57,554 nt of DNA from an uncultured virus (IMG/VR IMGVR_UViG_3300042297_000490) (lineage: Duplodnaviria; Heunggongvirae; Uroviricota; Caudoviricetes). Location of the stretch: the IMG/VR virus record IMGVR_UViG_3300042297_000490; one strand, given 5' to 3'. A program made the translations under genes and the position numbers. The notes under the pieces were generated by a model. The model was not told where the DNA came from, made no database searches, and saw only the letters and a list, made by a program, of their open reading frames with translations. Below are positions 1 to 57,554 of this stretch, one piece after another (within the stretch, counting starts at the first letter, position 1; each line of letters begins with the position of its first letter).

Positions 1-1179
1 GAACAATGGTCAATGCCGCCTTTTATTGATGAGTTTGGAAACAGTAAAGTTGACGAAGCACTTGAATCAATTAAAGAAAAACGTATTCAATGGAAGAAAG
101 ATTTAGATCCAGAACAATATCAAATTCGTATTTCACAGCATCCAACTAACTTAGAAGAAGCATTTGCTTTTCGTGGTGAAAGTATATTTCCAACACAATT
201 AATTAAAAGTAATAAACGTGATATTGAAGAAGGTGACTATCCATACAAATCATACAAATTAGAGTATGATACTCTTGGTGGAATTGTTGCATCATTAACA
301 AACAAACCACCAATCAAAGACTTTCCAATACAAAAAGCAGCAGAAGACAAGACTGGTGTAATTCAAGTATGGGAAGAACCAGATGAAGAAAAAGATTTCT
401 GTACAACATATTTTGCATCAGTCGATCCAGTTGGTGAAGGTAAAACCGTTACATCGGAATCGTTGTGTTCTATTTACATTTACAAAAATCCTGTACAAGT
501 ACAACGAGTAAAAGAGAATGGTGACGTTGAAGTACACATTGAAGGCGATAAAATTGTTGCTTGTTGGTGTGGTCGTTTCGATGACATTAATAAAACCCAT
601 GAACGTCTGGAAATATTAATTGAATGGTATCAAGCGTGGACAATAGTTGAGAACAACGTACCGTTATTCATTCAGTACATGCAATTCAAACGTAAACAGA
701 AGTATTTGGTTCCATCATCTCAAATGGTTCTTTCTAAAGAAGTACAAGCATCAAAAACCCAATTCCAACAATATGGTTGGAGAAACGTATCAACGCTGTT
801 TAAAACAGTTATGTTAAGTTACCTAATTGAGTTCTTAAAAGAAGAACTGGATGAGGAAGTTGATGAAAATGGTAAAGTGTACAAAAAGTATTTTGGTATC
901 AGCAGAATACCTGATATTATGGCAATGGTGGAGATGGAACAATACCAACCAGGAGTCAATGTCGATAGGTTGATTTCTTTGGGTGCATTGATTACCTTTG
1001 TTAAAATTCAAGAATCAAATCGTGGTTTAAAGAAAAGAGTTGAATATGAAGACACTCAATATTTGGAAAATTCAGAAAATTTGTATAAATTAAATAGAAG
1101 TCCTTTTAAAAATATCGGAATGAACAAACAAAGTAGTAGCTTTACTAAAAGTAGAAACCCATTCAAAAATTTAAAATAG
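1..1179 (+). CDS. terL: Terminase large subunit, C-terminal nuclease part (5'-truncated by window)
   Basis: Frame is open from base 1 (EQWSMPP...). RNase H-like nuclease motifs YFASVDPV, IVENN and NVDRL; directly upstream of the portal gene as in crAss-like phages. Confidence 0.9.
   Translation, partial: EQWSMPPFIDEFGNSKVDEALESIKEKRIQWKKDLDPEQYQIRISQHPTNLEEAFAFRGESIFPTQLIKSNKRDIEEGDYPYKSYKLEYDTLGGIVASLTNKPPIKDFPIQKAAEDKTGVIQVWEEPDEEKDFCTTYFASVDPVGEGKTVTSESLCSIYIYKNPVQVQRVKENGDVEVHIEGDKIVACWCGRFDDINKTHERLEILIEWYQAWTIVENNVPLFIQYMQFKRKQKYLVPSSQMVLSKEVQASKTQFQQYGWRNVSTLFKTVMLSYLIEFLKEELDEEVDENGKVYKKYFGISRIPDIMAMVEMEQYQPGVNVDRLISLGALITFVKIQESNRGLKKRVEYEDTQYLENSENLYKLNRSPFKNIGMNKQSSSFTKSRNPFKNLK
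1063..1092 (+). promoter_or_regulatory. Putative promoter for portal (TTG-N20-TAAATTA)
   Basis: TTG at 1063 and TAAATTA at 1086-1092, with the same spacing as the sites at 9528, 12568 and 22589. Confidence 0.45.
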
Positions 1180-1180
1180 C

Positions 1181-3916
1181 ATGGAGTTAATAAACGCAAT
1201 GGACATTAAGAAAGGTAAAAAAACCAAAAAAAGTAAATTTGGTGTATTTACCCAACCAATACAGTTTTTACCTGCTGATGAAAAAGATGATGAGTGGTAC
1301 AGACATAACATGGATTGGTTAGAATGGCAAGGAATTAAACAAATTTCTACCAAGGCTCGACGTATAATGAAAAATTATAAGTTGGCTAAAGGTACAATCG
1401 ATAAGACTGATTACATTCCTACTGTAGAGAATGACATGACAGAGATGTTGGAAGTTCTTACTGAAGATCGTGATAGCGCAATGGAATTAAAATTCTATCC
1501 AATCATACCAAATGTAATCAATACACTTGTTAGTGAATTTGCAAAAAGAAATACACGTATTGATTATCGTGCTATAGATGAGTATTCTTTTAATGAAATC
1601 ATGGATAAAAAAGTACAGGATATAAGTTCTGTATTGATTGAACATGCACAGCAAAAGTTAATGGCTCAAATGCTAGAAATGGGAATGGATCCTAATTCCG
1701 AAGAAGCACAACAACAACTTGATCCAGAAGCATTAAAAAAACTTCCAGGAATTGAAGAGTTCTATTCTAAAAAATATCAAACATTAGGAGAACAATGGGC
1801 TTCTAAACAACATGCAATTGATGTCAATCGATTCCGTATGGATGAAATGGAAGAAGTTGCTTTTAGAGATTCATTGATTGCTGATTGTGAGTTCTGGCAT
1901 TTTAAAATGTTGGAAGATGATTACAATATTGAATTGTTAAATCCAGCATTAACATTTTATCATAAATCACCAAGCACACAATACATCTCTCAAGCAAACT
2001 GGGCTGGATGGATTGACATGTTAACTATTGGTGATGTAGTTGATAAGTATGGATACTTAATGACAGCAGATCAATTAGAAACACTTGAATTATTGCATCC
2101 TGCGCGTTCTGCTCGTTATATGATTGATGGTGTTCCAAACGATGGTTCTTTATATGATTCTGATCTTTCAGTTGATGAAAATAGAAAAACAGGAGTTGAT
2201 ATGAAACGTCATCTTTCTTACATGGATAATGCATACGATGCACATGATGTTGTGTCTTGGATCATTGGAGAAAGTGAACACACAGGACTTTTACATAATT
2301 CAGAAATGTTACGTGTTTCTACAGTGTATTGGAAAACACAAAGAAAGATAGGACACTTAACAAAGATTGATGCAGATGGTGCAGTAATAACATCAATTGT
2401 AGATGAGCATTATTTGGTTGTTGATCAACCAGTATATAACACCACATTCACTGAAAATAAAACTGAAAACAATTTAGTATTTGGTGACCACATTGAATGG
2501 ATTTGGATTAACCAAACTATTGGTGGGGTTAAGATAGGTAACAACCGTACAATCTTTAACACAAGTCAAGATAGCGACTTTGATCCTATTTATATTGGTG
2601 TTGGTAGAAGAACTCCTGGACCATTACGTTTCCAATTTAAAGGTGATCAAACATTATACGGATGTAAACTTCCAATTGAAGGTCGTGTGTTTTCAGACAG
2701 AAATACTAAATCAATTTCATTAGTAGATTTAATGAAACCTGCACAGATTGGATTTAACATAGTTAACAATCAAATCTCTGACATTCTTATCGATGAGATT
2801 GGAACTGTCGTTGTACTTGACCAAAATGCATTACCAAAGCATTCTATGGGTGAAGACTGGGGGAAAGGTAACTTGGCTAAAGCATACGTAGCAATGAAAG
2901 ATTTTTCTATGCTTCCATTAGATCCAAGTATTGCTAATACAGAAAGTGCAACCAACTTCCAACATTACCAAGTTTTAAACATGGAACAATCAAATAGATT
3001 GATGTCTAGGATTCAATTAGCTAATTACTTTAAACAACAAGCAATGGAAGTTGTGGGATTAAATCCTCAACGTATGGGCCAACAACTTGGTCAGATAAAT
3101 ACAGCAACTGGTGTAGAACAAGCAATGACTGGTTCATTTGCACAAACTGAAACATATTTTGCACAACACTGCGATCAGTTAATGCCGCGTGTACACGAGA
3201 TGCGTACAAATCTTGCACAGTATTATCATTCAACAAAATCATCAGTTCGTTTGCAAGGAATGATTGCACAAGACGAAAGAGCAAATTTTGAAATCAATGG
3301 TACAGATTTATTACTAATTGACTTAAATGTATTCTGTAATACAAATGCAAATAATCGTGCAATCCTTGAACAGTTAAAACAATTATTTATTTCTAATAAT
3401 ACAACCGGTGCTTCTGTTTATGATTTAGGTAAACTTATGCAGTCGGACTCTTTAGGAACAATTAACAATGCATTAAAAGCAATTGAACAAAAAGCAGATG
3501 CTCGTCGTCAAGAAGAAGCTCAACAAGCACAACAACAACAAGAAGCTGAAATCCAAGCAAGACAACAAGAGAAACAAATGCTTATGGATCATGAATCCAG
3601 AGAGAAAGAAAAAGATCGTAGAAATCGTTTATTGGAAGCTGAAATTAAATCTTCTGGATATGGAGCTCAACAAGATATTAATCAAAATCAAGAATCAGAT
3701 TACACTGATGCAATGAAAGAAATTAAATCTACTGAACAATACCAACAAACAATGGGGTTTAATCAAGAAAAAGAAAACAATAGAAACAATATTGCTCAAC
3801 AAAAACTTGATTTGGATCGTGAAAAACTAGCAACTGATAGCAGAAACAAACAAATGGATTTTGCAATCGCACGTGAAAACAAGAATAAATTTGATCAGAA
3901 AAAACCTAACAAGTAA
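1181..3916 (+). CDS. Portal protein (911 aa)
   Basis: Size, position between terL and the scaffold/capsid genes, motifs YPIIPNVINTLVSE and SLVDLMKPAQ...N, and a Q/E-rich coiled-coil C-terminus typical of crAss-like portals. Confidence 0.9.
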   Translation: MELINAMDIKKGKKTKKSKFGVFTQPIQFLPADEKDDEWYRHNMDWLEWQGIKQISTKARRIMKNYKLAKGTIDKTDYIPTVENDMTEMLEVLTEDRDSAMELKFYPIIPNVINTLVSEFAKRNTRIDYRAIDEYSFNEIMDKKVQDISSVLIEHAQQKLMAQMLEMGMDPNSEEAQQQLDPEALKKLPGIEEFYSKKYQTLGEQWASKQHAIDVNRFRMDEMEEVAFRDSLIADCEFWHFKMLEDDYNIELLNPALTFYHKSPSTQYISQANWAGWIDMLTIGDVVDKYGYLMTADQLETLELLHPARSARYMIDGVPNDGSLYDSDLSVDENRKTGVDMKRHLSYMDNAYDAHDVVSWIIGESEHTGLLHNSEMLRVSTVYWKTQRKIGHLTKIDADGAVITSIVDEHYLVVDQPVYNTTFTENKTENNLVFGDHIEWIWINQTIGGVKIGNNRTIFNTSQDSDFDPIYIGVGRRTPGPLRFQFKGDQTLYGCKLPIEGRVFSDRNTKSISLVDLMKPAQIGFNIVNNQISDILIDEIGTVVVLDQNALPKHSMGEDWGKGNLAKAYVAMKDFSMLPLDPSIANTESATNFQHYQVLNMEQSNRLMSRIQLANYFKQQAMEVVGLNPQRMGQQLGQINTATGVEQAMTGSFAQTETYFAQHCDQLMPRVHEMRTNLAQYYHSTKSSVRLQGMIAQDERANFEINGTDLLLIDLNVFCNTNANNRAILEQLKQLFISNNTTGASVYDLGKLMQSDSLGTINNALKAIEQKADARRQEEAQQAQQQQEAEIQARQQEKQMLMDHESREKEKDRRNRLLEAEIKSSGYGAQQDINQNQESDYTDAMKEIKSTEQYQQTMGFNQEKENNRNNIAQQKLDLDREKLATDSRNKQMDFAIARENKNKFDQKKPNK

Positions 3917-3932
3917 TGATTTGTTAGGTTTT
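3901..3932 (+). terminator. Hairpin overlapping the portal stop codon
   Basis: Perfect 12-bp inverted repeat AAAACCTAACAA (3901-3912) / TTGTTAGGTTTT (3921-3932). Confidence 0.55.
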
Positions 3933-4009
3933 AACTATAGTATGTTTCAAAACTAAATGGTACTTAAAAATAGTTAAACATATTATATTTAAAAACCAAT
4001 ATTTTTGCG

Positions 4010-4016
4010 TATATTA
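4010..4016 (+). promoter_or_regulatory. Putative promoter element TATATTA upstream of scaffold/capsid operon
   Basis: Same TATATTA heptamer after a T-rich run as at 9551, 12591, 22612 and 29761. Confidence 0.55.
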
Positions 4017-4045
4017 ATTATAGTCAGTAATAAAACCAACACATT

Positions 4046-5317
4046 ATGACAGAAGAAGAAAAAGCAGCAGCTGATGTAGCTGCAAAAGCTTCCAATACAA
4101 CGGTAGAGGAAGTTGATTTTGATAACTTGGATGAATTATTAGGAATTGATTCCGCATCGATTGTAACTGGTACAAGTACCAAACCTTCGGTTTTAAATTC
4201 AGGCAATGTTGACACATCGTTCCTTGACAATGACATTGATAGTGCTACACCAGAAGCATTAAAAGATGCGAGTAATGATCAATTAAAAGATGCAGTTGCA
4301 AATGCTGTAGATTCTAATTTATCTGATGATGAAGAAGATGAAGATGAAGCTCCTATTAACAAAGGTGGAAGACCTACGTTAAGCAAAGATGCAATGATTG
4401 AAGCAGCAAAAAGTCTTATCGAAGATGGTACGCTGCAAGCATTTGATGATGATAAATCTTTAGAAGATTATACGTTAGCTGATTTTAAGGAATTGATTCA
4501 AGCAAACATTTCTTCACAGGTTTCCAGTGCTGCACAGAATGCACCAGTTGAACTATTCAAACAATTACCTGAAGAAGTTCAAGCGGCTGTACATTATGCA
4601 TTAAATGGTGGCCAGGATACAAAATCAATTTTTGCACAACTTGCAAAGGTTCAAGAAACTTTTGATTTAGATGTTACAGTTGAAAAAGATCAAGAAGATA
4701 TTATCAGACAATGGTATCAAGCTTCTCAAACTTTTGACACAACAGAAGAAATTGAAGATGAAATTAATCTTTTAAAGGATAGAGGTGATCTTCAAAAATT
4801 TGCTGAAAGGTACAAACCGAAGTTAGATTCAAAACAAGCAGAGGTTGTTGAAAAAAGATTGAAAGATCAACAAGCATCAAAAATTAGAAAAGAGGAAACT
4901 CAAAAAGAGTACACGAATACAATATACAAAACACTGAACACTACAGAGCTTAATGGAATTCCATTAAATTCTAAAATTCAAAACATGTTGTACTACGGTT
5001 TAGTTGATTCAAGTAAATATCAAACTGCAGAAGGGAAACCTACAAATGCTTTAGGATATTTGTTAGAGCAACACCAGTTTGGAAAAAATGCAAATCCATC
5101 ATTAGTTGCAGAAGCACTATGGTTGTTAGCAGATCCAGATGATTACCGAAGCAACATAAAACAAATAGGTAGCAAAGATGCCAATGCAAAAACGGTAAGA
5201 ATGTTAAAGACAGAAGAAGCTTCAAGACAAGGTTCATCTTCAGTAACTGATACCAAAGAAGGAAGTAATCAACGTAGTACGTTGAAGAAAAGTGCAAGAA
5301 ACATTTTTGCAAGATAA
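4046..5317 (+). CDS. Acidic scaffold-like / capsid assembly protein (423 aa)
   Basis: D/E-rich N-terminus, helical C-terminus, and position between portal and major capsid genes. Confidence 0.65.
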   Translation: MTEEEKAAADVAAKASNTTVEEVDFDNLDELLGIDSASIVTGTSTKPSVLNSGNVDTSFLDNDIDSATPEALKDASNDQLKDAVANAVDSNLSDDEEDEDEAPINKGGRPTLSKDAMIEAAKSLIEDGTLQAFDDDKSLEDYTLADFKELIQANISSQVSSAAQNAPVELFKQLPEEVQAAVHYALNGGQDTKSIFAQLAKVQETFDLDVTVEKDQEDIIRQWYQASQTFDTTEEIEDEINLLKDRGDLQKFAERYKPKLDSKQAEVVEKRLKDQQASKIRKEETQKEYTNTIYKTLNTTELNGIPLNSKIQNMLYYGLVDSSKYQTAEGKPTNALGYLLEQHQFGKNANPSLVAEALWLLADPDDYRSNIKQIGSKDANAKTVRMLKTEEASRQGSSSVTDTKEGSNQRSTLKKSARNIFAR

Positions 5318-5343
5318 ATTAGTAATTAATAAATAATAAATAA

Positions 5344-6960
5344 ATGAGTACACCAGTTTTAAATAATGGTATGTTCCTTCGTGACAACCATTACACAGCG
5401 AGCTCTCATGTGGATTCTTACCACTTAATGAACTTGATGAAAGACGCACAACCTGATGATTTAGGTCCTATTGAATTATGGGCTCAAGTTAAAAAAGTTG
5501 AGATGCCTTTGTATCAAATGTCTTCTTTTAACGGTAAGAACGTAATTGAGGTTCAACACCCAAGAGGTGAGTATAAATGGAGCACACCAGTTTCTGAAGA
5601 ACTTCCGTTCATTGTTGAGGATTTAGATCCAAACAACACGAGCAAAGGTTTAGATGGTACACCGTTTAAAATCAAAATGAACAAAAGAACTTTTGGTCAT
5701 GGTGATATAATCACTTATGATAAGTTCAATGGTAAAGAGTTATACATCACTGACGAGGACATCCTTGATTTAGGTGATGGTGTAATCTATACAGTTCAAA
5801 TGCCAAACAATGATTCTGAAGGTGTATTTGATAACCGTTTCTTGACGAACAACACGTATTTCTTTAGAGTAGGTTCTGCTCGTGGTGAGTATGGTGAAAG
5901 ATATTCTGATCTTTCTATGACTCACTCAACTCGTGAGTTCTACAATTACGTAGGAAATTCAGATGCACACGTGCATTACACAATCTCTTCTAAAGTTAAA
6001 TTGATGGAGAAAGGTGGTATGAAAGTAGATGGTTCAGTTCCTGTAACTGAAATCTGGAAAAACTTTGATACAACTATGGATCCTTCTATCAATACATTAG
6101 AAGGTATGGTAAAAGACAGAGGTGTTGATTACGTGAAAAAAGCACAAGAAAATGGAAATCTTGTTCGTTCTTTCATCACGAAATTAGAAGCAGCGCATCT
6201 TTCTAAAATTGCTTATGACATCGAAACTTACCTTATGTGGGGTAAAGGTGGTCGTATCAAGCAAGATGGACCAGATGATCTACGTTTATCAGTTGGACTT
6301 TGGAAACAATTAGATTTGTCTTTCAAACATGTTTACAACAAAGCTGATTTCCGTTTAGACATCTTCCGTTCTGAAATCTTCAACTTCTACAATGGTAAAG
6401 TTGACTTCCAAGGACCAGACTCTCAACGTCAGTTGATCGTACAAACTGGTATGGGTGGTATGAGATTAATCAATGAAGCTATCAAACGTGAAGCAATGTC
6501 TTCTGGTTTGGTTATGAATGCTAAAGAACTTGGAGCTGTTAAGAACCAAGGGATGGATTTAGGTTTCGGATTCTCTTTCACAGAGTACATGATTCCTTTC
6601 TTGGCAAACATCAAGTTTGTATTGAACCCTGCTTTCGATAACTTGCAAAACAATGAAATCGAAAATCCAATCATCGATGGTCATAGATTGTCTTCTTATT
6701 CATTCATCATTTTCGACATCACTGAAAATGGTAATGATAACATCAAGTTGTTAAAATCAGCTTGGAATAAAGACCTTCAGTGGAGATACGTGAATGGTAC
6801 TATGGATTACCTAGGAAGAACTCAAGGGTTTGCTTCATCTGGTAACTTCAATGGATACCAAATCTACATGACGCAAGCAATGCCTGCGATCAAAGTAGAA
6901 GATCCTACTAAAGTATTGAAAATCGTTATGAGAAATCCTTTAACAGGTGGTTCTTTATAA
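5344..6960 (+). CDS. Major capsid protein (538 aa)
   Basis: Codon usage suggests high expression (ttc, aac, atc, cgt). Motifs YLMWGKGG, GLWKQL, TGMGGM and NPAFDN resemble crAss-like MCPs; followed by a strong terminator. Confidence 0.9.
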   Translation: MSTPVLNNGMFLRDNHYTASSHVDSYHLMNLMKDAQPDDLGPIELWAQVKKVEMPLYQMSSFNGKNVIEVQHPRGEYKWSTPVSEELPFIVEDLDPNNTSKGLDGTPFKIKMNKRTFGHGDIITYDKFNGKELYITDEDILDLGDGVIYTVQMPNNDSEGVFDNRFLTNNTYFFRVGSARGEYGERYSDLSMTHSTREFYNYVGNSDAHVHYTISSKVKLMEKGGMKVDGSVPVTEIWKNFDTTMDPSINTLEGMVKDRGVDYVKKAQENGNLVRSFITKLEAAHLSKIAYDIETYLMWGKGGRIKQDGPDDLRLSVGLWKQLDLSFKHVYNKADFRLDIFRSEIFNFYNGKVDFQGPDSQRQLIVQTGMGGMRLINEAIKREAMSSGLVMNAKELGAVKNQGMDLGFGFSFTEYMIPFLANIKFVLNPAFDNLQNNEIENPIIDGHRLSSYSFIIFDITENGNDNIKLLKSAWNKDLQWRYVNGTMDYLGRTQGFASSGNFNGYQIYMTQAMPAIKVEDPTKVLKIVMRNPLTGGSL

Positions 6961-6979
6961 TTAGAATATTCACTAAAAG

Positions 6980-7011
6980 AAGGAGCTGGTAACCACCAGT
7001 TCCTTTTTTTT
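6980..7011 (+). terminator. Rho-independent terminator after MCP
   Basis: AAGGAGCTGGT-aacc-ACCAGTTCCTT followed by a T run. Confidence 0.85.
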
Positions 7012-7024
7012 AAACTTAATTATT

Positions 7025-7291
7025 ATGTCTTTAGTAAAATTAAACGCGTTAAAAACGCCAACTGTTTTAAAAACTGCAGATTTCGAAACATTTGAATTTG
7101 CAAGATTAGCACATTTGAACAGCTTAATGGATCAAATTAATGCTGCAAATGGAGCTGTAAAAGCAGCTGGTGCAGTAACTTTAACTCCTGTAGCAACAGG
7201 TGCAACGGTTGCACAAACTATTACTACGGTTAATGCAAATTTAGTTTTGATTGAAACAAAATTAAATTTGATAATCGCAGCATTATCATAA
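7025..7291 (+). CDS. Small virion protein, possible head fibre/decoration (88 aa)
   Basis: Directly after MCP; Ala/Thr-rich with a C-terminal coiled-coil (TVNANLVLIETKLNLIIAAL). Confidence 0.5.
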   Translation: MSLVKLNALKTPTVLKTADFETFEFARLAHLNSLMDQINAANGAVKAAGAVTLTPVATGATVAQTITTVNANLVLIETKLNLIIAALS

Positions 7292-7299
7292 ATTGCAAA

Positions 7300-7324
7300 G
7301 CAGCTTCTTCGGAAGCTGTTTTTT
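7300..7324 (+). terminator. Rho-independent terminator with cUUCGg tetraloop
   Basis: GCAGCTTC-TTCG-GAAGCTGT followed by TTTTT. Confidence 0.85.
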
Positions 7325-7326
7325 AT

Positions 7327-7334
7327 TAAATTTG
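7327..7334 (+). promoter_or_regulatory. Bacteroidetes-type -7 element TAAATTTG
   Basis: Exact TAnnTTTG match just after a terminator and 25 nt before the ATG at 7360. Confidence 0.55.
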
Positions 7335-7359
7335 TCAGTACAAAAATAAACCAACGAAC

Positions 7360-8355
7360 ATGAGTGCAAAAAATTTAGGAGCATTAGGAAAAATCGCTAT
7401 CAAACCATTTAGCGATCCAGATGTAGAGAATATGGGATTAGAAAATTATAACTATGTAGTTTTCCCAAATACGTTTCAAGTAGAACCACTTGCAGCAATT
7501 GAACAAAACGGTAAGATTCGTTATTTGAACGGATTGTATGAGTTTGCACCAGAGATTAAACAAATCACTGATGAAGCTAAAAAGAAAGCTGTTATTAAAG
7601 ACATTAGAGAAACCGTTGCTATGCTTGAAAGAGAAAGAGCGTTTAATCACATTGATGTTGATGACAAAGACTTTTGGAGTAAAGTAGAAATGTTTGGACC
7701 AAACAATTCTGAAATTTGGAGTAAGGTATTATTGAAATTAGGAAACGATGATGTTTATTTGGATCCTGTAAATAACCTTGACCATTTACTTATCATCAAA
7801 GGTATTGAGAACGGTGGCTTTTCATTAGTTGCAACAAGCTGGGAAGATTGTAAAAGAAATAAAAAGAAATGGTATTTAGATAGACAAATCGATACTATGG
7901 CTAACAAAGTTTCTTCAGTTAAATTGAAAAATAAAGCATTGGCTTTATTGAATACTTTGTCTGATGAAGATCCAAGAAAACTATATTACATTGCTAAAAA
8001 CATTGTTAAAGATAGTATTCAGTATAGCAATAGAACATTGCCTGATACAGTTTATTCTAACTTGGATTCATACATACAAGGATTGTCATACGATAGCGAT
8101 AAAAAGCGTTGTGCTTCATTGTTTATTGAACATGCAGAAATGTCACATGATGTACTTAAATTAAAAGCAATTATTAAAGATGCATCTTTCCATAAATACA
8201 TTATCGTTAAAGCGGATGGTGTTTTATATGAAGAAACTGAAAACATAATGCTTGGAAGAAATAGTGCAGATGTTTTAGAATTTTTAAACAATCCATTGAA
8301 TGAAGACATCCTGGACAAATTGATGGCCAGAGTTGAATCATTATGGGCTAAATAA
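7360..8355 (+). CDS. Conserved crAss-like capsid-module protein of unknown function (331 aa)
   Basis: Long ORF in the slot after MCP and before the ring protein; C-terminus IMLGRNSADVLEFLNNPLNEDIL. Confidence 0.6.
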   Translation: MSAKNLGALGKIAIKPFSDPDVENMGLENYNYVVFPNTFQVEPLAAIEQNGKIRYLNGLYEFAPEIKQITDEAKKKAVIKDIRETVAMLERERAFNHIDVDDKDFWSKVEMFGPNNSEIWSKVLLKLGNDDVYLDPVNNLDHLLIIKGIENGGFSLVATSWEDCKRNKKKWYLDRQIDTMANKVSSVKLKNKALALLNTLSDEDPRKLYYIAKNIVKDSIQYSNRTLPDTVYSNLDSYIQGLSYDSDKKRCASLFIEHAEMSHDVLKLKAIIKDASFHKYIIVKADGVLYEETENIMLGRNSADVLEFLNNPLNEDILDKLMARVESLWAK

Positions 8356-8361
8356 ATTGAA

Positions 8362-8484
8362 ATGGCAAAGACAACAGCTAGTACAAAAAAATCAGATTGT
8401 GCAGAAAAGGTTAAAAAATCTTTTCAAGCAGGAATGATGATTGGTCGTAACATGAAGAAACCGGTTACTAAAAAGAAAAAGTAA
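8362..8484 (+). CDS. Small Lys-rich protein (40 aa, not in ORF track)
   Basis: MAKTTASTKKSDCAEKVKKSFQAGMMIGRNMKKPVTKKKK*; fills the gap and its stop overlaps the next ATG (TAATG). Confidence 0.7.
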   Translation: MAKTTASTKKSDCAEKVKKSFQAGMMIGRNMKKPVTKKKK

Positions 8485-8651
8485 TGGCAAAGGTTAAAAA
8501 GGGAATGGGTTTTAAAGCAGCACAAAAAAACATTGCATCTAAACAAGGTGTATCAATGGAAAGTGCTGGTGCAATATTAGCATCATCTGCACGTAAAGCA
8601 TCACCTGCCGCAAAAAAAAAGAATCCAAATTTAAAAAAGGTTAAAGGATGA
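8484..8651 (+). CDS. Small basic protein (55 aa, not in ORF track)
   Basis: MAKVKKGMGFKAAQKNIASKQGVSMESAGAILASSARKASPAAKKKNPNLKKVKG*; coupled at both ends (TAATG and ATGA overlaps). Confidence 0.8.
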   Translation: MAKVKKGMGFKAAQKNIASKQGVSMESAGAILASSARKASPAAKKKNPNLKKVKG

Positions 8652-9349
8652 AAAATTCAGTAATCAAAGTAAAAGTTAAACAGCGAATGAATAAACTTGC
8701 TAGTAATGACTATGATAATATCATGGACTGGCAAATCGTTGAAGCATTTAACAAAGGTATGATTGGTTGGTGTCGAAGACAAATCCAAGGAACTAATCTT
8801 ACAAAAACTGGAAACGAATCTTCAAATAGACGTATAGATGACATTCAAGTGTTACTTACGACTCTTTCTATGCAGTTTGGAAAGAAAGATGGGTACTATG
8901 CATCAAACTCTTTTCCTAAAGATTATTTCCAGTGGAAACGTATTAGTGCTAAAATGAAAGCAGACTGTTGTGAACCAAGACCTGCTATGATCTATTTAGC
9001 TGAAGAAGGAAATGTAGATGAGTTATTACGCGATGTAAATAAGAATCCAAATTTTCAATGGGCTGAAACTTTTTGTACAATGGGTGGTAATGTAATTAAA
9101 ATATATACCAACAATAAATTTGATATTCAAGATATAGTTTTAACATACTTTAGACAACCAAAAAGAATCCAAATTTTAGGAACTGTAAATCCATATACAA
9201 CCGAACCTTCTTTAGAAGAAGTTGAATGTGAATTTAAAGAGGATGTCATTGAATTATTAATTGATGAATGTGTAAAAATTATTACTGGTGATATTGAAAG
9301 TATTACTGCAAATCAAATTGCTGAACAATCCGTAGAGCAAAATAATTAA
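8648..9349 (+). CDS. Tail ring / head-tail adaptor protein (233 aa)
   Basis: Motifs KLASNDYDNI, LTYFRQP and ECEFKEDVIELLIDE; crAss-like synteny. Confidence 0.65.
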   Translation: MKNSVIKVKVKQRMNKLASNDYDNIMDWQIVEAFNKGMIGWCRRQIQGTNLTKTGNESSNRRIDDIQVLLTTLSMQFGKKDGYYASNSFPKDYFQWKRISAKMKADCCEPRPAMIYLAEEGNVDELLRDVNKNPNFQWAETFCTMGGNVIKIYTNNKFDIQDIVLTYFRQPKRIQILGTVNPYTTEPSLEEVECEFKEDVIELLIDECVKIITGDIESITANQIAEQSVEQNN

Positions 9350-9376
9350 TCGTGTAATCAATAAATATAAATAAAA

Positions 9377-9520
9377 ATGGCAGTAGCAAAGAAAAAAGCC
9401 GCACCTGCAAAAGGAGCATGGGTTCCACCATGGGCGAAGAAAGCCGCACCAGCAAAGGCTGGAGCAAAAAAATCAATGCCTAAAAAATCAATGGGTGGAT
9501 CATCTAAAAATAAATGTTAA
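9377..9520 (+). CDS. Small Lys/Ala/Pro-rich histone-tail-like peptide (47 aa, not in ORF track)
   Basis: MAVAKKKAAPAKGAWVPPWAKKAAPAKAGAKKSMPKKSMGGSSKNKC*; A-rich leader; internal repeats KKAAPAK x2 and KKSM x2. Confidence 0.75.
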   Translation: MAVAKKKAAPAKGAWVPPWAKKAAPAKAGAKKSMPKKSMGGSSKNKC

Positions 9521-9527
9521 GAAAGTC

Positions 9528-9557
9528 TTGCATTTTTGAAAAACATTTTGTATATTA
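9528..9557 (+). promoter_or_regulatory. Putative promoter TTG-N20-TATATTA
   Basis: TTG 9528-9530 and TATATTA 9551-9557, 40 nt before the ATG at 9598. Confidence 0.65.
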
Positions 9558-9597
9558 TTTACTTAATGTATTATTTAATAATTAAAAACTGTAAAAA

Positions 9598-11118
9598 ATG
9601 AGTTATTTCAATTCATCCTTTCGCAAGTCTTTTGTAGGCTCAAAGGGTACTCAAGCATCAGTTGCTAACACAACTGTAGCATTAAACAACGGTTTCGTAA
9701 TCGAAGCTGGTGTTCACACAAGAAGTTTATCAAAAGCTGCTGCTCCTTATGGATTAGGTGCAGGAAGTTATGGTTTCTTTGATCCAAAAACTTTCAAATC
9801 TGTTTTAACAGGTGTTGTTGGGGGTAGAGCGGTTCCATTACATTTAGCGGCTAGTTCGTTAATGAAAGATGACAAAATCGGTCCTTTCCATGGTGGATAC
9901 AATGAAGCAAACAAATCAAAATTGATTAATCCGTTGCACATTAACAAATTCTTTAAAGTTGTTGGTGCTGCAGCTGAACAAAATATTGTTCATATCGGTG
10001 CTACAAATTTAGATAACATTGTTGCTGCAATTACAACTCCAGGTACGATCACTACGAATGGTACGTTTCAAGACTTACCAACAACTGGTGGTGCTGGTTC
10101 TGGATTAACTGTTGACATTACTGTTGCAGGTGGTGTTATTACTGCAGTTGCTGTTCATGATAGAGGGAATGGTGCGTATGTTTCTACCAACGTATTAACA
10201 ATACCTACAAATGCTCTTGCTGGTTACACAGCAACAACTGCTCCAACAATCACATTGACTGTTGCTCCTTCTTGTGCAAACTTTGATTTCTTGTGTGGTG
10301 AAACATACAACTTGAGATTAGACTTGTATGGTTCTCCAGTATTAAGATTGTTAAATCATGATGCTTACAGAACATTAGCTGCTTACACAGGATGTTGTGC
10401 AAATGGTGCGGTTCCTTCTGCTGTTGATTCTACAACAGTAATGATTGATTGGGCTAAACAAATCATGGAAGATGTTTTCTTGAAAGATTTCATTCAACCA
10501 ATTGTTTACACTGAAGCAGGTGTTAAATTAGATACATTGGCATTAATGGACGCTTACGTTCCTGTTGCTCACGTTGCTGGTAAAGTTGCTGGTTTACGTT
10601 TAGTTGGTGCTTACATCGATACTGAATTTGGAGTTTGTTCTTTCCAAAAATCTGATTTCCAAGAAAGAGAGATCGTAAGAATCAAAGCATCTTTGACAGA
10701 TTTAACTGGTCTTCCATGTGACTTCAAAGGTATTTGTGTTCAAGAAGAATTTGCTGGATTTGCTGGTCAAGGTTTTGGTAGAACTGTATTGAAAGACGTT
10801 ATCTTAGATGAGTCTTATTTACAAAATCATTTCCATGATGATGCAAGATTACGTCAAATTAATCAAGGTGATCAATTATTTACTGCAATTCCTAATGTGT
10901 TATATACACGTTACGTAATTCAGCACGTAGTTCCTCGTCGCAATAACCCATCAAGTGTTTATGATGATGATCAATATTCATTGGTTATTTATGTACCAAC
11001 TGCTTCGGGAGCTGCTACAGATTTCGAAACATTTATGGCTGCATGGTTAACTGCTGCTGGACAAGGTGTTGCTTTAGAAACATTTGCTCACACAGCATTT
11101 ACTGCTGCTGTATTGTAA
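9598..11118 (+). CDS. Abundant structural protein, probable auxiliary capsid protein (506 aa)
   Basis: Codon bias like MCP, own promoter and terminator, synteny after the ring protein; Thr/Gly-rich inserted beta-module at about aa 140-225. Confidence 0.6.
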   Translation: MSYFNSSFRKSFVGSKGTQASVANTTVALNNGFVIEAGVHTRSLSKAAAPYGLGAGSYGFFDPKTFKSVLTGVVGGRAVPLHLAASSLMKDDKIGPFHGGYNEANKSKLINPLHINKFFKVVGAAAEQNIVHIGATNLDNIVAAITTPGTITTNGTFQDLPTTGGAGSGLTVDITVAGGVITAVAVHDRGNGAYVSTNVLTIPTNALAGYTATTAPTITLTVAPSCANFDFLCGETYNLRLDLYGSPVLRLLNHDAYRTLAAYTGCCANGAVPSAVDSTTVMIDWAKQIMEDVFLKDFIQPIVYTEAGVKLDTLALMDAYVPVAHVAGKVAGLRLVGAYIDTEFGVCSFQKSDFQEREIVRIKASLTDLTGLPCDFKGICVQEEFAGFAGQGFGRTVLKDVILDESYLQNHFHDDARLRQINQGDQLFTAIPNVLYTRYVIQHVVPRRNNPSSVYDDDQYSLVIYVPTASGAATDFETFMAAWLTAAGQGVALETFAHTAFTAAVL

Positions 11119-11141
11119 GAATTAAAATTAAGTTTCTTCAT

Positions 11142-11181
11142 AAAAAGGAGGATGGAGGTTTCTCTATTCTCCTTTTTTTTT
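11142..11181 (+). terminator. Rho-independent terminator
   Basis: AAGGAGGATGGAG-gttt-CTCTATTCTCCTT plus T run; immediately followed by TAACTTTG (-7-like) at 11181-11188. Confidence 0.8.
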
Positions 11182-11193
11182 AACTTTGACATT

Positions 11194-11754
11194 ATGACAA
11201 ACAAATTAAGTTTAAATATTCCTGATATTCAGACGGATTGCATCCTTCGAATTGAAGATACAAGTTGGTATGATCCGATTATGCCATACGTCTGTCCTAC
11301 ACTTCAAGTGTTAGTTCCTGGATTTAAAGATTGTGTGGAATTTAATTCTACCACTGTTCCTATAGTAGTAGAAAAGGGATTCATCTTTAATTTGAATGCG
11401 TGTGAATTAAAACTTCAAAGCGGACAATGCGGTGTATTATTTAATGAACTACCTGATGGTGTTTATGTAATAAAATATTCTATATCACCAAACGAACAAT
11501 TATACGTAGAGTATAATCATTTACGCATAACTGCAATCAAAAAACAACTGAAAGCAGAGTTATGTAAATTACAATTAGGTGCTTGTGAACCAGGTGCGGA
11601 AACAGATGCAAAGTTTAAAGACTTAATGCGTATTAGTGGATACATAGATGCAGCAAAAGCAAGTGTTGAATATTGCTTGGATGCAGAAAAAGGTATGGTT
11701 ATATTTAACTATGCTAAAAAATTATTAGATGCTTTTTCATGTAAAATATTTTAA
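11194..11754 (+). CDS. Cys-containing tail hub-like structural protein (start revised from 11152 to 11194)
   Basis: The track's ATG at 11152 lies inside the terminator stem; in-frame ATG 11194 gives MTNKLSLNI. Motif LPDGVYVIKYSISP. Confidence 0.6.
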   Translation: MTNKLSLNIPDIQTDCILRIEDTSWYDPIMPYVCPTLQVLVPGFKDCVEFNSTTVPIVVEKGFIFNLNACELKLQSGQCGVLFNELPDGVYVIKYSISPNEQLYVEYNHLRITAIKKQLKAELCKLQLGACEPGAETDAKFKDLMRISGYIDAAKASVEYCLDAEKGMVIFNYAKKLLDAFSCKIF

Positions 11755-11756
11755 TT

Positions 11757-11927
11757 ATGGCAATTTCATGTTCAAACTGCGGTACGTGTACGTGTGGCGG
11801 TTCTTATTTAGTAGTAGCATTAAATGGAGCACAGTGTTGTTCTGTATGCGTTAATTTGTATAACACACAAAATACACCAGTACAATCTGTACCACCAGTT
11901 GCACCAACTATTAAAACTAAACAGTAA
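11757..11927 (+). CDS. Small Cys-rich protein (56 aa, not in ORF track)
   Basis: MAISCSNCGTCTCGGSYLVVALNGAQCCSVCVNLY...KQ*; 7 Cys; stop overlaps the next ATG. Confidence 0.75.
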   Translation: MAISCSNCGTCTCGGSYLVVALNGAQCCSVCVNLYNTQNTPVQSVPPVAPTIKTKQ

Positions 11928-12565
11928 TGATACTTGATATACTTACAGGGTTTCAACCAAGGTTTCTTTATTTTGATTTAGAGGACTACGCTGGTACATA
12001 TTACACTTTTAGTGATGATGCCGCGTATAATGATAATAATGAATATTATCAACTCGTTCAATGTTGTAATGATGAACCTTGTAATATTGGTGGTCAACCC
12101 ACAATATTTTCTTTTAATGGTACAGCTAATACAGTACATCCAGATGATTTACTACAAAAAGTTATTACCTCAATAACTGATGAAAGCGGTAATATTGTTT
12201 GCGGTTGTTTTAAATTAGAAGAAGGTTGTTTGGTTGAAGGCATTAATGTAATTCCTTTTACAGAGTATTTTGCACAAGTAACAACAGTTGAAACTTGTGA
12301 AGAATGTCTTCCTGAACAAGTTATAATGGATGAAGGATTAGTAGTTACTAAAAAAATTATTTATGCTGAACCTGATTACAATAAATTAGATCCTGAAAAA
12401 GTCGAAACAATTATGTGTACTTTTGCAAGTGTTATTTTTAAAGAAATTCAGACATTAAAATTTGGAATTAAATTTTGTTGTCCTTCTGATTTTACATCAG
12501 CAAAAATTGATATGGAAGTTTTGAAATTAGATTTAATTACAGACAACTCTATTTGTTGTCCATAG
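11927..12565 (+). CDS. Cys-rich acidic protein, probable tail hub component (212 aa)
   Basis: Multiple CC and CxxC motifs; C-terminal KFGIKFCC motif. Confidence 0.55.
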   Translation: MILDILTGFQPRFLYFDLEDYAGTYYTFSDDAAYNDNNEYYQLVQCCNDEPCNIGGQPTIFSFNGTANTVHPDDLLQKVITSITDESGNIVCGCFKLEEGCLVEGINVIPFTEYFAQVTTVETCEECLPEQVIMDEGLVVTKKIIYAEPDYNKLDPEKVETIMCTFASVIFKEIQTLKFGIKFCCPSDFTSAKIDMEVLKLDLITDNSICCP

Positions 12566-12567
12566 AT

Positions 12568-12597
12568 TTGCTTTTTATTAAAAAATTAATTATATTA
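12568..12597 (+). promoter_or_regulatory. Putative promoter TTG-N20-TATATTA
   Basis: TTTG 12567-12570 and TATATTA 12591-12597, only 4 nt before the ATG at 12602. Confidence 0.55.
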
Positions 12598-12601
12598 TAG
12601 T

Positions 12602-13123
12602 ATGGGAAGACCGACAAATACAAAACCAACAGGATGCGTCACTACATCAAGTAATTGTGTAGTATGGCAAGGACCTGATATTCCTTTTTTACATTTATGT
12701 ACTGGGGATACTATTAGTGACGTATTAGCACAATTTGCAGAAAAGATTTGCTTGTTATTAACATACACAGATGTTAACAACTATGACGCTTCTTGTATTG
12801 TAGATACTTGTGATATGAAAACATTTATAGATTTAATTCAAGCAATTTTAGATGAGTTATGTATAATTAAAACTGGCGGTGCATCTACTACATCAACTGG
12901 AACTGTTGCTTCAGGTTGTCCTGATTGTGAAATTGTAGTAGCTGGTTGTTTTGAAAATGAAGTTGGTGGAACTGTTACACAAATTAACAACTACGTTAGT
13001 TTAATTGGATTAAAGGTGTGTGAGTTTTATAGAACGCTTCAAAATCAAAATCAAACTATAGCTAACATGCAAGTTCAAATTTTATCTTTACAAACAAAAG
13101 TTGATGCATTAATTACAGGATAA
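12602..13123 (+). CDS. Cys-rich fibre-associated protein with C-terminal coiled coil (173 aa)
   Basis: SSNCVVWQGPDIP..LCTGDTISDV motif, related to the N-terminal region of the 14579 protein; heptad-repeat C-terminus. Confidence 0.55.
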   Translation: MGRPTNTKPTGCVTTSSNCVVWQGPDIPFLHLCTGDTISDVLAQFAEKICLLLTYTDVNNYDASCIVDTCDMKTFIDLIQAILDELCIIKTGGASTTSTGTVASGCPDCEIVVAGCFENEVGGTVTQINNYVSLIGLKVCEFYRTLQNQNQTIANMQVQILSLQTKVDALITG

Positions 13124-13830
13124 TGGGAAATTCAATTAATATAAATAATCCAGTATGTTGCAACACTACAGTAACTCAAAGTTCTTGTGTTGTTTGTAAA
13201 CATCCATTGGAGTATTTGATAGATCAAATTTATAATTCTGATGTTAATCATGACATTAGTAATTTTATTGCAAAAGCAACAACGCTTTTAAATACAGGTA
13301 TCATTGCATCAAATGATGCTGGTATTTGTTGTCCTGACTGTAATGATAAATATGGATTTTATTTTTTAGGTGGATTAGCTAAATTTAATGCATTAGCAGT
13401 AACTTTTAAATTTAATACAACGTCAGTTTCATGTAAAGCACCATGTTGTTTAAATATTTATATAGATAAAGCTACACATGCAATATATAGCAGCAATATT
13501 AAAATTAAACCAGATTGTTGTAATACCAGTTTTACATCTGATGTAGCAATTCTTGGACAAATGATAAATAATCCTGCATTGTTTTCAGCAATGGGATTAA
13601 TTGAATTTAACACAATAAGAGAAGCTTCTTCTATAGGAACATTGGTAACATCTATAGCAGCAAAATATTCAGGTATAACTGAAACAGAATGGAGTGCAAT
13701 ATTCACAGCATTATTTGATACATTAGGTATAGTGGTTAAATGTTTTGATTGTGGAATTATAATTGCCAGCGCAAATACTTTTAATTCTTGGGCTGTAGCA
13801 AATAGTTATAATGATAAATCATGTTCTTAA
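13123..13830 (+). CDS. Cys-rich hypothetical protein, paralog A (235 aa)
   Basis: ICCPDCNDKYGFYFLG, aligns with the next gene. Confidence 0.7.
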   Translation: MGNSININNPVCCNTTVTQSSCVVCKHPLEYLIDQIYNSDVNHDISNFIAKATTLLNTGIIASNDAGICCPDCNDKYGFYFLGGLAKFNALAVTFKFNTTSVSCKAPCCLNIYIDKATHAIYSSNIKIKPDCCNTSFTSDVAILGQMINNPALFSAMGLIEFNTIREASSIGTLVTSIAAKYSGITETEWSAIFTALFDTLGIVVKCFDCGIIIASANTFNSWAVANSYNDKSCS

Positions 13831-13840
13831 ATAAAAAATT

Positions 13841-14557
13841 ATGTCAGTAGATTGTTTACCAGCACCATGTATAAACCCATTGGTGTTTTTAATAAAAGAA
13901 GTATTTGGAAGAGTTTCTGATGGGGTTTCAATGACTACAAGTTTAGATTCAGTTTTAGATTCTGGAATTTCTATTACATCTAGCGAAAATTTTTGTTGTC
14001 CTGATTGTAATTCAAAAAATGGTTTTTATTTTTTAGGTTCAGCTTATCGTTTTAATGATTTAATTGAAGAAAATGGTTTAGGTAATACTTTACCTTATGG
14101 TGTTCCTGAAGCTACTCCTTTTGATGTAAATCTAAAATACAGATGTTGTGTTAATTATCAATTACCTGTAGAACTTCGTGGTGAATATTTTAATCAATTT
14201 AAACCAACAGAAACTCAAACAAGCAATAATTTAGTTTATGATAAAACACCTACGTGTTGTTCAAATGATTTTGCTGCGTCAGTTCAAGAATTATTTATGT
14301 TAACTGGCACTGATACTACTGTTTTATTTGGGGGATTAGTTGAAGCATCTACGTTTAACGGAAAAAGTGGATTAGGTATTATGCTTAATCTTTTAAAAAC
14401 AATTTCACCTGCATTAAGTAAATTAGATTTAAGTGCATTTTTTATATTATTAATACAAAGAGGTATAGTTATACAATGCGATGGTTGTGATACAACTATT
14501 ATGACAACTGCTCAATATCGTTCATACATAACAGGGTATTTCTATAATCGCTACTAA
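13841..14557 (+). CDS. Cys-rich hypothetical protein, paralog B (238 aa)
   Basis: FCCPDCNSKNGFYFLG, aligns with the previous gene. Confidence 0.7.
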   Translation: MSVDCLPAPCINPLVFLIKEVFGRVSDGVSMTTSLDSVLDSGISITSSENFCCPDCNSKNGFYFLGSAYRFNDLIEENGLGNTLPYGVPEATPFDVNLKYRCCVNYQLPVELRGEYFNQFKPTETQTSNNLVYDKTPTCCSNDFAASVQELFMLTGTDTTVLFGGLVEASTFNGKSGLGIMLNLLKTISPALSKLDLSAFFILLIQRGIVIQCDGCDTTIMTTAQYRSYITGYFYNRY

Positions 14558-14578
14558 ATAAAATTAAACAATAAAATT

Positions 14579-15862
14579 ATGGGATGTTCATCATGTAATC
14601 AAACAACACCAACTCCACATGTACCATGTGCTGAATGTAATCCAGTTGCGTGTGCAGTTCCGCAACCTTGCGTTGAAGTTGTATCATCTGAATGTGTATT
14701 ACACGTTGGTGAAAATAAATTTTGTGGATCAGATAAGATCTATTCTAAAGGAGATTCCCTTGCAAAAATATTTTCATCTATAACAGATTACTATTGTGAT
14801 AAAACACATACGCCTGAAGATAAAATTGTAGGTGGTGTAACTATTTATAATGCTGGCGATGATGTTAATACATCATTGGAAAGCGTAGTTGATTATTTTC
14901 AAAATTTATTTTCAAATTTACCATCGCCTACTGGTGCAACTATTATTGATATTACACATGCGAATTTATTAAATTTAAAAGTAACTAATGCATTACAACG
15001 TGGTGAATATTACAGAATAACTGATTTTACTACAATGTATGATTTACCTGAATATTCAAGTCCTGCTACACGTGCTCTTCCAACAACGTTACAAACTGAA
15101 ACAGTAAGTCCGTTAATTGTATTTGCATTAAGTTCAAATCAATTACAACTTGAAGCATTTGATGTTGCATACCCAAAAGATATTATTCATTATCAACTTG
15201 AATACACAACTCCTGTTGGTGGCTTTACTACTTTAGGACGTATTCTTTATCGTAAAGATGAATATGGAAATGAAACAGATTATGATCACAGACGTGTTAA
15301 ATTTAAAAGATATAAAGATGCATTAGGTGTATTTTCATCATATTATGATTTAGGTTTAGGTAGCCAATTATTTCCTACATTTAATTTTAGTGGATTTAAT
15401 AGAGTTAGAAATACAAGTATAGCAGCTGTAGCACAATCTTACGTTAACTTGTTTGATTTACCTAATATTGTTTTTGCAAAATCAGCGGATAATGTAACAT
15501 TTAAAAATGATTCTGAAAACGGAACTTTTTTAGATCATGTATATAATACATCATTTTCTGGTGAATTTACTTCAAATTTATTTACAGGTACTTGTACAAA
15601 TGTATCATTTACTGGATTATTTAGATTTAATAAAATTAATTCAATGCTTAATGTAACAGGTTTATTATTTGATGGTAATATTACTGTAAATACATTTAAA
15701 AATACATCGATAGAAATTGATGTAGCAACTACAGATTTTACACCTGCATTACACGTTTATGCAAATTATAATAAAAAACTGTTTATGAACAGTGCCAATG
15801 GATTAAGGTTATCATATTATGATTCTGTAGATTCTGAACAAATTGCTAATATAACAGATTAA
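14579..15862 (+). CDS. Tail fibre/spike-like protein (427 aa)
   Basis: Cys-rich N-terminus, IDITHANLLNL...GEYYRITDF module, and Asn/Phe/Thr beta-helix-like repeats in the C-terminal half. Confidence 0.6.
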   Translation: MGCSSCNQTTPTPHVPCAECNPVACAVPQPCVEVVSSECVLHVGENKFCGSDKIYSKGDSLAKIFSSITDYYCDKTHTPEDKIVGGVTIYNAGDDVNTSLESVVDYFQNLFSNLPSPTGATIIDITHANLLNLKVTNALQRGEYYRITDFTTMYDLPEYSSPATRALPTTLQTETVSPLIVFALSSNQLQLEAFDVAYPKDIIHYQLEYTTPVGGFTTLGRILYRKDEYGNETDYDHRRVKFKRYKDALGVFSSYYDLGLGSQLFPTFNFSGFNRVRNTSIAAVAQSYVNLFDLPNIVFAKSADNVTFKNDSENGTFLDHVYNTSFSGEFTSNLFTGTCTNVSFTGLFRFNKINSMLNVTGLLFDGNITVNTFKNTSIEIDVATTDFTPALHVYANYNKKLFMNSANGLRLSYYDSVDSEQIANITD

Positions 15863-15872
15863 TTATTAAGAT

Positions 15873-17624
15873 ATGTCAAATTCAAGTTTTCAAATTATTG
15901 TTGTTCCGTTGGCTATTAATAGACCAGCATTAGGAACTTTGCCGCATGTTGCATATTATGTAGATGTTGATGATAAATATTATGTATGGAGAAATTCAGC
16001 ATGGGAAGAAATCTTTGGTGTTCCTGTAAATGGTATTAATGGTGTTAAAGGTGATCCAGGTGAAGATGGAAAATCAACTTTAAATGGTGCGGTTGTACCA
16101 TCAAATGCATTAGGCGTTGATGGAGATTTTTACATTAACACTGTTACATTAGATTTATATGGACCTAAAGCCGCAGGCGTTTGGGGTTCAGCTACATCAA
16201 TGCGTGGTTCTAATGGTACTAATGGTACAAACGGAACTAATGGTTCACAAGGACCTACAGGGCCATCTGGCCCCACAGGTCCAACCGGAGCTACTGGCCC
16301 AACTGGTGCTACTGGTATTCAAGGTAACCCTGGAGTTTCTCCTGGTGGATTAACTTGGAAAGGAACTTACAATGCAGCTACAACTTATGTTACAGATGAT
16401 ACTGTTTTGTATAATGGAGCTTCTTATTGGGTTTATAATGGACCTGTAACTGGAGTTACTCCAACAGCTAATGGAGCAGAATGGGCTTTATTAAGTACAG
16501 GTGGTGCAACTGGACCTACTGGACCTGCAGGTATTACAGGTCCAACTGGATCAACAGGACCTGCCGGCCCAACAGGACCTGCTGGACCTACTGGGTTAAC
16601 AGGTAGTGCTGGCGCAACTGGAAGTATTGGAGCAACTGGTCCAATTGGACCAACTGGTTCGACAGGAGCAGCTGGACAAAATGCTGTAACATGTGTAGTT
16701 TGGAACGGTCCTTTAACTTTTAGTACTGGTTTAAAAACATTTACATTATCTCCGGCTATTAATAATCTTGGATGGAAAATAGGAACTCGCGTAAAAATTT
16801 GGTTAGAGAATTCTTTTTGGATGGAAGGGATTGTAAATAATCTTATTGCCAATCCAACATCTACTGTAGTTATAAGTGTTGATTATGTAGTAGGTACAGG
16901 AACAATTACTGACACTTTTAATTTATGTATTGCTGGTGATCGCGGTGCTGTTGGAACAACTGGTCCTGCTGGAAAAACTGTTTTAAATGGAACAACTGTT
17001 CCAAGTAATATTTTAGGTGTTAATGGTGATTTCTATTTAGACACAACTACATACATTATGTATGGACCTAAAGCAGCTGGAATATGGTCAACTCCTGGTG
17101 TACAGTTAAGTAATCAATACATTATACCAAGTAAAACACAAGCAGAGATGCTTGCATTAACTGTTCCTGTTGGTTATCAAGTTTATAATACAGAAAAAAA
17201 TGCTGTTTATACATATAGTTTAAGAACAACTTTTTATGATTCATTTACTGGAGTTTATTCATATACTTATGGTTGGGTTTGTGATTCAATTCCAGAAATA
17301 TTTACTGTAACTGGTAGTTTTATATTAAGACCATGGCATAACAATAGTATTATTTATGTTAATTCCTCTAGTGCTGTAATAATTAGTACAAAAACATCAA
17401 GCTTTCTTAATGCATTGCCCCCTGTTGGATTTACATGTACAATTATTAGACAAGGTACAGGTGAAGTAAGTTTTGTTGGTGGAACAAGTGGAGTATCACC
17501 AGCACAACCGGAAATACTTAATTCAACTGGTGGTGAAAAAAGATTAAGAGTACAATATTCATTTGCAACAATGACACTTAATTCAGCCGGAGTTTGGTTT
17601 TTAGGTGGTGATTTAAAAGTATAA
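15873..17624 (+). CDS. Collagen-like tail fibre protein (583 aa)
   Basis: Gly-X-Y (GPTG) tracts, a duplicated 39-aa module, and a [22 protein letters not shown] chitin-binding-like module. Confidence 0.8.
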
Positions 17625-17626
17625 TT

Positions 17627-18220
17627 ATGCAAAATCATATAGGAACATTAAGACACAGAGATGTTGGTGTAACCCCTCCAATTACTGGTGGGGTTTTACA
17701 AATTGGTACAGGTTCCACACGTGTTTATAATTTGATATTAAATGGTTCAGATCAGTATGGTAAGACCGCTGTTATTTGGAAAGCTGCTGAATTAGGTGGT
17801 GCTAAAACTATTACAGCCATAAGTTTGTATTTTAGAAGTTATGCAACACCTAGATCTTTTCCTAATCAAGTGCTTAAACTAGCAATGGTTGATCAAGCTG
17901 TTTTTAGTGCAAGTCCGGACATGTCATTTGCAGGATTAACTCTTACTGGATTAGTTACTGCTAAAGCTGCTTTTACATTTGGAATATCAAATAATAATGT
18001 ATGGTATCAATTTACACTTGATACTCCTTTTGTTTATGATGGCGTAAAAAATCTTATGCTGGTTTGGGAAAATAACTGGGGTACATATCAAGGAGATTCT
18101 GGTGGTAATGATGGATCTACTATTATAAGTTCTGTTATAACAAAAGCAAGTGCTACTGCACCGGTTACAGGTGTAGGTACATTGACATCAAATAGACCAA
18201 ATATTAAAATACATTATTAA
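17627..18220 (+). CDS. Beta-sandwich fibre-tip / receptor-binding-like protein (197 aa)
   Basis: WYQFTLDTPFVYDGVKNLMLVWEN and RPNIK motifs resembling Bacteroidetes surface-protein domains. Confidence 0.5.
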   Translation: MQNHIGTLRHRDVGVTPPITGGVLQIGTGSTRVYNLILNGSDQYGKTAVIWKAAELGGAKTITAISLYFRSYATPRSFPNQVLKLAMVDQAVFSASPDMSFAGLTLTGLVTAKAAFTFGISNNNVWYQFTLDTPFVYDGVKNLMLVWENNWGTYQGDSGGNDGSTIISSVITKASATAPVTGVGTLTSNRPNIKIHY

Positions 18221-18239
18221 CTTTGAAAAAAAATTAATC

Positions 18240-18896
18240 ATGGGAGATTGCGAAAAAAATAGTTTATGTTCACCTGTTCCTAAAGGAGTACGTGGACCAC
18301 GCGGTTTTAAAGGTGATGCAGGGGAGAAAGGAGAGAAAGGAGAACAAGGTTTAGCTGGACCTCAAGGACCTTCTGGTTCTGGTGGAGATAAAGGTGATAA
18401 AGGTGATCCTGGACAATTAGGACCATCAGGACCTCCAGGAAAAGATGGAACGTCAGGACCTTTAGGACCAAGTGGTGCTTCTGGTGTTAATGGTACTGAT
18501 GGATTACAAGGTGCACCTGGACTTAAAGGTGATCAAGGTTTGCCAGGTGATAAAGGTAAAGATGGAAACTATGTTTCTGTTGTTGCTTCACAAAATATTG
18601 GATGTAGAGGTGGTGCTCAAATTGATTTGCACAATGGAACTGATAATGCAGTAAGTCAATCGTTTGTTATTGAAAATGGTTGTAATGGATTCGATGGTAG
18701 AGGTGTAGCAGTATTTGTTAGCCCAGCAAGTGGTTTTCCTGGTGGCGGTCCTAATGGTGAACCAACAAATGTAACTTTTCAAAATGTTTATGCGGCTATT
18801 CCAGGTTTTACTACTAACTTTATCGACACAACAGCTGTAGGTGGAACGTATGTTGCAAATAAACTACGTGCTGGAGATATTTGGATTAAACAATAA
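18240..18896 (+). CDS. Collagen-like protein (218 aa)
   Basis: About 30 Gly-X-Y triplets; preceded by TAACTTTG at 18218-18225. Confidence 0.8.
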   Translation: MGDCEKNSLCSPVPKGVRGPRGFKGDAGEKGEKGEQGLAGPQGPSGSGGDKGDKGDPGQLGPSGPPGKDGTSGPLGPSGASGVNGTDGLQGAPGLKGDQGLPGDKGKDGNYVSVVASQNIGCRGGAQIDLHNGTDNAVSQSFVIENGCNGFDGRGVAVFVSPASGFPGGGPNGEPTNVTFQNVYAAIPGFTTNFIDTTAVGGTYVANKLRAGDIWIKQ

Positions 18897-18898
18897 AT

Positions 18899-20668
18899 AT
18901 GGGAAATTATAAAGTTTTTGATGGAACGGATTGGTTAGATCCATGTTTCCATGATATATATTTTTTAGATCAACAACTTGGATGGCAAATACTTGATCCA
19001 AACGCAAGAAATATTAATTATCATGATGGTACAATGACAGCTGGTTTTCCTACGTGGAAACCAATAACCTGTATATGTACTTGTCCTGAATTTAGTATTC
19101 CTGATCCAACAACAGGTAAGTGTCAAGCACTTCAAACACCTGTTTTTCCAGGTACACCACAAGTTATTAAAAAAGCTAGTCGAAATGCAGCTTATAATAA
19201 ACTAGGTGTACTTTTATTTAAATCTTTAGGTGATTTAACTGCACCTATATTTTCACTACCTTTAACTTATGTTGGTAGTGTTATTAAAGATAGTGCTTCG
19301 ACAACAGTTCCTATATTAAGTACAACTGAAAGTGATTTGTGGGGTAGAGATATAGGTGCTTCTAATATACCACTTGGTCGTTTAAATAATGCTGGTGTTT
19401 GGAATAGAGATGATACTACACTAGTTGATCCAGGTGAAGAATTTTCATTTAATGTATGTTTTAATATAGCAACATCTAAAGAATATATATGTGCTATTTC
19501 TGGTGACAACTATGTAAAATTAGAAGTAGCATTAAATACAATTGGTGGAGTTGGTCCATACACAACAATATTTGATGGAACTACTTCTAATCAAGGAGAT
19601 CGTTGTTTTTTTAACTTATTTGCTTTTCCTATTACATTGCCATCAGGTAATCACGTAATAAGACTTACTGGTAAAAACTTTAACGGACCTGTAAAGTCAC
19701 AAGCAGCTATTCTTGCTGAAATATATGATATACCATTAGCTACTTTTCAATCAACTTTGTTAAAAGCTACAAATGTTGAAGCTGATATTAATCCATACAT
19801 ATATTTTTCATCAAAAAATTTAATTGGTATAGCAACCGCACCTAGTGGAACATTATCAAGTGAATATTCGTGTCCAGTAGGAGTATTAGATGTATGTGCT
19901 GGTGTACCAGTTTGTAGAATAGATGTAGATTGTCTTGAAAATGGCGGTGTTCCAATTGTACCACCAACACCTCAAATTGATGAATCAACCGAAATTAATA
20001 TTTGGTTTGATGATTCAGGTTCAATGGGTAGTACTCTTAGTCCTTTAGAAACAATGCAAAGTACTATTTTGCAAGCTTGTTTAATTCAACTTTATAATAA
20101 TGATGTAGCACTTTATAATGAAAAAGTTAAAGTGTTAAGTATGAATAATACTCAAGTAACTGGAGCTTCTACTTTTGAAGCATTTGCTTTATGTTTAGGA
20201 GCTGATAGAAATATTAGTAGAACACTTGATCCAAGTACCAATCTTGTAATTAACTTAGTTTTTTCAGATGAAAATACTCCATACTGGTATGGAAATGCAG
20301 GTAGTCCAACATGGGATAATACGGTAAGAAGAGGTGAATGGGGTAATGATGCTTCAAAAAGATATGATGCAGATATTGTTCAAGTTAAAACTAATTTAGC
20401 AAATGCGGCAACTCAAAACTATGATATCAGAGGTTGTATGTTTAGAATAAATACAGGACCAAATAGTTTTCAAGGTTTTAGGTCATTGGTTCAAGCAACA
20501 TTTATAGATGAAGGTGCTTATACAAATCCTTATAATTTATCAGCAGAGTTTGCAGCAAACATATATAAATATCGATTAGATACTGTTGCTGGAAGTACAG
20601 CTGTTTATTATAAAAATGAAATTGTTTCTGCTTTAAATGATTTAGGTATAAATTTATCATGTCCATAA
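18899..20668 (+). CDS. Tail-associated protein with C-terminal vWA-like domain (589 aa)
   Basis: INIWFDDSGSM gives a DxSxS MIDAS motif (20009-20023), followed by LVFSDE; beta-rich middle domain. Confidence 0.6.
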   Translation: MGNYKVFDGTDWLDPCFHDIYFLDQQLGWQILDPNARNINYHDGTMTAGFPTWKPITCICTCPEFSIPDPTTGKCQALQTPVFPGTPQVIKKASRNAAYNKLGVLLFKSLGDLTAPIFSLPLTYVGSVIKDSASTTVPILSTTESDLWGRDIGASNIPLGRLNNAGVWNRDDTTLVDPGEEFSFNVCFNIATSKEYICAISGDNYVKLEVALNTIGGVGPYTTIFDGTTSNQGDRCFFNLFAFPITLPSGNHVIRLTGKNFNGPVKSQAAILAEIYDIPLATFQSTLLKATNVEADINPYIYFSSKNLIGIATAPSGTLSSEYSCPVGVLDVCAGVPVCRIDVDCLENGGVPIVPPTPQIDESTEINIWFDDSGSMGSTLSPLETMQSTILQACLIQLYNNDVALYNEKVKVLSMNNTQVTGASTFEAFALCLGADRNISRTLDPSTNLVINLVFSDENTPYWYGNAGSPTWDNTVRRGEWGNDASKRYDADIVQVKTNLANAATQNYDIRGCMFRINTGPNSFQGFRSLVQATFIDEGAYTNPYNLSAEFAANIYKYRLDTVAGSTAVYYKNEIVSALNDLGINLSCP

Positions 20669-20678
20669 ATAAAAAATC

Positions 20679-22463
20679 ATGTGTATAAAATGTAAAGTTA
20701 AAACTTGTAAAGGATCTTGTCAAAACAACGGTTCTTTAAATAATTCAAACGGAAGCAATAGTCTTGGTGGAAATGGAAACAGCGGTTTTGGCGGTGGTTC
20801 AAATGGAAGCAATGGCTCAAATGGAAATAATGGTTTTGGTGGAAACGGTTTTGGTGGAAACGGAACTAATGGTAATAATGGCGGTGTTGGTGGAAACGGT
20901 GCTAATGGCGGAGCTGGTGGAAACGGTGCTAATGGAGCAGGTGGAGCTAATGGTGGTACTGGAGCCGGTGGTGGTGCAGGAGCTGGTGGAGCAACAGGAT
21001 TAAGAGGACCTCGTGGTTTTCAAGGACCTTCAGGCCCTCCAGGTCCAGCTGGTGTTGGAAGTGGAACTCCAGGTCCAGCTGGCCCTCAAGGAAATCCTGG
21101 TCAACAAGGTCAACCAGGAAATCCCGGACAAAATGGTGCACCAGGTCAAATTGGACCTGCTCCTACAATAACTATTGGTGTTGTCACACAAGGAACAACA
21201 CCTGCAGTAGCAATTACTGGAACCAATCCGTATGCATTAAACTTTACTCTTCCTAAAGGAGATCCGGGAAGTCCTGGTTTAGCTGGTGCAGCTGGCTCAT
21301 TGGGTATTCAAGGAAACATGGGTGCTAATTCAGTTCTCTATAAGAAAGGTGACGGTGCGGTTGCCGGTACGGTTGGTGTTAGTGCTGCAACAACTTATGC
21401 TGGCGTTACACAAATAGCACTTAGTCATACTACAATAAATGGATATGGTGGTACTATAGGTGCTATAAATGGTGGGATACAATGGGTGGTAGGAATTGTA
21501 AAAAATAGTATTATACAATTAGTTGATGCTCAAAATTCTGCAAACTTTGGTATTTATAAAGTTGATGGATTTGGAGTTTCAGGTAATACCCATATATATG
21601 TTGTAACTTTAATACATGGAAATGGAAGCATTCCGGCTGCTGGTATAGAAGTTAGTGTATCATATAATGTTCCAGGACAAGATGCTATACCAAATACAGG
21701 TGGTGGTAATTCAACAGCTCAAGCTGCAGGTGCAGGTTTATTTCCTGTAGGTGGTGTTATTCCATGGGCTGGTGGCATAGGTGTTGCTATTCCAATAGGA
21801 TGGTTGCTATGCGATGGTCAAGTAGTTTCTAAAATTACTTATGGTGATTTATGGGATGTAATTGGTACTGAATACGATTTAAATCCAGTGCCCATAAATA
21901 CATTTTCGGTTCCAAATTTAATTGATAAAATTCCTTATGGTGGAACAGCTGCAAATACTGGAACTGAAGTTGGAGATAATGCTATTGTTGGAACTATTAC
22001 CGGAACTATTACTGGTACTGCTGCTGTTACTTTAACAGGTACAGCATCTGTAAATGTTGGTGTTGCCAATCTTCCAAGTCACGTTCACTCTTTAGCATCA
22101 ACTGATGGATCTACTGCAAATATTATTGCTTCTGGTTCTCACAAGCATAATATTTTTAGAAGTGATGGTGTAGGTGAAGGTAGTTATACATCAATGGATA
22201 AAGATTGGGTAGATAATCCTGATTATGAAGATGTTGATAATCCAGGAGAATTTGATTTATTTATTACTCCAACAACTCACATTCACGAAAAAGAATATTT
22301 TGCTGGTAATACTGCACCTTCTGGTGGCACTGGTTCTCCTACTCCTGCTAGCGGTACTATTTCAGGAACTGGTGCTGGACCAGTTACTGGTACTGCAACA
22401 GGTACATCATCAGGAGATAACAGACAAAAAAGTATTACAATGAGATATATTATAAAATATTAA
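20679..22463 (+). CDS. Gly/Asn-rich, collagen and tail-collar-domain fibre protein (594 aa)
   Basis: GGNG repeats, Gly-X-Y tract, FPVGGVIPWAG..PIGWLLCDG...Y.DL..VIG...FSVPNL collar domain (21741-21920), HxH motifs, terminal MRYIIKY. Confidence 0.8.
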   Translation: MCIKCKVKTCKGSCQNNGSLNNSNGSNSLGGNGNSGFGGGSNGSNGSNGNNGFGGNGFGGNGTNGNNGGVGGNGANGGAGGNGANGAGGANGGTGAGGGAGAGGATGLRGPRGFQGPSGPPGPAGVGSGTPGPAGPQGNPGQQGQPGNPGQNGAPGQIGPAPTITIGVVTQGTTPAVAITGTNPYALNFTLPKGDPGSPGLAGAAGSLGIQGNMGANSVLYKKGDGAVAGTVGVSAATTYAGVTQIALSHTTINGYGGTIGAINGGIQWVVGIVKNSIIQLVDAQNSANFGIYKVDGFGVSGNTHIYVVTLIHGNGSIPAAGIEVSVSYNVPGQDAIPNTGGGNSTAQAAGAGLFPVGGVIPWAGGIGVAIPIGWLLCDGQVVSKITYGDLWDVIGTEYDLNPVPINTFSVPNLIDKIPYGGTAANTGTEVGDNAIVGTITGTITGTAAVTLTGTASVNVGVANLPSHVHSLASTDGSTANIIASGSHKHNIFRSDGVGEGSYTSMDKDWVDNPDYEDVDNPGEFDLFITPTTHIHEKEYFAGNTAPSGGTGSPTPASGTISGTGAGPVTGTATGTSSGDNRQKSITMRYIIKY

Positions 22464-22535
22464 ACGCTGTCACAGAGAGGTTGGTTTATGTGGCTGACTA
22501 GAATTGGTCCTGGGATAATCTGGGGCCAATTTTTA
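22459..22535 (+). ncRNA. Candidate small antisense RNA (boundaries approximate)
   Basis: TATATTA at 22446-22452 upstream, terminator hairpin 22502-22535 downstream; GTTGGTTTAT and CTGACTA are complementary to the leaders at 4021-4040 and 7334-7355. Confidence 0.4.
22502..22535 (+). terminator. Rho-independent terminator 1
   Basis: AATTGGTCCTGG-gataat-CTGGGGCCAATT (12 bp including G-U pairs) plus T run. Confidence 0.75.
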
Positions 22536-22549
22536 CTCTTTGTATTTTG

Positions 22550-22578
22550 AACCCTCTAGGAATAGAGGGTTTCTTTTT
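22550..22578 (+). terminator. Rho-independent terminator 2 (GNRA loop)
   Basis: AACCCTCTA-GGAA-TAGAGGGTT followed by TCTTTTT. Confidence 0.8.
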
Positions 22579-22588
22579 GCATTTTAAT

Positions 22589-22618
22589 TTGTATTTTTGA
22601 CTTAAAATTCTTATATTA
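22589..22618 (+). promoter_or_regulatory. Putative promoter TTG-N20-TATATTA
   Basis: TTTG 22588-22591 and TATATTA 22612-22618, 6 nt before the ATG at 22625. Confidence 0.6.
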
Positions 22619-22624
22619 TAAGTT

Positions 22625-23104
22625 ATGCAAATACCAGATTTAAAGAAAGCAAGGGTAACAGAACAGAAAGGAAAAGTAATTGAGTATGCAGAATTGAAGG
22701 AATTTAAAAAATTACATCCGGAATATGCAAACATTACCATGCATGATTTGATAAACATTGCAAGAACATTTAATAAAAATATGGTAGCAGAAACTATGAA
22801 TAATACTTATGGTGTAGTGCTTCCAGAAAACATAGGTATGATCTGTATTAATAATGCAGGTAAACCAAAAAAGAAATTAGTAGATTACAAGCGTTCTAAA
22901 GAAGTTGGGATAACAGTATATCATAAGAATTGGGAAACAGATGGACACTACATGAGAATTGTTTATTCCACTGGTTCAGTTCGAAATGTAATAAAGAATA
23001 ATAACTTATTTTCATTTACTCCGGTGCTTGAATTTAAAAGAACAGCAAGTAAGTATTTCAGAAAACATTGGCAACGGTGTTTAACATTGAGTTACAATTT
23101 TTAA
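22625..23104 (+). CDS. HU/IHF-like DNA-binding protein (159 aa)
   Basis: Basic; helix-helix then GVVLPENIGMICI beta-arm and FSFTP. An IHF-like gene occupies this slot in crAss-like tail modules. Confidence 0.6.
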   Translation: MQIPDLKKARVTEQKGKVIEYAELKEFKKLHPEYANITMHDLINIARTFNKNMVAETMNNTYGVVLPENIGMICINNAGKPKKKLVDYKRSKEVGITVYHKNWETDGHYMRIVYSTGSVRNVIKNNNLFSFTPVLEFKRTASKYFRKHWQRCLTLSYNF

Positions 23105-23113
23105 ATAAGTATT

Positions 23114-23779
23114 ATGACAACAATACAAGAAGCAACGTCCAGAATAAGAAATGTATTTAAAGCGGTAAATGAAGATGCATTTCTTACAGATCGTTTGATA
23201 TACAATATACTTTTAAAGTATTCTAAAGCATTAATTCGAAGACAGGATAATGAACGTAAACTTATGGTTTATGATTCCTTGTTTGAAACACTTCCTTTTG
23301 TTGAACTAATTGAAGTTGATAAAATTGAAGCAAACTGCGCTGGTATTAAAACCGGTTGTACAATTCGAAGAACAAAAGAAAAATTACCTAAAGTATTTAG
23401 TGGAAGCAATGGTCCTATATTTAGAAACGTAAGCCCAATTGATTTTAGCGATACGTTTCAACAAGTTTCATCAACTGTTTATGTTGCTATGGTTCGTTCA
23501 ACTAATTTTAAATATAACAAGACTAACTATTTTTGGTTTAACAATGGTTATTTGTATTTTCCAGATATTGAATGGGAAGCTGTAATGGTTGAAGCAATGT
23601 GGGAAGATTCTTTAGATGGATATTGTGGTAAAGATGATTGTTCAATTATGCAGGAAAAAGCATTTAATCTTCCAGATTATTTATTTGCAGAAATGGAACA
23701 AATGAGTACACAAGAGTTAATGACGTTGGCAAAAATTCCAATAGATCAATCAGATGATAAACAAAATATAATCAGATAA
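23114..23779 (+). CDS. Tail ring / tubular protein (221 aa)
   Basis: Motifs DAFLTDRLIY, RTKEKLP and YFWFNNGYLYFP; synteny. Confidence 0.65.
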   Translation: MTTIQEATSRIRNVFKAVNEDAFLTDRLIYNILLKYSKALIRRQDNERKLMVYDSLFETLPFVELIEVDKIEANCAGIKTGCTIRRTKEKLPKVFSGSNGPIFRNVSPIDFSDTFQQVSSTVYVAMVRSTNFKYNKTNYFWFNNGYLYFPDIEWEAVMVEAMWEDSLDGYCGKDDCSIMQEKAFNLPDYLFAEMEQMSTQELMTLAKIPIDQSDDKQNIIR

Positions 23780-23780
23780 A

Positions 23781-24722
23781 ATGGCAGCACACACAGAGTT
23801 AAAGTATAGAACTTACGACCAGTTATTGGCAGAGATTCAAACTGATTTTAGAAATTTTGATTTAGACGGTTTAATCAATCCTCAAGAATTTATTAAAATT
23901 GCAAAGCGTGTTAATTATGACCTTGGATTAAGGGTTTTTAAAACACATGAAACAGTACTTGAAATTGAAAAAGGAAAAGCAAAACTTCCAAACAATTTTA
24001 ATGTATTAAACTTTGCATTAATCGTTAGTCAGCATAAAGTAACAGAACCTGTAATTCAAGGAACACATACTGAATATATGCCGGTAGGTGGATTATATAC
24101 ACCACCCCCAGGTGAAGTTCATATTTGTGCTGAACCAGTTGTTAATCCTCAAGCAAATTTATGTAATTCATGTGGACAAGTTCCACAAACATGTGGTTGC
24201 AATACTTCTTGTTCTGTAACATTAAGTTGTACAGGCCAATCAATGATGTTGGTTCAAAAACTGAAATATGAAACAAGAACATGGACTGAATTTCATTCAA
24301 TAAAAATTGTTGATAATGGAAATGTAATTGATTTAGATTGTCCAAATCAAAAATGGATGTCCTCAAATACAGCATATATTAAAAATGGATTTATATACAC
24401 TTCCTTTCCTACAGGAAAATTGTATTTAAACTATCAAGGATTACTTGAAGATGATGAAGGAAACTTATTAGTTCCTGATCATGATATGCTAAACGAGTAT
24501 TACGAGTATGCAATCAAACAACGTGTACTTGAAAATGCTGTTATGAATGGTGAAGCTGTTACACAAATGCAATTTCAAATTGTTGAACAAAGATTAAAAG
24601 CCGCTCGTAACAATGCAAATACATTAGTGAATACACCAGACTTTGGGGAATTGAGAAAAATATGGGAAACCAATCGTAAAGCTCAATATCATAATTACTG
24701 GAACATGTTTAAAAGATACTAA
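23781..24722 (+). CDS. Tail ring / adaptor protein (313 aa)
   Basis: KAKLPNNF and NGFIYTSF..GKLYLNYQG..DDEGNLLVPD motifs, with a Cys-rich insert; immediately precedes the muzzle gene. Confidence 0.65.
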   Translation: MAAHTELKYRTYDQLLAEIQTDFRNFDLDGLINPQEFIKIAKRVNYDLGLRVFKTHETVLEIEKGKAKLPNNFNVLNFALIVSQHKVTEPVIQGTHTEYMPVGGLYTPPPGEVHICAEPVVNPQANLCNSCGQVPQTCGCNTSCSVTLSCTGQSMMLVQKLKYETRTWTEFHSIKIVDNGNVIDLDCPNQKWMSSNTAYIKNGFIYTSFPTGKLYLNYQGLLEDDEGNLLVPDHDMLNEYYEYAIKQRVLENAVMNGEAVTQMQFQIVEQRLKAARNNANTLVNTPDFGELRKIWETNRKAQYHNYWNMFKRY

Positions 24723-24724
24723 AG

Positions 24725-27700
24725 ATGGCAAAGAAACAAAAAAAATCAAACCAGTCTAGTCAGGAATCTCAAACTTTTGAAGCTGGATTTGTATCAGATG
24801 TAAATGATTTTCATCTGCCAGAAAATGCATGGACTTATGCACGTAACGCAATTAATAATTCACATAAAGGAGATTTAGGAAAATTAAGTAATGAGTTTTC
24901 TAATATAATATGTGATGAAGCTCCATATACTATTATTAGTGCATTACATATTGTGAATGATGAATGGTTAATATTTTCTACAAACAACTTTCAATCAGAA
25001 ATTGGAAGGTTTGTAGAGGGTACATGTACATATACAAGATTAGTAAATAATGCATGTCTTGCATTTAAACAAACTCATTTAATAAAAGGTGTTGTAAGAC
25101 CTACTTTTGATTGTTCATTTAAAGCATATTGGGCTGATGGTTTAAATGCCGATAGAACTATGGATATTCAAAATATTCCATGGGTGCAGGTATGTACTGA
25201 CAGCAATGGTTCTTTACCTGGTGGTTGTATTACATGTGTTGATAAACTAGATACTTTAGGACGCAAGATTTTGGATTGCAATGAGATTAGATTAGAATCA
25301 TTTATTCAAACGCCAAAATTAAAAATAAAAAAAGGACCGAGTTCTGGAAGTATTAAAAACGGTAGTTACCATTTTCAGATTTACTATTTAGTTAATGGTT
25401 TAAAAAAAACAGATTATACTGTAATGTCTAATGTAGTTTCAGTATTTACACATGAAAATGTAAATAGTGCATTAGAATTAACTTTATCAGATCTTGATAC
25501 AACTTTTGAACAATATGAAGTTGTAGTTACATTTACTATTGCTGATAAAACAATATCAAAAATTCTTGGTCAATATAGCACAAACCAAACTTTTATTACT
25601 ATAGATTTTTTATCACCAGAGTTACCGGATATTCCAGATGAAAAAGAACTTTTTCTAGTTACAGCTGTTCCTGATAAATCTGATGCTATTTATGAAAATG
25701 GTAATTATTTAATGCGTGTTGGTCCTACAGAAAAATTTGATTTTAATTATCAACCGTTAGCAAATCAAATAGAATCATTTTGGCAATTAGTAGAGTATCC
25801 TGATACTTATTATAAGAATGGCGGAACCAATGTAGGATACATGAGAGATGAGAATTATCCTTTCTTTATTCGATGGATTTATAATACAGGTGATAAAACA
25901 AGCTCGTATCATATTCCCGGACGTGCTCCAAGTAATTATATATTACCATCAGATTCTTCATCTGCAGGTAGTTCTATATTAGAAAATGCGGTATGTCCAG
26001 CTACACCAAATATTATTGAATCTGGTTATAGTCCAAAAGTATTTGAAGTTTATAATACTGCATGGGTTACAGCTTTTTTAGGTGTGCCAACAGATGATGG
26101 TGGTACTTTAGTTGCTGAAGGTAGAATGGGTTACCATGAGTCATCTGAATTTTATGATGATAAACATCCATCAAGATGGAATTCTTCATCACATCTATGG
26201 TCTGATGTTGGAAATTCTAATTTTGATTTATGTGGTAAACCAATTAGACATCATAAATTTCCAGAAAATACAATTGGAATTGGATTTAATGATTTAACTA
26301 ATCATTATAAAAGTGGTACAAGAACCATTCGTGTAATGGGTGTTGCATTTAAAAATGTTAGACCACCTGTAGATAACAACGGTGTTACAATTAAAAACAT
26401 TGTTGGTTATGAAATTTTACGTGGAAGTCGTAATGGAAATAAAACTGTATTGTACAAAGGACTTATTAATAATATGTTTGAGTATGATATACCAAAAGTT
26501 TTAAATGGTTCTTCACGTACTGGATTATATGCTAACTATCCATTTAATGATTTGACTGCAGATCCTTTTATTTCTATAGGAAAAGATGGTTCAGGTAATC
26601 CTGTTAACACATCGTATGAGAATATTGTTTTTGGTGCAGAAGGAAATATTGTAAACTATGTTCCGAATGATCGATATGTAAAAGATAAATTTACATTTCA
26701 TTCACCGGATACAATGTTTTCAAAACCATTTTTGGTTGATGATGAATTAAAAATTTATGGTGAACAATGGGGTGTTTCTAATGGTTCTTTTGTAGAACCT
26801 CGTAATCATCCAAAACATAAATTTGTAACAGACCTTTCTTTTGGTATTGGAATAATTTATGGTATTGGATTTGCTATTAGTAAAATTAATGGTACAAAAG
26901 ATCTTGTTTGGACAGGTAACAAATATTTTGATCAAGAAACTATTACATTAGGTGTTGGTTCTACCAATGCTTTTGGTAAAATTGCTGCGATACTTGCTAA
27001 AGTTGCACCTTTAGCTGCAGAAGGTTTATTGCAATCAACTGAAAATATGACTTCGTTTATTGATGGTATAACTGGTCAATCTTGGGGGCTTGCATCTACC
27101 AACTATATGAAAAATAAATTACAAAATACACTAGGTAGAGTTGCTGGTGCTATACCTGGTTCTAACGTAAATTCAGGAACATCTGAAATACATTATAAAG
27201 ATCAAAATCGTTCTCCTGGTTTACTTCGTGCTGTTTCAGCAATTCAAATGTTTACACATTATGTAGGAGAAGGTTCGGATGCATTATTAACAATGATAAA
27301 AGCTTTAAATAAATATAGACAACATGCATTACAGTTTCAAGCAGTGTGTGGTTATGAAAACTTTGCTAGTCCTAAAGCAACTAACAGAAGAAAGGATATT
27401 GGTACTATTAGATACCTTAATGATGGTGTCCATGATTTTTTAACAACCCACGTCATAAATCATTTAAACCGTCAAGAGATGGTTGTTTTAAATACTAATC
27501 AATTAATAGATAATCCAACTATTTCTGATACATCGCGTGGAAAAAAAGCATCAGATCTTCCTGCAAAAGGTGTATTTAATACTTATGCACGTAGAGCATC
27601 ATCACACTATACTGCTATTAAAACAAGATTAAGAAATCAGTATAGTCAACTGTTTGGAATTAAACAATTACCAACTCAAAGTAATTACACAAATGCGTAT

Positions 27701-29725
27701 ATAAAAAATGTTTCAGGGGTTACTATTTTTAATACATCTACAGAAACAATTTTTGGTGGTGACACATACATCGGAAGATATTCTGAAAAAAATACATTCT
27801 TTTATTTTCAAAGATGGTTAAATGGTGAACCAGATGGTGCTGAATTTAACTATAAGGATTATCAGATGTTTGAGAGTACAGCTTTCTGGATGGATACTGA
27901 ACCATTTGATTTTGGTGAGTTTATTCAAAGTTTGCCGAATGCAATTTATACTGCAGTTGATAATGGTTCTATTAGTTCATTTTGGCAGGGTATTGTAACA
28001 CCATCTGATAAACATTGTTTTGATAGAGTACCCGGTCCTCGTGGTTGGTTGGTAGTTAAAAATGCATACATTTATTTATTTAATTCAGGTGTAAAAGATT
28101 TTTACTGTGAATCTGAATATAATTTAGATTATAGAGATTATGGTGATTTAGTTGTTCAAAAACATTATCCAATTGTTTCTGATTTAAAAACTATGTTTGA
28201 TATGAACATAATTAAAACAGACAATTATTATAAAATGGATAGAAGTCTTGCTGTTTCATATTTACCTTTTACTAAATTTTCATGGAACACTATTCAATTA
28301 AATGATTATGATCCATTATTGTATTCATCATGTTATACGTATAGGCCGCGTAGATTATTGTGGTCATTGCCGCAGTTAACAGAATACAAAGCTGATAACT
28401 GGAGTGTATTTCTTCCATTAAATAATAAAGATTTTAAAAGTGAAATAGTTGCAATAAAAGCTATTGATCAAACAGGTGCATTAATTTTATTTAATAATAC
28501 AGCTCCTGGAAGATTGCCTGGTGTTAATACATTACAAACTTCTAATGGTGACGAATTAACTATTGGAGATGGTTCATTGCTTGCACGCGATGTTCAAAAT
28601 ATTGTTAATGCTGATAAATCAATGGAGTATGGTTCATGTCAAAGTAGATTATCTGTAATTAATACACCATTTGGTTTATACTGGATTAATTTAAATCAAG
28701 GAAAAATATTTTCATACGCTGGAGGTTTAAAAGAAATTTCATTAAAAAATAATAAGTTTTGGTTAAATACATATTTACCATATAAATTATTAGAAGATTT
28801 TCCTTCTTATGATATAAGCGATAATCCTGTTGCAGGAATTGGATGTCAAACAGTTTATGATAATGAATATATGCTTTTGTACTTCTGTAAAAAAGATTAT
28901 CATTTAAGGAAAGACCTTCCTACAGGAACGACACTTGTATATGTAGGTAAAGGAAATTTTTTAGTGAATGGTAAATACCCAACAACTGTTCAAGATCCAA
29001 TGTACTTTAAAGAATGTTCGTGGACACTTTCATTTGATCCAAAATCAGCTGAATTTATTTCGTATCATGACTGGCATCCAGATTTATCATTTACAGGTAG
29101 AAATTCATTTTTAACAACAAAGAAAGGTAGTATTTGGAAACACAATCAAACTTGTCAAAGTTATTGTAATTTTTATGGTGTTGACTATCCGTTTGAAGTA
29201 GAGTTTCAAATGAATAGTAAGTTTGCTGTATCTACTTTACGTAATGTTGAATTCTATTTAGAGTCATACATTTATGACAATAATTGTTTTGATCGCCATC
29301 ATGTATTAGATCATGGTTTTGATGAAGCTATAATTTATAACTCGGAACAATGTTCAGGATTATTAAAACTAAAATTGAATCCAAAAAACAGTTTAACTGA
29401 CATTGTTAACTTTCCAAAAGTTCATTTGAATTATATTGATATTCTTTATTCAAAAGAAGAACAGAAATGTCGTTTTAATCAGTTCTGGGATATAACTAAA
29501 GATCGTGGTGAATTTTCTGGTGTACATGAAACTATATGGAAAACAGAAGAGAATGGTTATATTCGCAGTCTAAACATTAATAATTTAGATTATCAAAAAA
29601 ATGAACTGCAAAGAAAAAAATTCAGACACTTTGAAAACAAAGTTATATTGCGTAAAATTAAAAGCGGTAACGTTGAAATGCTAGTTAGTTTAGCGTTAGG
29701 TAATTTATTAGTATCGGAGAGGTAA
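24725..29725 (+). CDS. Tail stabilization / muzzle protein (1666 aa)
   Basis: Large beta-rich protein with motifs YMRDENYPF, PIRHHKFP, FTFHSPD, FGGDTYI, YGSCQS and WTLSF...SYHDW. Confidence 0.8.
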   Translation: MAKKQKKSNQSSQESQTFEAGFVSDVNDFHLPENAWTYARNAINNSHKGDLGKLSNEFSNIICDEAPYTIISALHIVNDEWLIFSTNNFQSEIGRFVEGTCTYTRLVNNACLAFKQTHLIKGVVRPTFDCSFKAYWADGLNADRTMDIQNIPWVQVCTDSNGSLPGGCITCVDKLDTLGRKILDCNEIRLESFIQTPKLKIKKGPSSGSIKNGSYHFQIYYLVNGLKKTDYTVMSNVVSVFTHENVNSALELTLSDLDTTFEQYEVVVTFTIADKTISKILGQYSTNQTFITIDFLSPELPDIPDEKELFLVTAVPDKSDAIYENGNYLMRVGPTEKFDFNYQPLANQIESFWQLVEYPDTYYKNGGTNVGYMRDENYPFFIRWIYNTGDKTSSYHIPGRAPSNYILPSDSSSAGSSILENAVCPATPNIIESGYSPKVFEVYNTAWVTAFLGVPTDDGGTLVAEGRMGYHESSEFYDDKHPSRWNSSSHLWSDVGNSNFDLCGKPIRHHKFPENTIGIGFNDLTNHYKSGTRTIRVMGVAFKNVRPPVDNNGVTIKNIVGYEILRGSRNGNKTVLYKGLINNMFEYDIPKVLNGSSRTGLYANYPFNDLTADPFISIGKDGSGNPVNTSYENIVFGAEGNIVNYVPNDRYVKDKFTFHSPDTMFSKPFLVDDELKIYGEQWGVSNGSFVEPRNHPKHKFVTDLSFGIGIIYGIGFAISKINGTKDLVWTGNKYFDQETITLGVGSTNAFGKIAAILAKVAPLAAEGLLQSTENMTSFIDGITGQSWGLASTNYMKNKLQNTLGRVAGAIPGSNVNSGTSEIHYKDQNRSPGLLRAVSAIQMFTHYVGEGSDALLTMIKALNKYRQHALQFQAVCGYENFASPKATNRRKDIGTIRYLNDGVHDFLTTHVINHLNRQEMVVLNTNQLIDNPTISDTSRGKKASDLPAKGVFNTYARRASSHYTAIKTRLRNQYSQLFGIKQLPTQSNYTNAYIKNVSGVTIFNTSTETIFGGDTYIGRYSEKNTFFYFQRWLNGEPDGAEFNYKDYQMFESTAFWMDTEPFDFGEFIQSLPNAIYTAVDNGSISSFWQGIVTPSDKHCFDRVPGPRGWLVVKNAYIYLFNSGVKDFYCESEYNLDYRDYGDLVVQKHYPIVSDLKTMFDMNIIKTDNYYKMDRSLAVSYLPFTKFSWNTIQLNDYDPLLYSSCYTYRPRRLLWSLPQLTEYKADNWSVFLPLNNKDFKSEIVAIKAIDQTGALILFNNTAPGRLPGVNTLQTSNGDELTIGDGSLLARDVQNIVNADKSMEYGSCQSRLSVINTPFGLYWINLNQGKIFSYAGGLKEISLKNNKFWLNTYLPYKLLEDFPSYDISDNPVAGIGCQTVYDNEYMLLYFCKKDYHLRKDLPTGTTLVYVGKGNFLVNGKYPTTVQDPMYFKECSWTLSFDPKSAEFISYHDWHPDLSFTGRNSFLTTKKGSIWKHNQTCQSYCNFYGVDYPFEVEFQMNSKFAVSTLRNVEFYLESYIYDNNCFDRHHVLDHGFDEAIIYNSEQCSGLLKLKLNPKNSLTDIVNFPKVHLNYIDILYSKEEQKCRFNQFWDITKDRGEFSGVHETIWKTEENGYIRSLNINNLDYQKNELQRKKFRHFENKVILRKIKSGNVEMLVSLALGNLLVSER

Positions 29726-29745
29726 CTTTTTTATAGTTACCTTTT
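29720..29745 (+). terminator. Hairpin terminator over the muzzle stop codon
   Basis: AGGTAACT / AGTTACCT inverted repeat followed by T run. Confidence 0.55.
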
Positions 29746-29760
29746 CTTAATTATTTTTTG

Positions 29761-29767
29761 TATATTA
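29761..29767 (+). promoter_or_regulatory. Putative promoter element TATATTA for cargo operon
   Basis: TTTTTTG-TATATTA, 18 nt before the ATG at 29786. Confidence 0.55.
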
Positions 29768-29785
29768 AAATATAAGTTTATAAAC

Positions 29786-32700
29786 ATGGAAAATCCAGAA
29801 GCAAATCCTCAAGCAAATCCTCAAGAAGGTCAACAAGGGCAAGGTGCACAAATGCAACAAGTGATGCAAATGGTTCAGCAAATGATGCAACAAGGTGCGC
29901 AACCTATTGATGTAGCACAAAAATTGTTACAAGAACAAATGCCGCCAGAAGCAATCATGGAAGTATTTGCACAACTTGGTATGCCACCTGAAGAAGCACA
30001 AGCTGTTATTCAACAAGCTATGCAAGGTGGTCAACAACCACAAGGGCAAGGAGAAGAGCAAATGGAAGGCGCACCTCAAGGCGGTCAGCCATCTCCTGAA
30101 GAAATGGCTATGATGCAACAGCAACAGCAACAAGGTGCTCCACCAATGCCAGGTATGGCTCAAGGGGGTGCTCCAGATTTGCAAGCGCAAGCGGATCAAG
30201 TGACTGCACAAGTTCAGGATATGATGCAAAAAGGAGCTAGTGCAGAACAAGTTCAACAAGAATTAATGGCTGCAATCAAAAGCGGTGAAATTGATGAACA
30301 AGTTGGAACTTATGTTTTACAACAATTAAGCGGTCAACAACAAGCACCAGTAGCTCGTTTTGGTGGTAACGCTCGTGCTTTAATACAAAAAGCATTAGGT
30401 GGCGGTATGCCTGAAGTTGATTCTACATCTAATAGTTACATTCAAGATAGACAAGCTGCTTTTGTAAAAAGTGTTAAAAAGAATGCATTACTTAATGATT
30501 TTGAAAATGAGTTTCCATCATTAAAAAAATCTGCACCAAAATTTGCAGGGGGTGGACCAAATCCAAATGATTATAAAACATCTGCTGAATATCAAGTTGC
30601 AATGTATAAACATAATGCTGCTGAAAAAGATGCAACAAAACATTTAAACGTAGATGATTTAGCTTCTAAATGGTCTGCACCAATTGCAGATGGAACTGCT
30701 GGTACATGGGCTGGTAATAAATTTGTTCCAAATGCTGAACCTACAATAGCAGAGGGCGCATCTGGTAAAATGATTGGTGGTAAGTTTGTAGCAGATGCTG
30801 CAGCTACTGCTGGTGCAAATCAACCTAAATATTTTAACAATACACCTGAACAACAAAACCTTGCTAAATTACAAGCATCTCCTTTTGGACGATTTATGAG
30901 TAATTCAGGATGGGATAATGGTGATATGAAATGGGATTCAAGTGGGTTAACAAATGATCCTAATGCTAAATTTAAAGTTACTCATGCAGAAGCAAAAAAA
31001 GGTATTTTTGGTAGGCAAAAGGTAGCATTTGATTTAGATTGGAGTACTGCAGGTAATACTGGAAACGCACCAGGTTCAATACCAGCTGCACCGGGAATAA
31101 CTGAAAAAAAGGTAGGTGATCAAACATTGAGGTTTGATGCTATGGGTAATCAATTAAGTGTAAGTAAATATGATCCTAAAGGTTGGGCTAGTGCCGAACA
31201 AGCTAAAAAAGAGGATGATTTGTATGCACAATACAAAGCTGATAAAACATACGATCCGGCAACTGGTAAATTTGCTGATGTAAAAGTTGATAGAAAAGTA
31301 AATACAGGTTCATGGAACAATGGAACTATTTATACAAAAGATAAACCATTGCCTGCAGATGATATTAAAGCCCTTCAAGCAACTATGGGTGTACCTGAAA
31401 CAGGAGTTTGGGATGATGCTTTTACTAAAGGAATTAATGATTATAAACTTAAAACTTTTGGTAAAAATGCTAATTTAAATGGTAGCATTGGTACAGAAAC
31501 TGGTGATAAATTATTAGCAGATTATATAGGTAAAAACTTTGATGAGTCAACACGTATTGATCAAATTACTACCGCTAATCCTAATGCTGGATTAGCAAAT
31601 GATTATCAACGCTTTTCACAGTTTGATGCTAATGCTAAAATTAAAACTGCAACAGATGCTGCAACGGTTGCCGCTACAAAAAAAGCAGGAGAAGATCGTA
31701 CAGCTACATTAACTAAAGCAGATGAAGTATATAATCAAAGAGGGCGTGTGTATAGAGCTTTTCATGATTCACCAACTGAAAATGCAAATGAATATCAAAA
31801 AGAATTAGATGCAACAAAAGCGGAAGAAGAAAGACAGAGAGCATTAGATGCAGCAAATCCATATATTGGAAAGGAAGCAGTTCCTGCAAGTTCTACTAAT
31901 CCTGCAACAGTTTTTCCAAGTTTAACTGCTAAAACTCAAGTAGCAACAAACACTGCAGATCCTGCTGCTGTTATAAAGCCTGTAGCAAACAATGTTGGTT
32001 CTACAACTACTGCGCAAAGTGCAGTTACTGCATCAAATGTGGATCCAGGATCTATTGAATATAACGATGCTGAATACAGTAAGCACAGTTCTGCGTGGGG
32101 TGCAATGCCAACAAATTCACCGACCGAGAAAAAAGCAGCAAATGAATATTGGGATAAATTTCTTTTACCCCAAGTAGATGCAAAAAGCAAAAGAGAATCT
32201 GATGCTTTAAATGTTGCTAAAACTAAAATGCAAAAGGAGCAATCAATAGTAAAAGGAACACCTACTGAAAAAAACACAGATGGTTTATTTAATGCAGAGG
32301 GAAAGGATGTTTATTACGATCCTTATGAAGGCAAGTATAAAGAATATGCATTTGGTGGTCCTTCTGATAATGATATACATAATGCGCTTCAAGTTTTAAA
32401 AATGGCTTTGGGTGGTATGACGTATAAAAATAATTATGATTTCCTTCCTAAAGCGGTTGATGGAACAGGTATGATTCCTGTAGAAGGATTAGCAACTAAT
32501 CCAAACAGTATGGTTTGGGGTACTGGTACACCAACTACAGATGTTGCTGGAAATAAAATTGATCCTACTCTTCCTGCAAGCATGCAAAAAAATGACAATA
32601 TAACTATTGATCCAAATCAAGCAGCTAAATCTGGTAAAGGAAAAGTTACTGGTAAAAGTAAATTAAAAGTAAGTTGGGCTGATGGATATGAAGCTGCAAG

Positions 32701-33076
32701 TGCAGGTATGGAAAAATTTGGTAATTGGACTGATCAAATGCATAATAATACACCTGGTAAAAATATGGCAATGAATTCAGCAATGAATACTACTCGTACT
32801 GGTATGAATGACCAAGGTAATTTTAATCAATGGGGTGAAAACGAAGGTGGTATTAATAGAGGTGACCAAGTTAACAACATGGGTAATACTTATGGTGCAA
32901 TTGATACACCGCAATTTAACGGATGGAATAGTGAAGTTATTAAATCAGCTATGGGTGGACCTATGACGTTTTCACATGGTGGAAAAGTATATGACCTTGG
33001 TGGTGCTTATGATTTAACTGATGCAGACGTGGCCGCTTTAGAAGCAGCTGGAATTAAACTTGAAAGAAATAGATAA
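29786..33076 (+). CDS. Internal virion / cargo protein with Q/M-rich N-terminus and PG-binding-like module (1096 aa)
   Basis: Low-complexity Q/M/G N-terminus, repeated xxGG motifs, and IKALQ..MG...TG.W....GI..Y......NG.IG.ET at 31358-31515. Confidence 0.6.
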   Translation: MENPEANPQANPQEGQQGQGAQMQQVMQMVQQMMQQGAQPIDVAQKLLQEQMPPEAIMEVFAQLGMPPEEAQAVIQQAMQGGQQPQGQGEEQMEGAPQGGQPSPEEMAMMQQQQQQGAPPMPGMAQGGAPDLQAQADQVTAQVQDMMQKGASAEQVQQELMAAIKSGEIDEQVGTYVLQQLSGQQQAPVARFGGNARALIQKALGGGMPEVDSTSNSYIQDRQAAFVKSVKKNALLNDFENEFPSLKKSAPKFAGGGPNPNDYKTSAEYQVAMYKHNAAEKDATKHLNVDDLASKWSAPIADGTAGTWAGNKFVPNAEPTIAEGASGKMIGGKFVADAAATAGANQPKYFNNTPEQQNLAKLQASPFGRFMSNSGWDNGDMKWDSSGLTNDPNAKFKVTHAEAKKGIFGRQKVAFDLDWSTAGNTGNAPGSIPAAPGITEKKVGDQTLRFDAMGNQLSVSKYDPKGWASAEQAKKEDDLYAQYKADKTYDPATGKFADVKVDRKVNTGSWNNGTIYTKDKPLPADDIKALQATMGVPETGVWDDAFTKGINDYKLKTFGKNANLNGSIGTETGDKLLADYIGKNFDESTRIDQITTANPNAGLANDYQRFSQFDANAKIKTATDAATVAATKKAGEDRTATLTKADEVYNQRGRVYRAFHDSPTENANEYQKELDATKAEEERQRALDAANPYIGKEAVPASSTNPATVFPSLTAKTQVATNTADPAAVIKPVANNVGSTTTAQSAVTASNVDPGSIEYNDAEYSKHSSAWGAMPTNSPTEKKAANEYWDKFLLPQVDAKSKRESDALNVAKTKMQKEQSIVKGTPTEKNTDGLFNAEGKDVYYDPYEGKYKEYAFGGPSDNDIHNALQVLKMALGGMTYKNNYDFLPKAVDGTGMIPVEGLATNPNSMVWGTGTPTTDVAGNKIDPTLPASMQKNDNITIDPNQAAKSGKGKVTGKSKLKVSWADGYEAASAGMEKFGNWTDQMHNNTPGKNMAMNSAMNTTRTGMNDQGNFNQWGENEGGINRGDQVNNMGNTYGAIDTPQFNGWNSEVIKSAMGGPMTFSHGGKVYDLGGAYDLTDADVAALEAAGIKLERNR

Positions 33077-33077
33077 T

Positions 33078-35255
33078 ATGGCTCAATACAAAGTGGTAGG
33101 ACTTCCTAACAGACAAGCTGATGGGAACCTAAATAAGACGGTAAAGCCGATTGATAAAAAAAAGGCTACCATTGAAGCAGAAAAAGGTGAAACAATTTGG
33201 ACTAATTACAATCGTAATGTGGATAATCTTGTTGAACTAAAAGCTATTGGTGGTAAAACTCATGCTAAAGGCGGAACTCCAATGGATCCACCTTCTGCTG
33301 GAGAAGAAGGTGAAAGCTCTTCTTTTATTTTTTCTAATAATCGTAAAATGATTATCAAAGATCCAGAGTTATTAAAATACTTTGGTGAAACTGGTAAAGG
33401 TGAAAAGACACCTGCGGAAGTTTCTAAAAAATGGTTAGATGCATTAGCAACAGCAAAAGCAATTCTTAAAGATGAATACCAAGATAAAATTGCAAAAGAT
33501 AGTGCTACATTGACAATGAAAAATGCAGCGTTTAATCTTTCAAGTTTAGCGTTATGGCAAGAATCTAAAAAGAACTTTAAAGATGGAATGACCGATATAT
33601 TCAATCCTTGGTTTGATAAAACGCATGTTACACCAGAAGAATTATTTTCAGTTGATGCAGAACAAGCTGAACAAGCAACAGATGCAATACAAGCTGCGTT
33701 TGGCGGTCCATTGAATCAAGCAGCACTTGGTGGTGATTCACAATTCTTATCATTAGGCGGTATAAAAAAATACGTTGATGGTGGAGGTGTTGTTCCTGAA
33801 TGGAAAGGTAAAGACGAAGATTTAAAAAAATACTTTAATGGTAATAAACAAATTGCTGCACAATGGCAATACCTTGAAAGTCTTCGGGATAACCCTGAAT
33901 TTAAAAAAGCATTATTTACTGAATACAATAATGCTTGGACTAATTCGACTATACATGGTAGAGATTACGGTAAGGCAATTAAAGATAAAAAATGGTCAGC
34001 TGCAGGTACTGAAAAAGAAGTTATGGATAACTTCCTTGATATGCAAAAAAGAAATCTTGCATTAAGAGCTCATGGAATTGATTATACACAAATTGGTCAA
34101 GCTTCGTCTGATAAAAATACATCAAAATATACAAATGACTTTTTAAAAGGTAAAGGTTTAGAAAAAGATTTAGAAATACCTGGTTCAGATAAAACTGCTC
34201 AAGAGCAAGCATCTTATATTGCATTCCATCAATTAGCATTAAATCAAAATTCATATAGTAAAGATTTACAAACAGTATTATCTCCATTTGAAGCTCCTAA
34301 ATTAGGAATTGCTGATGAAAGTACTTTTAATAATAAAGCGTATCCGTTATCAAAAGCTGATGGTATTTATACTGATACTACTACAGGACAAACTGCAGGG
34401 TTTAAAGGTAACCCTCAAGCACCTATTACAATAAAACCTGCACCAGAAGATGTTTATAAAAAAGGTACAATCAAAAATTTAGATCCAATTCCACCATCTA
34501 TTAATCCAGATGGATTTAGAATACAGGATATAAATACAATGAATCGTACTTTTGCTGCTAAACGCCATATTATTAATATTCCTGAATGGCAAAAAGCATC
34601 ACAGTTTAATTTATTAGAACCACAATTTGATAGTCCTGAACGTAAGATTGCAGAAGCAAATACTTTAGCGGCTGGTGCAATAAGAACTGCTGGTGCTTTT
34701 GGAAGTCAAGCATCGACACAAGCTGCAATAAATAGTATTAACGCTCAAGTTTATGCTAAAGCGGCTGGTGCAATTGATGATAACTCTACGAAAAACATTG
34801 GTTTATATAATCAAGTTAATCAATCAAATACACAGTTGGCAAATGCTAAACATGCACAAGAGTCGCAAGAAGCTACCAATCTTTGGGCTCAACATGCAAC
34901 ACGTGTACAAAACTTTGTTAATTCACATGAAAAAGCAGATGATGCAATTACTGCAGCAATAAACAATGCTTATACTGAAAGAAGTAATCGTTATAACTTA
35001 AATGTTAATAGTAACTACGAAAAAATTGATCCTCTTACAGGTAAAATCTATTTAGCAAATGCTAAACCATTAGATGGTAGAGAAACAAGTTCGGAAGATG
35101 TTGCTCAAAAATACAGTGATTTAAAATCTAAATTACCTGCAGGTACTGATGAAAAAACAGTGTTGGCTATTTTGAAAGGACAGATGAGTGGTGACTGGAA
35201 ATTTAAGGAAGATGACATATTAAAACCAGATGAAGTTACAACTAAACACTCTTAA
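33078..35255 (+). CDS. Cargo / ejection protein (start revised from TTG 33060 to ATG 33078)
   Basis: ATG follows the previous stop by 1 nt. EAEKGE...GGKTHAKGGT..FIFS motif; Q/N/A-rich coiled-coil C-terminus. Confidence 0.65.
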   Translation: MAQYKVVGLPNRQADGNLNKTVKPIDKKKATIEAEKGETIWTNYNRNVDNLVELKAIGGKTHAKGGTPMDPPSAGEEGESSSFIFSNNRKMIIKDPELLKYFGETGKGEKTPAEVSKKWLDALATAKAILKDEYQDKIAKDSATLTMKNAAFNLSSLALWQESKKNFKDGMTDIFNPWFDKTHVTPEELFSVDAEQAEQATDAIQAAFGGPLNQAALGGDSQFLSLGGIKKYVDGGGVVPEWKGKDEDLKKYFNGNKQIAAQWQYLESLRDNPEFKKALFTEYNNAWTNSTIHGRDYGKAIKDKKWSAAGTEKEVMDNFLDMQKRNLALRAHGIDYTQIGQASSDKNTSKYTNDFLKGKGLEKDLEIPGSDKTAQEQASYIAFHQLALNQNSYSKDLQTVLSPFEAPKLGIADESTFNNKAYPLSKADGIYTDTTTGQTAGFKGNPQAPITIKPAPEDVYKKGTIKNLDPIPPSINPDGFRIQDINTMNRTFAAKRHIINIPEWQKASQFNLLEPQFDSPERKIAEANTLAAGAIRTAGAFGSQASTQAAINSINAQVYAKAAGAIDDNSTKNIGLYNQVNQSNTQLANAKHAQESQEATNLWAQHATRVQNFVNSHEKADDAITAAINNAYTERSNRYNLNVNSNYEKIDPLTGKIYLANAKPLDGRETSSEDVAQKYSDLKSKLPAGTDEKTVLAILKGQMSGDWKFKEDDILKPDEVTTKHS

Positions 35256-35292
35256 ATTTACATTTAATTAATACCTTTATAAAAATTACAAG

Positions 35293-37080
35293 ATGGCAAC
35301 TTTTTTAAATGGAGTAACAGATTATGTAACACAGACACATCCAACGCAAAGCAACTTGGCGTTTGATCAACAAATGTTGCAAACAAAAGAGTCTGCGTAT
35401 GTTGCAGGTCATAAAAAAATTAATGATTTATATGGTTCCATACTTAATTCAGACATGAGCAGAGCTGAAAATGTTGCTGCTCGTGATGAATTTTTTAAAG
35501 TAATCAATCATGATATTAAAAAAATGGGAGGTCTTGATTTCTCATTGGATACAAACGTACAAGCAGCAGCAAATGTTTTCCAATCAATATACACTAACAA
35601 AAATATTGTTAAGGATATGGTTTGGACTAAAAACTACAATAATGAAATAGGCAAAGCCGAATCATTTAAAAATTGCATTGATCCTGAAAAATGTGGTGGT
35701 CAATTCTGGCAAGAAGGTGTAGATGCATTAAACTATAGAATGGAAGAGTTTAAAGGATTAAATTCAACTGAAGCTATGAGTTATGGTGATGTAACTTATG
35801 TTCCATACAATAAAGTATTTGATAAAGCATTAACGTATTTTAAAGCATCTGGTCTTAAAATGTCCACAGACAAACTATCAGAAGATGGTAGATACATGGT
35901 TACAACTACTAATGGCACACAATTAATTAATCCTTTAACTGCATTGTTTACAAAAGCATTAGCAGATGATCCAAAATTTACAGAGATGTATGCTACAAAA
36001 GCATTTGTTGAAAGAAAAGGTTGGATGAGAGGTAAGATTAATAATGGTGAATACAAAGATGAGAATGACGCTATGGTTGGTTATATGAATAGCCAGCACA
36101 AAGTTTATACTGATAAGATTGATAGAGCTGCATCAACATTAAAAATTGATAAAGATATACTTGATTCTAAAGTGATCACTTATGAAAAACAAATCAATGA
36201 AGGTAAAATCAAAGAAGGTTCTCAAAAGTACAATGAGTATAGAGAAATTTTAGCTTTACAACAAAGTAGTAAAGAAGCAAATGATTATTTAGAGTATGTA
36301 AATAAAGTATCTGCTAATCGTAATAATAACATGAGTATTATTTCAGCTGGTAACTTATTAGATCAACAAGCTGGTGCATCTTTCATGATGGATGAGATTC
36401 AAGATTCTGCAAAAATATTAGCGTATTCTGATTATAGTACAAAAAAAGAAGTAGATGCTTATAAATTAAATGAAATTGAGTTTTCACAAAAACTTACAAT
36501 AGAAAATAAACGTATTGCTGCTGATAAAGAAATTCAAAAAATGAAAAATGATGCAGCTGAAGCTACTGCAAAAGCACCAAAAGATAAATCTGACGAGTTA
36601 AATGAACAACGAGAAGCTATTGCTTTAATGGAAAATGGAGCTGATACAAAAAAAATAGGTTTTATTTCTAATGCAATTATAGCAAATGGTGCTGGACCAA
36701 TAGATGATGTAGAAATTGGTAAAATGCTTGCTGACTATAAAGCTGGTAAATCTACTAATGAAAATGTTAAGTCAGGTATAGCTGCATATGAGTCTACACT
36801 TAAAAAAGAAAAAATGAAATATAATGGCTTGTTAAAAGAACAACAAGATCCTTATATTTATCCTGATGTTGTTAGTCCATCTGAATTAGCAGGAAATACA
36901 TATTATGACCAAGAACAAACTAAAACTTTTCTTAAAAAAAGATTAGAAAATGCAAATATTAAACATGAAGATAAAGATGTAGATGCTTTTGCTGAATATG
37001 TTCGTGCTCAACCAGATTATGCTAATATTCCTTATGCAACACATGCTTCAAATTATTATAAAAAATTGACAAAAAAATAA
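35293..37080 (+). CDS. Cargo / ejection protein (595 aa)
   Basis: N-terminus MATFLNGVTDY and DFSLDTNVQAA.VF motif; helical; lies between muzzle and RNAP genes. Confidence 0.6.
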   Translation: MATFLNGVTDYVTQTHPTQSNLAFDQQMLQTKESAYVAGHKKINDLYGSILNSDMSRAENVAARDEFFKVINHDIKKMGGLDFSLDTNVQAAANVFQSIYTNKNIVKDMVWTKNYNNEIGKAESFKNCIDPEKCGGQFWQEGVDALNYRMEEFKGLNSTEAMSYGDVTYVPYNKVFDKALTYFKASGLKMSTDKLSEDGRYMVTTTNGTQLINPLTALFTKALADDPKFTEMYATKAFVERKGWMRGKINNGEYKDENDAMVGYMNSQHKVYTDKIDRAASTLKIDKDILDSKVITYEKQINEGKIKEGSQKYNEYREILALQQSSKEANDYLEYVNKVSANRNNNMSIISAGNLLDQQAGASFMMDEIQDSAKILAYSDYSTKKEVDAYKLNEIEFSQKLTIENKRIAADKEIQKMKNDAAEATAKAPKDKSDELNEQREAIALMENGADTKKIGFISNAIIANGAGPIDDVEIGKMLADYKAGKSTNENVKSGIAAYESTLKKEKMKYNGLLKEQQDPYIYPDVVSPSELAGNTYYDQEQTKTFLKKRLENANIKHEDKDVDAFAEYVRAQPDYANIPYATHASNYYKKLTKK

Positions 37081-37089
37081 ATTAATATT

Positions 37090-39453
37090 ATGAACGATCC
37101 TCTTAAAAATTTTAAAGCGAGCACTGAACCAGATAAACCTGTTTCAGTTCCTAAAACACCTATTGATTTAAAAGATCCTCTTAAAAATTTTAAAGCAGTT
37201 GTACCACCTAAAAAATTTGAAACTGATTATGCACCAATTGTTAAACAACTTGGTATTAAAGATGTTGATATGGGTTTTATAGCTTCTATGTATGAAGGTC
37301 AATTTTCTAAAGTATATGCTGAAAACTCTAAAAAAGCTCAAGGAGATGCTGTTGCTAGAGCTATTACAGAACAGATAACTAATCCTAATAAAAATAATCC
37401 TTTTTTAAAACAAATAGATGTAGGAATTCCAAATGTTTTAGCAAACTTAAAACAAAAAAACAAATCATATTCTGAAGATTTTGTTGATAAGTATAAGACT
37501 TTAGAGAAGCATAATACTGCATTTCTAAAAGCATTAAAGAATGGTGGTAGTGATATGGCATCAACATACACTAATGCATATAACGCGTTTCAAGATTTTA
37601 AAACTACATTGGCTCCAGAGAATTTTAAAAATGATTCAAAGTATGTTATACGTCCGGAAGACAATAAATTCATGGCTCAAAAAGATTATGATCGTGAACA
37701 TGATGGTCCATCTGGTGTATGGAATAAAAAAACAGGTGCTCCTGCAATGAGTTCTACGCTTGATACTAATTTTGATTTAGGATACAAAACTATTGTCAAT
37801 CATGAAAAAGCTATACAGCAAACGTATTTAAAGTATTCTACGCCAGTTATGGGTGCTTGGACAGCCAACTCATCAAAAATATTAAATAAGTATGCTGCAG
37901 GTGGTAAAGATTTAGATGAGGATGATATAGATAATGCACAAAAATCATTTGCATATACTACAGATTTATTGACACATGTATCTAAATATGGTACTGTTAC
38001 AGGAGATTCTAAAAATAAAGATCGCGGTGTTGCGTTAGGAATATTAAGAGAAGCAAATGGAATTAAAGATCCAAAAGCTAAATATGCATATCTGGCAAAA
38101 CAAGGCGACGCTGTTACAAAACTTGCAAGCAGTTTAGGTTTTTATGGAACTAAATATTTGTTTGAAAAACATCATGATTCTTTAAACCACGATGACTTTT
38201 ATGGTAATTCTGATTCAGTTGCTGCTTCTTTTAATCAAGGCGGTGTCGATAGACAAAAAGATGAAATTTTAAAAGGTCGCCAGGGAATGGTTCGTACAGG
38301 TTTATTATTCAATAATTGGTCTAAAGTAGATTCTGCATCAAGAAACCAAGCAAAAGAAAAAATGTATGGTGAAAATTTAGATGTTACTTTATCTGATTTT
38401 GTTGATCAAAATACACTTGTTAATTCATTTTTAACAAAAGATGGTAGAGTTAGAACTCGTGCTGATTTTGAACAAACTGTGAATAGAGAGTCAATGAAAA
38501 AAGCATACAAAGGTGCTAAAATTAACTTTGATGAAATGACGTTTAAAGATGGTAAATATACGTATCAAGGCAAAACGGATTGGTCGCCTGTAGGTTTGAA
38601 AATAACTCAAGATGACAATAGACATGGAAAAAAATATGATGAAGCATACGACAGATTAAATAAAATTTTTGTTAAAAAGTTTAATGAGGTTGATCCTTCT
38701 GAACGATATAAAAATTCATTGATGGTTTTATCTGAAGATAAAAATGGAAATAAAATTGGTGGTTTTGGTAACAACACATCTCAAGTTGTGGCATTAAGAG
38801 GATTAGATTTTTCTAATAAAAACTCAACAGGCAACATGGAAAAATTTAAAACCATTCAAAATGTTTTATCAATGGTTAATAATCAATCTGTTGAAAATAG
38901 TATTTTCAATATCCAAGGTGGCGTTTATATTACTGATCAAAATATTGACAAAAAATTAAATTCATTTAAAAATGAGTTTCAAGAAAATGATGAAACTATA
39001 AAAAAACTACATTCATTTCTTAAAACTGCTGGTGAAAATGTAACAGCTGAATTTTATGCACACCCTGGTGGTAATCGTCAGTTCAGTTCTTATGTTTTTA
39101 GAGATGAAGATACAGGTAAAAAAATGGCAATGTTTATTCCAAACGATCAATTGCAAAAAATTAAAGATCCTCATTATACTGCATCTCAAGAATCAACTTC
39201 TGATTTTACATACAATTACACTGGTGAAAAACCTTTATTGAATACACGTGATTTTAAACAATCAAAAATAGTTAATAAAGAAGGTATGTTAGTTGGTAAA
39301 ACTTCAATACCTTCGTTAATCATGCCTGGTTCATTTGAAGATATGGAATTTAACATAGGTCCTGCATCTTCAACAAAATGGGATGATGCAGAGTTACATT
39401 TTTATGAAGCTTTGAAACAATACAAGGAGTTACAAAAACAAGAAGAAAAATAA
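37090..39453 (+). CDS. Hypothetical virion-associated protein (787 aa)
   Basis: Long ORF in the cargo cluster; N-terminal DPLKNFKA occurs twice. Confidence 0.6.
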   Translation: MNDPLKNFKASTEPDKPVSVPKTPIDLKDPLKNFKAVVPPKKFETDYAPIVKQLGIKDVDMGFIASMYEGQFSKVYAENSKKAQGDAVARAITEQITNPNKNNPFLKQIDVGIPNVLANLKQKNKSYSEDFVDKYKTLEKHNTAFLKALKNGGSDMASTYTNAYNAFQDFKTTLAPENFKNDSKYVIRPEDNKFMAQKDYDREHDGPSGVWNKKTGAPAMSSTLDTNFDLGYKTIVNHEKAIQQTYLKYSTPVMGAWTANSSKILNKYAAGGKDLDEDDIDNAQKSFAYTTDLLTHVSKYGTVTGDSKNKDRGVALGILREANGIKDPKAKYAYLAKQGDAVTKLASSLGFYGTKYLFEKHHDSLNHDDFYGNSDSVAASFNQGGVDRQKDEILKGRQGMVRTGLLFNNWSKVDSASRNQAKEKMYGENLDVTLSDFVDQNTLVNSFLTKDGRVRTRADFEQTVNRESMKKAYKGAKINFDEMTFKDGKYTYQGKTDWSPVGLKITQDDNRHGKKYDEAYDRLNKIFVKKFNEVDPSERYKNSLMVLSEDKNGNKIGGFGNNTSQVVALRGLDFSNKNSTGNMEKFKTIQNVLSMVNNQSVENSIFNIQGGVYITDQNIDKKLNSFKNEFQENDETIKKLHSFLKTAGENVTAEFYAHPGGNRQFSSYVFRDEDTGKKMAMFIPNDQLQKIKDPHYTASQESTSDFTYNYTGEKPLLNTRDFKQSKIVNKEGMLVGKTSIPSLIMPGSFEDMEFNIGPASSTKWDDAELHFYEALKQYKELQKQEEK
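37096..37196 (+). repeat. Exact 23-bp direct repeat GATCCTCTTAAAAATTTTAAAGC
   Basis: Copies at 37096-37118 and 37174-37196. Confidence 0.85.
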
Positions 39454-39456
39454 GAT

Positions 39457-42400
39457 ATGGCAAAGGTAGTTACTGGTAAAAGCAGCGGTGTAGATCAAGC
39501 ATCTGCAAAAGATGTTCAATATGTTGATAATAAACCTGTACAAAAACTATCAGGTGAAGATGCAAAAAAACTTGAGCTTATTCAGAAAGGCATTGATTCT
39601 CGTAAAAAAAATCAAGAATTATTTAACCAGGCTTCTAGTCTGGTTGCACAAAAAAATCCTAAACGAAATGAGTCTTTTGGAAAATCTCAAAACTTTTCAT
39701 ACACACAAACAGATTTAAAAAGATTAAAGTCTTTTGGTTCTGATGTATTTGGTAAAGTTGGTTTTAATCCATATGAAGATAATAACACTGCTTTTAATGC
39801 TGCTACAGATGGATGGGATGATATTGGTCGTGCTGGAACAGGGTTTTTAAAACTTGCTGGTATTGGTGCACAAGATACTTTTTTAGAAGGTTCCCTTTCA
39901 GCTAGTGATAATTACGAAGATTTTGGTGACATTATGAAAACCTATTCTTCTACACGTGAAGGTAAATTAGGAAGTGCTAGTAATGCTATGTTATCTGCTG
40001 GATATACTGCTGGTATTATTGGTGGTATTGCTGCAGAAGAAGGATTGTTAGCCATTGGTACATTTTTAAGTGGTGGTCTTGGCGGAACAGCTGCGCTGGC
40101 TAGAACTTCTAAAAATTTAGAGCGTGGTTTTAATGGTATAAGTAAAGCTTGGAGAGCATCATCGCAATCAAATAAATATTTTAGAACTTTTGATCATCTT
40201 ACTGATTTAAATACTGCTCGTGGATTTTGGAGTAAATTAGGTAAAGGTGCATTTCATGCATTAAACCCTGCAGCTAACACAATTGACTTTTTAAGAACTG
40301 CTGATAAATTAAAAGATCTTAATGGTCTTGCACGTTTATCTGTTGGTGTTGGTGCTATTGTTAGAGATGCTCGTAAATTTACAATGTCGCATGGTGAAGC
40401 AAAACTTGAAGCTAACATGGCTCGTCAAGAATTTGTTAACGATGAAATGAAACAATGGCATAAGGCTAATCCGGAACAAAGTCTTTCTAAAGATGCATTA
40501 AATGATATTACTTCTCGTGGAAATAATGTTTATTCATCTACATACAGCGCAAACTTTGGTTTAATTTATGCAACAAATGCTTTAGGTCTTGATAATATGT
40601 TTACAAGCGAAAAAGCTTTAAGCAGAGCTTTTAAATTAAATAAAATTGGAAAGGCTGGATTTAATGTTGTTGCTCGTCAACCAGGATACATTGGTGGAAA
40701 ACTTGTTGCTTTTGGTGGTCGTGGTGGACGTGGTGCTGCTGAATACTGGGGCCAATTTGCATTAAGTGGTGTATCTGAAGGTTCGCAAGAACTTGGTCAA
40801 GACTTAATTTCAAATACAAGTAAGTATTATTATGGTAAGACAGAGCAAGAACGTCAGTTACGCGGTTCTCAATGGGATGTTTTATCAGAAGACTTTGATC
40901 GTTCATACAATTCTTTGTTTCATGGTAAAGTTAAAGTAAATGGAAAATGGGTAATGAACGCTGATAATCAAGGAAAACCTGCAGGATTGGAAACATTTTT
41001 GGGTGGTGCTTTGATAGGTGGTTTTATGGGCCCAGTTAATACAGTACAAAGTTTAATGTTTGATTTTACTCAAGGTGGTGGTAACAAAACATTATACAAT
41101 GCTGCATTTAATCGCGATCAGTATAAAAAAGATAAAGACTCGCAGTTTAAACAAATTCAAGCTAAAGCTGAATTATTAAATGCTTTTATCAAAAATGAAC
41201 ACGCCTTCCTACAGGAAATTAAAAAACCAATCTTTGCACAAAAAGCTATTCAAGATAAAATACTGGAAGCTGTTCAAAATGGTAATACAAAAGACCTTGA
41301 GGATTTAAAACAAGAAGCCTTTGGTCTTCAATTACAAACTATGTTTGATAATGATTTGCAAGATGATTTTGTAAAGCATTTGAAAAGCATGGCTAAAGAT
41401 GGAACAGCTCAAGAATTAAATCAAGCTTTTAATAGAACTGATATTACTGAACAGAATGCTTCAGAATTTAGAGCTAAACTTGTACAGAAAGCAGATCGTG
41501 TAAATGAACATAAGGATCAATATGACAAGATTCAAAATGAAATGATTAATCCAATTACGGTTAGTGATCTTCGTCCATCAGATAAGGACTATAGAGCTAA
41601 TGTAGTTAGATACCATGCATTTGAAAATCTTAAAAAAGAAATGCTTGTTTCGAATGTAAATATTCAATCTATTGCTGATAGAAATAAAGCAATGGATGAA
41701 AAATTAAGCAAGTCATTAAATCTTTCTACAATTGAACGTGATTCATTATTAGACTCTAGTTCATTGAATCAAAATATTGAAGTGTTAGAAACACAAGTAG
41801 AAGGAAGCAAAGGATTAGATTTAAAAGGTACAGCTAAACGTGAGTATGATAAAGCTGTTGTTAAACTTGCAGCATTAAAAAAATATAAAGAATCTATTGA
41901 TAAAGTTGAAAAAGCAGAAGTAGGTGAATTTAATGAAAGTGATCATAGTGATATGTTTGATGCATACGTTGACGTATTAGCGTCATTTGATCAAACAAGT
42001 GGTTTATCAAAAGAAGAACAACGTGCACTTGCTAATCGTACATTTGATTCAGTATATGACCATGTTAATCTAACAAAAGAAGGTAAAGCATTTAAAAAAC
42101 TTGCAAACACTTTATCTGATCCAACGTATGCTGGAAACTTTATTGCAGAACAGGAAAAAGTTCTTAATCATATTCTTGATAACAAGACGCAACACATCAG
42201 TAACTCTTTAGAAGCATTCCAAGTTCGAAAAGAGTCAAGCAAGATGATGCAGATGTTGTCGGAAAAAGGTATTTATTTCAGTTTAACTGAACTGGATGAC
42301 CTTGTGAAAAAAGGAATTATGCCTTCTAAATTTTATGACATCGCGACTCAAAAAGAAGCTACTGACGCACAACTAAAATATGCGCAGGGTGTTGTTGAAG

Positions 42401-45400
42401 GGTTCTATAAAAACTTAACTGGTAAAGTTATTACTGGTGGTAAAGATGGATTGGCTAGAAAAAACTCACGTTCTAAAGCAGACACTCGTAAATCAAAAGA
42501 CATTCTTAAACAGTACGGTCTTACTTTAAATCAGATGATTGATTTGAATGAAAAAGAAGGAGATGTATTTTTAAATAAATTAATTTCTAACAAAGACTTA
42601 TCAAACACTGAACGTGAATTATTAAAAGCAGTTAGCACTACAAAAGCAAAACTTATTTTTACTGATAATGCAGAAGCACCTGTAATGAAAGTAGGAGATG
42701 TTGTTTACATTGATATTCGATATGCTTCTTCTGAATTTAAAGATGCGCAGGTATCGTTTGAAAATTTAGTTATTTCTGCAATAGTTCAAGAAAAAATTGC
42801 TGGAAACATTGAAGACAATGCTACATTAAAAGCTACTGCTACACGTATGATGGAACAAACCAAAGCGTTGTTCTTGAAAACTGTTCCTACAGCGAATGTA
42901 GAAGGACTATCAATGTTCAATAATGTTGAAGAGTTTATAATAGAAGTATTAAACAATAAATCATTACAGGCTACACTATCTCAAGTTAAGGATGAAGTTA
43001 GTTCTTCTCGTCGTTCTCTATGGACAAATATGATGATTATGGTTAAAACATCATTGAGCAAAGAGTCTGCGCTTAATGGAACAATGCTTGATCGTGGTAT
43101 TAATATAGCATCTCAAGCACTGGATATACCAGGAGCTATAGATGTACAGATTGAAGATGAAAAAACTAAACCTAAAAAAGAACGTAAATTAAGTACCTCT
43201 ACTAACGCTAAATCTAAAACTGAAGTAAAGAGATTAAAGGATCTTGAAAAGATGGCCAGAAAGCTGAATAAGCAATTTGGAACCAATGTATCGATTGTTA
43301 CGTCAACAGACGTTGCTAAAAAGATAGTGGATAGTCTTAAAAATCCAATGCATCAAAAATTTGCTGACATTTTATTTGAAGCTGTTCGTGGATACGGTAT
43401 TAACGATAAAGTAATTGAATTAAGAAAATCATTTGACTCACCTGCATTAAGTCAGTTGTTACGTGACGTGTACAATAAGTCTGAATCTATTTCTGAATTG
43501 ATTGAGAACTTAAAAGACTTGACTGCGTATGAAGCTGGTCAACTAGGTCCTGTTATTGATTGGTTGACAAGAAATGCAGATAACTTACAGGATGGTATAG
43601 AAGCTGTTTCAAACATATTCTTTCAGTTAGATGATGCAAATACTGCTGGGTTCTATGATGAAAGCACTAATACTGCATATATTGTTGCTGATAATGTGAA
43701 TGAAACAACTATGTTGCATGAAATGTTCTTGCATCCATTCCTTGTTGATGCTGAAAGAAATAATGTAGATTTATATGGTCAGTTAGTAGCAAATGCAATT
43801 AGTGATGATTCTGTTCGTGAATATGTAATTCAAGTATATGGTACAGAACAAGAACTTGGAACAAGACAATATCACCATGAGTTAGTTGCAAGAGCATTTG
43901 ATATTGCTGCTGGTAGAGTTATAAATCAAAAACTTAATCGTAATTTCTTACAAAAACTTAAAGAGTTCTTTCAAAGAATGTTTAAAAAGTTGATGGGTAA
44001 CCAACAAGTGGCTTTTGTTGATGAACTTGATTTTTTAACAACGGTTGATGAGTTGGCAACGATGATAGTAAAAGACCGAACTCAATTTGAATTTTGGTCC
44101 GATGCTAACATTAAACCTGATGCGGTTGAGATTATTTCTGATTTCATTACACCTACTACGGAAACTGAAGAAACTGAAGAAACTGAAACGGAAGAAACTG
44201 AAACACCTTTTGAAGTAGTAAATGATACTACCGAAGAAAGAACTGATTTGCAGAACCGAATTAGAAATATTGATGCTATGGTTAATAACATAGCAGGTAA
44301 GTTGTCTAGTGGTACTATAACAAAGAGTCGTGAGATTACATCGCTTAACTCCGAACGTACTAAACTGCTTATTGAAAGAAAGCAATTACAACAAGAATTA
44401 GATGCATTACCTGTTAGTGTTTCTCCTACTACAAATGTTGTAACAGATACTCTTGTAGATTCTTCTTTAGAACCAATCGAATATAGTGAAGATGACTTTA
44501 ATTACAATGCAGATGGTTCATTGATATATGATCAAAACGTACCATACCAACAATTTCCATTGACGTTGCAATACGCTATGGCAAATGTATTCGGTAAATC
44601 GCATGGTAATATAACAGAGTCTGAAATGAATGTAATCAATCGATACATCAAAGATGGTCACAAAGACTTTATTGATGCTATTGTAGAATACAATCAAAAT
44701 GCAAAAGCTATAACTCAATCTCAAAAAGATAATGCTGCGCGTGTAGAATCTGAACGTAAAGAACGTAAAGATAAACCTGTAAAAGAAGTATTGTCTGATG
44801 ATGAGTTAATGGATCATTTGTTAACTAAATCTGGATTAACAATCGATACATCAATTCTTACAGATGCTGAACGTAGTGATTTGATTAAAGCTTTTAAAGA
44901 ACGCGCGTTAGATGTTCCTGGAATAATTCATTTCATTTTTGAAAAGAAAATGCTAGTGGAATTGGAAGCACAAGATAAACTTGATGCTGAAGCACAAGCA
45001 CGTTACGAAGCTGAATTTATGGAATTGTTGGACGCTGAAGAAGAGTTCCAACGTAAAAAAGATCGTAAAAAGAAAAGAGCTACAAGTACATCAACAAACT
45101 TGGATGCATTAACTACAGGTACATTAGAGTTCCAGGAAGAAGATGCAAAAGGAAAACTTAAAACAGTATCCGTTAAAATTGGAAAAGCCCTTGGTCGATT
45201 CATTAGTATTTACCATCCAAAGATTTTCAAACAAGAAGCTGAAACATTTGCAAAATCAGTACGTGATTTTAAACGTGAGGTTACTGCTGAAAAGAAACGT
45301 ATTAGCGATAATATAAAATTCAGTGAAAACGAAGTATTGGCTACAAAAGAACTGGTTGATTTGTTTTTCAAACTGGAACGAAAAGGAATGTTGGTTCCTG

Positions 45401-46983
45401 TAATTGCTACAGAAATAAACAAAAAACTGCTTGAGGTTAAGAATCCATATCGTATTCGTATAATCAATAAGAAAGGTTATAAGCCAATTGGTACAATCTA
45501 TTCGATTGAGCATGGTACAAAAGCACAACTGAAAGGAACTGTAGCGTTACCATCAGTCAAAAAAGAAAACAAGATTATTGAAAACAAACTTGTTACTGAA
45601 GAGAAAGATGTATTGTCAACAGAAGAGGAACCAAGAACACCAGAAGAAATTGACTTCTTTTCTACAGAAGAAGGTCAAAAAATGATTGAGGATGAGTTTA
45701 AATATTTGGAAGAATACTATAACTCTAAATTGTTTACAATTGAAACTGGTAGTTACACTGGTGCATTAGAAGACTTATCTGAAACAGAACGTATAATTTA
45801 TGATCGTGCTGCATTTGAAGGTTTATATGAAAAAGAAGACGTTAAAAAACTTGATGCTAATTTAAAAGTTGTTTTACCAATTGGAACATCAGGTTCTGGT
45901 AAAAGCACATGGATTAAATCTTTACCTGCAGATGAGTATGTTGTAATTTCTCCTGACGCTATGCGTGTAGAATTTACAGGCGATATGAATGATAAAAGTA
46001 AAGACACTGAAATTTATGAAGAGGTTAAAAAGAGAACTATTGCTGCAATTAAAAATGGCAAAAAAGTTGTTATTGATACAACTAATCTTCAAAAAGAAAG
46101 AAGACGTGATTTTACAAACGCTATTAAAAAACAATTTCCAGAATTAAGTTTGGAATATAAACTTATGCCTTTAGATGGCGAGCTTGCTAAAAAAAGAATT
46201 AAAGCTCAAATTAGTAAAGGTGAAGATCGTGCTGATGTTTCAGATGAAACGATTGATCGTCATGTGAAGTTGTATAACGAAATGTTAAAAGACATAGCAG
46301 ATGAACCTCTTACAAAGTTTATAGAAGCTCCAAAGAAAGATCCTAAACGTGATTTATTCACAGAAGGACTTGAAGAAAAAACAGAACAGGATAAAGCTGA
46401 ACAGGAATTAAATGTTTTAGTTAATGCTTTCATTAAAGAAAATGTAAAAGAAGCACCACAAAAAGCATATGAAACACATCCTCTGCATCAAGAGTTTGTT
46501 AAAAAAATAAAAAATGGACCTACTGCTATATCGTTAGCTTATGCTGTTGGTGTTTATCAATATGAAATGCAACAAGGTTCTTTATTTTCTGATAAGCAAT
46601 CTAAAGTTGTTGAAAATATAATTAAAGAAAAATTAGCACAAGGATTTTATAAAAACGAGCACTCGAAAGAGGATGTTTTAATGAAAGATGGTACACGTTA
46701 TAAAATAATGTCTTCCACAAAAGATACGGTTTCAGTTTTTAATGTTGAAACTTCGAACCTTGAAAACTTGGATATGTTGAATTTTTTGAGTAATATAAAG
46801 GATGTGGTTGCGGAAGAGGTTCCTGTAAAAAAGGATACTTTTGAAACAAAACCTTCTAGTAAAAAAGGCAAGATTATTAAAGATGCGCTTCAAAATGTTT
46901 TTAGTAACTTTGACACATCAGTAGCGGCTGATCTTTTTGTGGAAGATTCCATTATTGAAACTTTAAAAACTCAATGTAAATAA
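39457..46983 (+). CDS. Giant polyvalent ejection protein (2508 aa): membrane-inserting N-terminus, zincin-like protease, P-loop kinase
   Basis: Hydrophobic Gly/Ala helices near aa 175-215; GFYD...LHEMFLHP...HELVA (43648-43890); IGTSGSGKSTW...ISPDAMR...VIDTTN (45865-46320). Confidence 0.75.
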   Translation: MAKVVTGKSSGVDQASAKDVQYVDNKPVQKLSGEDAKKLELIQKGIDSRKKNQELFNQASSLVAQKNPKRNESFGKSQNFSYTQTDLKRLKSFGSDVFGKVGFNPYEDNNTAFNAATDGWDDIGRAGTGFLKLAGIGAQDTFLEGSLSASDNYEDFGDIMKTYSSTREGKLGSASNAMLSAGYTAGIIGGIAAEEGLLAIGTFLSGGLGGTAALARTSKNLERGFNGISKAWRASSQSNKYFRTFDHLTDLNTARGFWSKLGKGAFHALNPAANTIDFLRTADKLKDLNGLARLSVGVGAIVRDARKFTMSHGEAKLEANMARQEFVNDEMKQWHKANPEQSLSKDALNDITSRGNNVYSSTYSANFGLIYATNALGLDNMFTSEKALSRAFKLNKIGKAGFNVVARQPGYIGGKLVAFGGRGGRGAAEYWGQFALSGVSEGSQELGQDLISNTSKYYYGKTEQERQLRGSQWDVLSEDFDRSYNSLFHGKVKVNGKWVMNADNQGKPAGLETFLGGALIGGFMGPVNTVQSLMFDFTQGGGNKTLYNAAFNRDQYKKDKDSQFKQIQAKAELLNAFIKNEHAFLQEIKKPIFAQKAIQDKILEAVQNGNTKDLEDLKQEAFGLQLQTMFDNDLQDDFVKHLKSMAKDGTAQELNQAFNRTDITEQNASEFRAKLVQKADRVNEHKDQYDKIQNEMINPITVSDLRPSDKDYRANVVRYHAFENLKKEMLVSNVNIQSIADRNKAMDEKLSKSLNLSTIERDSLLDSSSLNQNIEVLETQVEGSKGLDLKGTAKREYDKAVVKLAALKKYKESIDKVEKAEVGEFNESDHSDMFDAYVDVLASFDQTSGLSKEEQRALANRTFDSVYDHVNLTKEGKAFKKLANTLSDPTYAGNFIAEQEKVLNHILDNKTQHISNSLEAFQVRKESSKMMQMLSEKGIYFSLTELDDLVKKGIMPSKFYDIATQKEATDAQLKYAQGVVEGFYKNLTGKVITGGKDGLARKNSRSKADTRKSKDILKQYGLTLNQMIDLNEKEGDVFLNKLISNKDLSNTERELLKAVSTTKAKLIFTDNAEAPVMKVGDVVYIDIRYASSEFKDAQVSFENLVISAIVQEKIAGNIEDNATLKATATRMMEQTKALFLKTVPTANVEGLSMFNNVEEFIIEVLNNKSLQATLSQVKDEVSSSRRSLWTNMMIMVKTSLSKESALNGTMLDRGINIASQALDIPGAIDVQIEDEKTKPKKERKLSTSTNAKSKTEVKRLKDLEKMARKLNKQFGTNVSIVTSTDVAKKIVDSLKNPMHQKFADILFEAVRGYGINDKVIELRKSFDSPALSQLLRDVYNKSESISELIENLKDLTAYEAGQLGPVIDWLTRNADNLQDGIEAVSNIFFQLDDANTAGFYDESTNTAYIVADNVNETTMLHEMFLHPFLVDAERNNVDLYGQLVANAISDDSVREYVIQVYGTEQELGTRQYHHELVARAFDIAAGRVINQKLNRNFLQKLKEFFQRMFKKLMGNQQVAFVDELDFLTTVDELATMIVKDRTQFEFWSDANIKPDAVEIISDFITPTTETEETEETETEETETPFEVVNDTTEERTDLQNRIRNIDAMVNNIAGKLSSGTITKSREITSLNSERTKLLIERKQLQQELDALPVSVSPTTNVVTDTLVDSSLEPIEYSEDDFNYNADGSLIYDQNVPYQQFPLTLQYAMANVFGKSHGNITESEMNVINRYIKDGHKDFIDAIVEYNQNAKAITQSQKDNAARVESERKERKDKPVKEVLSDDELMDHLLTKSGLTIDTSILTDAERSDLIKAFKERALDVPGIIHFIFEKKMLVELEAQDKLDAEAQARYEAEFMELLDAEEEFQRKKDRKKKRATSTSTNLDALTTGTLEFQEEDAKGKLKTVSVKIGKALGRFISIYHPKIFKQEAETFAKSVRDFKREVTAEKKRISDNIKFSENEVLATKELVDLFFKLERKGMLVPVIATEINKKLLEVKNPYRIRIINKKGYKPIGTIYSIEHGTKAQLKGTVALPSVKKENKIIENKLVTEEKDVLSTEEEPRTPEEIDFFSTEEGQKMIEDEFKYLEEYYNSKLFTIETGSYTGALEDLSETERIIYDRAAFEGLYEKEDVKKLDANLKVVLPIGTSGSGKSTWIKSLPADEYVVISPDAMRVEFTGDMNDKSKDTEIYEEVKKRTIAAIKNGKKVVIDTTNLQKERRRDFTNAIKKQFPELSLEYKLMPLDGELAKKRIKAQISKGEDRADVSDETIDRHVKLYNEMLKDIADEPLTKFIEAPKKDPKRDLFTEGLEEKTEQDKAEQELNVLVNAFIKENVKEAPQKAYETHPLHQEFVKKIKNGPTAISLAYAVGVYQYEMQQGSLFSDKQSKVVENIIKEKLAQGFYKNEHSKEDVLMKDGTRYKIMSSTKDTVSVFNVETSNLENLDMLNFLSNIKDVVAEEVPVKKDTFETKPSSKKGKIIKDALQNVFSNFDTSVAADLFVEDSIIETLKTQCK
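44161..44205 (+). repeat. Tandem GAAACT(GAA) repeat encoding an ETEETE acidic linker
   Basis: gaaactgaagaaactgaagaaactgaaacggaagaaactgaaaca. Confidence 0.8.
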
Positions 46984-46984
46984 T

Positions 46985-49900
46985 ATGAATATTTGTATTA
47001 CTCCGAATTCAATTAATCTTTTTGCTGCTTATTTTAAGAAAGAGATTCCAAGTTTTTACGACGGAAATGTTACTGCAAAACAAATGATGACAATGCTTTT
47101 TAACAAAGCGTTGTCTGATTTTGAACCACAGTTAGGTTTTTCAAAAGAAAAGACCAGAGAGATTGTGTTACAGCATTTAACTATTGCGCCTGAAATGTTA
47201 TATGCACACTTAAATGCACCAATGACGAAAAAAAATGAAAGTTTATTTTCTGACATTAAAGCTTTACGTGATGAAATAATTAATGCAAGTGTTAATGAAA
47301 ACGGAGAGTTTCCAAATATTGTTAATCAAATAGGTAAAATGGTTGGAGGGGTTAGTCAACTTCCTCCAGTTGTTAACATGCAAGAGGGATTTGATGCAAT
47401 GTCTTCAGAGTTTAACAAAACATACAATCTTAATTTAGATTTATCTGAAATTCCTTCTACGGTTGAAGAAAAAAGAAACTCTAAATTCAGACAGAGTGTT
47501 CAATTATCTATTTTAAATTCACCAACATCTGATCTAAAATTAAGAGCTTTTAAAAGCCAAGATGTTTTATCAAAAACAGATGTTGTTTCTGAATACGCTC
47601 GTATAAAAGATAATGACGTAGTTCTATTGTTTACTGACGCAAAAGGAAACATTGTAAAATTCAATGAAGCTGGTAATGTTTCTGAAACAGGAAGTTCTCC
47701 TGTAATGAAAATTAAAACAGAACCGCATCACTTTAAAAGACAGACTGAATTGTTGCCTGCAATCTATGCAGAAAATAATGGTGTTTCTATAGAAGAAGCC
47801 ACTCGTATTGTTCAAACTAAAATTGATAACTATTTAAAATCAATTGCAAGAATTGCACAAAGGATAGAAGATGGAAAAACAATTCTTTTAGATATTGATT
47901 ACAAGAATAGTGATCATGGTGTCATGAAATATAACATCAATAAAAGAAATCCATTAAAGGCCATAGCAAACTTGGCTAAATTAAATTTTTCGGTAAATCA
48001 ACGCGATAAAAGATATTGGATAGAATTAAAAGCAGAGGGTTCAAATAAGCCAACAAGCGTTTTTAGTAAATTGTTAAGTTCTATATCTGATGAACAGTTT
48101 GAAGCTTTGTATGAATTAATTGTAAATACTAAACCAAAAGTAGCAACTACAAAAGAAAATCAAGAAGATGCTGCATGGTCCACAGTAGATAGAAATATTC
48201 TTATATCAAGTTTAATACAGCGTTCAAAAGATAAAGTATTTACAGAATTTCTTTTACCAGAAAACGGTAAGAAAAAATTACCACACGTTTATATTCAAAA
48301 TGTTTTATTTGAAATAAAAGAAGAAAATTTTTCTGACATTAAAGAAGCATTGCGAAATTTTGTTTACAATAGGACAGGTGTTCCTTTTGTACCAAAAGGT
48401 GATATGACAGATGTAAAGATTTTTAATTCATTAGAAGAAACAACTGATGAACAACAGTTGTATTACAACAATGGTCAGCTTTATATTTCTAAATCACCTG
48501 CAATAAATTTTGGATTAAAACCAAAATCAAACATAGATTCTCAATTACATGTTATAACTGGTATTGAAGATGGCGTTGTTAAAACAAAGCTTACAACAAT
48601 TTTAGATAACGTAATTGATCTTGGTAGTACAATGTATGAATTAAACAATCAAGGAGAGTTTAAAGCATCTGATCCATACGTTTCATTTACTGAACAAGTT
48701 GAAGACGTTGTGACTAACATAGATGTTCTTGATACGGTAAAAGAAAACTATAAAGGAAAAAGTTTATTTCAATCACTTGCATCTCAAAATAGAGAATCTG
48801 TTTCTGAAGCACAAGAATTGCGGGCAGATGCATGGATGAAAACTAATCCATTATTGCGTGTACTGAAGGTAAATTTTTCAGACGAAATTCATGAATTTGG
48901 TCCAAACTTTTTAGCAGAGTTTGTGGGTAATTCAATTAATATGTATTTGGGTTCTAGCAAAACAGATTTATATCACGAATCATTTCACGCATATAGTATG
49001 GGAATACTTACTGCGGTAGAAAGAAATAACATGTATGCTGAATTAAAAAACAAACCTGGATACTTTGATGTAACAGTTAAAGGCGTTGAAAAAAGACTTG
49101 CTTTTGCAAATGCAAATGAATTAGAACTTGAAGAATATTTAGCTGAAGAGTTCCGTAAGTTTGCTATGTCAAAAGGAAAGTATTCAAATAAACTTTCAAC
49201 AAGAGTATCACAATTCTTTGAAAAAATATCTAATCTTTTAAAAGGGTTATTTGGTAATATGCGTCTATCTGATGCAATAGCATTGAATCGTGTTCAAGGT
49301 GTAACGAATGCAATGTTTAATAACTTGTATGAAGGTAACATTGATGTTTCTAAATTTAGTAGTAGAGATTCACATGCTGTATATCAATCAGCTGAATTAC
49401 AAAAAGAACTTAATTTTTCATTAGAAGAAACTCATTTAGTAATGGACTCAATGCAGGCATTGTTTACCGAATTTGTTACTGAAGGTGTAAATGCAATGGA
49501 TAATTCAGATGAGAATTCGCAAAATGGTATATTTGCTATGACTCATTTAGCTTCAATTAATCCTATTACGAATAAATTAGAATATGAAGAAGCTCAAGCA
49601 ATCGTTGCTGATTTTAAAAAATCTTATGCTGATAAATACAATGGGTATGGTATTTTTAGAATTCAAAATAATCCTGTTTTAACACAAATGGGTTTAGATT
49701 TTGTTAAAAAAAGATTACAACAAAAGGTTGCAATTCACAAATTAACATTAGAAGATGAACCAAATAATCTTTCAGCAAAATTTGCTATTGATACTTTAAA
49801 TAAAGCCATTGCTAACTTTGGAAATTTAGAAAACATTGATACAATTTTAACCAAACAAGAATCGTATGGTGACATGGCATCTTTGTTTATTAATGAGTAC

Positions 49901-52900
49901 AGTTATGTCAATACCGAAAAAGAAAAATATGAAGATGACGAACGTGTTATTTTTGAAAGAACTGGTGCTGAATTTTCAATTTCAGAATTAGTTGATGATC
50001 AAACTAAACAACTTTTAAGTACCATCAGTTCTTATTCTAAAAATGGTAAAGGTACATTAGAAGTTAATGCTCTAGGTTTTGCAAAACTTGCACCATTTAA
50101 AACAATGCTTGCTAAAACTGCAAAGTTGTTAACTAATACATTAGATCGTGACGACATGTATCAAAAATTACTTGCAGCTAGTATTGATGATTTTCAAATT
50201 AAAGAACTTGTTTCAAAACTTGGTAATCCTGGTTCACCTTCTTCAACTTTTGAAGAACAGAATCAATGGTTAGCATTTTGGCAATCTCTTAATAAAGCGG
50301 ATGTATTATTACGAGAACAAATTATTGAAAAAACGGTTACATATACAAATGAAGAAAAGGATGAAAACTTTGTAGAAAGTCGTACTACTTCGCATTCAGG
50401 TAGAACAGCAGCATCGGAAACATTTATTAAAAATGATTGGAATGATAATTTCACATCGTTATTAGAAATTATTGGTGAACGTATAGAACAAGGCGAAAAT
50501 AAATTTTCACCATATACATTAAACCTTAAATCTTTTTTTGAAAATAAAAATCATTCAAAGTTTTTAAAAGAAGTGCATGAGTCTGTTAATGGTGGAATTT
50601 CTATTTCAAAAAGTGCGTATCTTAAATTACCAAAAGCAACTAAAGCACAGTTTTCATCAACGCCAAAATTAAGAGCATACGCAGAACCAGTAGAGTTTTT
50701 AAAATTATTTGGAATTAATATTTCAGATGATCCAATTGTTAAACAAATACTAAAAGAAGGTTCTGATGATTTAAAAATTAAAGCTAGTGATTACCCATAT
50801 TTTGTTGATTTTCTTATAAAAAAACAAGATGCAATTAATGGTACAGGGATTAGAAGTTTATCTGATTTAGCAAAAGATTTTTATTACTATGAAGATGGTG
50901 TGAGAATTGACGAAATTGGAAAAGCTGGATTCATAAATAGTTTAATCAAATTACACTCAATGTATTCAAGCGATAGCACATCGTTTATGTCGATGACAGC
51001 GTATGGTGAGAAGGCAAGTGAAAAAGTATTAAACTCATCACTTACAGTTGAGGTGCAGGCTTTAAATAAAGCAAATCATTATGATGAATTAATTGCAATG
51101 CAAGGGATGTCTAAATTTAATTATTTAGAAAATCCTTCTGTTGCTGGTTCTAAATGGTTTGTTGATATGTTTCAATTAGATCACTTTAATCCAACGGTAC
51201 GTGGTAAAAGAAACCCTGGCATTAGAATTTCAGTTGAGAATTTATCTGGTTCCAAATTAATACACACTGTAAAACGTGTTGACGAAGATGGTAGATTGAT
51301 AGACATGACATCTGAAGATAAAGGTATATCATCAATTGGTTCTGATGAAAAAACAAAATTTTTATCCGATGTATTGTTGACATTAGATGGTGTTCAAGAG
51401 ATACCAAGAACAGAAGCAAAATCTTCTTCATTAACAGTTCTTGCAAATCAAATGAGAAACAATTCAATTGTTGGTGGTAAAACCAAAGAATTGATTGTAA
51501 ATGCACAAGACATTGATACTATTTTTACAGATGGATACGCTGGTTCTATTTTAAGTAATGAAATGATTGGTCATTTAGAAGCAGAGTTAATTCGAATGGT
51601 TCGATTGGAAAAATTAGAACAGGAGATTTTAATTGATCCTGAAAACTTTGCAATTGACTTTAAGTATTTTGAACGTGGTAAAAACTTCTTTTTGTTTGAT
51701 GATATTTTAGATGTCGATACCAAAAATGATTTGTTGAAGTTAGCTCGTTCTCTTTCTATAGACGACCTGCAATCATTCAGCATCAGAAAACAATTAAGTC
51801 CTGGATTAAAGAAGAACATTGAATCTAATTTGAAGTCATACTTTAGTAAAAAAGCTGAAACATTAAATAAATTAAAATCAGATACAGTATTTCCAGATGA
51901 ATTAATTGAGAAATATAAAAGTACCGCTGTAGAAAATGAATCAATTTCTGATACAAAACTTAGAATTTTTAGAGCACACATTGTAAATAACTTTATCCAA
52001 AATACTAATTACACATCATTGTTTTTAGGTGATTTGGCGTTATACAACATTGAGGGTGGTGATTTCCACAAACGTAATGCCGGTATGATTTCTACTGGAA
52101 AAATATTTGCATCAGATGAATCATTCAAAAATTTTGTAAACAATAATGCACAATTTAATAATTTTGGTTACGCTAAACAATTGGGTATTGAGCGTGATTA
52201 TCAATATACTGGTGATTTAAAAACTGCAATTTTAGATGAGTCTAAAGTACCATCATCATATTTAGAAGAGCTTGAAAAAAAACTTGGTAAAGAAACTGCA
52301 GAAACATACAGTAACATGGAAGAAGCCGATGGTCAAGGTTGGATAACTTTTGATACATACAGGCTGTTAAATATTTCATGTGGTGAATGGTCAGCAGGTC
52401 AAGAAAAACTTTATCAGAAAATTATTAAAGGTGAAACTATTGAGCAAACTGATATGAGTTCTACGTTTCCAGTAAAAAAGTTTCAATACTACGGACCGTT
52501 AAGTACAACAGATAAGTTTAAATCAATGAATTTAGGGCTTACTGCTTTTCATAAGTATTCATTAGCTCCATTGATTCCAAATGAAATTAAAGGAACTAAA
52601 CTTGAAGGATTACACAAGTCAATGATGGAACAAGGAATTGATTATGCTACTATGCAATCAGGTTCCAAACTTTCTACATTGTCACGCGTAGCTGTAGAAA
52701 CTAATGCTGATGGTAAAAAAGTAATTGTTAAAAAACCAGATACGTTTTATAAAAAAGATCGTTCTGTAGATGCTGATTTAAAATTTGTTCCGAATATAAT
52801 TTCAGTTAAACATTTGAAAAATCAGGTGTTTATTGATGAAGGATATAAAGGAAAAGTAGTGTTACCAACACAAATGAAAAAAATGATTCTTCATGGTATT

Positions 52901-55900
52901 GCTGATAATGGTGTGCCAATGGATTATTTAAAAGGTGATGCAGATAGAATTGCTAAATGGAAGTCTATTAAAACTGAAAAAGAACGCCTTGCTGCATCTA
53001 AAAATTATGGATGGTATAAAGAGTACACTGACATATTAACAACGTATAGAGATCACGTAAGAGAAGATTTGCTTGAGAATATTGATTACCAATACAATCC
53101 TACTACAGGAACGTATGAAGGAGATAGTACAAAACTAGCAGATTACATTAAACGTGAAATGATTAAGAATGATTATCTACCACATGAAGTTGCTTTTTTA
53201 ACTGATGCTTCTGGTAGATTGGTTGAGGATTTATCATATTCATTAAACAGTCAGAAGATCGAAGAAATTGTGGTTACCTTAATTGATTCATCTCTTCGTA
53301 AAATAAAAGTTAATGGTGAAGCTTTGGTTCAAGTGTCTGGTGCTATGTATGAAAGTTCAGACATGGAAGCAGACGCTAATGGAACTAATGGATTAAAGTT
53401 TTATGAAAGTCGTGATGAAGATGGTTCATTGACGTTTGCAATGGAAGTTAAAATTTCATTGCAGGGGGATTTCAAAAAATTATTATATGCAGATCATCCA
53501 GATAAAAAGCCTATTCGTGTTTTAGATAAAAAAGGCGTTATGGATTACGATGCATCTTTAAAAAGATTGAATGAATCGATTAAAGATCCTGAATGGAATG
53601 CAAAACATAAAGCAATGTTAAACTTTCCTGGAACTCGTATCCCAACACAAGGTCCTAATGCTTTAGACTCGGTTACGGTTGCTGAATTTTTACCTGAATA
53701 TTCTGGTGCAAAAGTAATTTTACCATCAGAGATTGTGGCTAAATCAGGAGCGGATTACGATATTGATAAAATGTTCTTCTTGTATCCAAGTATTTCTATT
53801 ATCAACAGCAAACCTGAATTGAATAACTACTACGGTAGAGATACTGGTGCTTATGATCGTTACGCTGCAGAGTACACTGACTTTTATGAATCAAACATTA
53901 CACCTTTAGAAAAAGAGTTATCTGCAGTTTACGATGAGTCTGAAAAATTATTTAAAGATCAAACGGTTGCATTTGAAAAAGCAGAGTTGTATCAACCTGC
54001 ATTAGATTTATTGTATCCAGAGCGTAAAAAATACAACGATCAATTAAAAGAATTAAAATCAACTGGAACGTACCTTGGAACTAAACTAGGTAAAGCTGCA
54101 GCAAATGAATATAAAGAACTTATTGAAACAGAAATATCTAAAATAAATGCACAAATAGATTCAATCAATACACTGCGTGATGGAATATTTTTGCAATATG
54201 TTGGAACCCTTTCTACAGAATTAAGTGCGAAATTTGATAATTTCAAAAAACAAAAAGCATCGCTTAAAGAAAAGATTGCAGCTCAAAAAGAAATTGGTGC
54301 TGAATTAGAACGTAAGAAAGTTGGCCATTCTGTAAAAGGACTTGAGAATAAACTGGTTAATTTGTTTAATAGAAAGATTTTAGCTAAAGATAATTTTGTT
54401 GATTTGGTTACACCGAATACAACAAGAGATGTATTACCAATAGCGAACGCTTTGGAAACAAAAATTACTGCTGGTAAATACAACAAACTTGAAAAAATAC
54501 ATGCTGATAAATCTGATTCAATATCACGTACAACAGTAATGGATTACATGTATAACTTGCAAAAACATCAAGAGAACTCTGTTGGTATGGAGTCTTTGGG
54601 TATTGCTGCTGTTGTATCTACATTCTTTGCAATGTTTAGTACGTTTGATTCAAGATTAAACACAGCTAAAAGAGAAGACTTGGAGAAATTTAATGATGAC
54701 ATAAGAATTTACAATGATCCAAAATCTAACGGTGCTTTAAAAGCAAAAGCTTTAGAAAGAATTAATAATTTTAAAGCATACACATTAAAATTAAACCATA
54801 ATGAAATTGATGGTAGAATATCAGTTGGTTCTCGTTATGCTAAAGATGGAAAATTAACAGCGGATATTATTTCACAGTTGATTAATGGTTATGTCGATGT
54901 TGGTAAAAATGCATGGGTATTTAACATCCAAGGTAATAAAGAGAATACTCCGAACCTTTTGTTTATGGTTATGGCAGGTGTTCCAATTAATGATGCAATT
55001 TATATTTCTTCTAATCCGTTAACGATTAGATATAATACCATTAAAAAAGAATTATCAGGAACGTATTCAAAATTAAATGAAAATAATCCAATCGGTAAAT
55101 CTTTATCACCAGATGCAATTAGAGAAGAAGCTTTAGATATTTTAAAGAAAGAGTATGAAAAAGAATTGTTTGATGCTGGATACGCAAAGCATTCCTTTTT
55201 TGGTATCAACAATGTAGCGTCCAATAATTCTATTTTTGAAACTAACTTTCTTGAAGGACGAATAGGTTCTTCTACAGTGAACAAAGATGACATTGAAATC
55301 TTTGCACAATATGTTGCACTAGAAGAATTGTCTGCAGATGTAACAAAGTTTTCACAAGTTTCTAAATACGATACGACAAAGATTAGCAATATAACAGATG
55401 CTGAAAAAAATATTGCAGATGTCATGAAATTAAAAAGTGGTCATACTGCTATACCAGCAGAATGGTGGACTAAATTTGAAACATCTCCAATTGGTATTTA
55501 CAACAATACCAATTTGGTTATTAATATGTTTAAGAATTTTTTCAAAATTAAAAACAATCCTGTTGTTAATAGATTAGCCTTGTCATTGAATGGCGGTAAT
55601 AAAAAAGGAATACTTCCAATTGTATTACGTAACGCCTTTAAAAACGATTTAATGTGGTTCTTGTACCAAAATTCAGTATATAGAACAGACACATATACAA
55701 GTGCTAGTAGAGTTGGAGAAAGCAATGCTACGTTTGATTTAGTTAAAGAAGTTGAATCTACTGTAAAACCTACTGCACAATCTGCTAGTGTTGAAAAAAC
55801 AAATAAAATTATTGTAAGAAGTGAGTTAAAAGCAAATCCTACAACTTTATATTTATTTGGAGATAATGATATAAGAAAAGGATTAGGCGGTCAAGCAAAA

Positions 55901-57554
55901 GAAATGCGTGGTGAATCAAATGCTATTGGTATATCTACTAAAAAATTACCAGCAAGTAATGAAGAAGCATATAAATCAGATGCTGAACTAGAAAAAAACA
56001 AAAAAATTATTACTGCAGATATAAACAAAGCAATTGCAGAATGGAATACAGGAAAATATAATAAACTTATAATTCCTCAAATGGGTGTTGGTTTAGCTGA
56101 ATTACCTACAAGAGCTCCACTAACATTTAAATTCTTACAACAAGAACTTAAAAGATTAGAAGATCAAATTGCTCAACCAGCTTCTAGTGTTAATCCTGCA
56201 AATAAATTAACAACTGCATACAAGATTGATCGATCAAATGGTAAAGTTTATTACAACCTTGGTGCAGTTAAAAATGAGATTTTGCAAGATGGTCATGTAT
56301 CGCATTTATTTGATTCAATTAATTCACCAGTAGAGTATGTTAAATACAAAGTTGAATTAGAATTACTTAAAGACGAAATTCAAGATGAGTATGGTCGATT
56401 TGATGCATTAACTGATTTGTCAGAAATTGAAATTGAAAGAAAAAATTTAGAGTTAGAAGGTGCAACAGAAAAAGAACTTGATGCAGTTGATGCTAAAATG
56501 AAACCTATTCAAGATAAGTTAGATGCAATTGATGCTCAAATTCGTGAAAACTTTTATTACTATTCATACAAAAAAGAAAAGTTTGGAAATGAGTTACCGA
56601 TGGATGACTTGTTAAAACTTGAAGCATTGTATAGAACAAAAACACCAGGGATGTTATTCGACAAAGAAGTTGGGTTAGTTGGTATTTTTAAAGCAATGAA
56701 AGCAAAACATGCAGATGCTTTTAGTGAATTTTCATTAATTCAAGATATGAAGTTTGACACTGAAAATAAAAGCGAAGGTACAAGAAAATCAAATTTTTAT
56801 TTGGCTGAAAAAGCAGATCCAATTTTGACTAAAGTTTATTTGGAAAATCTTACCAAGCTTCAGAATTTTCCTGATCCAGCAGTAAAAGAATTCTTTTCTA
56901 AAAATGCATTTGAGCACATGATATTTATGCAATCAGGTATGAATACTGCAGCTAAATATTATTTAGGAAAACTTATTACTACTAACAATGTAAAAAATGT
57001 TATCGACTCAACATTCTCATCAGCAGGTTTAACACAATCGTTAAATGAGATTGCAAAGAAAAATGAAAAAGAAAAAAAGATTGCTAAAGCAGTTGGTGGA
57101 GTAGTTGGTAAGTTTTACAATGCATTCAACAATATGGCTGTTAGTGTTTATAAACTTCGTAATAGAGGTTATAATTATGTACAGCCAGAAACAATGTCAT
57201 TGTCAATTGAACAAGAGTATTTGAATTCAGTTCAAACATATAATAACATTACATTAGTTGAAAACATTTTAGCGGTTGATCCATCAGAGATGACTCCGTT
57301 TGATATGTCTGAAATATTTGATGAAAAAGATACTGCTACAAAAATAAAAGAAAAAATTATAGCATTGTCTGGTGAAAAACTAGCAATGCCAATGCAAATT
57401 TTAGATGTACCAAATAAAAATATAGCGGTTTCAAGTTGGAATAAATTATTGTTAGAATACTTTGGGTTTAATAACTACGGTGATCATCCTGTATTAGTTG
57501 CAAAAGCAATTAATGCTGTGGCTGGTGGATTGTCAATTGCTGAATCTAAAAATA
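46985..57554 (+). CDS. Giant virion RNA polymerase polyprotein (>3500 aa, 3'-truncated; absent from ORF track)
   Basis: ATG 46985 follows the previous stop. In-frame motifs: YHESFH (48971-48988), DFHKRNAG, EEADGQGW (~52320), GTRIPTQG (53630-53653), SGADYDIDK (53744-53770). The frame is still open at the window end. Confidence 0.88.
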   Translation, partial: MNICITPNSINLFAAYFKKEIPSFYDGNVTAKQMMTMLFNKALSDFEPQLGFSKEKTREIVLQHLTIAPEMLYAHLNAPMTKKNESLFSDIKALRDEIINASVNENGEFPNIVNQIGKMVGGVSQLPPVVNMQEGFDAMSSEFNKTYNLNLDLSEIPSTVEEKRNSKFRQSVQLSILNSPTSDLKLRAFKSQDVLSKTDVVSEYARIKDNDVVLLFTDAKGNIVKFNEAGNVSETGSSPVMKIKTEPHHFKRQTELLPAIYAENNGVSIEEATRIVQTKIDNYLKSIARIAQRIEDGKTILLDIDYKNSDHGVMKYNINKRNPLKAIANLAKLNFSVNQRDKRYWIELKAEGSNKPTSVFSKLLSSISDEQFEALYELIVNTKPKVATTKENQEDAAWSTVDRNILISSLIQRSKDKVFTEFLLPENGKKKLPHVYIQNVLFEIKEENFSDIKEALRNFVYNRTGVPFVPKGDMTDVKIFNSLEETTDEQQLYYNNGQLYISKSPAINFGLKPKSNIDSQLHVITGIEDGVVKTKLTTILDNVIDLGSTMYELNNQGEFKASDPYVSFTEQVEDVVTNIDVLDTVKENYKGKSLFQSLASQNRESVSEAQELRADAWMKTNPLLRVLKVNFSDEIHEFGPNFLAEFVGNSINMYLGSSKTDLYHESFHAYSMGILTAVERNNMYAELKNKPGYFDVTVKGVEKRLAFANANELELEEYLAEEFRKFAMSKGKYSNKLSTRVSQFFEKISNLLKGLFGNMRLSDAIALNRVQGVTNAMFNNLYEGNIDVSKFSSRDSHAVYQSAELQKELNFSLEETHLVMDSMQALFTEFVTEGVNAMDNSDENSQNGIFAMTHLASINPITNKLEYEEAQAIVADFKKSYADKYNGYGIFRIQNNPVLTQMGLDFVKKRLQQKVAIHKLTLEDEPNNLSAKFAIDTLNKAIANFGNLENIDTILTKQESYGDMASLFINEYSYVNTEKEKYEDDERVIFERTGAEFSISELVDDQTKQLLSTISSYSKNGKGTLEVNALGFAKLAPFKTMLAKTAKLLTNTLDRDDMYQKLLAASIDDFQIKELVSKLGNPGSPSSTFEEQNQWLAFWQSLNKADVLLREQIIEKTVTYTNEEKDENFVESRTTSHSGRTAASETFIKNDWNDNFTSLLEIIGERIEQGENKFSPYTLNLKSFFENKNHSKFLKEVHESVNGGISISKSAYLKLPKATKAQFSSTPKLRAYAEPVEFLKLFGINISDDPIVKQILKEGSDDLKIKASDYPYFVDFLIKKQDAINGTGIRSLSDLAKDFYYYEDGVRIDEIGKAGFINSLIKLHSMYSSDSTSFMSMTAYGEKASEKVLNSSLTVEVQALNKANHYDELIAMQGMSKFNYLENPSVAGSKWFVDMFQLDHFNPTVRGKRNPGIRISVENLSGSKLIHTVKRVDEDGRLIDMTSEDKGISSIGSDEKTKFLSDVLLTLDGVQEIPRTEAKSSSLTVLANQMRNNSIVGGKTKELIVNAQDIDTIFTDGYAGSILSNEMIGHLEAELIRMVRLEKLEQEILIDPENFAIDFKYFERGKNFFLFDDILDVDTKNDLLKLARSLSIDDLQSFSIRKQLSPGLKKNIESNLKSYFSKKAETLNKLKSDTVFPDELIEKYKSTAVENESISDTKLRIFRAHIVNNFIQNTNYTSLFLGDLALYNIEGGDFHKRNAGMISTGKIFASDESFKNFVNNNAQFNNFGYAKQLGIERDYQYTGDLKTAILDESKVPSSYLEELEKKLGKETAETYSNMEEADGQGWITFDTYRLLNISCGEWSAGQEKLYQKIIKGETIEQTDMSSTFPVKKFQYYGPLSTTDKFKSMNLGLTAFHKYSLAPLIPNEIKGTKLEGLHKSMMEQGIDYATMQSGSKLSTLSRVAVETNADGKKVIVKKPDTFYKKDRSVDADLKFVPNIISVKHLKNQVFIDEGYKGKVVLPTQMKKMILHGIADNGVPMDYLKGDADRIAKWKSIKTEKERLAASKNYGWYKEYTDILTTYRDHVREDLLENIDYQYNPTTGTYEGDSTKLADYIKREMIKNDYLPHEVAFLTDASGRLVEDLSYSLNSQKIEEIVVTLIDSSLRKIKVNGEALVQVSGAMYESSDMEADANGTNGLKFYESRDEDGSLTFAMEVKISLQGDFKKLLYADHPDKKPIRVLDKKGVMDYDASLKRLNESIKDPEWNAKHKAMLNFPGTRIPTQGPNALDSVTVAEFLPEYSGAKVILPSEIVAKSGADYDIDKMFFLYPSISIINSKPELNNYYGRDTGAYDRYAAEYTDFYESNITPLEKELSAVYDESEKLFKDQTVAFEKAELYQPALDLLYPERKKYNDQLKELKSTGTYLGTKLGKAAANEYKELIETEISKINAQIDSINTLRDGIFLQYVGTLSTELSAKFDNFKKQKASLKEKIAAQKEIGAELERKKVGHSVKGLENKLVNLFNRKILAKDNFVDLVTPNTTRDVLPIANALETKITAGKYNKLEKIHADKSDSISRTTVMDYMYNLQKHQENSVGMESLGIAAVVSTFFAMFSTFDSRLNTAKREDLEKFNDDIRIYNDPKSNGALKAKALERINNFKAYTLKLNHNEIDGRISVGSRYAKDGKLTADIISQLINGYVDVGKNAWVFNIQGNKENTPNLLFMVMAGVPINDAIYISSNPLTIRYNTIKKELSGTYSKLNENNPIGKSLSPDAIREEALDILKKEYEKELFDAGYAKHSFFGINNVASNNSIFETNFLEGRIGSSTVNKDDIEIFAQYVALEELSADVTKFSQVSKYDTTKISNITDAEKNIADVMKLKSGHTAIPAEWWTKFETSPIGIYNNTNLVINMFKNFFKIKNNPVVNRLALSLNGGNKKGILPIVLRNAFKNDLMWFLYQNSVYRTDTYTSASRVGESNATFDLVKEVESTVKPTAQSASVEKTNKIIVRSELKANPTTLYLFGDNDIRKGLGGQAKEMRGESNAIGISTKKLPASNEEAYKSDAELEKNKKIITADINKAIAEWNTGKYNKLIIPQMGVGLAELPTRAPLTFKFLQQELKRLEDQIAQPASSVNPANKLTTAYKIDRSNGKVYYNLGAVKNEILQDGHVSHLFDSINSPVEYVKYKVELELLKDEIQDEYGRFDALTDLSEIEIERKNLELEGATEKELDAVDAKMKPIQDKLDAIDAQIRENFYYYSYKKEKFGNELPMDDLLKLEALYRTKTPGMLFDKEVGLVGIFKAMKAKHADAFSEFSLIQDMKFDTENKSEGTRKSNFYLAEKADPILTKVYLENLTKLQNFPDPAVKEFFSKNAFEHMIFMQSGMNTAAKYYLGKLITTNNVKNVIDSTFSSAGLTQSLNEIAKKNEKEKKIAKAVGGVVGKFYNAFNNMAVSVYKLRNRGYNYVQPETMSLSIEQEYLNSVQTYNNITLVENILAVDPSEMTPFDMSEIFDEKDTATKIKEKIIALSGEKLAMPMQILDVPNKNIAVSSWNKLLLEYFGFNNYGDHPVLVAKAINAVAGGLSIAESKN

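What the first reader, a model, noticed from the sequence alone, without database searches (positions are those of the whole stretch)
22446..22535. Candidate phage-encoded trans-acting sRNA antisense to the leaders of two capsid-module genes
Seen: the + strand reads GTTGGTTTAT-GTGG-CTGACTA at 22480-22500. The scaffold-like gene leader has TAGTCAG (4021-4027) and AAACCAAC (4033-4040), 5 nt before its ATG. The 7360 gene leader has GTCAG (7334-7338) and ATAAACCAAC (7346-7355), 4 nt before its ATG. Both blocks are reverse complements in the correct antiparallel order (7+8 bp and 5+10 bp). The segment lies between a TATATTA promoter-like element (22446-22452) and an intrinsic terminator (22502-22535), with a second terminator insulating it downstream. 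Inference: a ~75-nt sRNA, or processed 3' UTR, occludes ribosome loading on the two genes flanking MCP and tunes capsid-assembly stoichiometry. An alternative is an orientation-independent protein-binding site.
Basis: partly seen in the sequence, partly recalled or inferred. Interest (0 to 1): 0.85.

Follow-up and report, generated by a model that had tools for sequence, protein, structure and literature searches.

The report
Conserved anti-leader RNA hairpin in phage
Right after its tail-fibre gene this lake-water phage, like dozens of its relatives, keeps a small RNA hairpin whose loop mirrors the short signal in front of the start codons of genes next to the capsid gene, so it probably tunes their translation, though nobody has yet seen the RNA act.

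Summary
The + strand at 22480-22500 is the reverse complement of motifs in the leaders of the genes starting at 4046 and 7360. The bipartite pattern gave 3 matches against 0.04 expected. A fourth copy leads a small gene outside the window.

The segment is a conserved structured RNA element. It starts just after the tail-fibre stop codon and forms a 6-7 bp stem with compensatory changes. Its loop always carries GUUGGU, and an intrinsic terminator follows. A covariance model found it in 23 of 27 sufficiently long related contigs. A strict pattern scan found it in 40 of 80 IMG/VR loci.

Its partner, AACCAAC just upstream of an ATG, occurs in 74 of 80 capsid-gene loci. Predicted binding ranks the three motif-bearing start regions 1, 2 and 3 of 74.

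An own promoter is not supported, so a 3'UTR origin is favoured. The GTCAG/CTGAC block is clade-specific. Lineage-specific co-variation is weak. No usable RNA evidence exists, so function is inferred. This scan has flagged the same hairpin family on other DNA. I found nothing in print.

The parts
22461..22463 (+). TAA stop codon of the tail-fibre gene (20679-22463; collagen repeats plus tail-collar domain)
   Evidence: ORF list; PHROG and Pfam tail-collar hits. In 39 of 40 related elements, the stop of an ORF open for at least 40 codons lies within 25 nt upstream.
22465..22501 (+). Anti-leader hairpin element, taken as the extent of the covariance-model match
   Evidence: Model R1 scores 44.3 bits, E 2.3e-11, the only strong hit in the window. 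It is conserved in 23 of 27 long related contigs.
22469..22474 (+). 5' half of the stem (GUCACA)
   Evidence: RNAalifold consensus. 97.2% of 218 cells are paired and 3 of 7 pairs changed on both sides.
22475..22488 (+). Loop GAGAGGUUGGUUUA, carrying the antisense of AAACCAAC (GUUGGUUU at 22480-22487)
   Evidence: GTTGGT is present in every model match printed and in all 32 rows of alignment A3. No hairpin with a variant loop was found (0 of 21 pattern hits).
22489..22494 (+). 3' half of the stem (UGUGGC)
22467..22472 (+). CTGTCA, complementary to TGACAG at 4047-4052 (start-codon region of leader 1); overlaps the 5' stem half
   Evidence: Read. The cofold duplex pairs these bases.
22494..22500 (+). 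CTGACTA linker block, complementary to TAGTCAG in leader 1 and GTCAG in leader 2; clade-specific
   Evidence: Absent from diverged members L284-L289.
22500..22538 (+). Intrinsic terminator 1 (stem 22500-22533, then a T run)
   Evidence: Sequence varies but the hairpin is kept in relatives. 37 of 40 related elements are followed by a hairpin plus T run.
22549..22579 (+). Second terminator-like hairpin; not conserved in the family
   Evidence: Present in the window, G001 and G004; absent in G002, G003 and G005.
22592..22599 (+). TATTTTTG, a -7-box-like promoter element of the next gene (ATG 22625)
   Evidence: 29 of 33 distinct elements have a TAnnTTTG box within 150 nt downstream. The consensus and its -12 to -5 position come from PMC9723704.
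4021..4052 (+). Leader 1 target region of the acidic 423-aa scaffold-like gene: TAGTCAG 4021-4027, AAACCAAC 4033-4040 (positions -13 to -6), ATG 4046, TGACAG 4047-4052
   Evidence: Best predicted partner, cofold ddG -20.0 kcal/mol, rank 1 of 74. Its reverse complement is the second-best model hit in the window (14.1 bits).
4000..4007 (+). TATTTTTG -7-box-like element upstream of leader 1; the predicted start near 4012 would put all three blocks in the mRNA
   Evidence: inference from the consensus position
7327..7362 (+). Leader 2 of the 331-aa gene: TAAATTTG box 7327-7334, GTCAG 7334-7338, ATAAACCAAC 7346-7355, ATG 7360
   Evidence: Cofold ddG -15.9 kcal/mol, rank 2 of 74.

Best explanation
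The segment is the 3' untranslated end of the tail-fibre operon transcript. It starts a few bases after the stop codon and folds into a 6-7 bp stem. The stem's 11-14 nt loop displays GUUGGUUU, and an intrinsic terminator follows directly.

The loop is the exact antisense of AAACCAAC. In this phage family that A/C-rich tag sits about 3-10 nt upstream of the start codon of a few operon-first genes. In this genome these are the scaffold-like gene upstream of the capsid gene, the 331-aa gene downstream of it, and one small gene on the other arm.

The phage's start regions lack Shine-Dalgarno sequences and are enriched in A at -3, -6, -12 and -13. That is the pattern described for Flavobacterium johnsoniae, so the host is probably a Bacteroidota bacterium.

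Proposed mechanism (inferred, not shown): the hairpin pairs loop-first with the unstructured tag, acting either as part of the long mRNA or as a ~70-75 nt fragment released from it. In this clade the pairing extends to the start codon of leader 1 and covers positions about -13 to -5. It thereby lowers 30S loading on those messages once the late tail-fibre operon has been transcribed.

Shown here: the sequences, their conservation, the stem covariation, the strand asymmetry and the target ranking. Inferred: host type, transcript ends, release of a small RNA and the direction of the effect.
For: - Sequence and chance: and (3 matches against 0.04 expected).
- Conservation at the same place while flanks diverge. 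The alignment of six genomes keeps TGTCACAGA(G)AGGTTGGTTT(A)ATGTGGCTGAC, although the upstream fibre C-terminus differs in two of them and the terminator sequence changes.
- Distant relatives with 68-69% capsid identity keep the element.
- Model R1 finds one strong hit in 23 of 27 long contigs.
- Of 80 IMG/VR pattern loci, 40 are full elements. 39 of these follow a stop codon and 37 precede a terminator.
- RNA structure on this strand: 97.2% of 218 stem cells are paired, 3 of 7 pairs changed on both sides, and 0 of 500 shuffles reach the covariation score. Examples include GUCGUGG/CUACGGC and GUUGCAG/CUGUAAC.
- Strand asymmetry: the + strand folds at -30.1 kcal/mol (z -3.67) and the - strand at -9.7 (z 0.13).
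- Partner motif: AACCAAC within 14 nt upstream of an ATG that opens at least 50 codons occurs in 74 of 80 capsid loci. The reversed motif gives 10 of 80 and the opposite strand 0 of 80.
- Target ranking: cofold ddG is -20.0, -15.9 and -13.6 for the three tagged start regions, ranks 1-3 of 74, with a median of -4.25. With duplexfold they rank 1, 2 and 4, and 0 of 100 shuffled seeds give three targets as good.
- The leaders are unstructured.
- Host-type start regions: 2 of 74 genes have an SD-like core. A occurs at -3, -6, -12 and -13 in 47, 44, 55 and 43 of 74, matching PMC6847099 section 15.
- No own promoter.
Against: - No RNA evidence of a discrete transcript. The only RNA-library run is kept as contigs. 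Its 208-nt contig spans 22408-22613, beyond both ends of the proposed sRNA, and DNA carry-over cannot be excluded.
- The loop and the tag are nearly invariant, so true loop-target covariation is absent. A scan for hairpins with variant loops found 0 real elements among 21 hits.
- The own-versus-other-genome test is weak for contiguous pairing (9.75 against 9.45 nt, p 0.04). Its energy signal (p below 0.001) is driven by one clade. Several distant genomes pair no better with their own leaders than with others'.
- One genome (G009) keeps AACCAAC leaders but has no detectable element.
- Shuffled seeds reach single-target energies as low as -30.4 kcal/mol.
- Stem support partly rests on an alignment fitted to the model, and most changes are one-sided wobble changes.
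Confidence: 0.55

Rival explanations
1. Cis-acting 3'-end element. The hairpin plus terminator only stabilises or terminates the fibre-operon mRNA, or pairs with the 5' leader of the same long transcript. The loop's complementarity to the leaders is a relic of an ancient inverted duplication of leader 1, with no trans regulation.
For: - The element resembles the reverse complement of the whole of leader 1. Model R1's second-best hit in the window is 4020-4054 on the minus strand (14.1 bits). In G010 and G043 the weaker model hits are the reverse complements of their own leaders.
- The element always directly precedes a terminator.
- No transcript data show a separate small RNA.
Against: - A mere stabiliser hairpin need not keep its loop sequence. 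Here the loop core is invariant while the neighbouring terminator stems and linkers change freely.
- A terminator-like site at 11142-11177 lies between leader 2 and the element, so one transcript joining both ends is uncertain.
- Distant clades keep only the loop complementarity, not the flanking similarity. That pattern is what selection on pairing would leave.
Confidence: 0.15
2. Protein-binding RNA hairpin. The conserved loop is the recognition site of a phage or host RNA-binding protein, for example one acting in processing, termination or packaging of the message. Its complementarity to the leader tag is incidental, or the protein and the tag compete for the loop.
For: - A conserved stem with an invariant 11-14 nt loop is also the signature of protein-recognised hairpins.
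- Loop and target do not covary.
Against: - It is very unlikely that an 8-11 nt invariant loop is by accident the exact antisense of the family's most conserved leader motif.
- No candidate RNA-binding protein was identified. The neighbouring genes have no informative family hits.
Confidence: 0.12
3. Independent small-RNA gene with its own promoter at about 22446. It would give a primary transcript of about 75 nt.
For: TATATTA lies at 22446-22452. TATATTA follows the TTTG of the promoter-like boxes upstream of several operon-first genes of this phage.
Against: - The site lies in the last codons of the fibre gene.
- It lacks the TAnnTTTG box seen at the other sites.
- Relatives with other fibre C-termini lose it but keep the element.
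- Of 33 distinct elements, 2 have TATATTA and 1 has TAnnTTTG within 80 nt upstream.
Confidence: 0.08
4. DNA-level site. An orientation-independent binding site for a DNA-binding protein, or a recombination or inversion site, shared by the leaders and the inverted copy.
For: The motif occurs in both orientations in intergenic DNA. The half-sites GTCA...TGAC look palindromic.
Against: - Spacing between the blocks varies from 4 to 9 nt, which is unusual for a protein-bound DNA site.
- The tag keeps its distance to the ATG rather than to the promoter.
- The stem keeps G.U pairs that would be A.C mismatches on the other strand. 17 of 31 rows have U.G at one pair and 13 of 32 have G.U at another. 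The minus strand does not fold.
- A DNA-run contig spans 18000-24091 without any inversion joint.
Confidence: 0.04
5. Decoy or mimic. The AAACCAAC tag is read by a complementary stretch of a host RNA such as rRNA, and the hairpin loop mimics that stretch and competes for the tag.
For: The tag behaves like a dedicated translation signal in an SD-less setting. The loop is its exact antisense.
Against: No host is known and no host rRNA was examined here. Nothing in the calls points to such a host sequence. Mechanistically this is a special case of the main explanation, since the loop still pairs with the tag.
Confidence: 0.04

Closest known systems
3'UTR-derived base-pairing small RNAs of bacteria. 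Review PMC9438474 and the flagellar UTR-derived sRNAs of PMC10578931 were seen only as search listing and abstract.
   Same: The element lies between a stop codon and the mRNA's own intrinsic terminator. It has a conserved short seed complementary to translation-initiation regions. It comes from a structural-assembly operon and would feed back on genes of the same assembly programme.
   Different: No discrete RNA or processing site is shown here. The seed sits in a hairpin loop rather than a single-stranded stretch. It is phage-encoded and aimed at the phage's own genes. The host type probably lacks both Hfq and Shine-Dalgarno use. No sequence relation to any Rfam family.
c4 antisense RNA of phages P1 and P7 (passages and table of review PMC12197685)
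   Same: A phage-encoded RNA that acts in trans by sequence-specific pairing with complementary regions of one of the phage's own messages to block protein synthesis.
   Different: c4 controls an antirepressor in temperate-phage immunity. Here the predicted targets are capsid-module and other operon-first genes of a large phage with no lysogeny genes noticed. There is no homology. c4's processing route is recalled, not checked here.
GibS of Bacteroides thetaiotaomicron (PMC7366714, passages)
   Same: A base-pairing RNA in a Bacteroidota setting that binds the region around start codons and represses, without a known chaperone.
   Different: GibS is an intergenic gene with its own start site and a long unstructured 5' seed. 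This element has no conserved promoter, a loop seed of 8-11 nt, and is viral.
sar RNA of phage P22 (review PMC12197685, passages)
   Same: A small phage antisense RNA that blocks translation initiation of a phage gene by pairing at its start region.
   Different: As recalled, sar is transcribed from the opposite strand of its target, giving full complementarity. Here the antisense copy lies 15-18 kb from its targets and shares only short blocks with them.

Membership tests
3'UTR-derived base-pairing sRNA | Lies downstream of a stop codon and shares the parent mRNA's intrinsic terminator | tested here: met
   The stop is at 22461-22463, the element at 22465-22501 and the terminator at 22500-22533. 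In relatives, 39 of 40 elements follow a stop and 37 of 40 precede a terminator.
3'UTR-derived base-pairing sRNA | A discrete small RNA accumulates, by processing or from an internal promoter | not testable with these tools
   Only one RNA-library run holds related sequence, and only as contigs. Its 208-nt contig covers 22408-22613. Contigs show neither ends nor strand.
3'UTR-derived base-pairing sRNA | Conserved seed complementary to target mRNAs | tested here: met
   The GUUGGU loop core is present in all printed members. The tag occurs in 74 of 80 capsid loci. The tagged start regions rank 1-3 of 74.
3'UTR-derived base-pairing sRNA | Regulates target expression | not testable with these tools
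   No cultured phage or host is available. The closest cultured capsid protein is 27.8% identical.
Independent trans-encoded sRNA gene (GibS type) | Own promoter and primary 5' end | tested here: not met
   Of 33 distinct elements, 1 has a TAnnTTTG box and 2 have TATATTA within 80 nt upstream. The upstream sequence is variable coding DNA.
Any curated RNA family (Rfam 15) | Match at the family's gathering score | tested here: not met
   No matches in the window at gathering thresholds. The only sub-threshold match is PyrR at 25.7 bits against 54 needed, E 0.1.
Intrinsic (rho-independent) terminator | G+C-rich hairpin followed by a T run on the transcribed strand | tested here: met
   22500-22533 has 15 pairs, then TTTT(T)A. 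22549-22572 has 10 pairs, then CTTTTT. The hairpin is kept with different sequences in relatives.
Structured RNA hairpin under selection | Base pairs maintained through compensatory change | tested here: met
   3 of 7 pairs changed on both sides (4 cells) and 97.2% of cells are paired. 0 of 500 shuffles reach the covariation score, and slid controls pair 22-64%. Caveat: the alignment was fitted to the model. On the MAFFT alignment of closer members all changes are one-sided.
   tblastn of the capsid protein finds 10 phage records, all below 60% identity. One human-gut 'csAssE' phage matches at 26% over 29% of the protein. PHROG hits are generic portal, terminase and capsid families. No tree was built.

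The most novel reading that the evidence does not exclude
A whole family of large, uncultured freshwater phages of probable Bacteroidota hosts runs a built-in RNA circuit. A phage-specific, Shine-Dalgarno-independent 'start tag' (AAACCAAC) marks a small set of high-demand messages. The last thing the late tail-fibre operon transcribes is a hairpin that is the dedicated antagonist of that tag. Completion of tail-gene transcription would then dial down scaffold and head-accessory synthesis. This would be the first riboregulator known to set virion-protein stoichiometry in a lytic-type phage, and the first known in a phage of this host group.
Probability: 0.35. Interest if true: 0.75.

Novelty: new variant of a known kind. 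Interest (0 to 1): 0.6.

Why it matters
If the hairpin does pair with the tagged leaders, phages of Shine-Dalgarno-blind hosts control virion-protein synthesis after transcription, using an RNA encoded at the end of a late operon. That gives a simple, testable handle (a hairpin of about 37 nt and an 8-nt tag) on two open questions. One is how strong translation start sites are defined in Bacteroidota-type systems. The other is how large uncultured phages balance head and tail production.

The element is also a compact marker for this phage family. It is absent from Rfam. A 2025 review of phage-derived sRNAs has no occurrence of 'capsid' or 'Bacteroid' (term search of the main text only). My searches for crAss-like antisense or small RNAs and for the motif returned nothing relevant.

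Tried and rejected
- **Phage-collection blastn** of 21800-23200: no match.
- **tRNA scan:** none. **Rfam:** none at gathering. The only sub-threshold match is PyrR, rejected as noise.
- **Hairpins with variant loops.** I scanned IMG/VR for hairpins whose loop would match AACCAAT or AACCAAA leaders. It gave 21 hits, and 0 had the stop-plus-terminator context. No loop-tag covariation could therefore be shown.
- **Alternative stem.** GUUGGUU/GGCUGAC appears in the window's minimum-energy fold. I rejected it as the conserved structure because diverged members lack the CTRAC segment and RNAalifold picks the other stem.
- **Minus-strand reading** (leader or promoter copy driving an antisense transcript). 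Rejected: no promoter box upstream on that strand, no ORF, no fold.
- **Function of the 331-aa target protein.** No PHROG or Pfam hit. The AlphaFold model is poor (mean pLDDT 62.5) and Foldseek against PDB gave no match at E 0.001 or better. The function stays unknown.
- **RNA evidence.** One metatranscriptome run holds 5% of the sampled words. Its contigs cover the element, but contigs cannot show ends, strand or level. This counts neither for nor against.
- **Co-loss.** Two related genomes (G007, G008) lack the element and have AAACCAAA leaders, but a third (G009) lacks it and keeps AACCAAC. This is at most one event and is not used as support.
Full report
**1. The observation**

- On the + strand, GTTGGTTTAT lies at 22480-22489, GTGG at 22490-22493 and CTGACTA at 22494-22500.
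- Leader 1 has TAGTCAG at 4021-4027 and AAACCAAC at 4033-4040, five bases before the ATG at 4046.
- Leader 2 has GTCAG at 7334-7338 and ATAAACCAAC at 7346-7355, four bases before the ATG at 7360.

The bipartite pattern GTCAG-N3-10-AACCAAC occurs 3 times in the window. The mean in 100 dinucleotide shuffles is 0.04, and none reached 3. The pattern was written after the fact. The 8-mer alone is unremarkable: 7 matches against 3.69 expected, with 9 of 100 shuffles reaching 7.

The two terminator-like hairpins at 22500-22533 and 22549-22572 are found by the scan.

- CTGTCA at 22467-22472 is the complement of TGACAG at 4047-4052, which is the UG of the start codon plus ACAG. Leader 1 is therefore matched by 7+8+6 = 21 nt.
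- The whole 91,179-base record holds a fourth copy, GTCAGAAGTAAACCAAC. It lies 8 nt upstream of the ATG of a 117-aa gene on the oppositely oriented arm.

**2. Context**

All long ORFs in the window are on the + strand. From left to right they are:
- terminase and portal;
- an acidic 423-aa scaffold-like protein, served by leader 1;
- the major capsid protein and an 88-aa ORF;
- a 331-aa protein of unknown function, served by leader 2;
- tail and fibre genes, then very large virion proteins.

The segment lies between the TAA (22461-22463) of a collagen-repeat, tail-collar fibre gene and the next gene at 22625.

The DNA is found in lake-water metagenomes. There is no close cultured relative. The best capsid match in the phage collection is 27.8% identical. 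I did not establish that the phage is crAss-like.

Only 2 of 74 genes have an SD-like core at -20 to -5. A occupies -3, -6, -12 and -13 in 47, 44, 55 and 43 of 74 genes. That is the start-region pattern described for Flavobacterium johnsoniae (PMC6847099, abstract and section 15 read).

TAnnTTTG boxes lie upstream of several operon-first genes. In Flavobacterium psychrophilum this is the sigma-A -7 box, at -12 to -5 (PMC9723704, passages). A Bacteroidota host is therefore likely, but this is an inference.

**3. The leader motif is a family-wide start tag**

The capsid protein has at least 600 relatives in IMG/VR, and 80 loci were kept, at 68-100% identity.

In 74 of these 80 loci, AACCAAC lies within 14 nt upstream of an ATG that opens at least 50 codons on the gene strand. 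The reversed motif gives 10 of 80 and the opposite strand 0 of 80. With AACCAAH, all 80 loci qualify. The tagged genes are those flanking the capsid gene, and the tag is often doubled.

In five complete relatives, AAACCAAC-N1-10-ATG occurs 2 to 11 times, against 0 to 4 for the backwards control. The tag therefore marks a small set of genes.

In this genome the tagged leaders are essentially unstructured. They fold at -4.5, -2.9 and -6.1 kcal/mol, with z-scores near 0. The tag covers about -13 to -5, the A-rich zone that matters for initiation in F. johnsoniae.

**4. The inverted copy is a conserved, structured RNA element**

- A 97%-identical relative keeps all four copies.
- Four further long genomes with 86-91% capsid identity keep the inverted copy at the same relative place.
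- In the six-genome alignment, the block TGTCACAGA(G)AGGTTGGTTT(A)ATGTGGCTGAC is kept. Meanwhile the fibre C-terminus upstream is unrelated in two genomes and the terminator changes sequence but stays a hairpin.
- Two genomes at 68-69% capsid identity also have the element. Three others lack it.
- An IMG/VR scan with GTTGGTT-N1-5-TGTGRCTRAC returned at least 119 stretches. Of the 80 loci delivered, 40 are full elements. 39 of these lie within 25 nt of the stop of an ORF open for at least 40 codons, and 37 are followed by a hairpin plus T run. The other 40 are chance hits in unrelated DNA, of which 3 have a terminator-like fold.

RNAalifold places a stem GUCRYR(G)/(C)UGUGRC around a loop that carries GUUGGUUU. 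In the window the stem halves are 22469-22474 and 22489-22494, and the loop is 22475-22488.

On a MAFFT alignment of 24 distinct close members, 96.4% of cells pair, but all changes are one-sided wobble changes.

A covariance model built from that alignment found one strong hit in 23 of 27 related contigs long enough to hold the site. The diverged hits supply true compensation:
- GUCGUGG/CUACGGC;
- GUUGCAG/CUGUAAC;
- the intermediate GUUACAG/CUGUGAC.

On the model-fitted alignment of 39 matches (32 distinct):
- 97.2% of 218 cells pair;
- 3 of 7 pairs changed on both sides;
- 0 of 500 shuffles reach the covariation score;
- slid controls pair only 22-64%.

Such an alignment leans towards the model, so I rate the stem as well supported rather than proven.

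The many U.G and G.U pairs exist only on the + strand. The + strand folds at -30.1 kcal/mol (z -3.67) and the - strand at -9.7 (z 0.13). The functional molecule is therefore + strand RNA, not the minus strand and not duplex DNA.

**5. Where the RNA comes from**

The TATATTA at 22446-22452 encodes the fibre protein's last residues. It disappears in relatives with another fibre C-terminus that still keep the element.

Of 33 distinct elements:
- 1 has a TAnnTTTG box within 80 nt upstream;
- 2 have TATATTA within 80 nt upstream;
- 29 have a TAnnTTTG box within 150 nt downstream, which is the next gene's promoter.

The element is therefore made as the 3' end of the fibre-operon transcript. Whether a fragment of about 70-75 nt is then released is unknown.

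**6. What it would pair with**

Cofolding the RNA 22464-38 with each of 74 start regions (-30 to +20), and subtracting the self-folds, gives the following:

| Start region | ddG (kcal/mol) | Rank of 74 |
|---|---|---|
| Leader 1 | -20.0 | 1 |
| Leader 2 | -15.9 | 2 |
| Fourth leader | -13.6 | 3 |
| Next best | -10.0 | 4 |
| Median | -4.25 | - |

With plain duplex energies the three leaders rank 1, 2 and 4. No shuffled seed out of 100 gives three targets as good as the real third-best. A single shuffled seed did, however, reach -30.4 kcal/mol on one target.

The model's second-best hit in the window is the reverse complement of leader 1 (14.1 bits, E 0.068), and the fifth is that of leader 2. 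The element therefore looks like an old inverted copy of leader 1.

In the distant clade only the loop remains complementary. There UUUGUUGGUUU pairs with AAACCAACAAA, typically over 9-11 nt.

**7. What is weak**

- **Loop-tag covariation is lacking.** Both sequences are nearly invariant.
- **The own-versus-other test is weak.** Across 28 distinct genome combinations, the mean contiguous run is 9.75 nt with a genome's own leaders and 9.45 nt with others' (p 0.04). The energy difference (p below 0.001) comes mainly from one clade that shares GTCAG leaders with CTGAC elements. Several distant genomes pair no better with their own leaders.
- **One suggestive co-change exists.** The window has ATAAACCAAC in both leader 2 and the element. 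G001 has ATTAAACCAAC in both. G002 follows the same trend, while G031 and G032 do not.
- **No variant loops were found.** A scan found 0 real elements among 21 hits.
- **The CTGAC block is not universal**. In leader 2 the G of GTCAG is the last base of a TAAATTTG box. By the -12 to -5 rule, GTCAG then falls at -5 to -1, outside the primary transcript (inference).
- **RNA evidence is unusable.** In the one RNA-library run, a 208-nt contig (depth 19.8, 6 differences) covers 22408-22613. Neighbouring contigs are about 88-90% identical. Contigs show no ends or strand, and DNA may be present in the library.

**8. Mechanism and rivals**

Best reading (confidence 0.55): a 3'UTR-borne anti-leader hairpin pairs loop-first with the unstructured start tag of a few phage messages and lowers ribosome loading. 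I infer repression rather than activation because the leaders have no structure to open.

Rivals:
- a purely cis 3'-end element whose complementarity is a relic (0.15);
- a protein-bound hairpin (0.12);
- an sRNA gene with its own promoter (0.08);
- a DNA site (0.04);
- a mimic of a host RNA (0.04).

**9. Comparison with what is known**

The element works most like 3'UTR-derived base-pairing sRNAs and like the P1/P7 c4 RNA. In host setting it resembles GibS. It is not a homologue of any Rfam family.

I found no printed description:
- a search for the motif with 'phage' gave only unrelated papers among the 15 listed;
- 'crAss-like', 'small RNA' and 'antisense' gave 3 irrelevant papers;
- two further searches found reviews and surveys of phage ncRNAs without this element.

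Supplements were not read.

This scan has already noted the same hairpin family on other genomes. Those notes agree with my reading but are not independent evidence.

**10. Verdict**

The feature is real and conserved, and it is very probably an RNA element. Its regulatory role is plausible and directly testable but unproven. It is a new variant of a known kind. Interest: 0.6.

Noticed in passing
G000 outside the window (L001:1499-1528; window-equivalent about 75330-75357, minus strand): The fourth tagged leader has an in-frame ATG inside the ATGTCAG box, 27 nt upstream of the ATG that follows the tag. The gene's true start is therefore ambiguous (126 or 117 aa). The gene sits next to an exonuclease-like gene and has no family hit.
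   Followed up: partly
window 22501-22583: In a lake DNA run that is not the likely source, a contig replaces these 83 bases (both terminators) with 36 other letters that form the single terminator type seen in relatives. The breakpoint falls exactly at the end of the hairpin element (table 5c).
   Followed up: no
L024, L056, L064 about 4700-4750; also G019, G026 and G033 loci: In some relatives the stretch between the capsid gene and the tagged downstream gene ends in a tRNA T-arm-like sequence (GGTTCGATCC...). This suggests a tRNA gene placed directly upstream of leader 2. No tRNA is found in the window itself.
   Followed up: no
window 11142-11177: A 16-pair terminator-like hairpin straddles the start codon of the gene at 11152. 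It contains AAGGAGG, one of only two SD-like cores in 74 start regions.
   Followed up: no
window 4000-4016, 9560-9575, 22592-22615, 29750-29765; also outside the window: A recurrent promoter-like box, TTTG followed after 0-2 nt by TATATTA and overlapping a TAnnTTTG -7 box, lies upstream of operon-first genes.
   Followed up: partly
G002, G003, G005 (L106, L095, L094): These relatives have an extra tagged leader, GTCAGAACAAACCAAC, about 8 kb upstream of leader 1. The window genome lacks it at the equivalent gene.
   Followed up: no
window 20679-22463 and relatives (alignment A2): The fibre gene upstream of the element carries collagen repeats and a tail-collar domain. Its C-terminal part is swapped between otherwise close genomes, while the non-coding element just behind it is kept.
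   Followed up: partly
window 39457-46983: The 2508-aa virion-module protein has a polynucleotide kinase / ATPase-like region at residues about 2137-2357.
   Followed up: no
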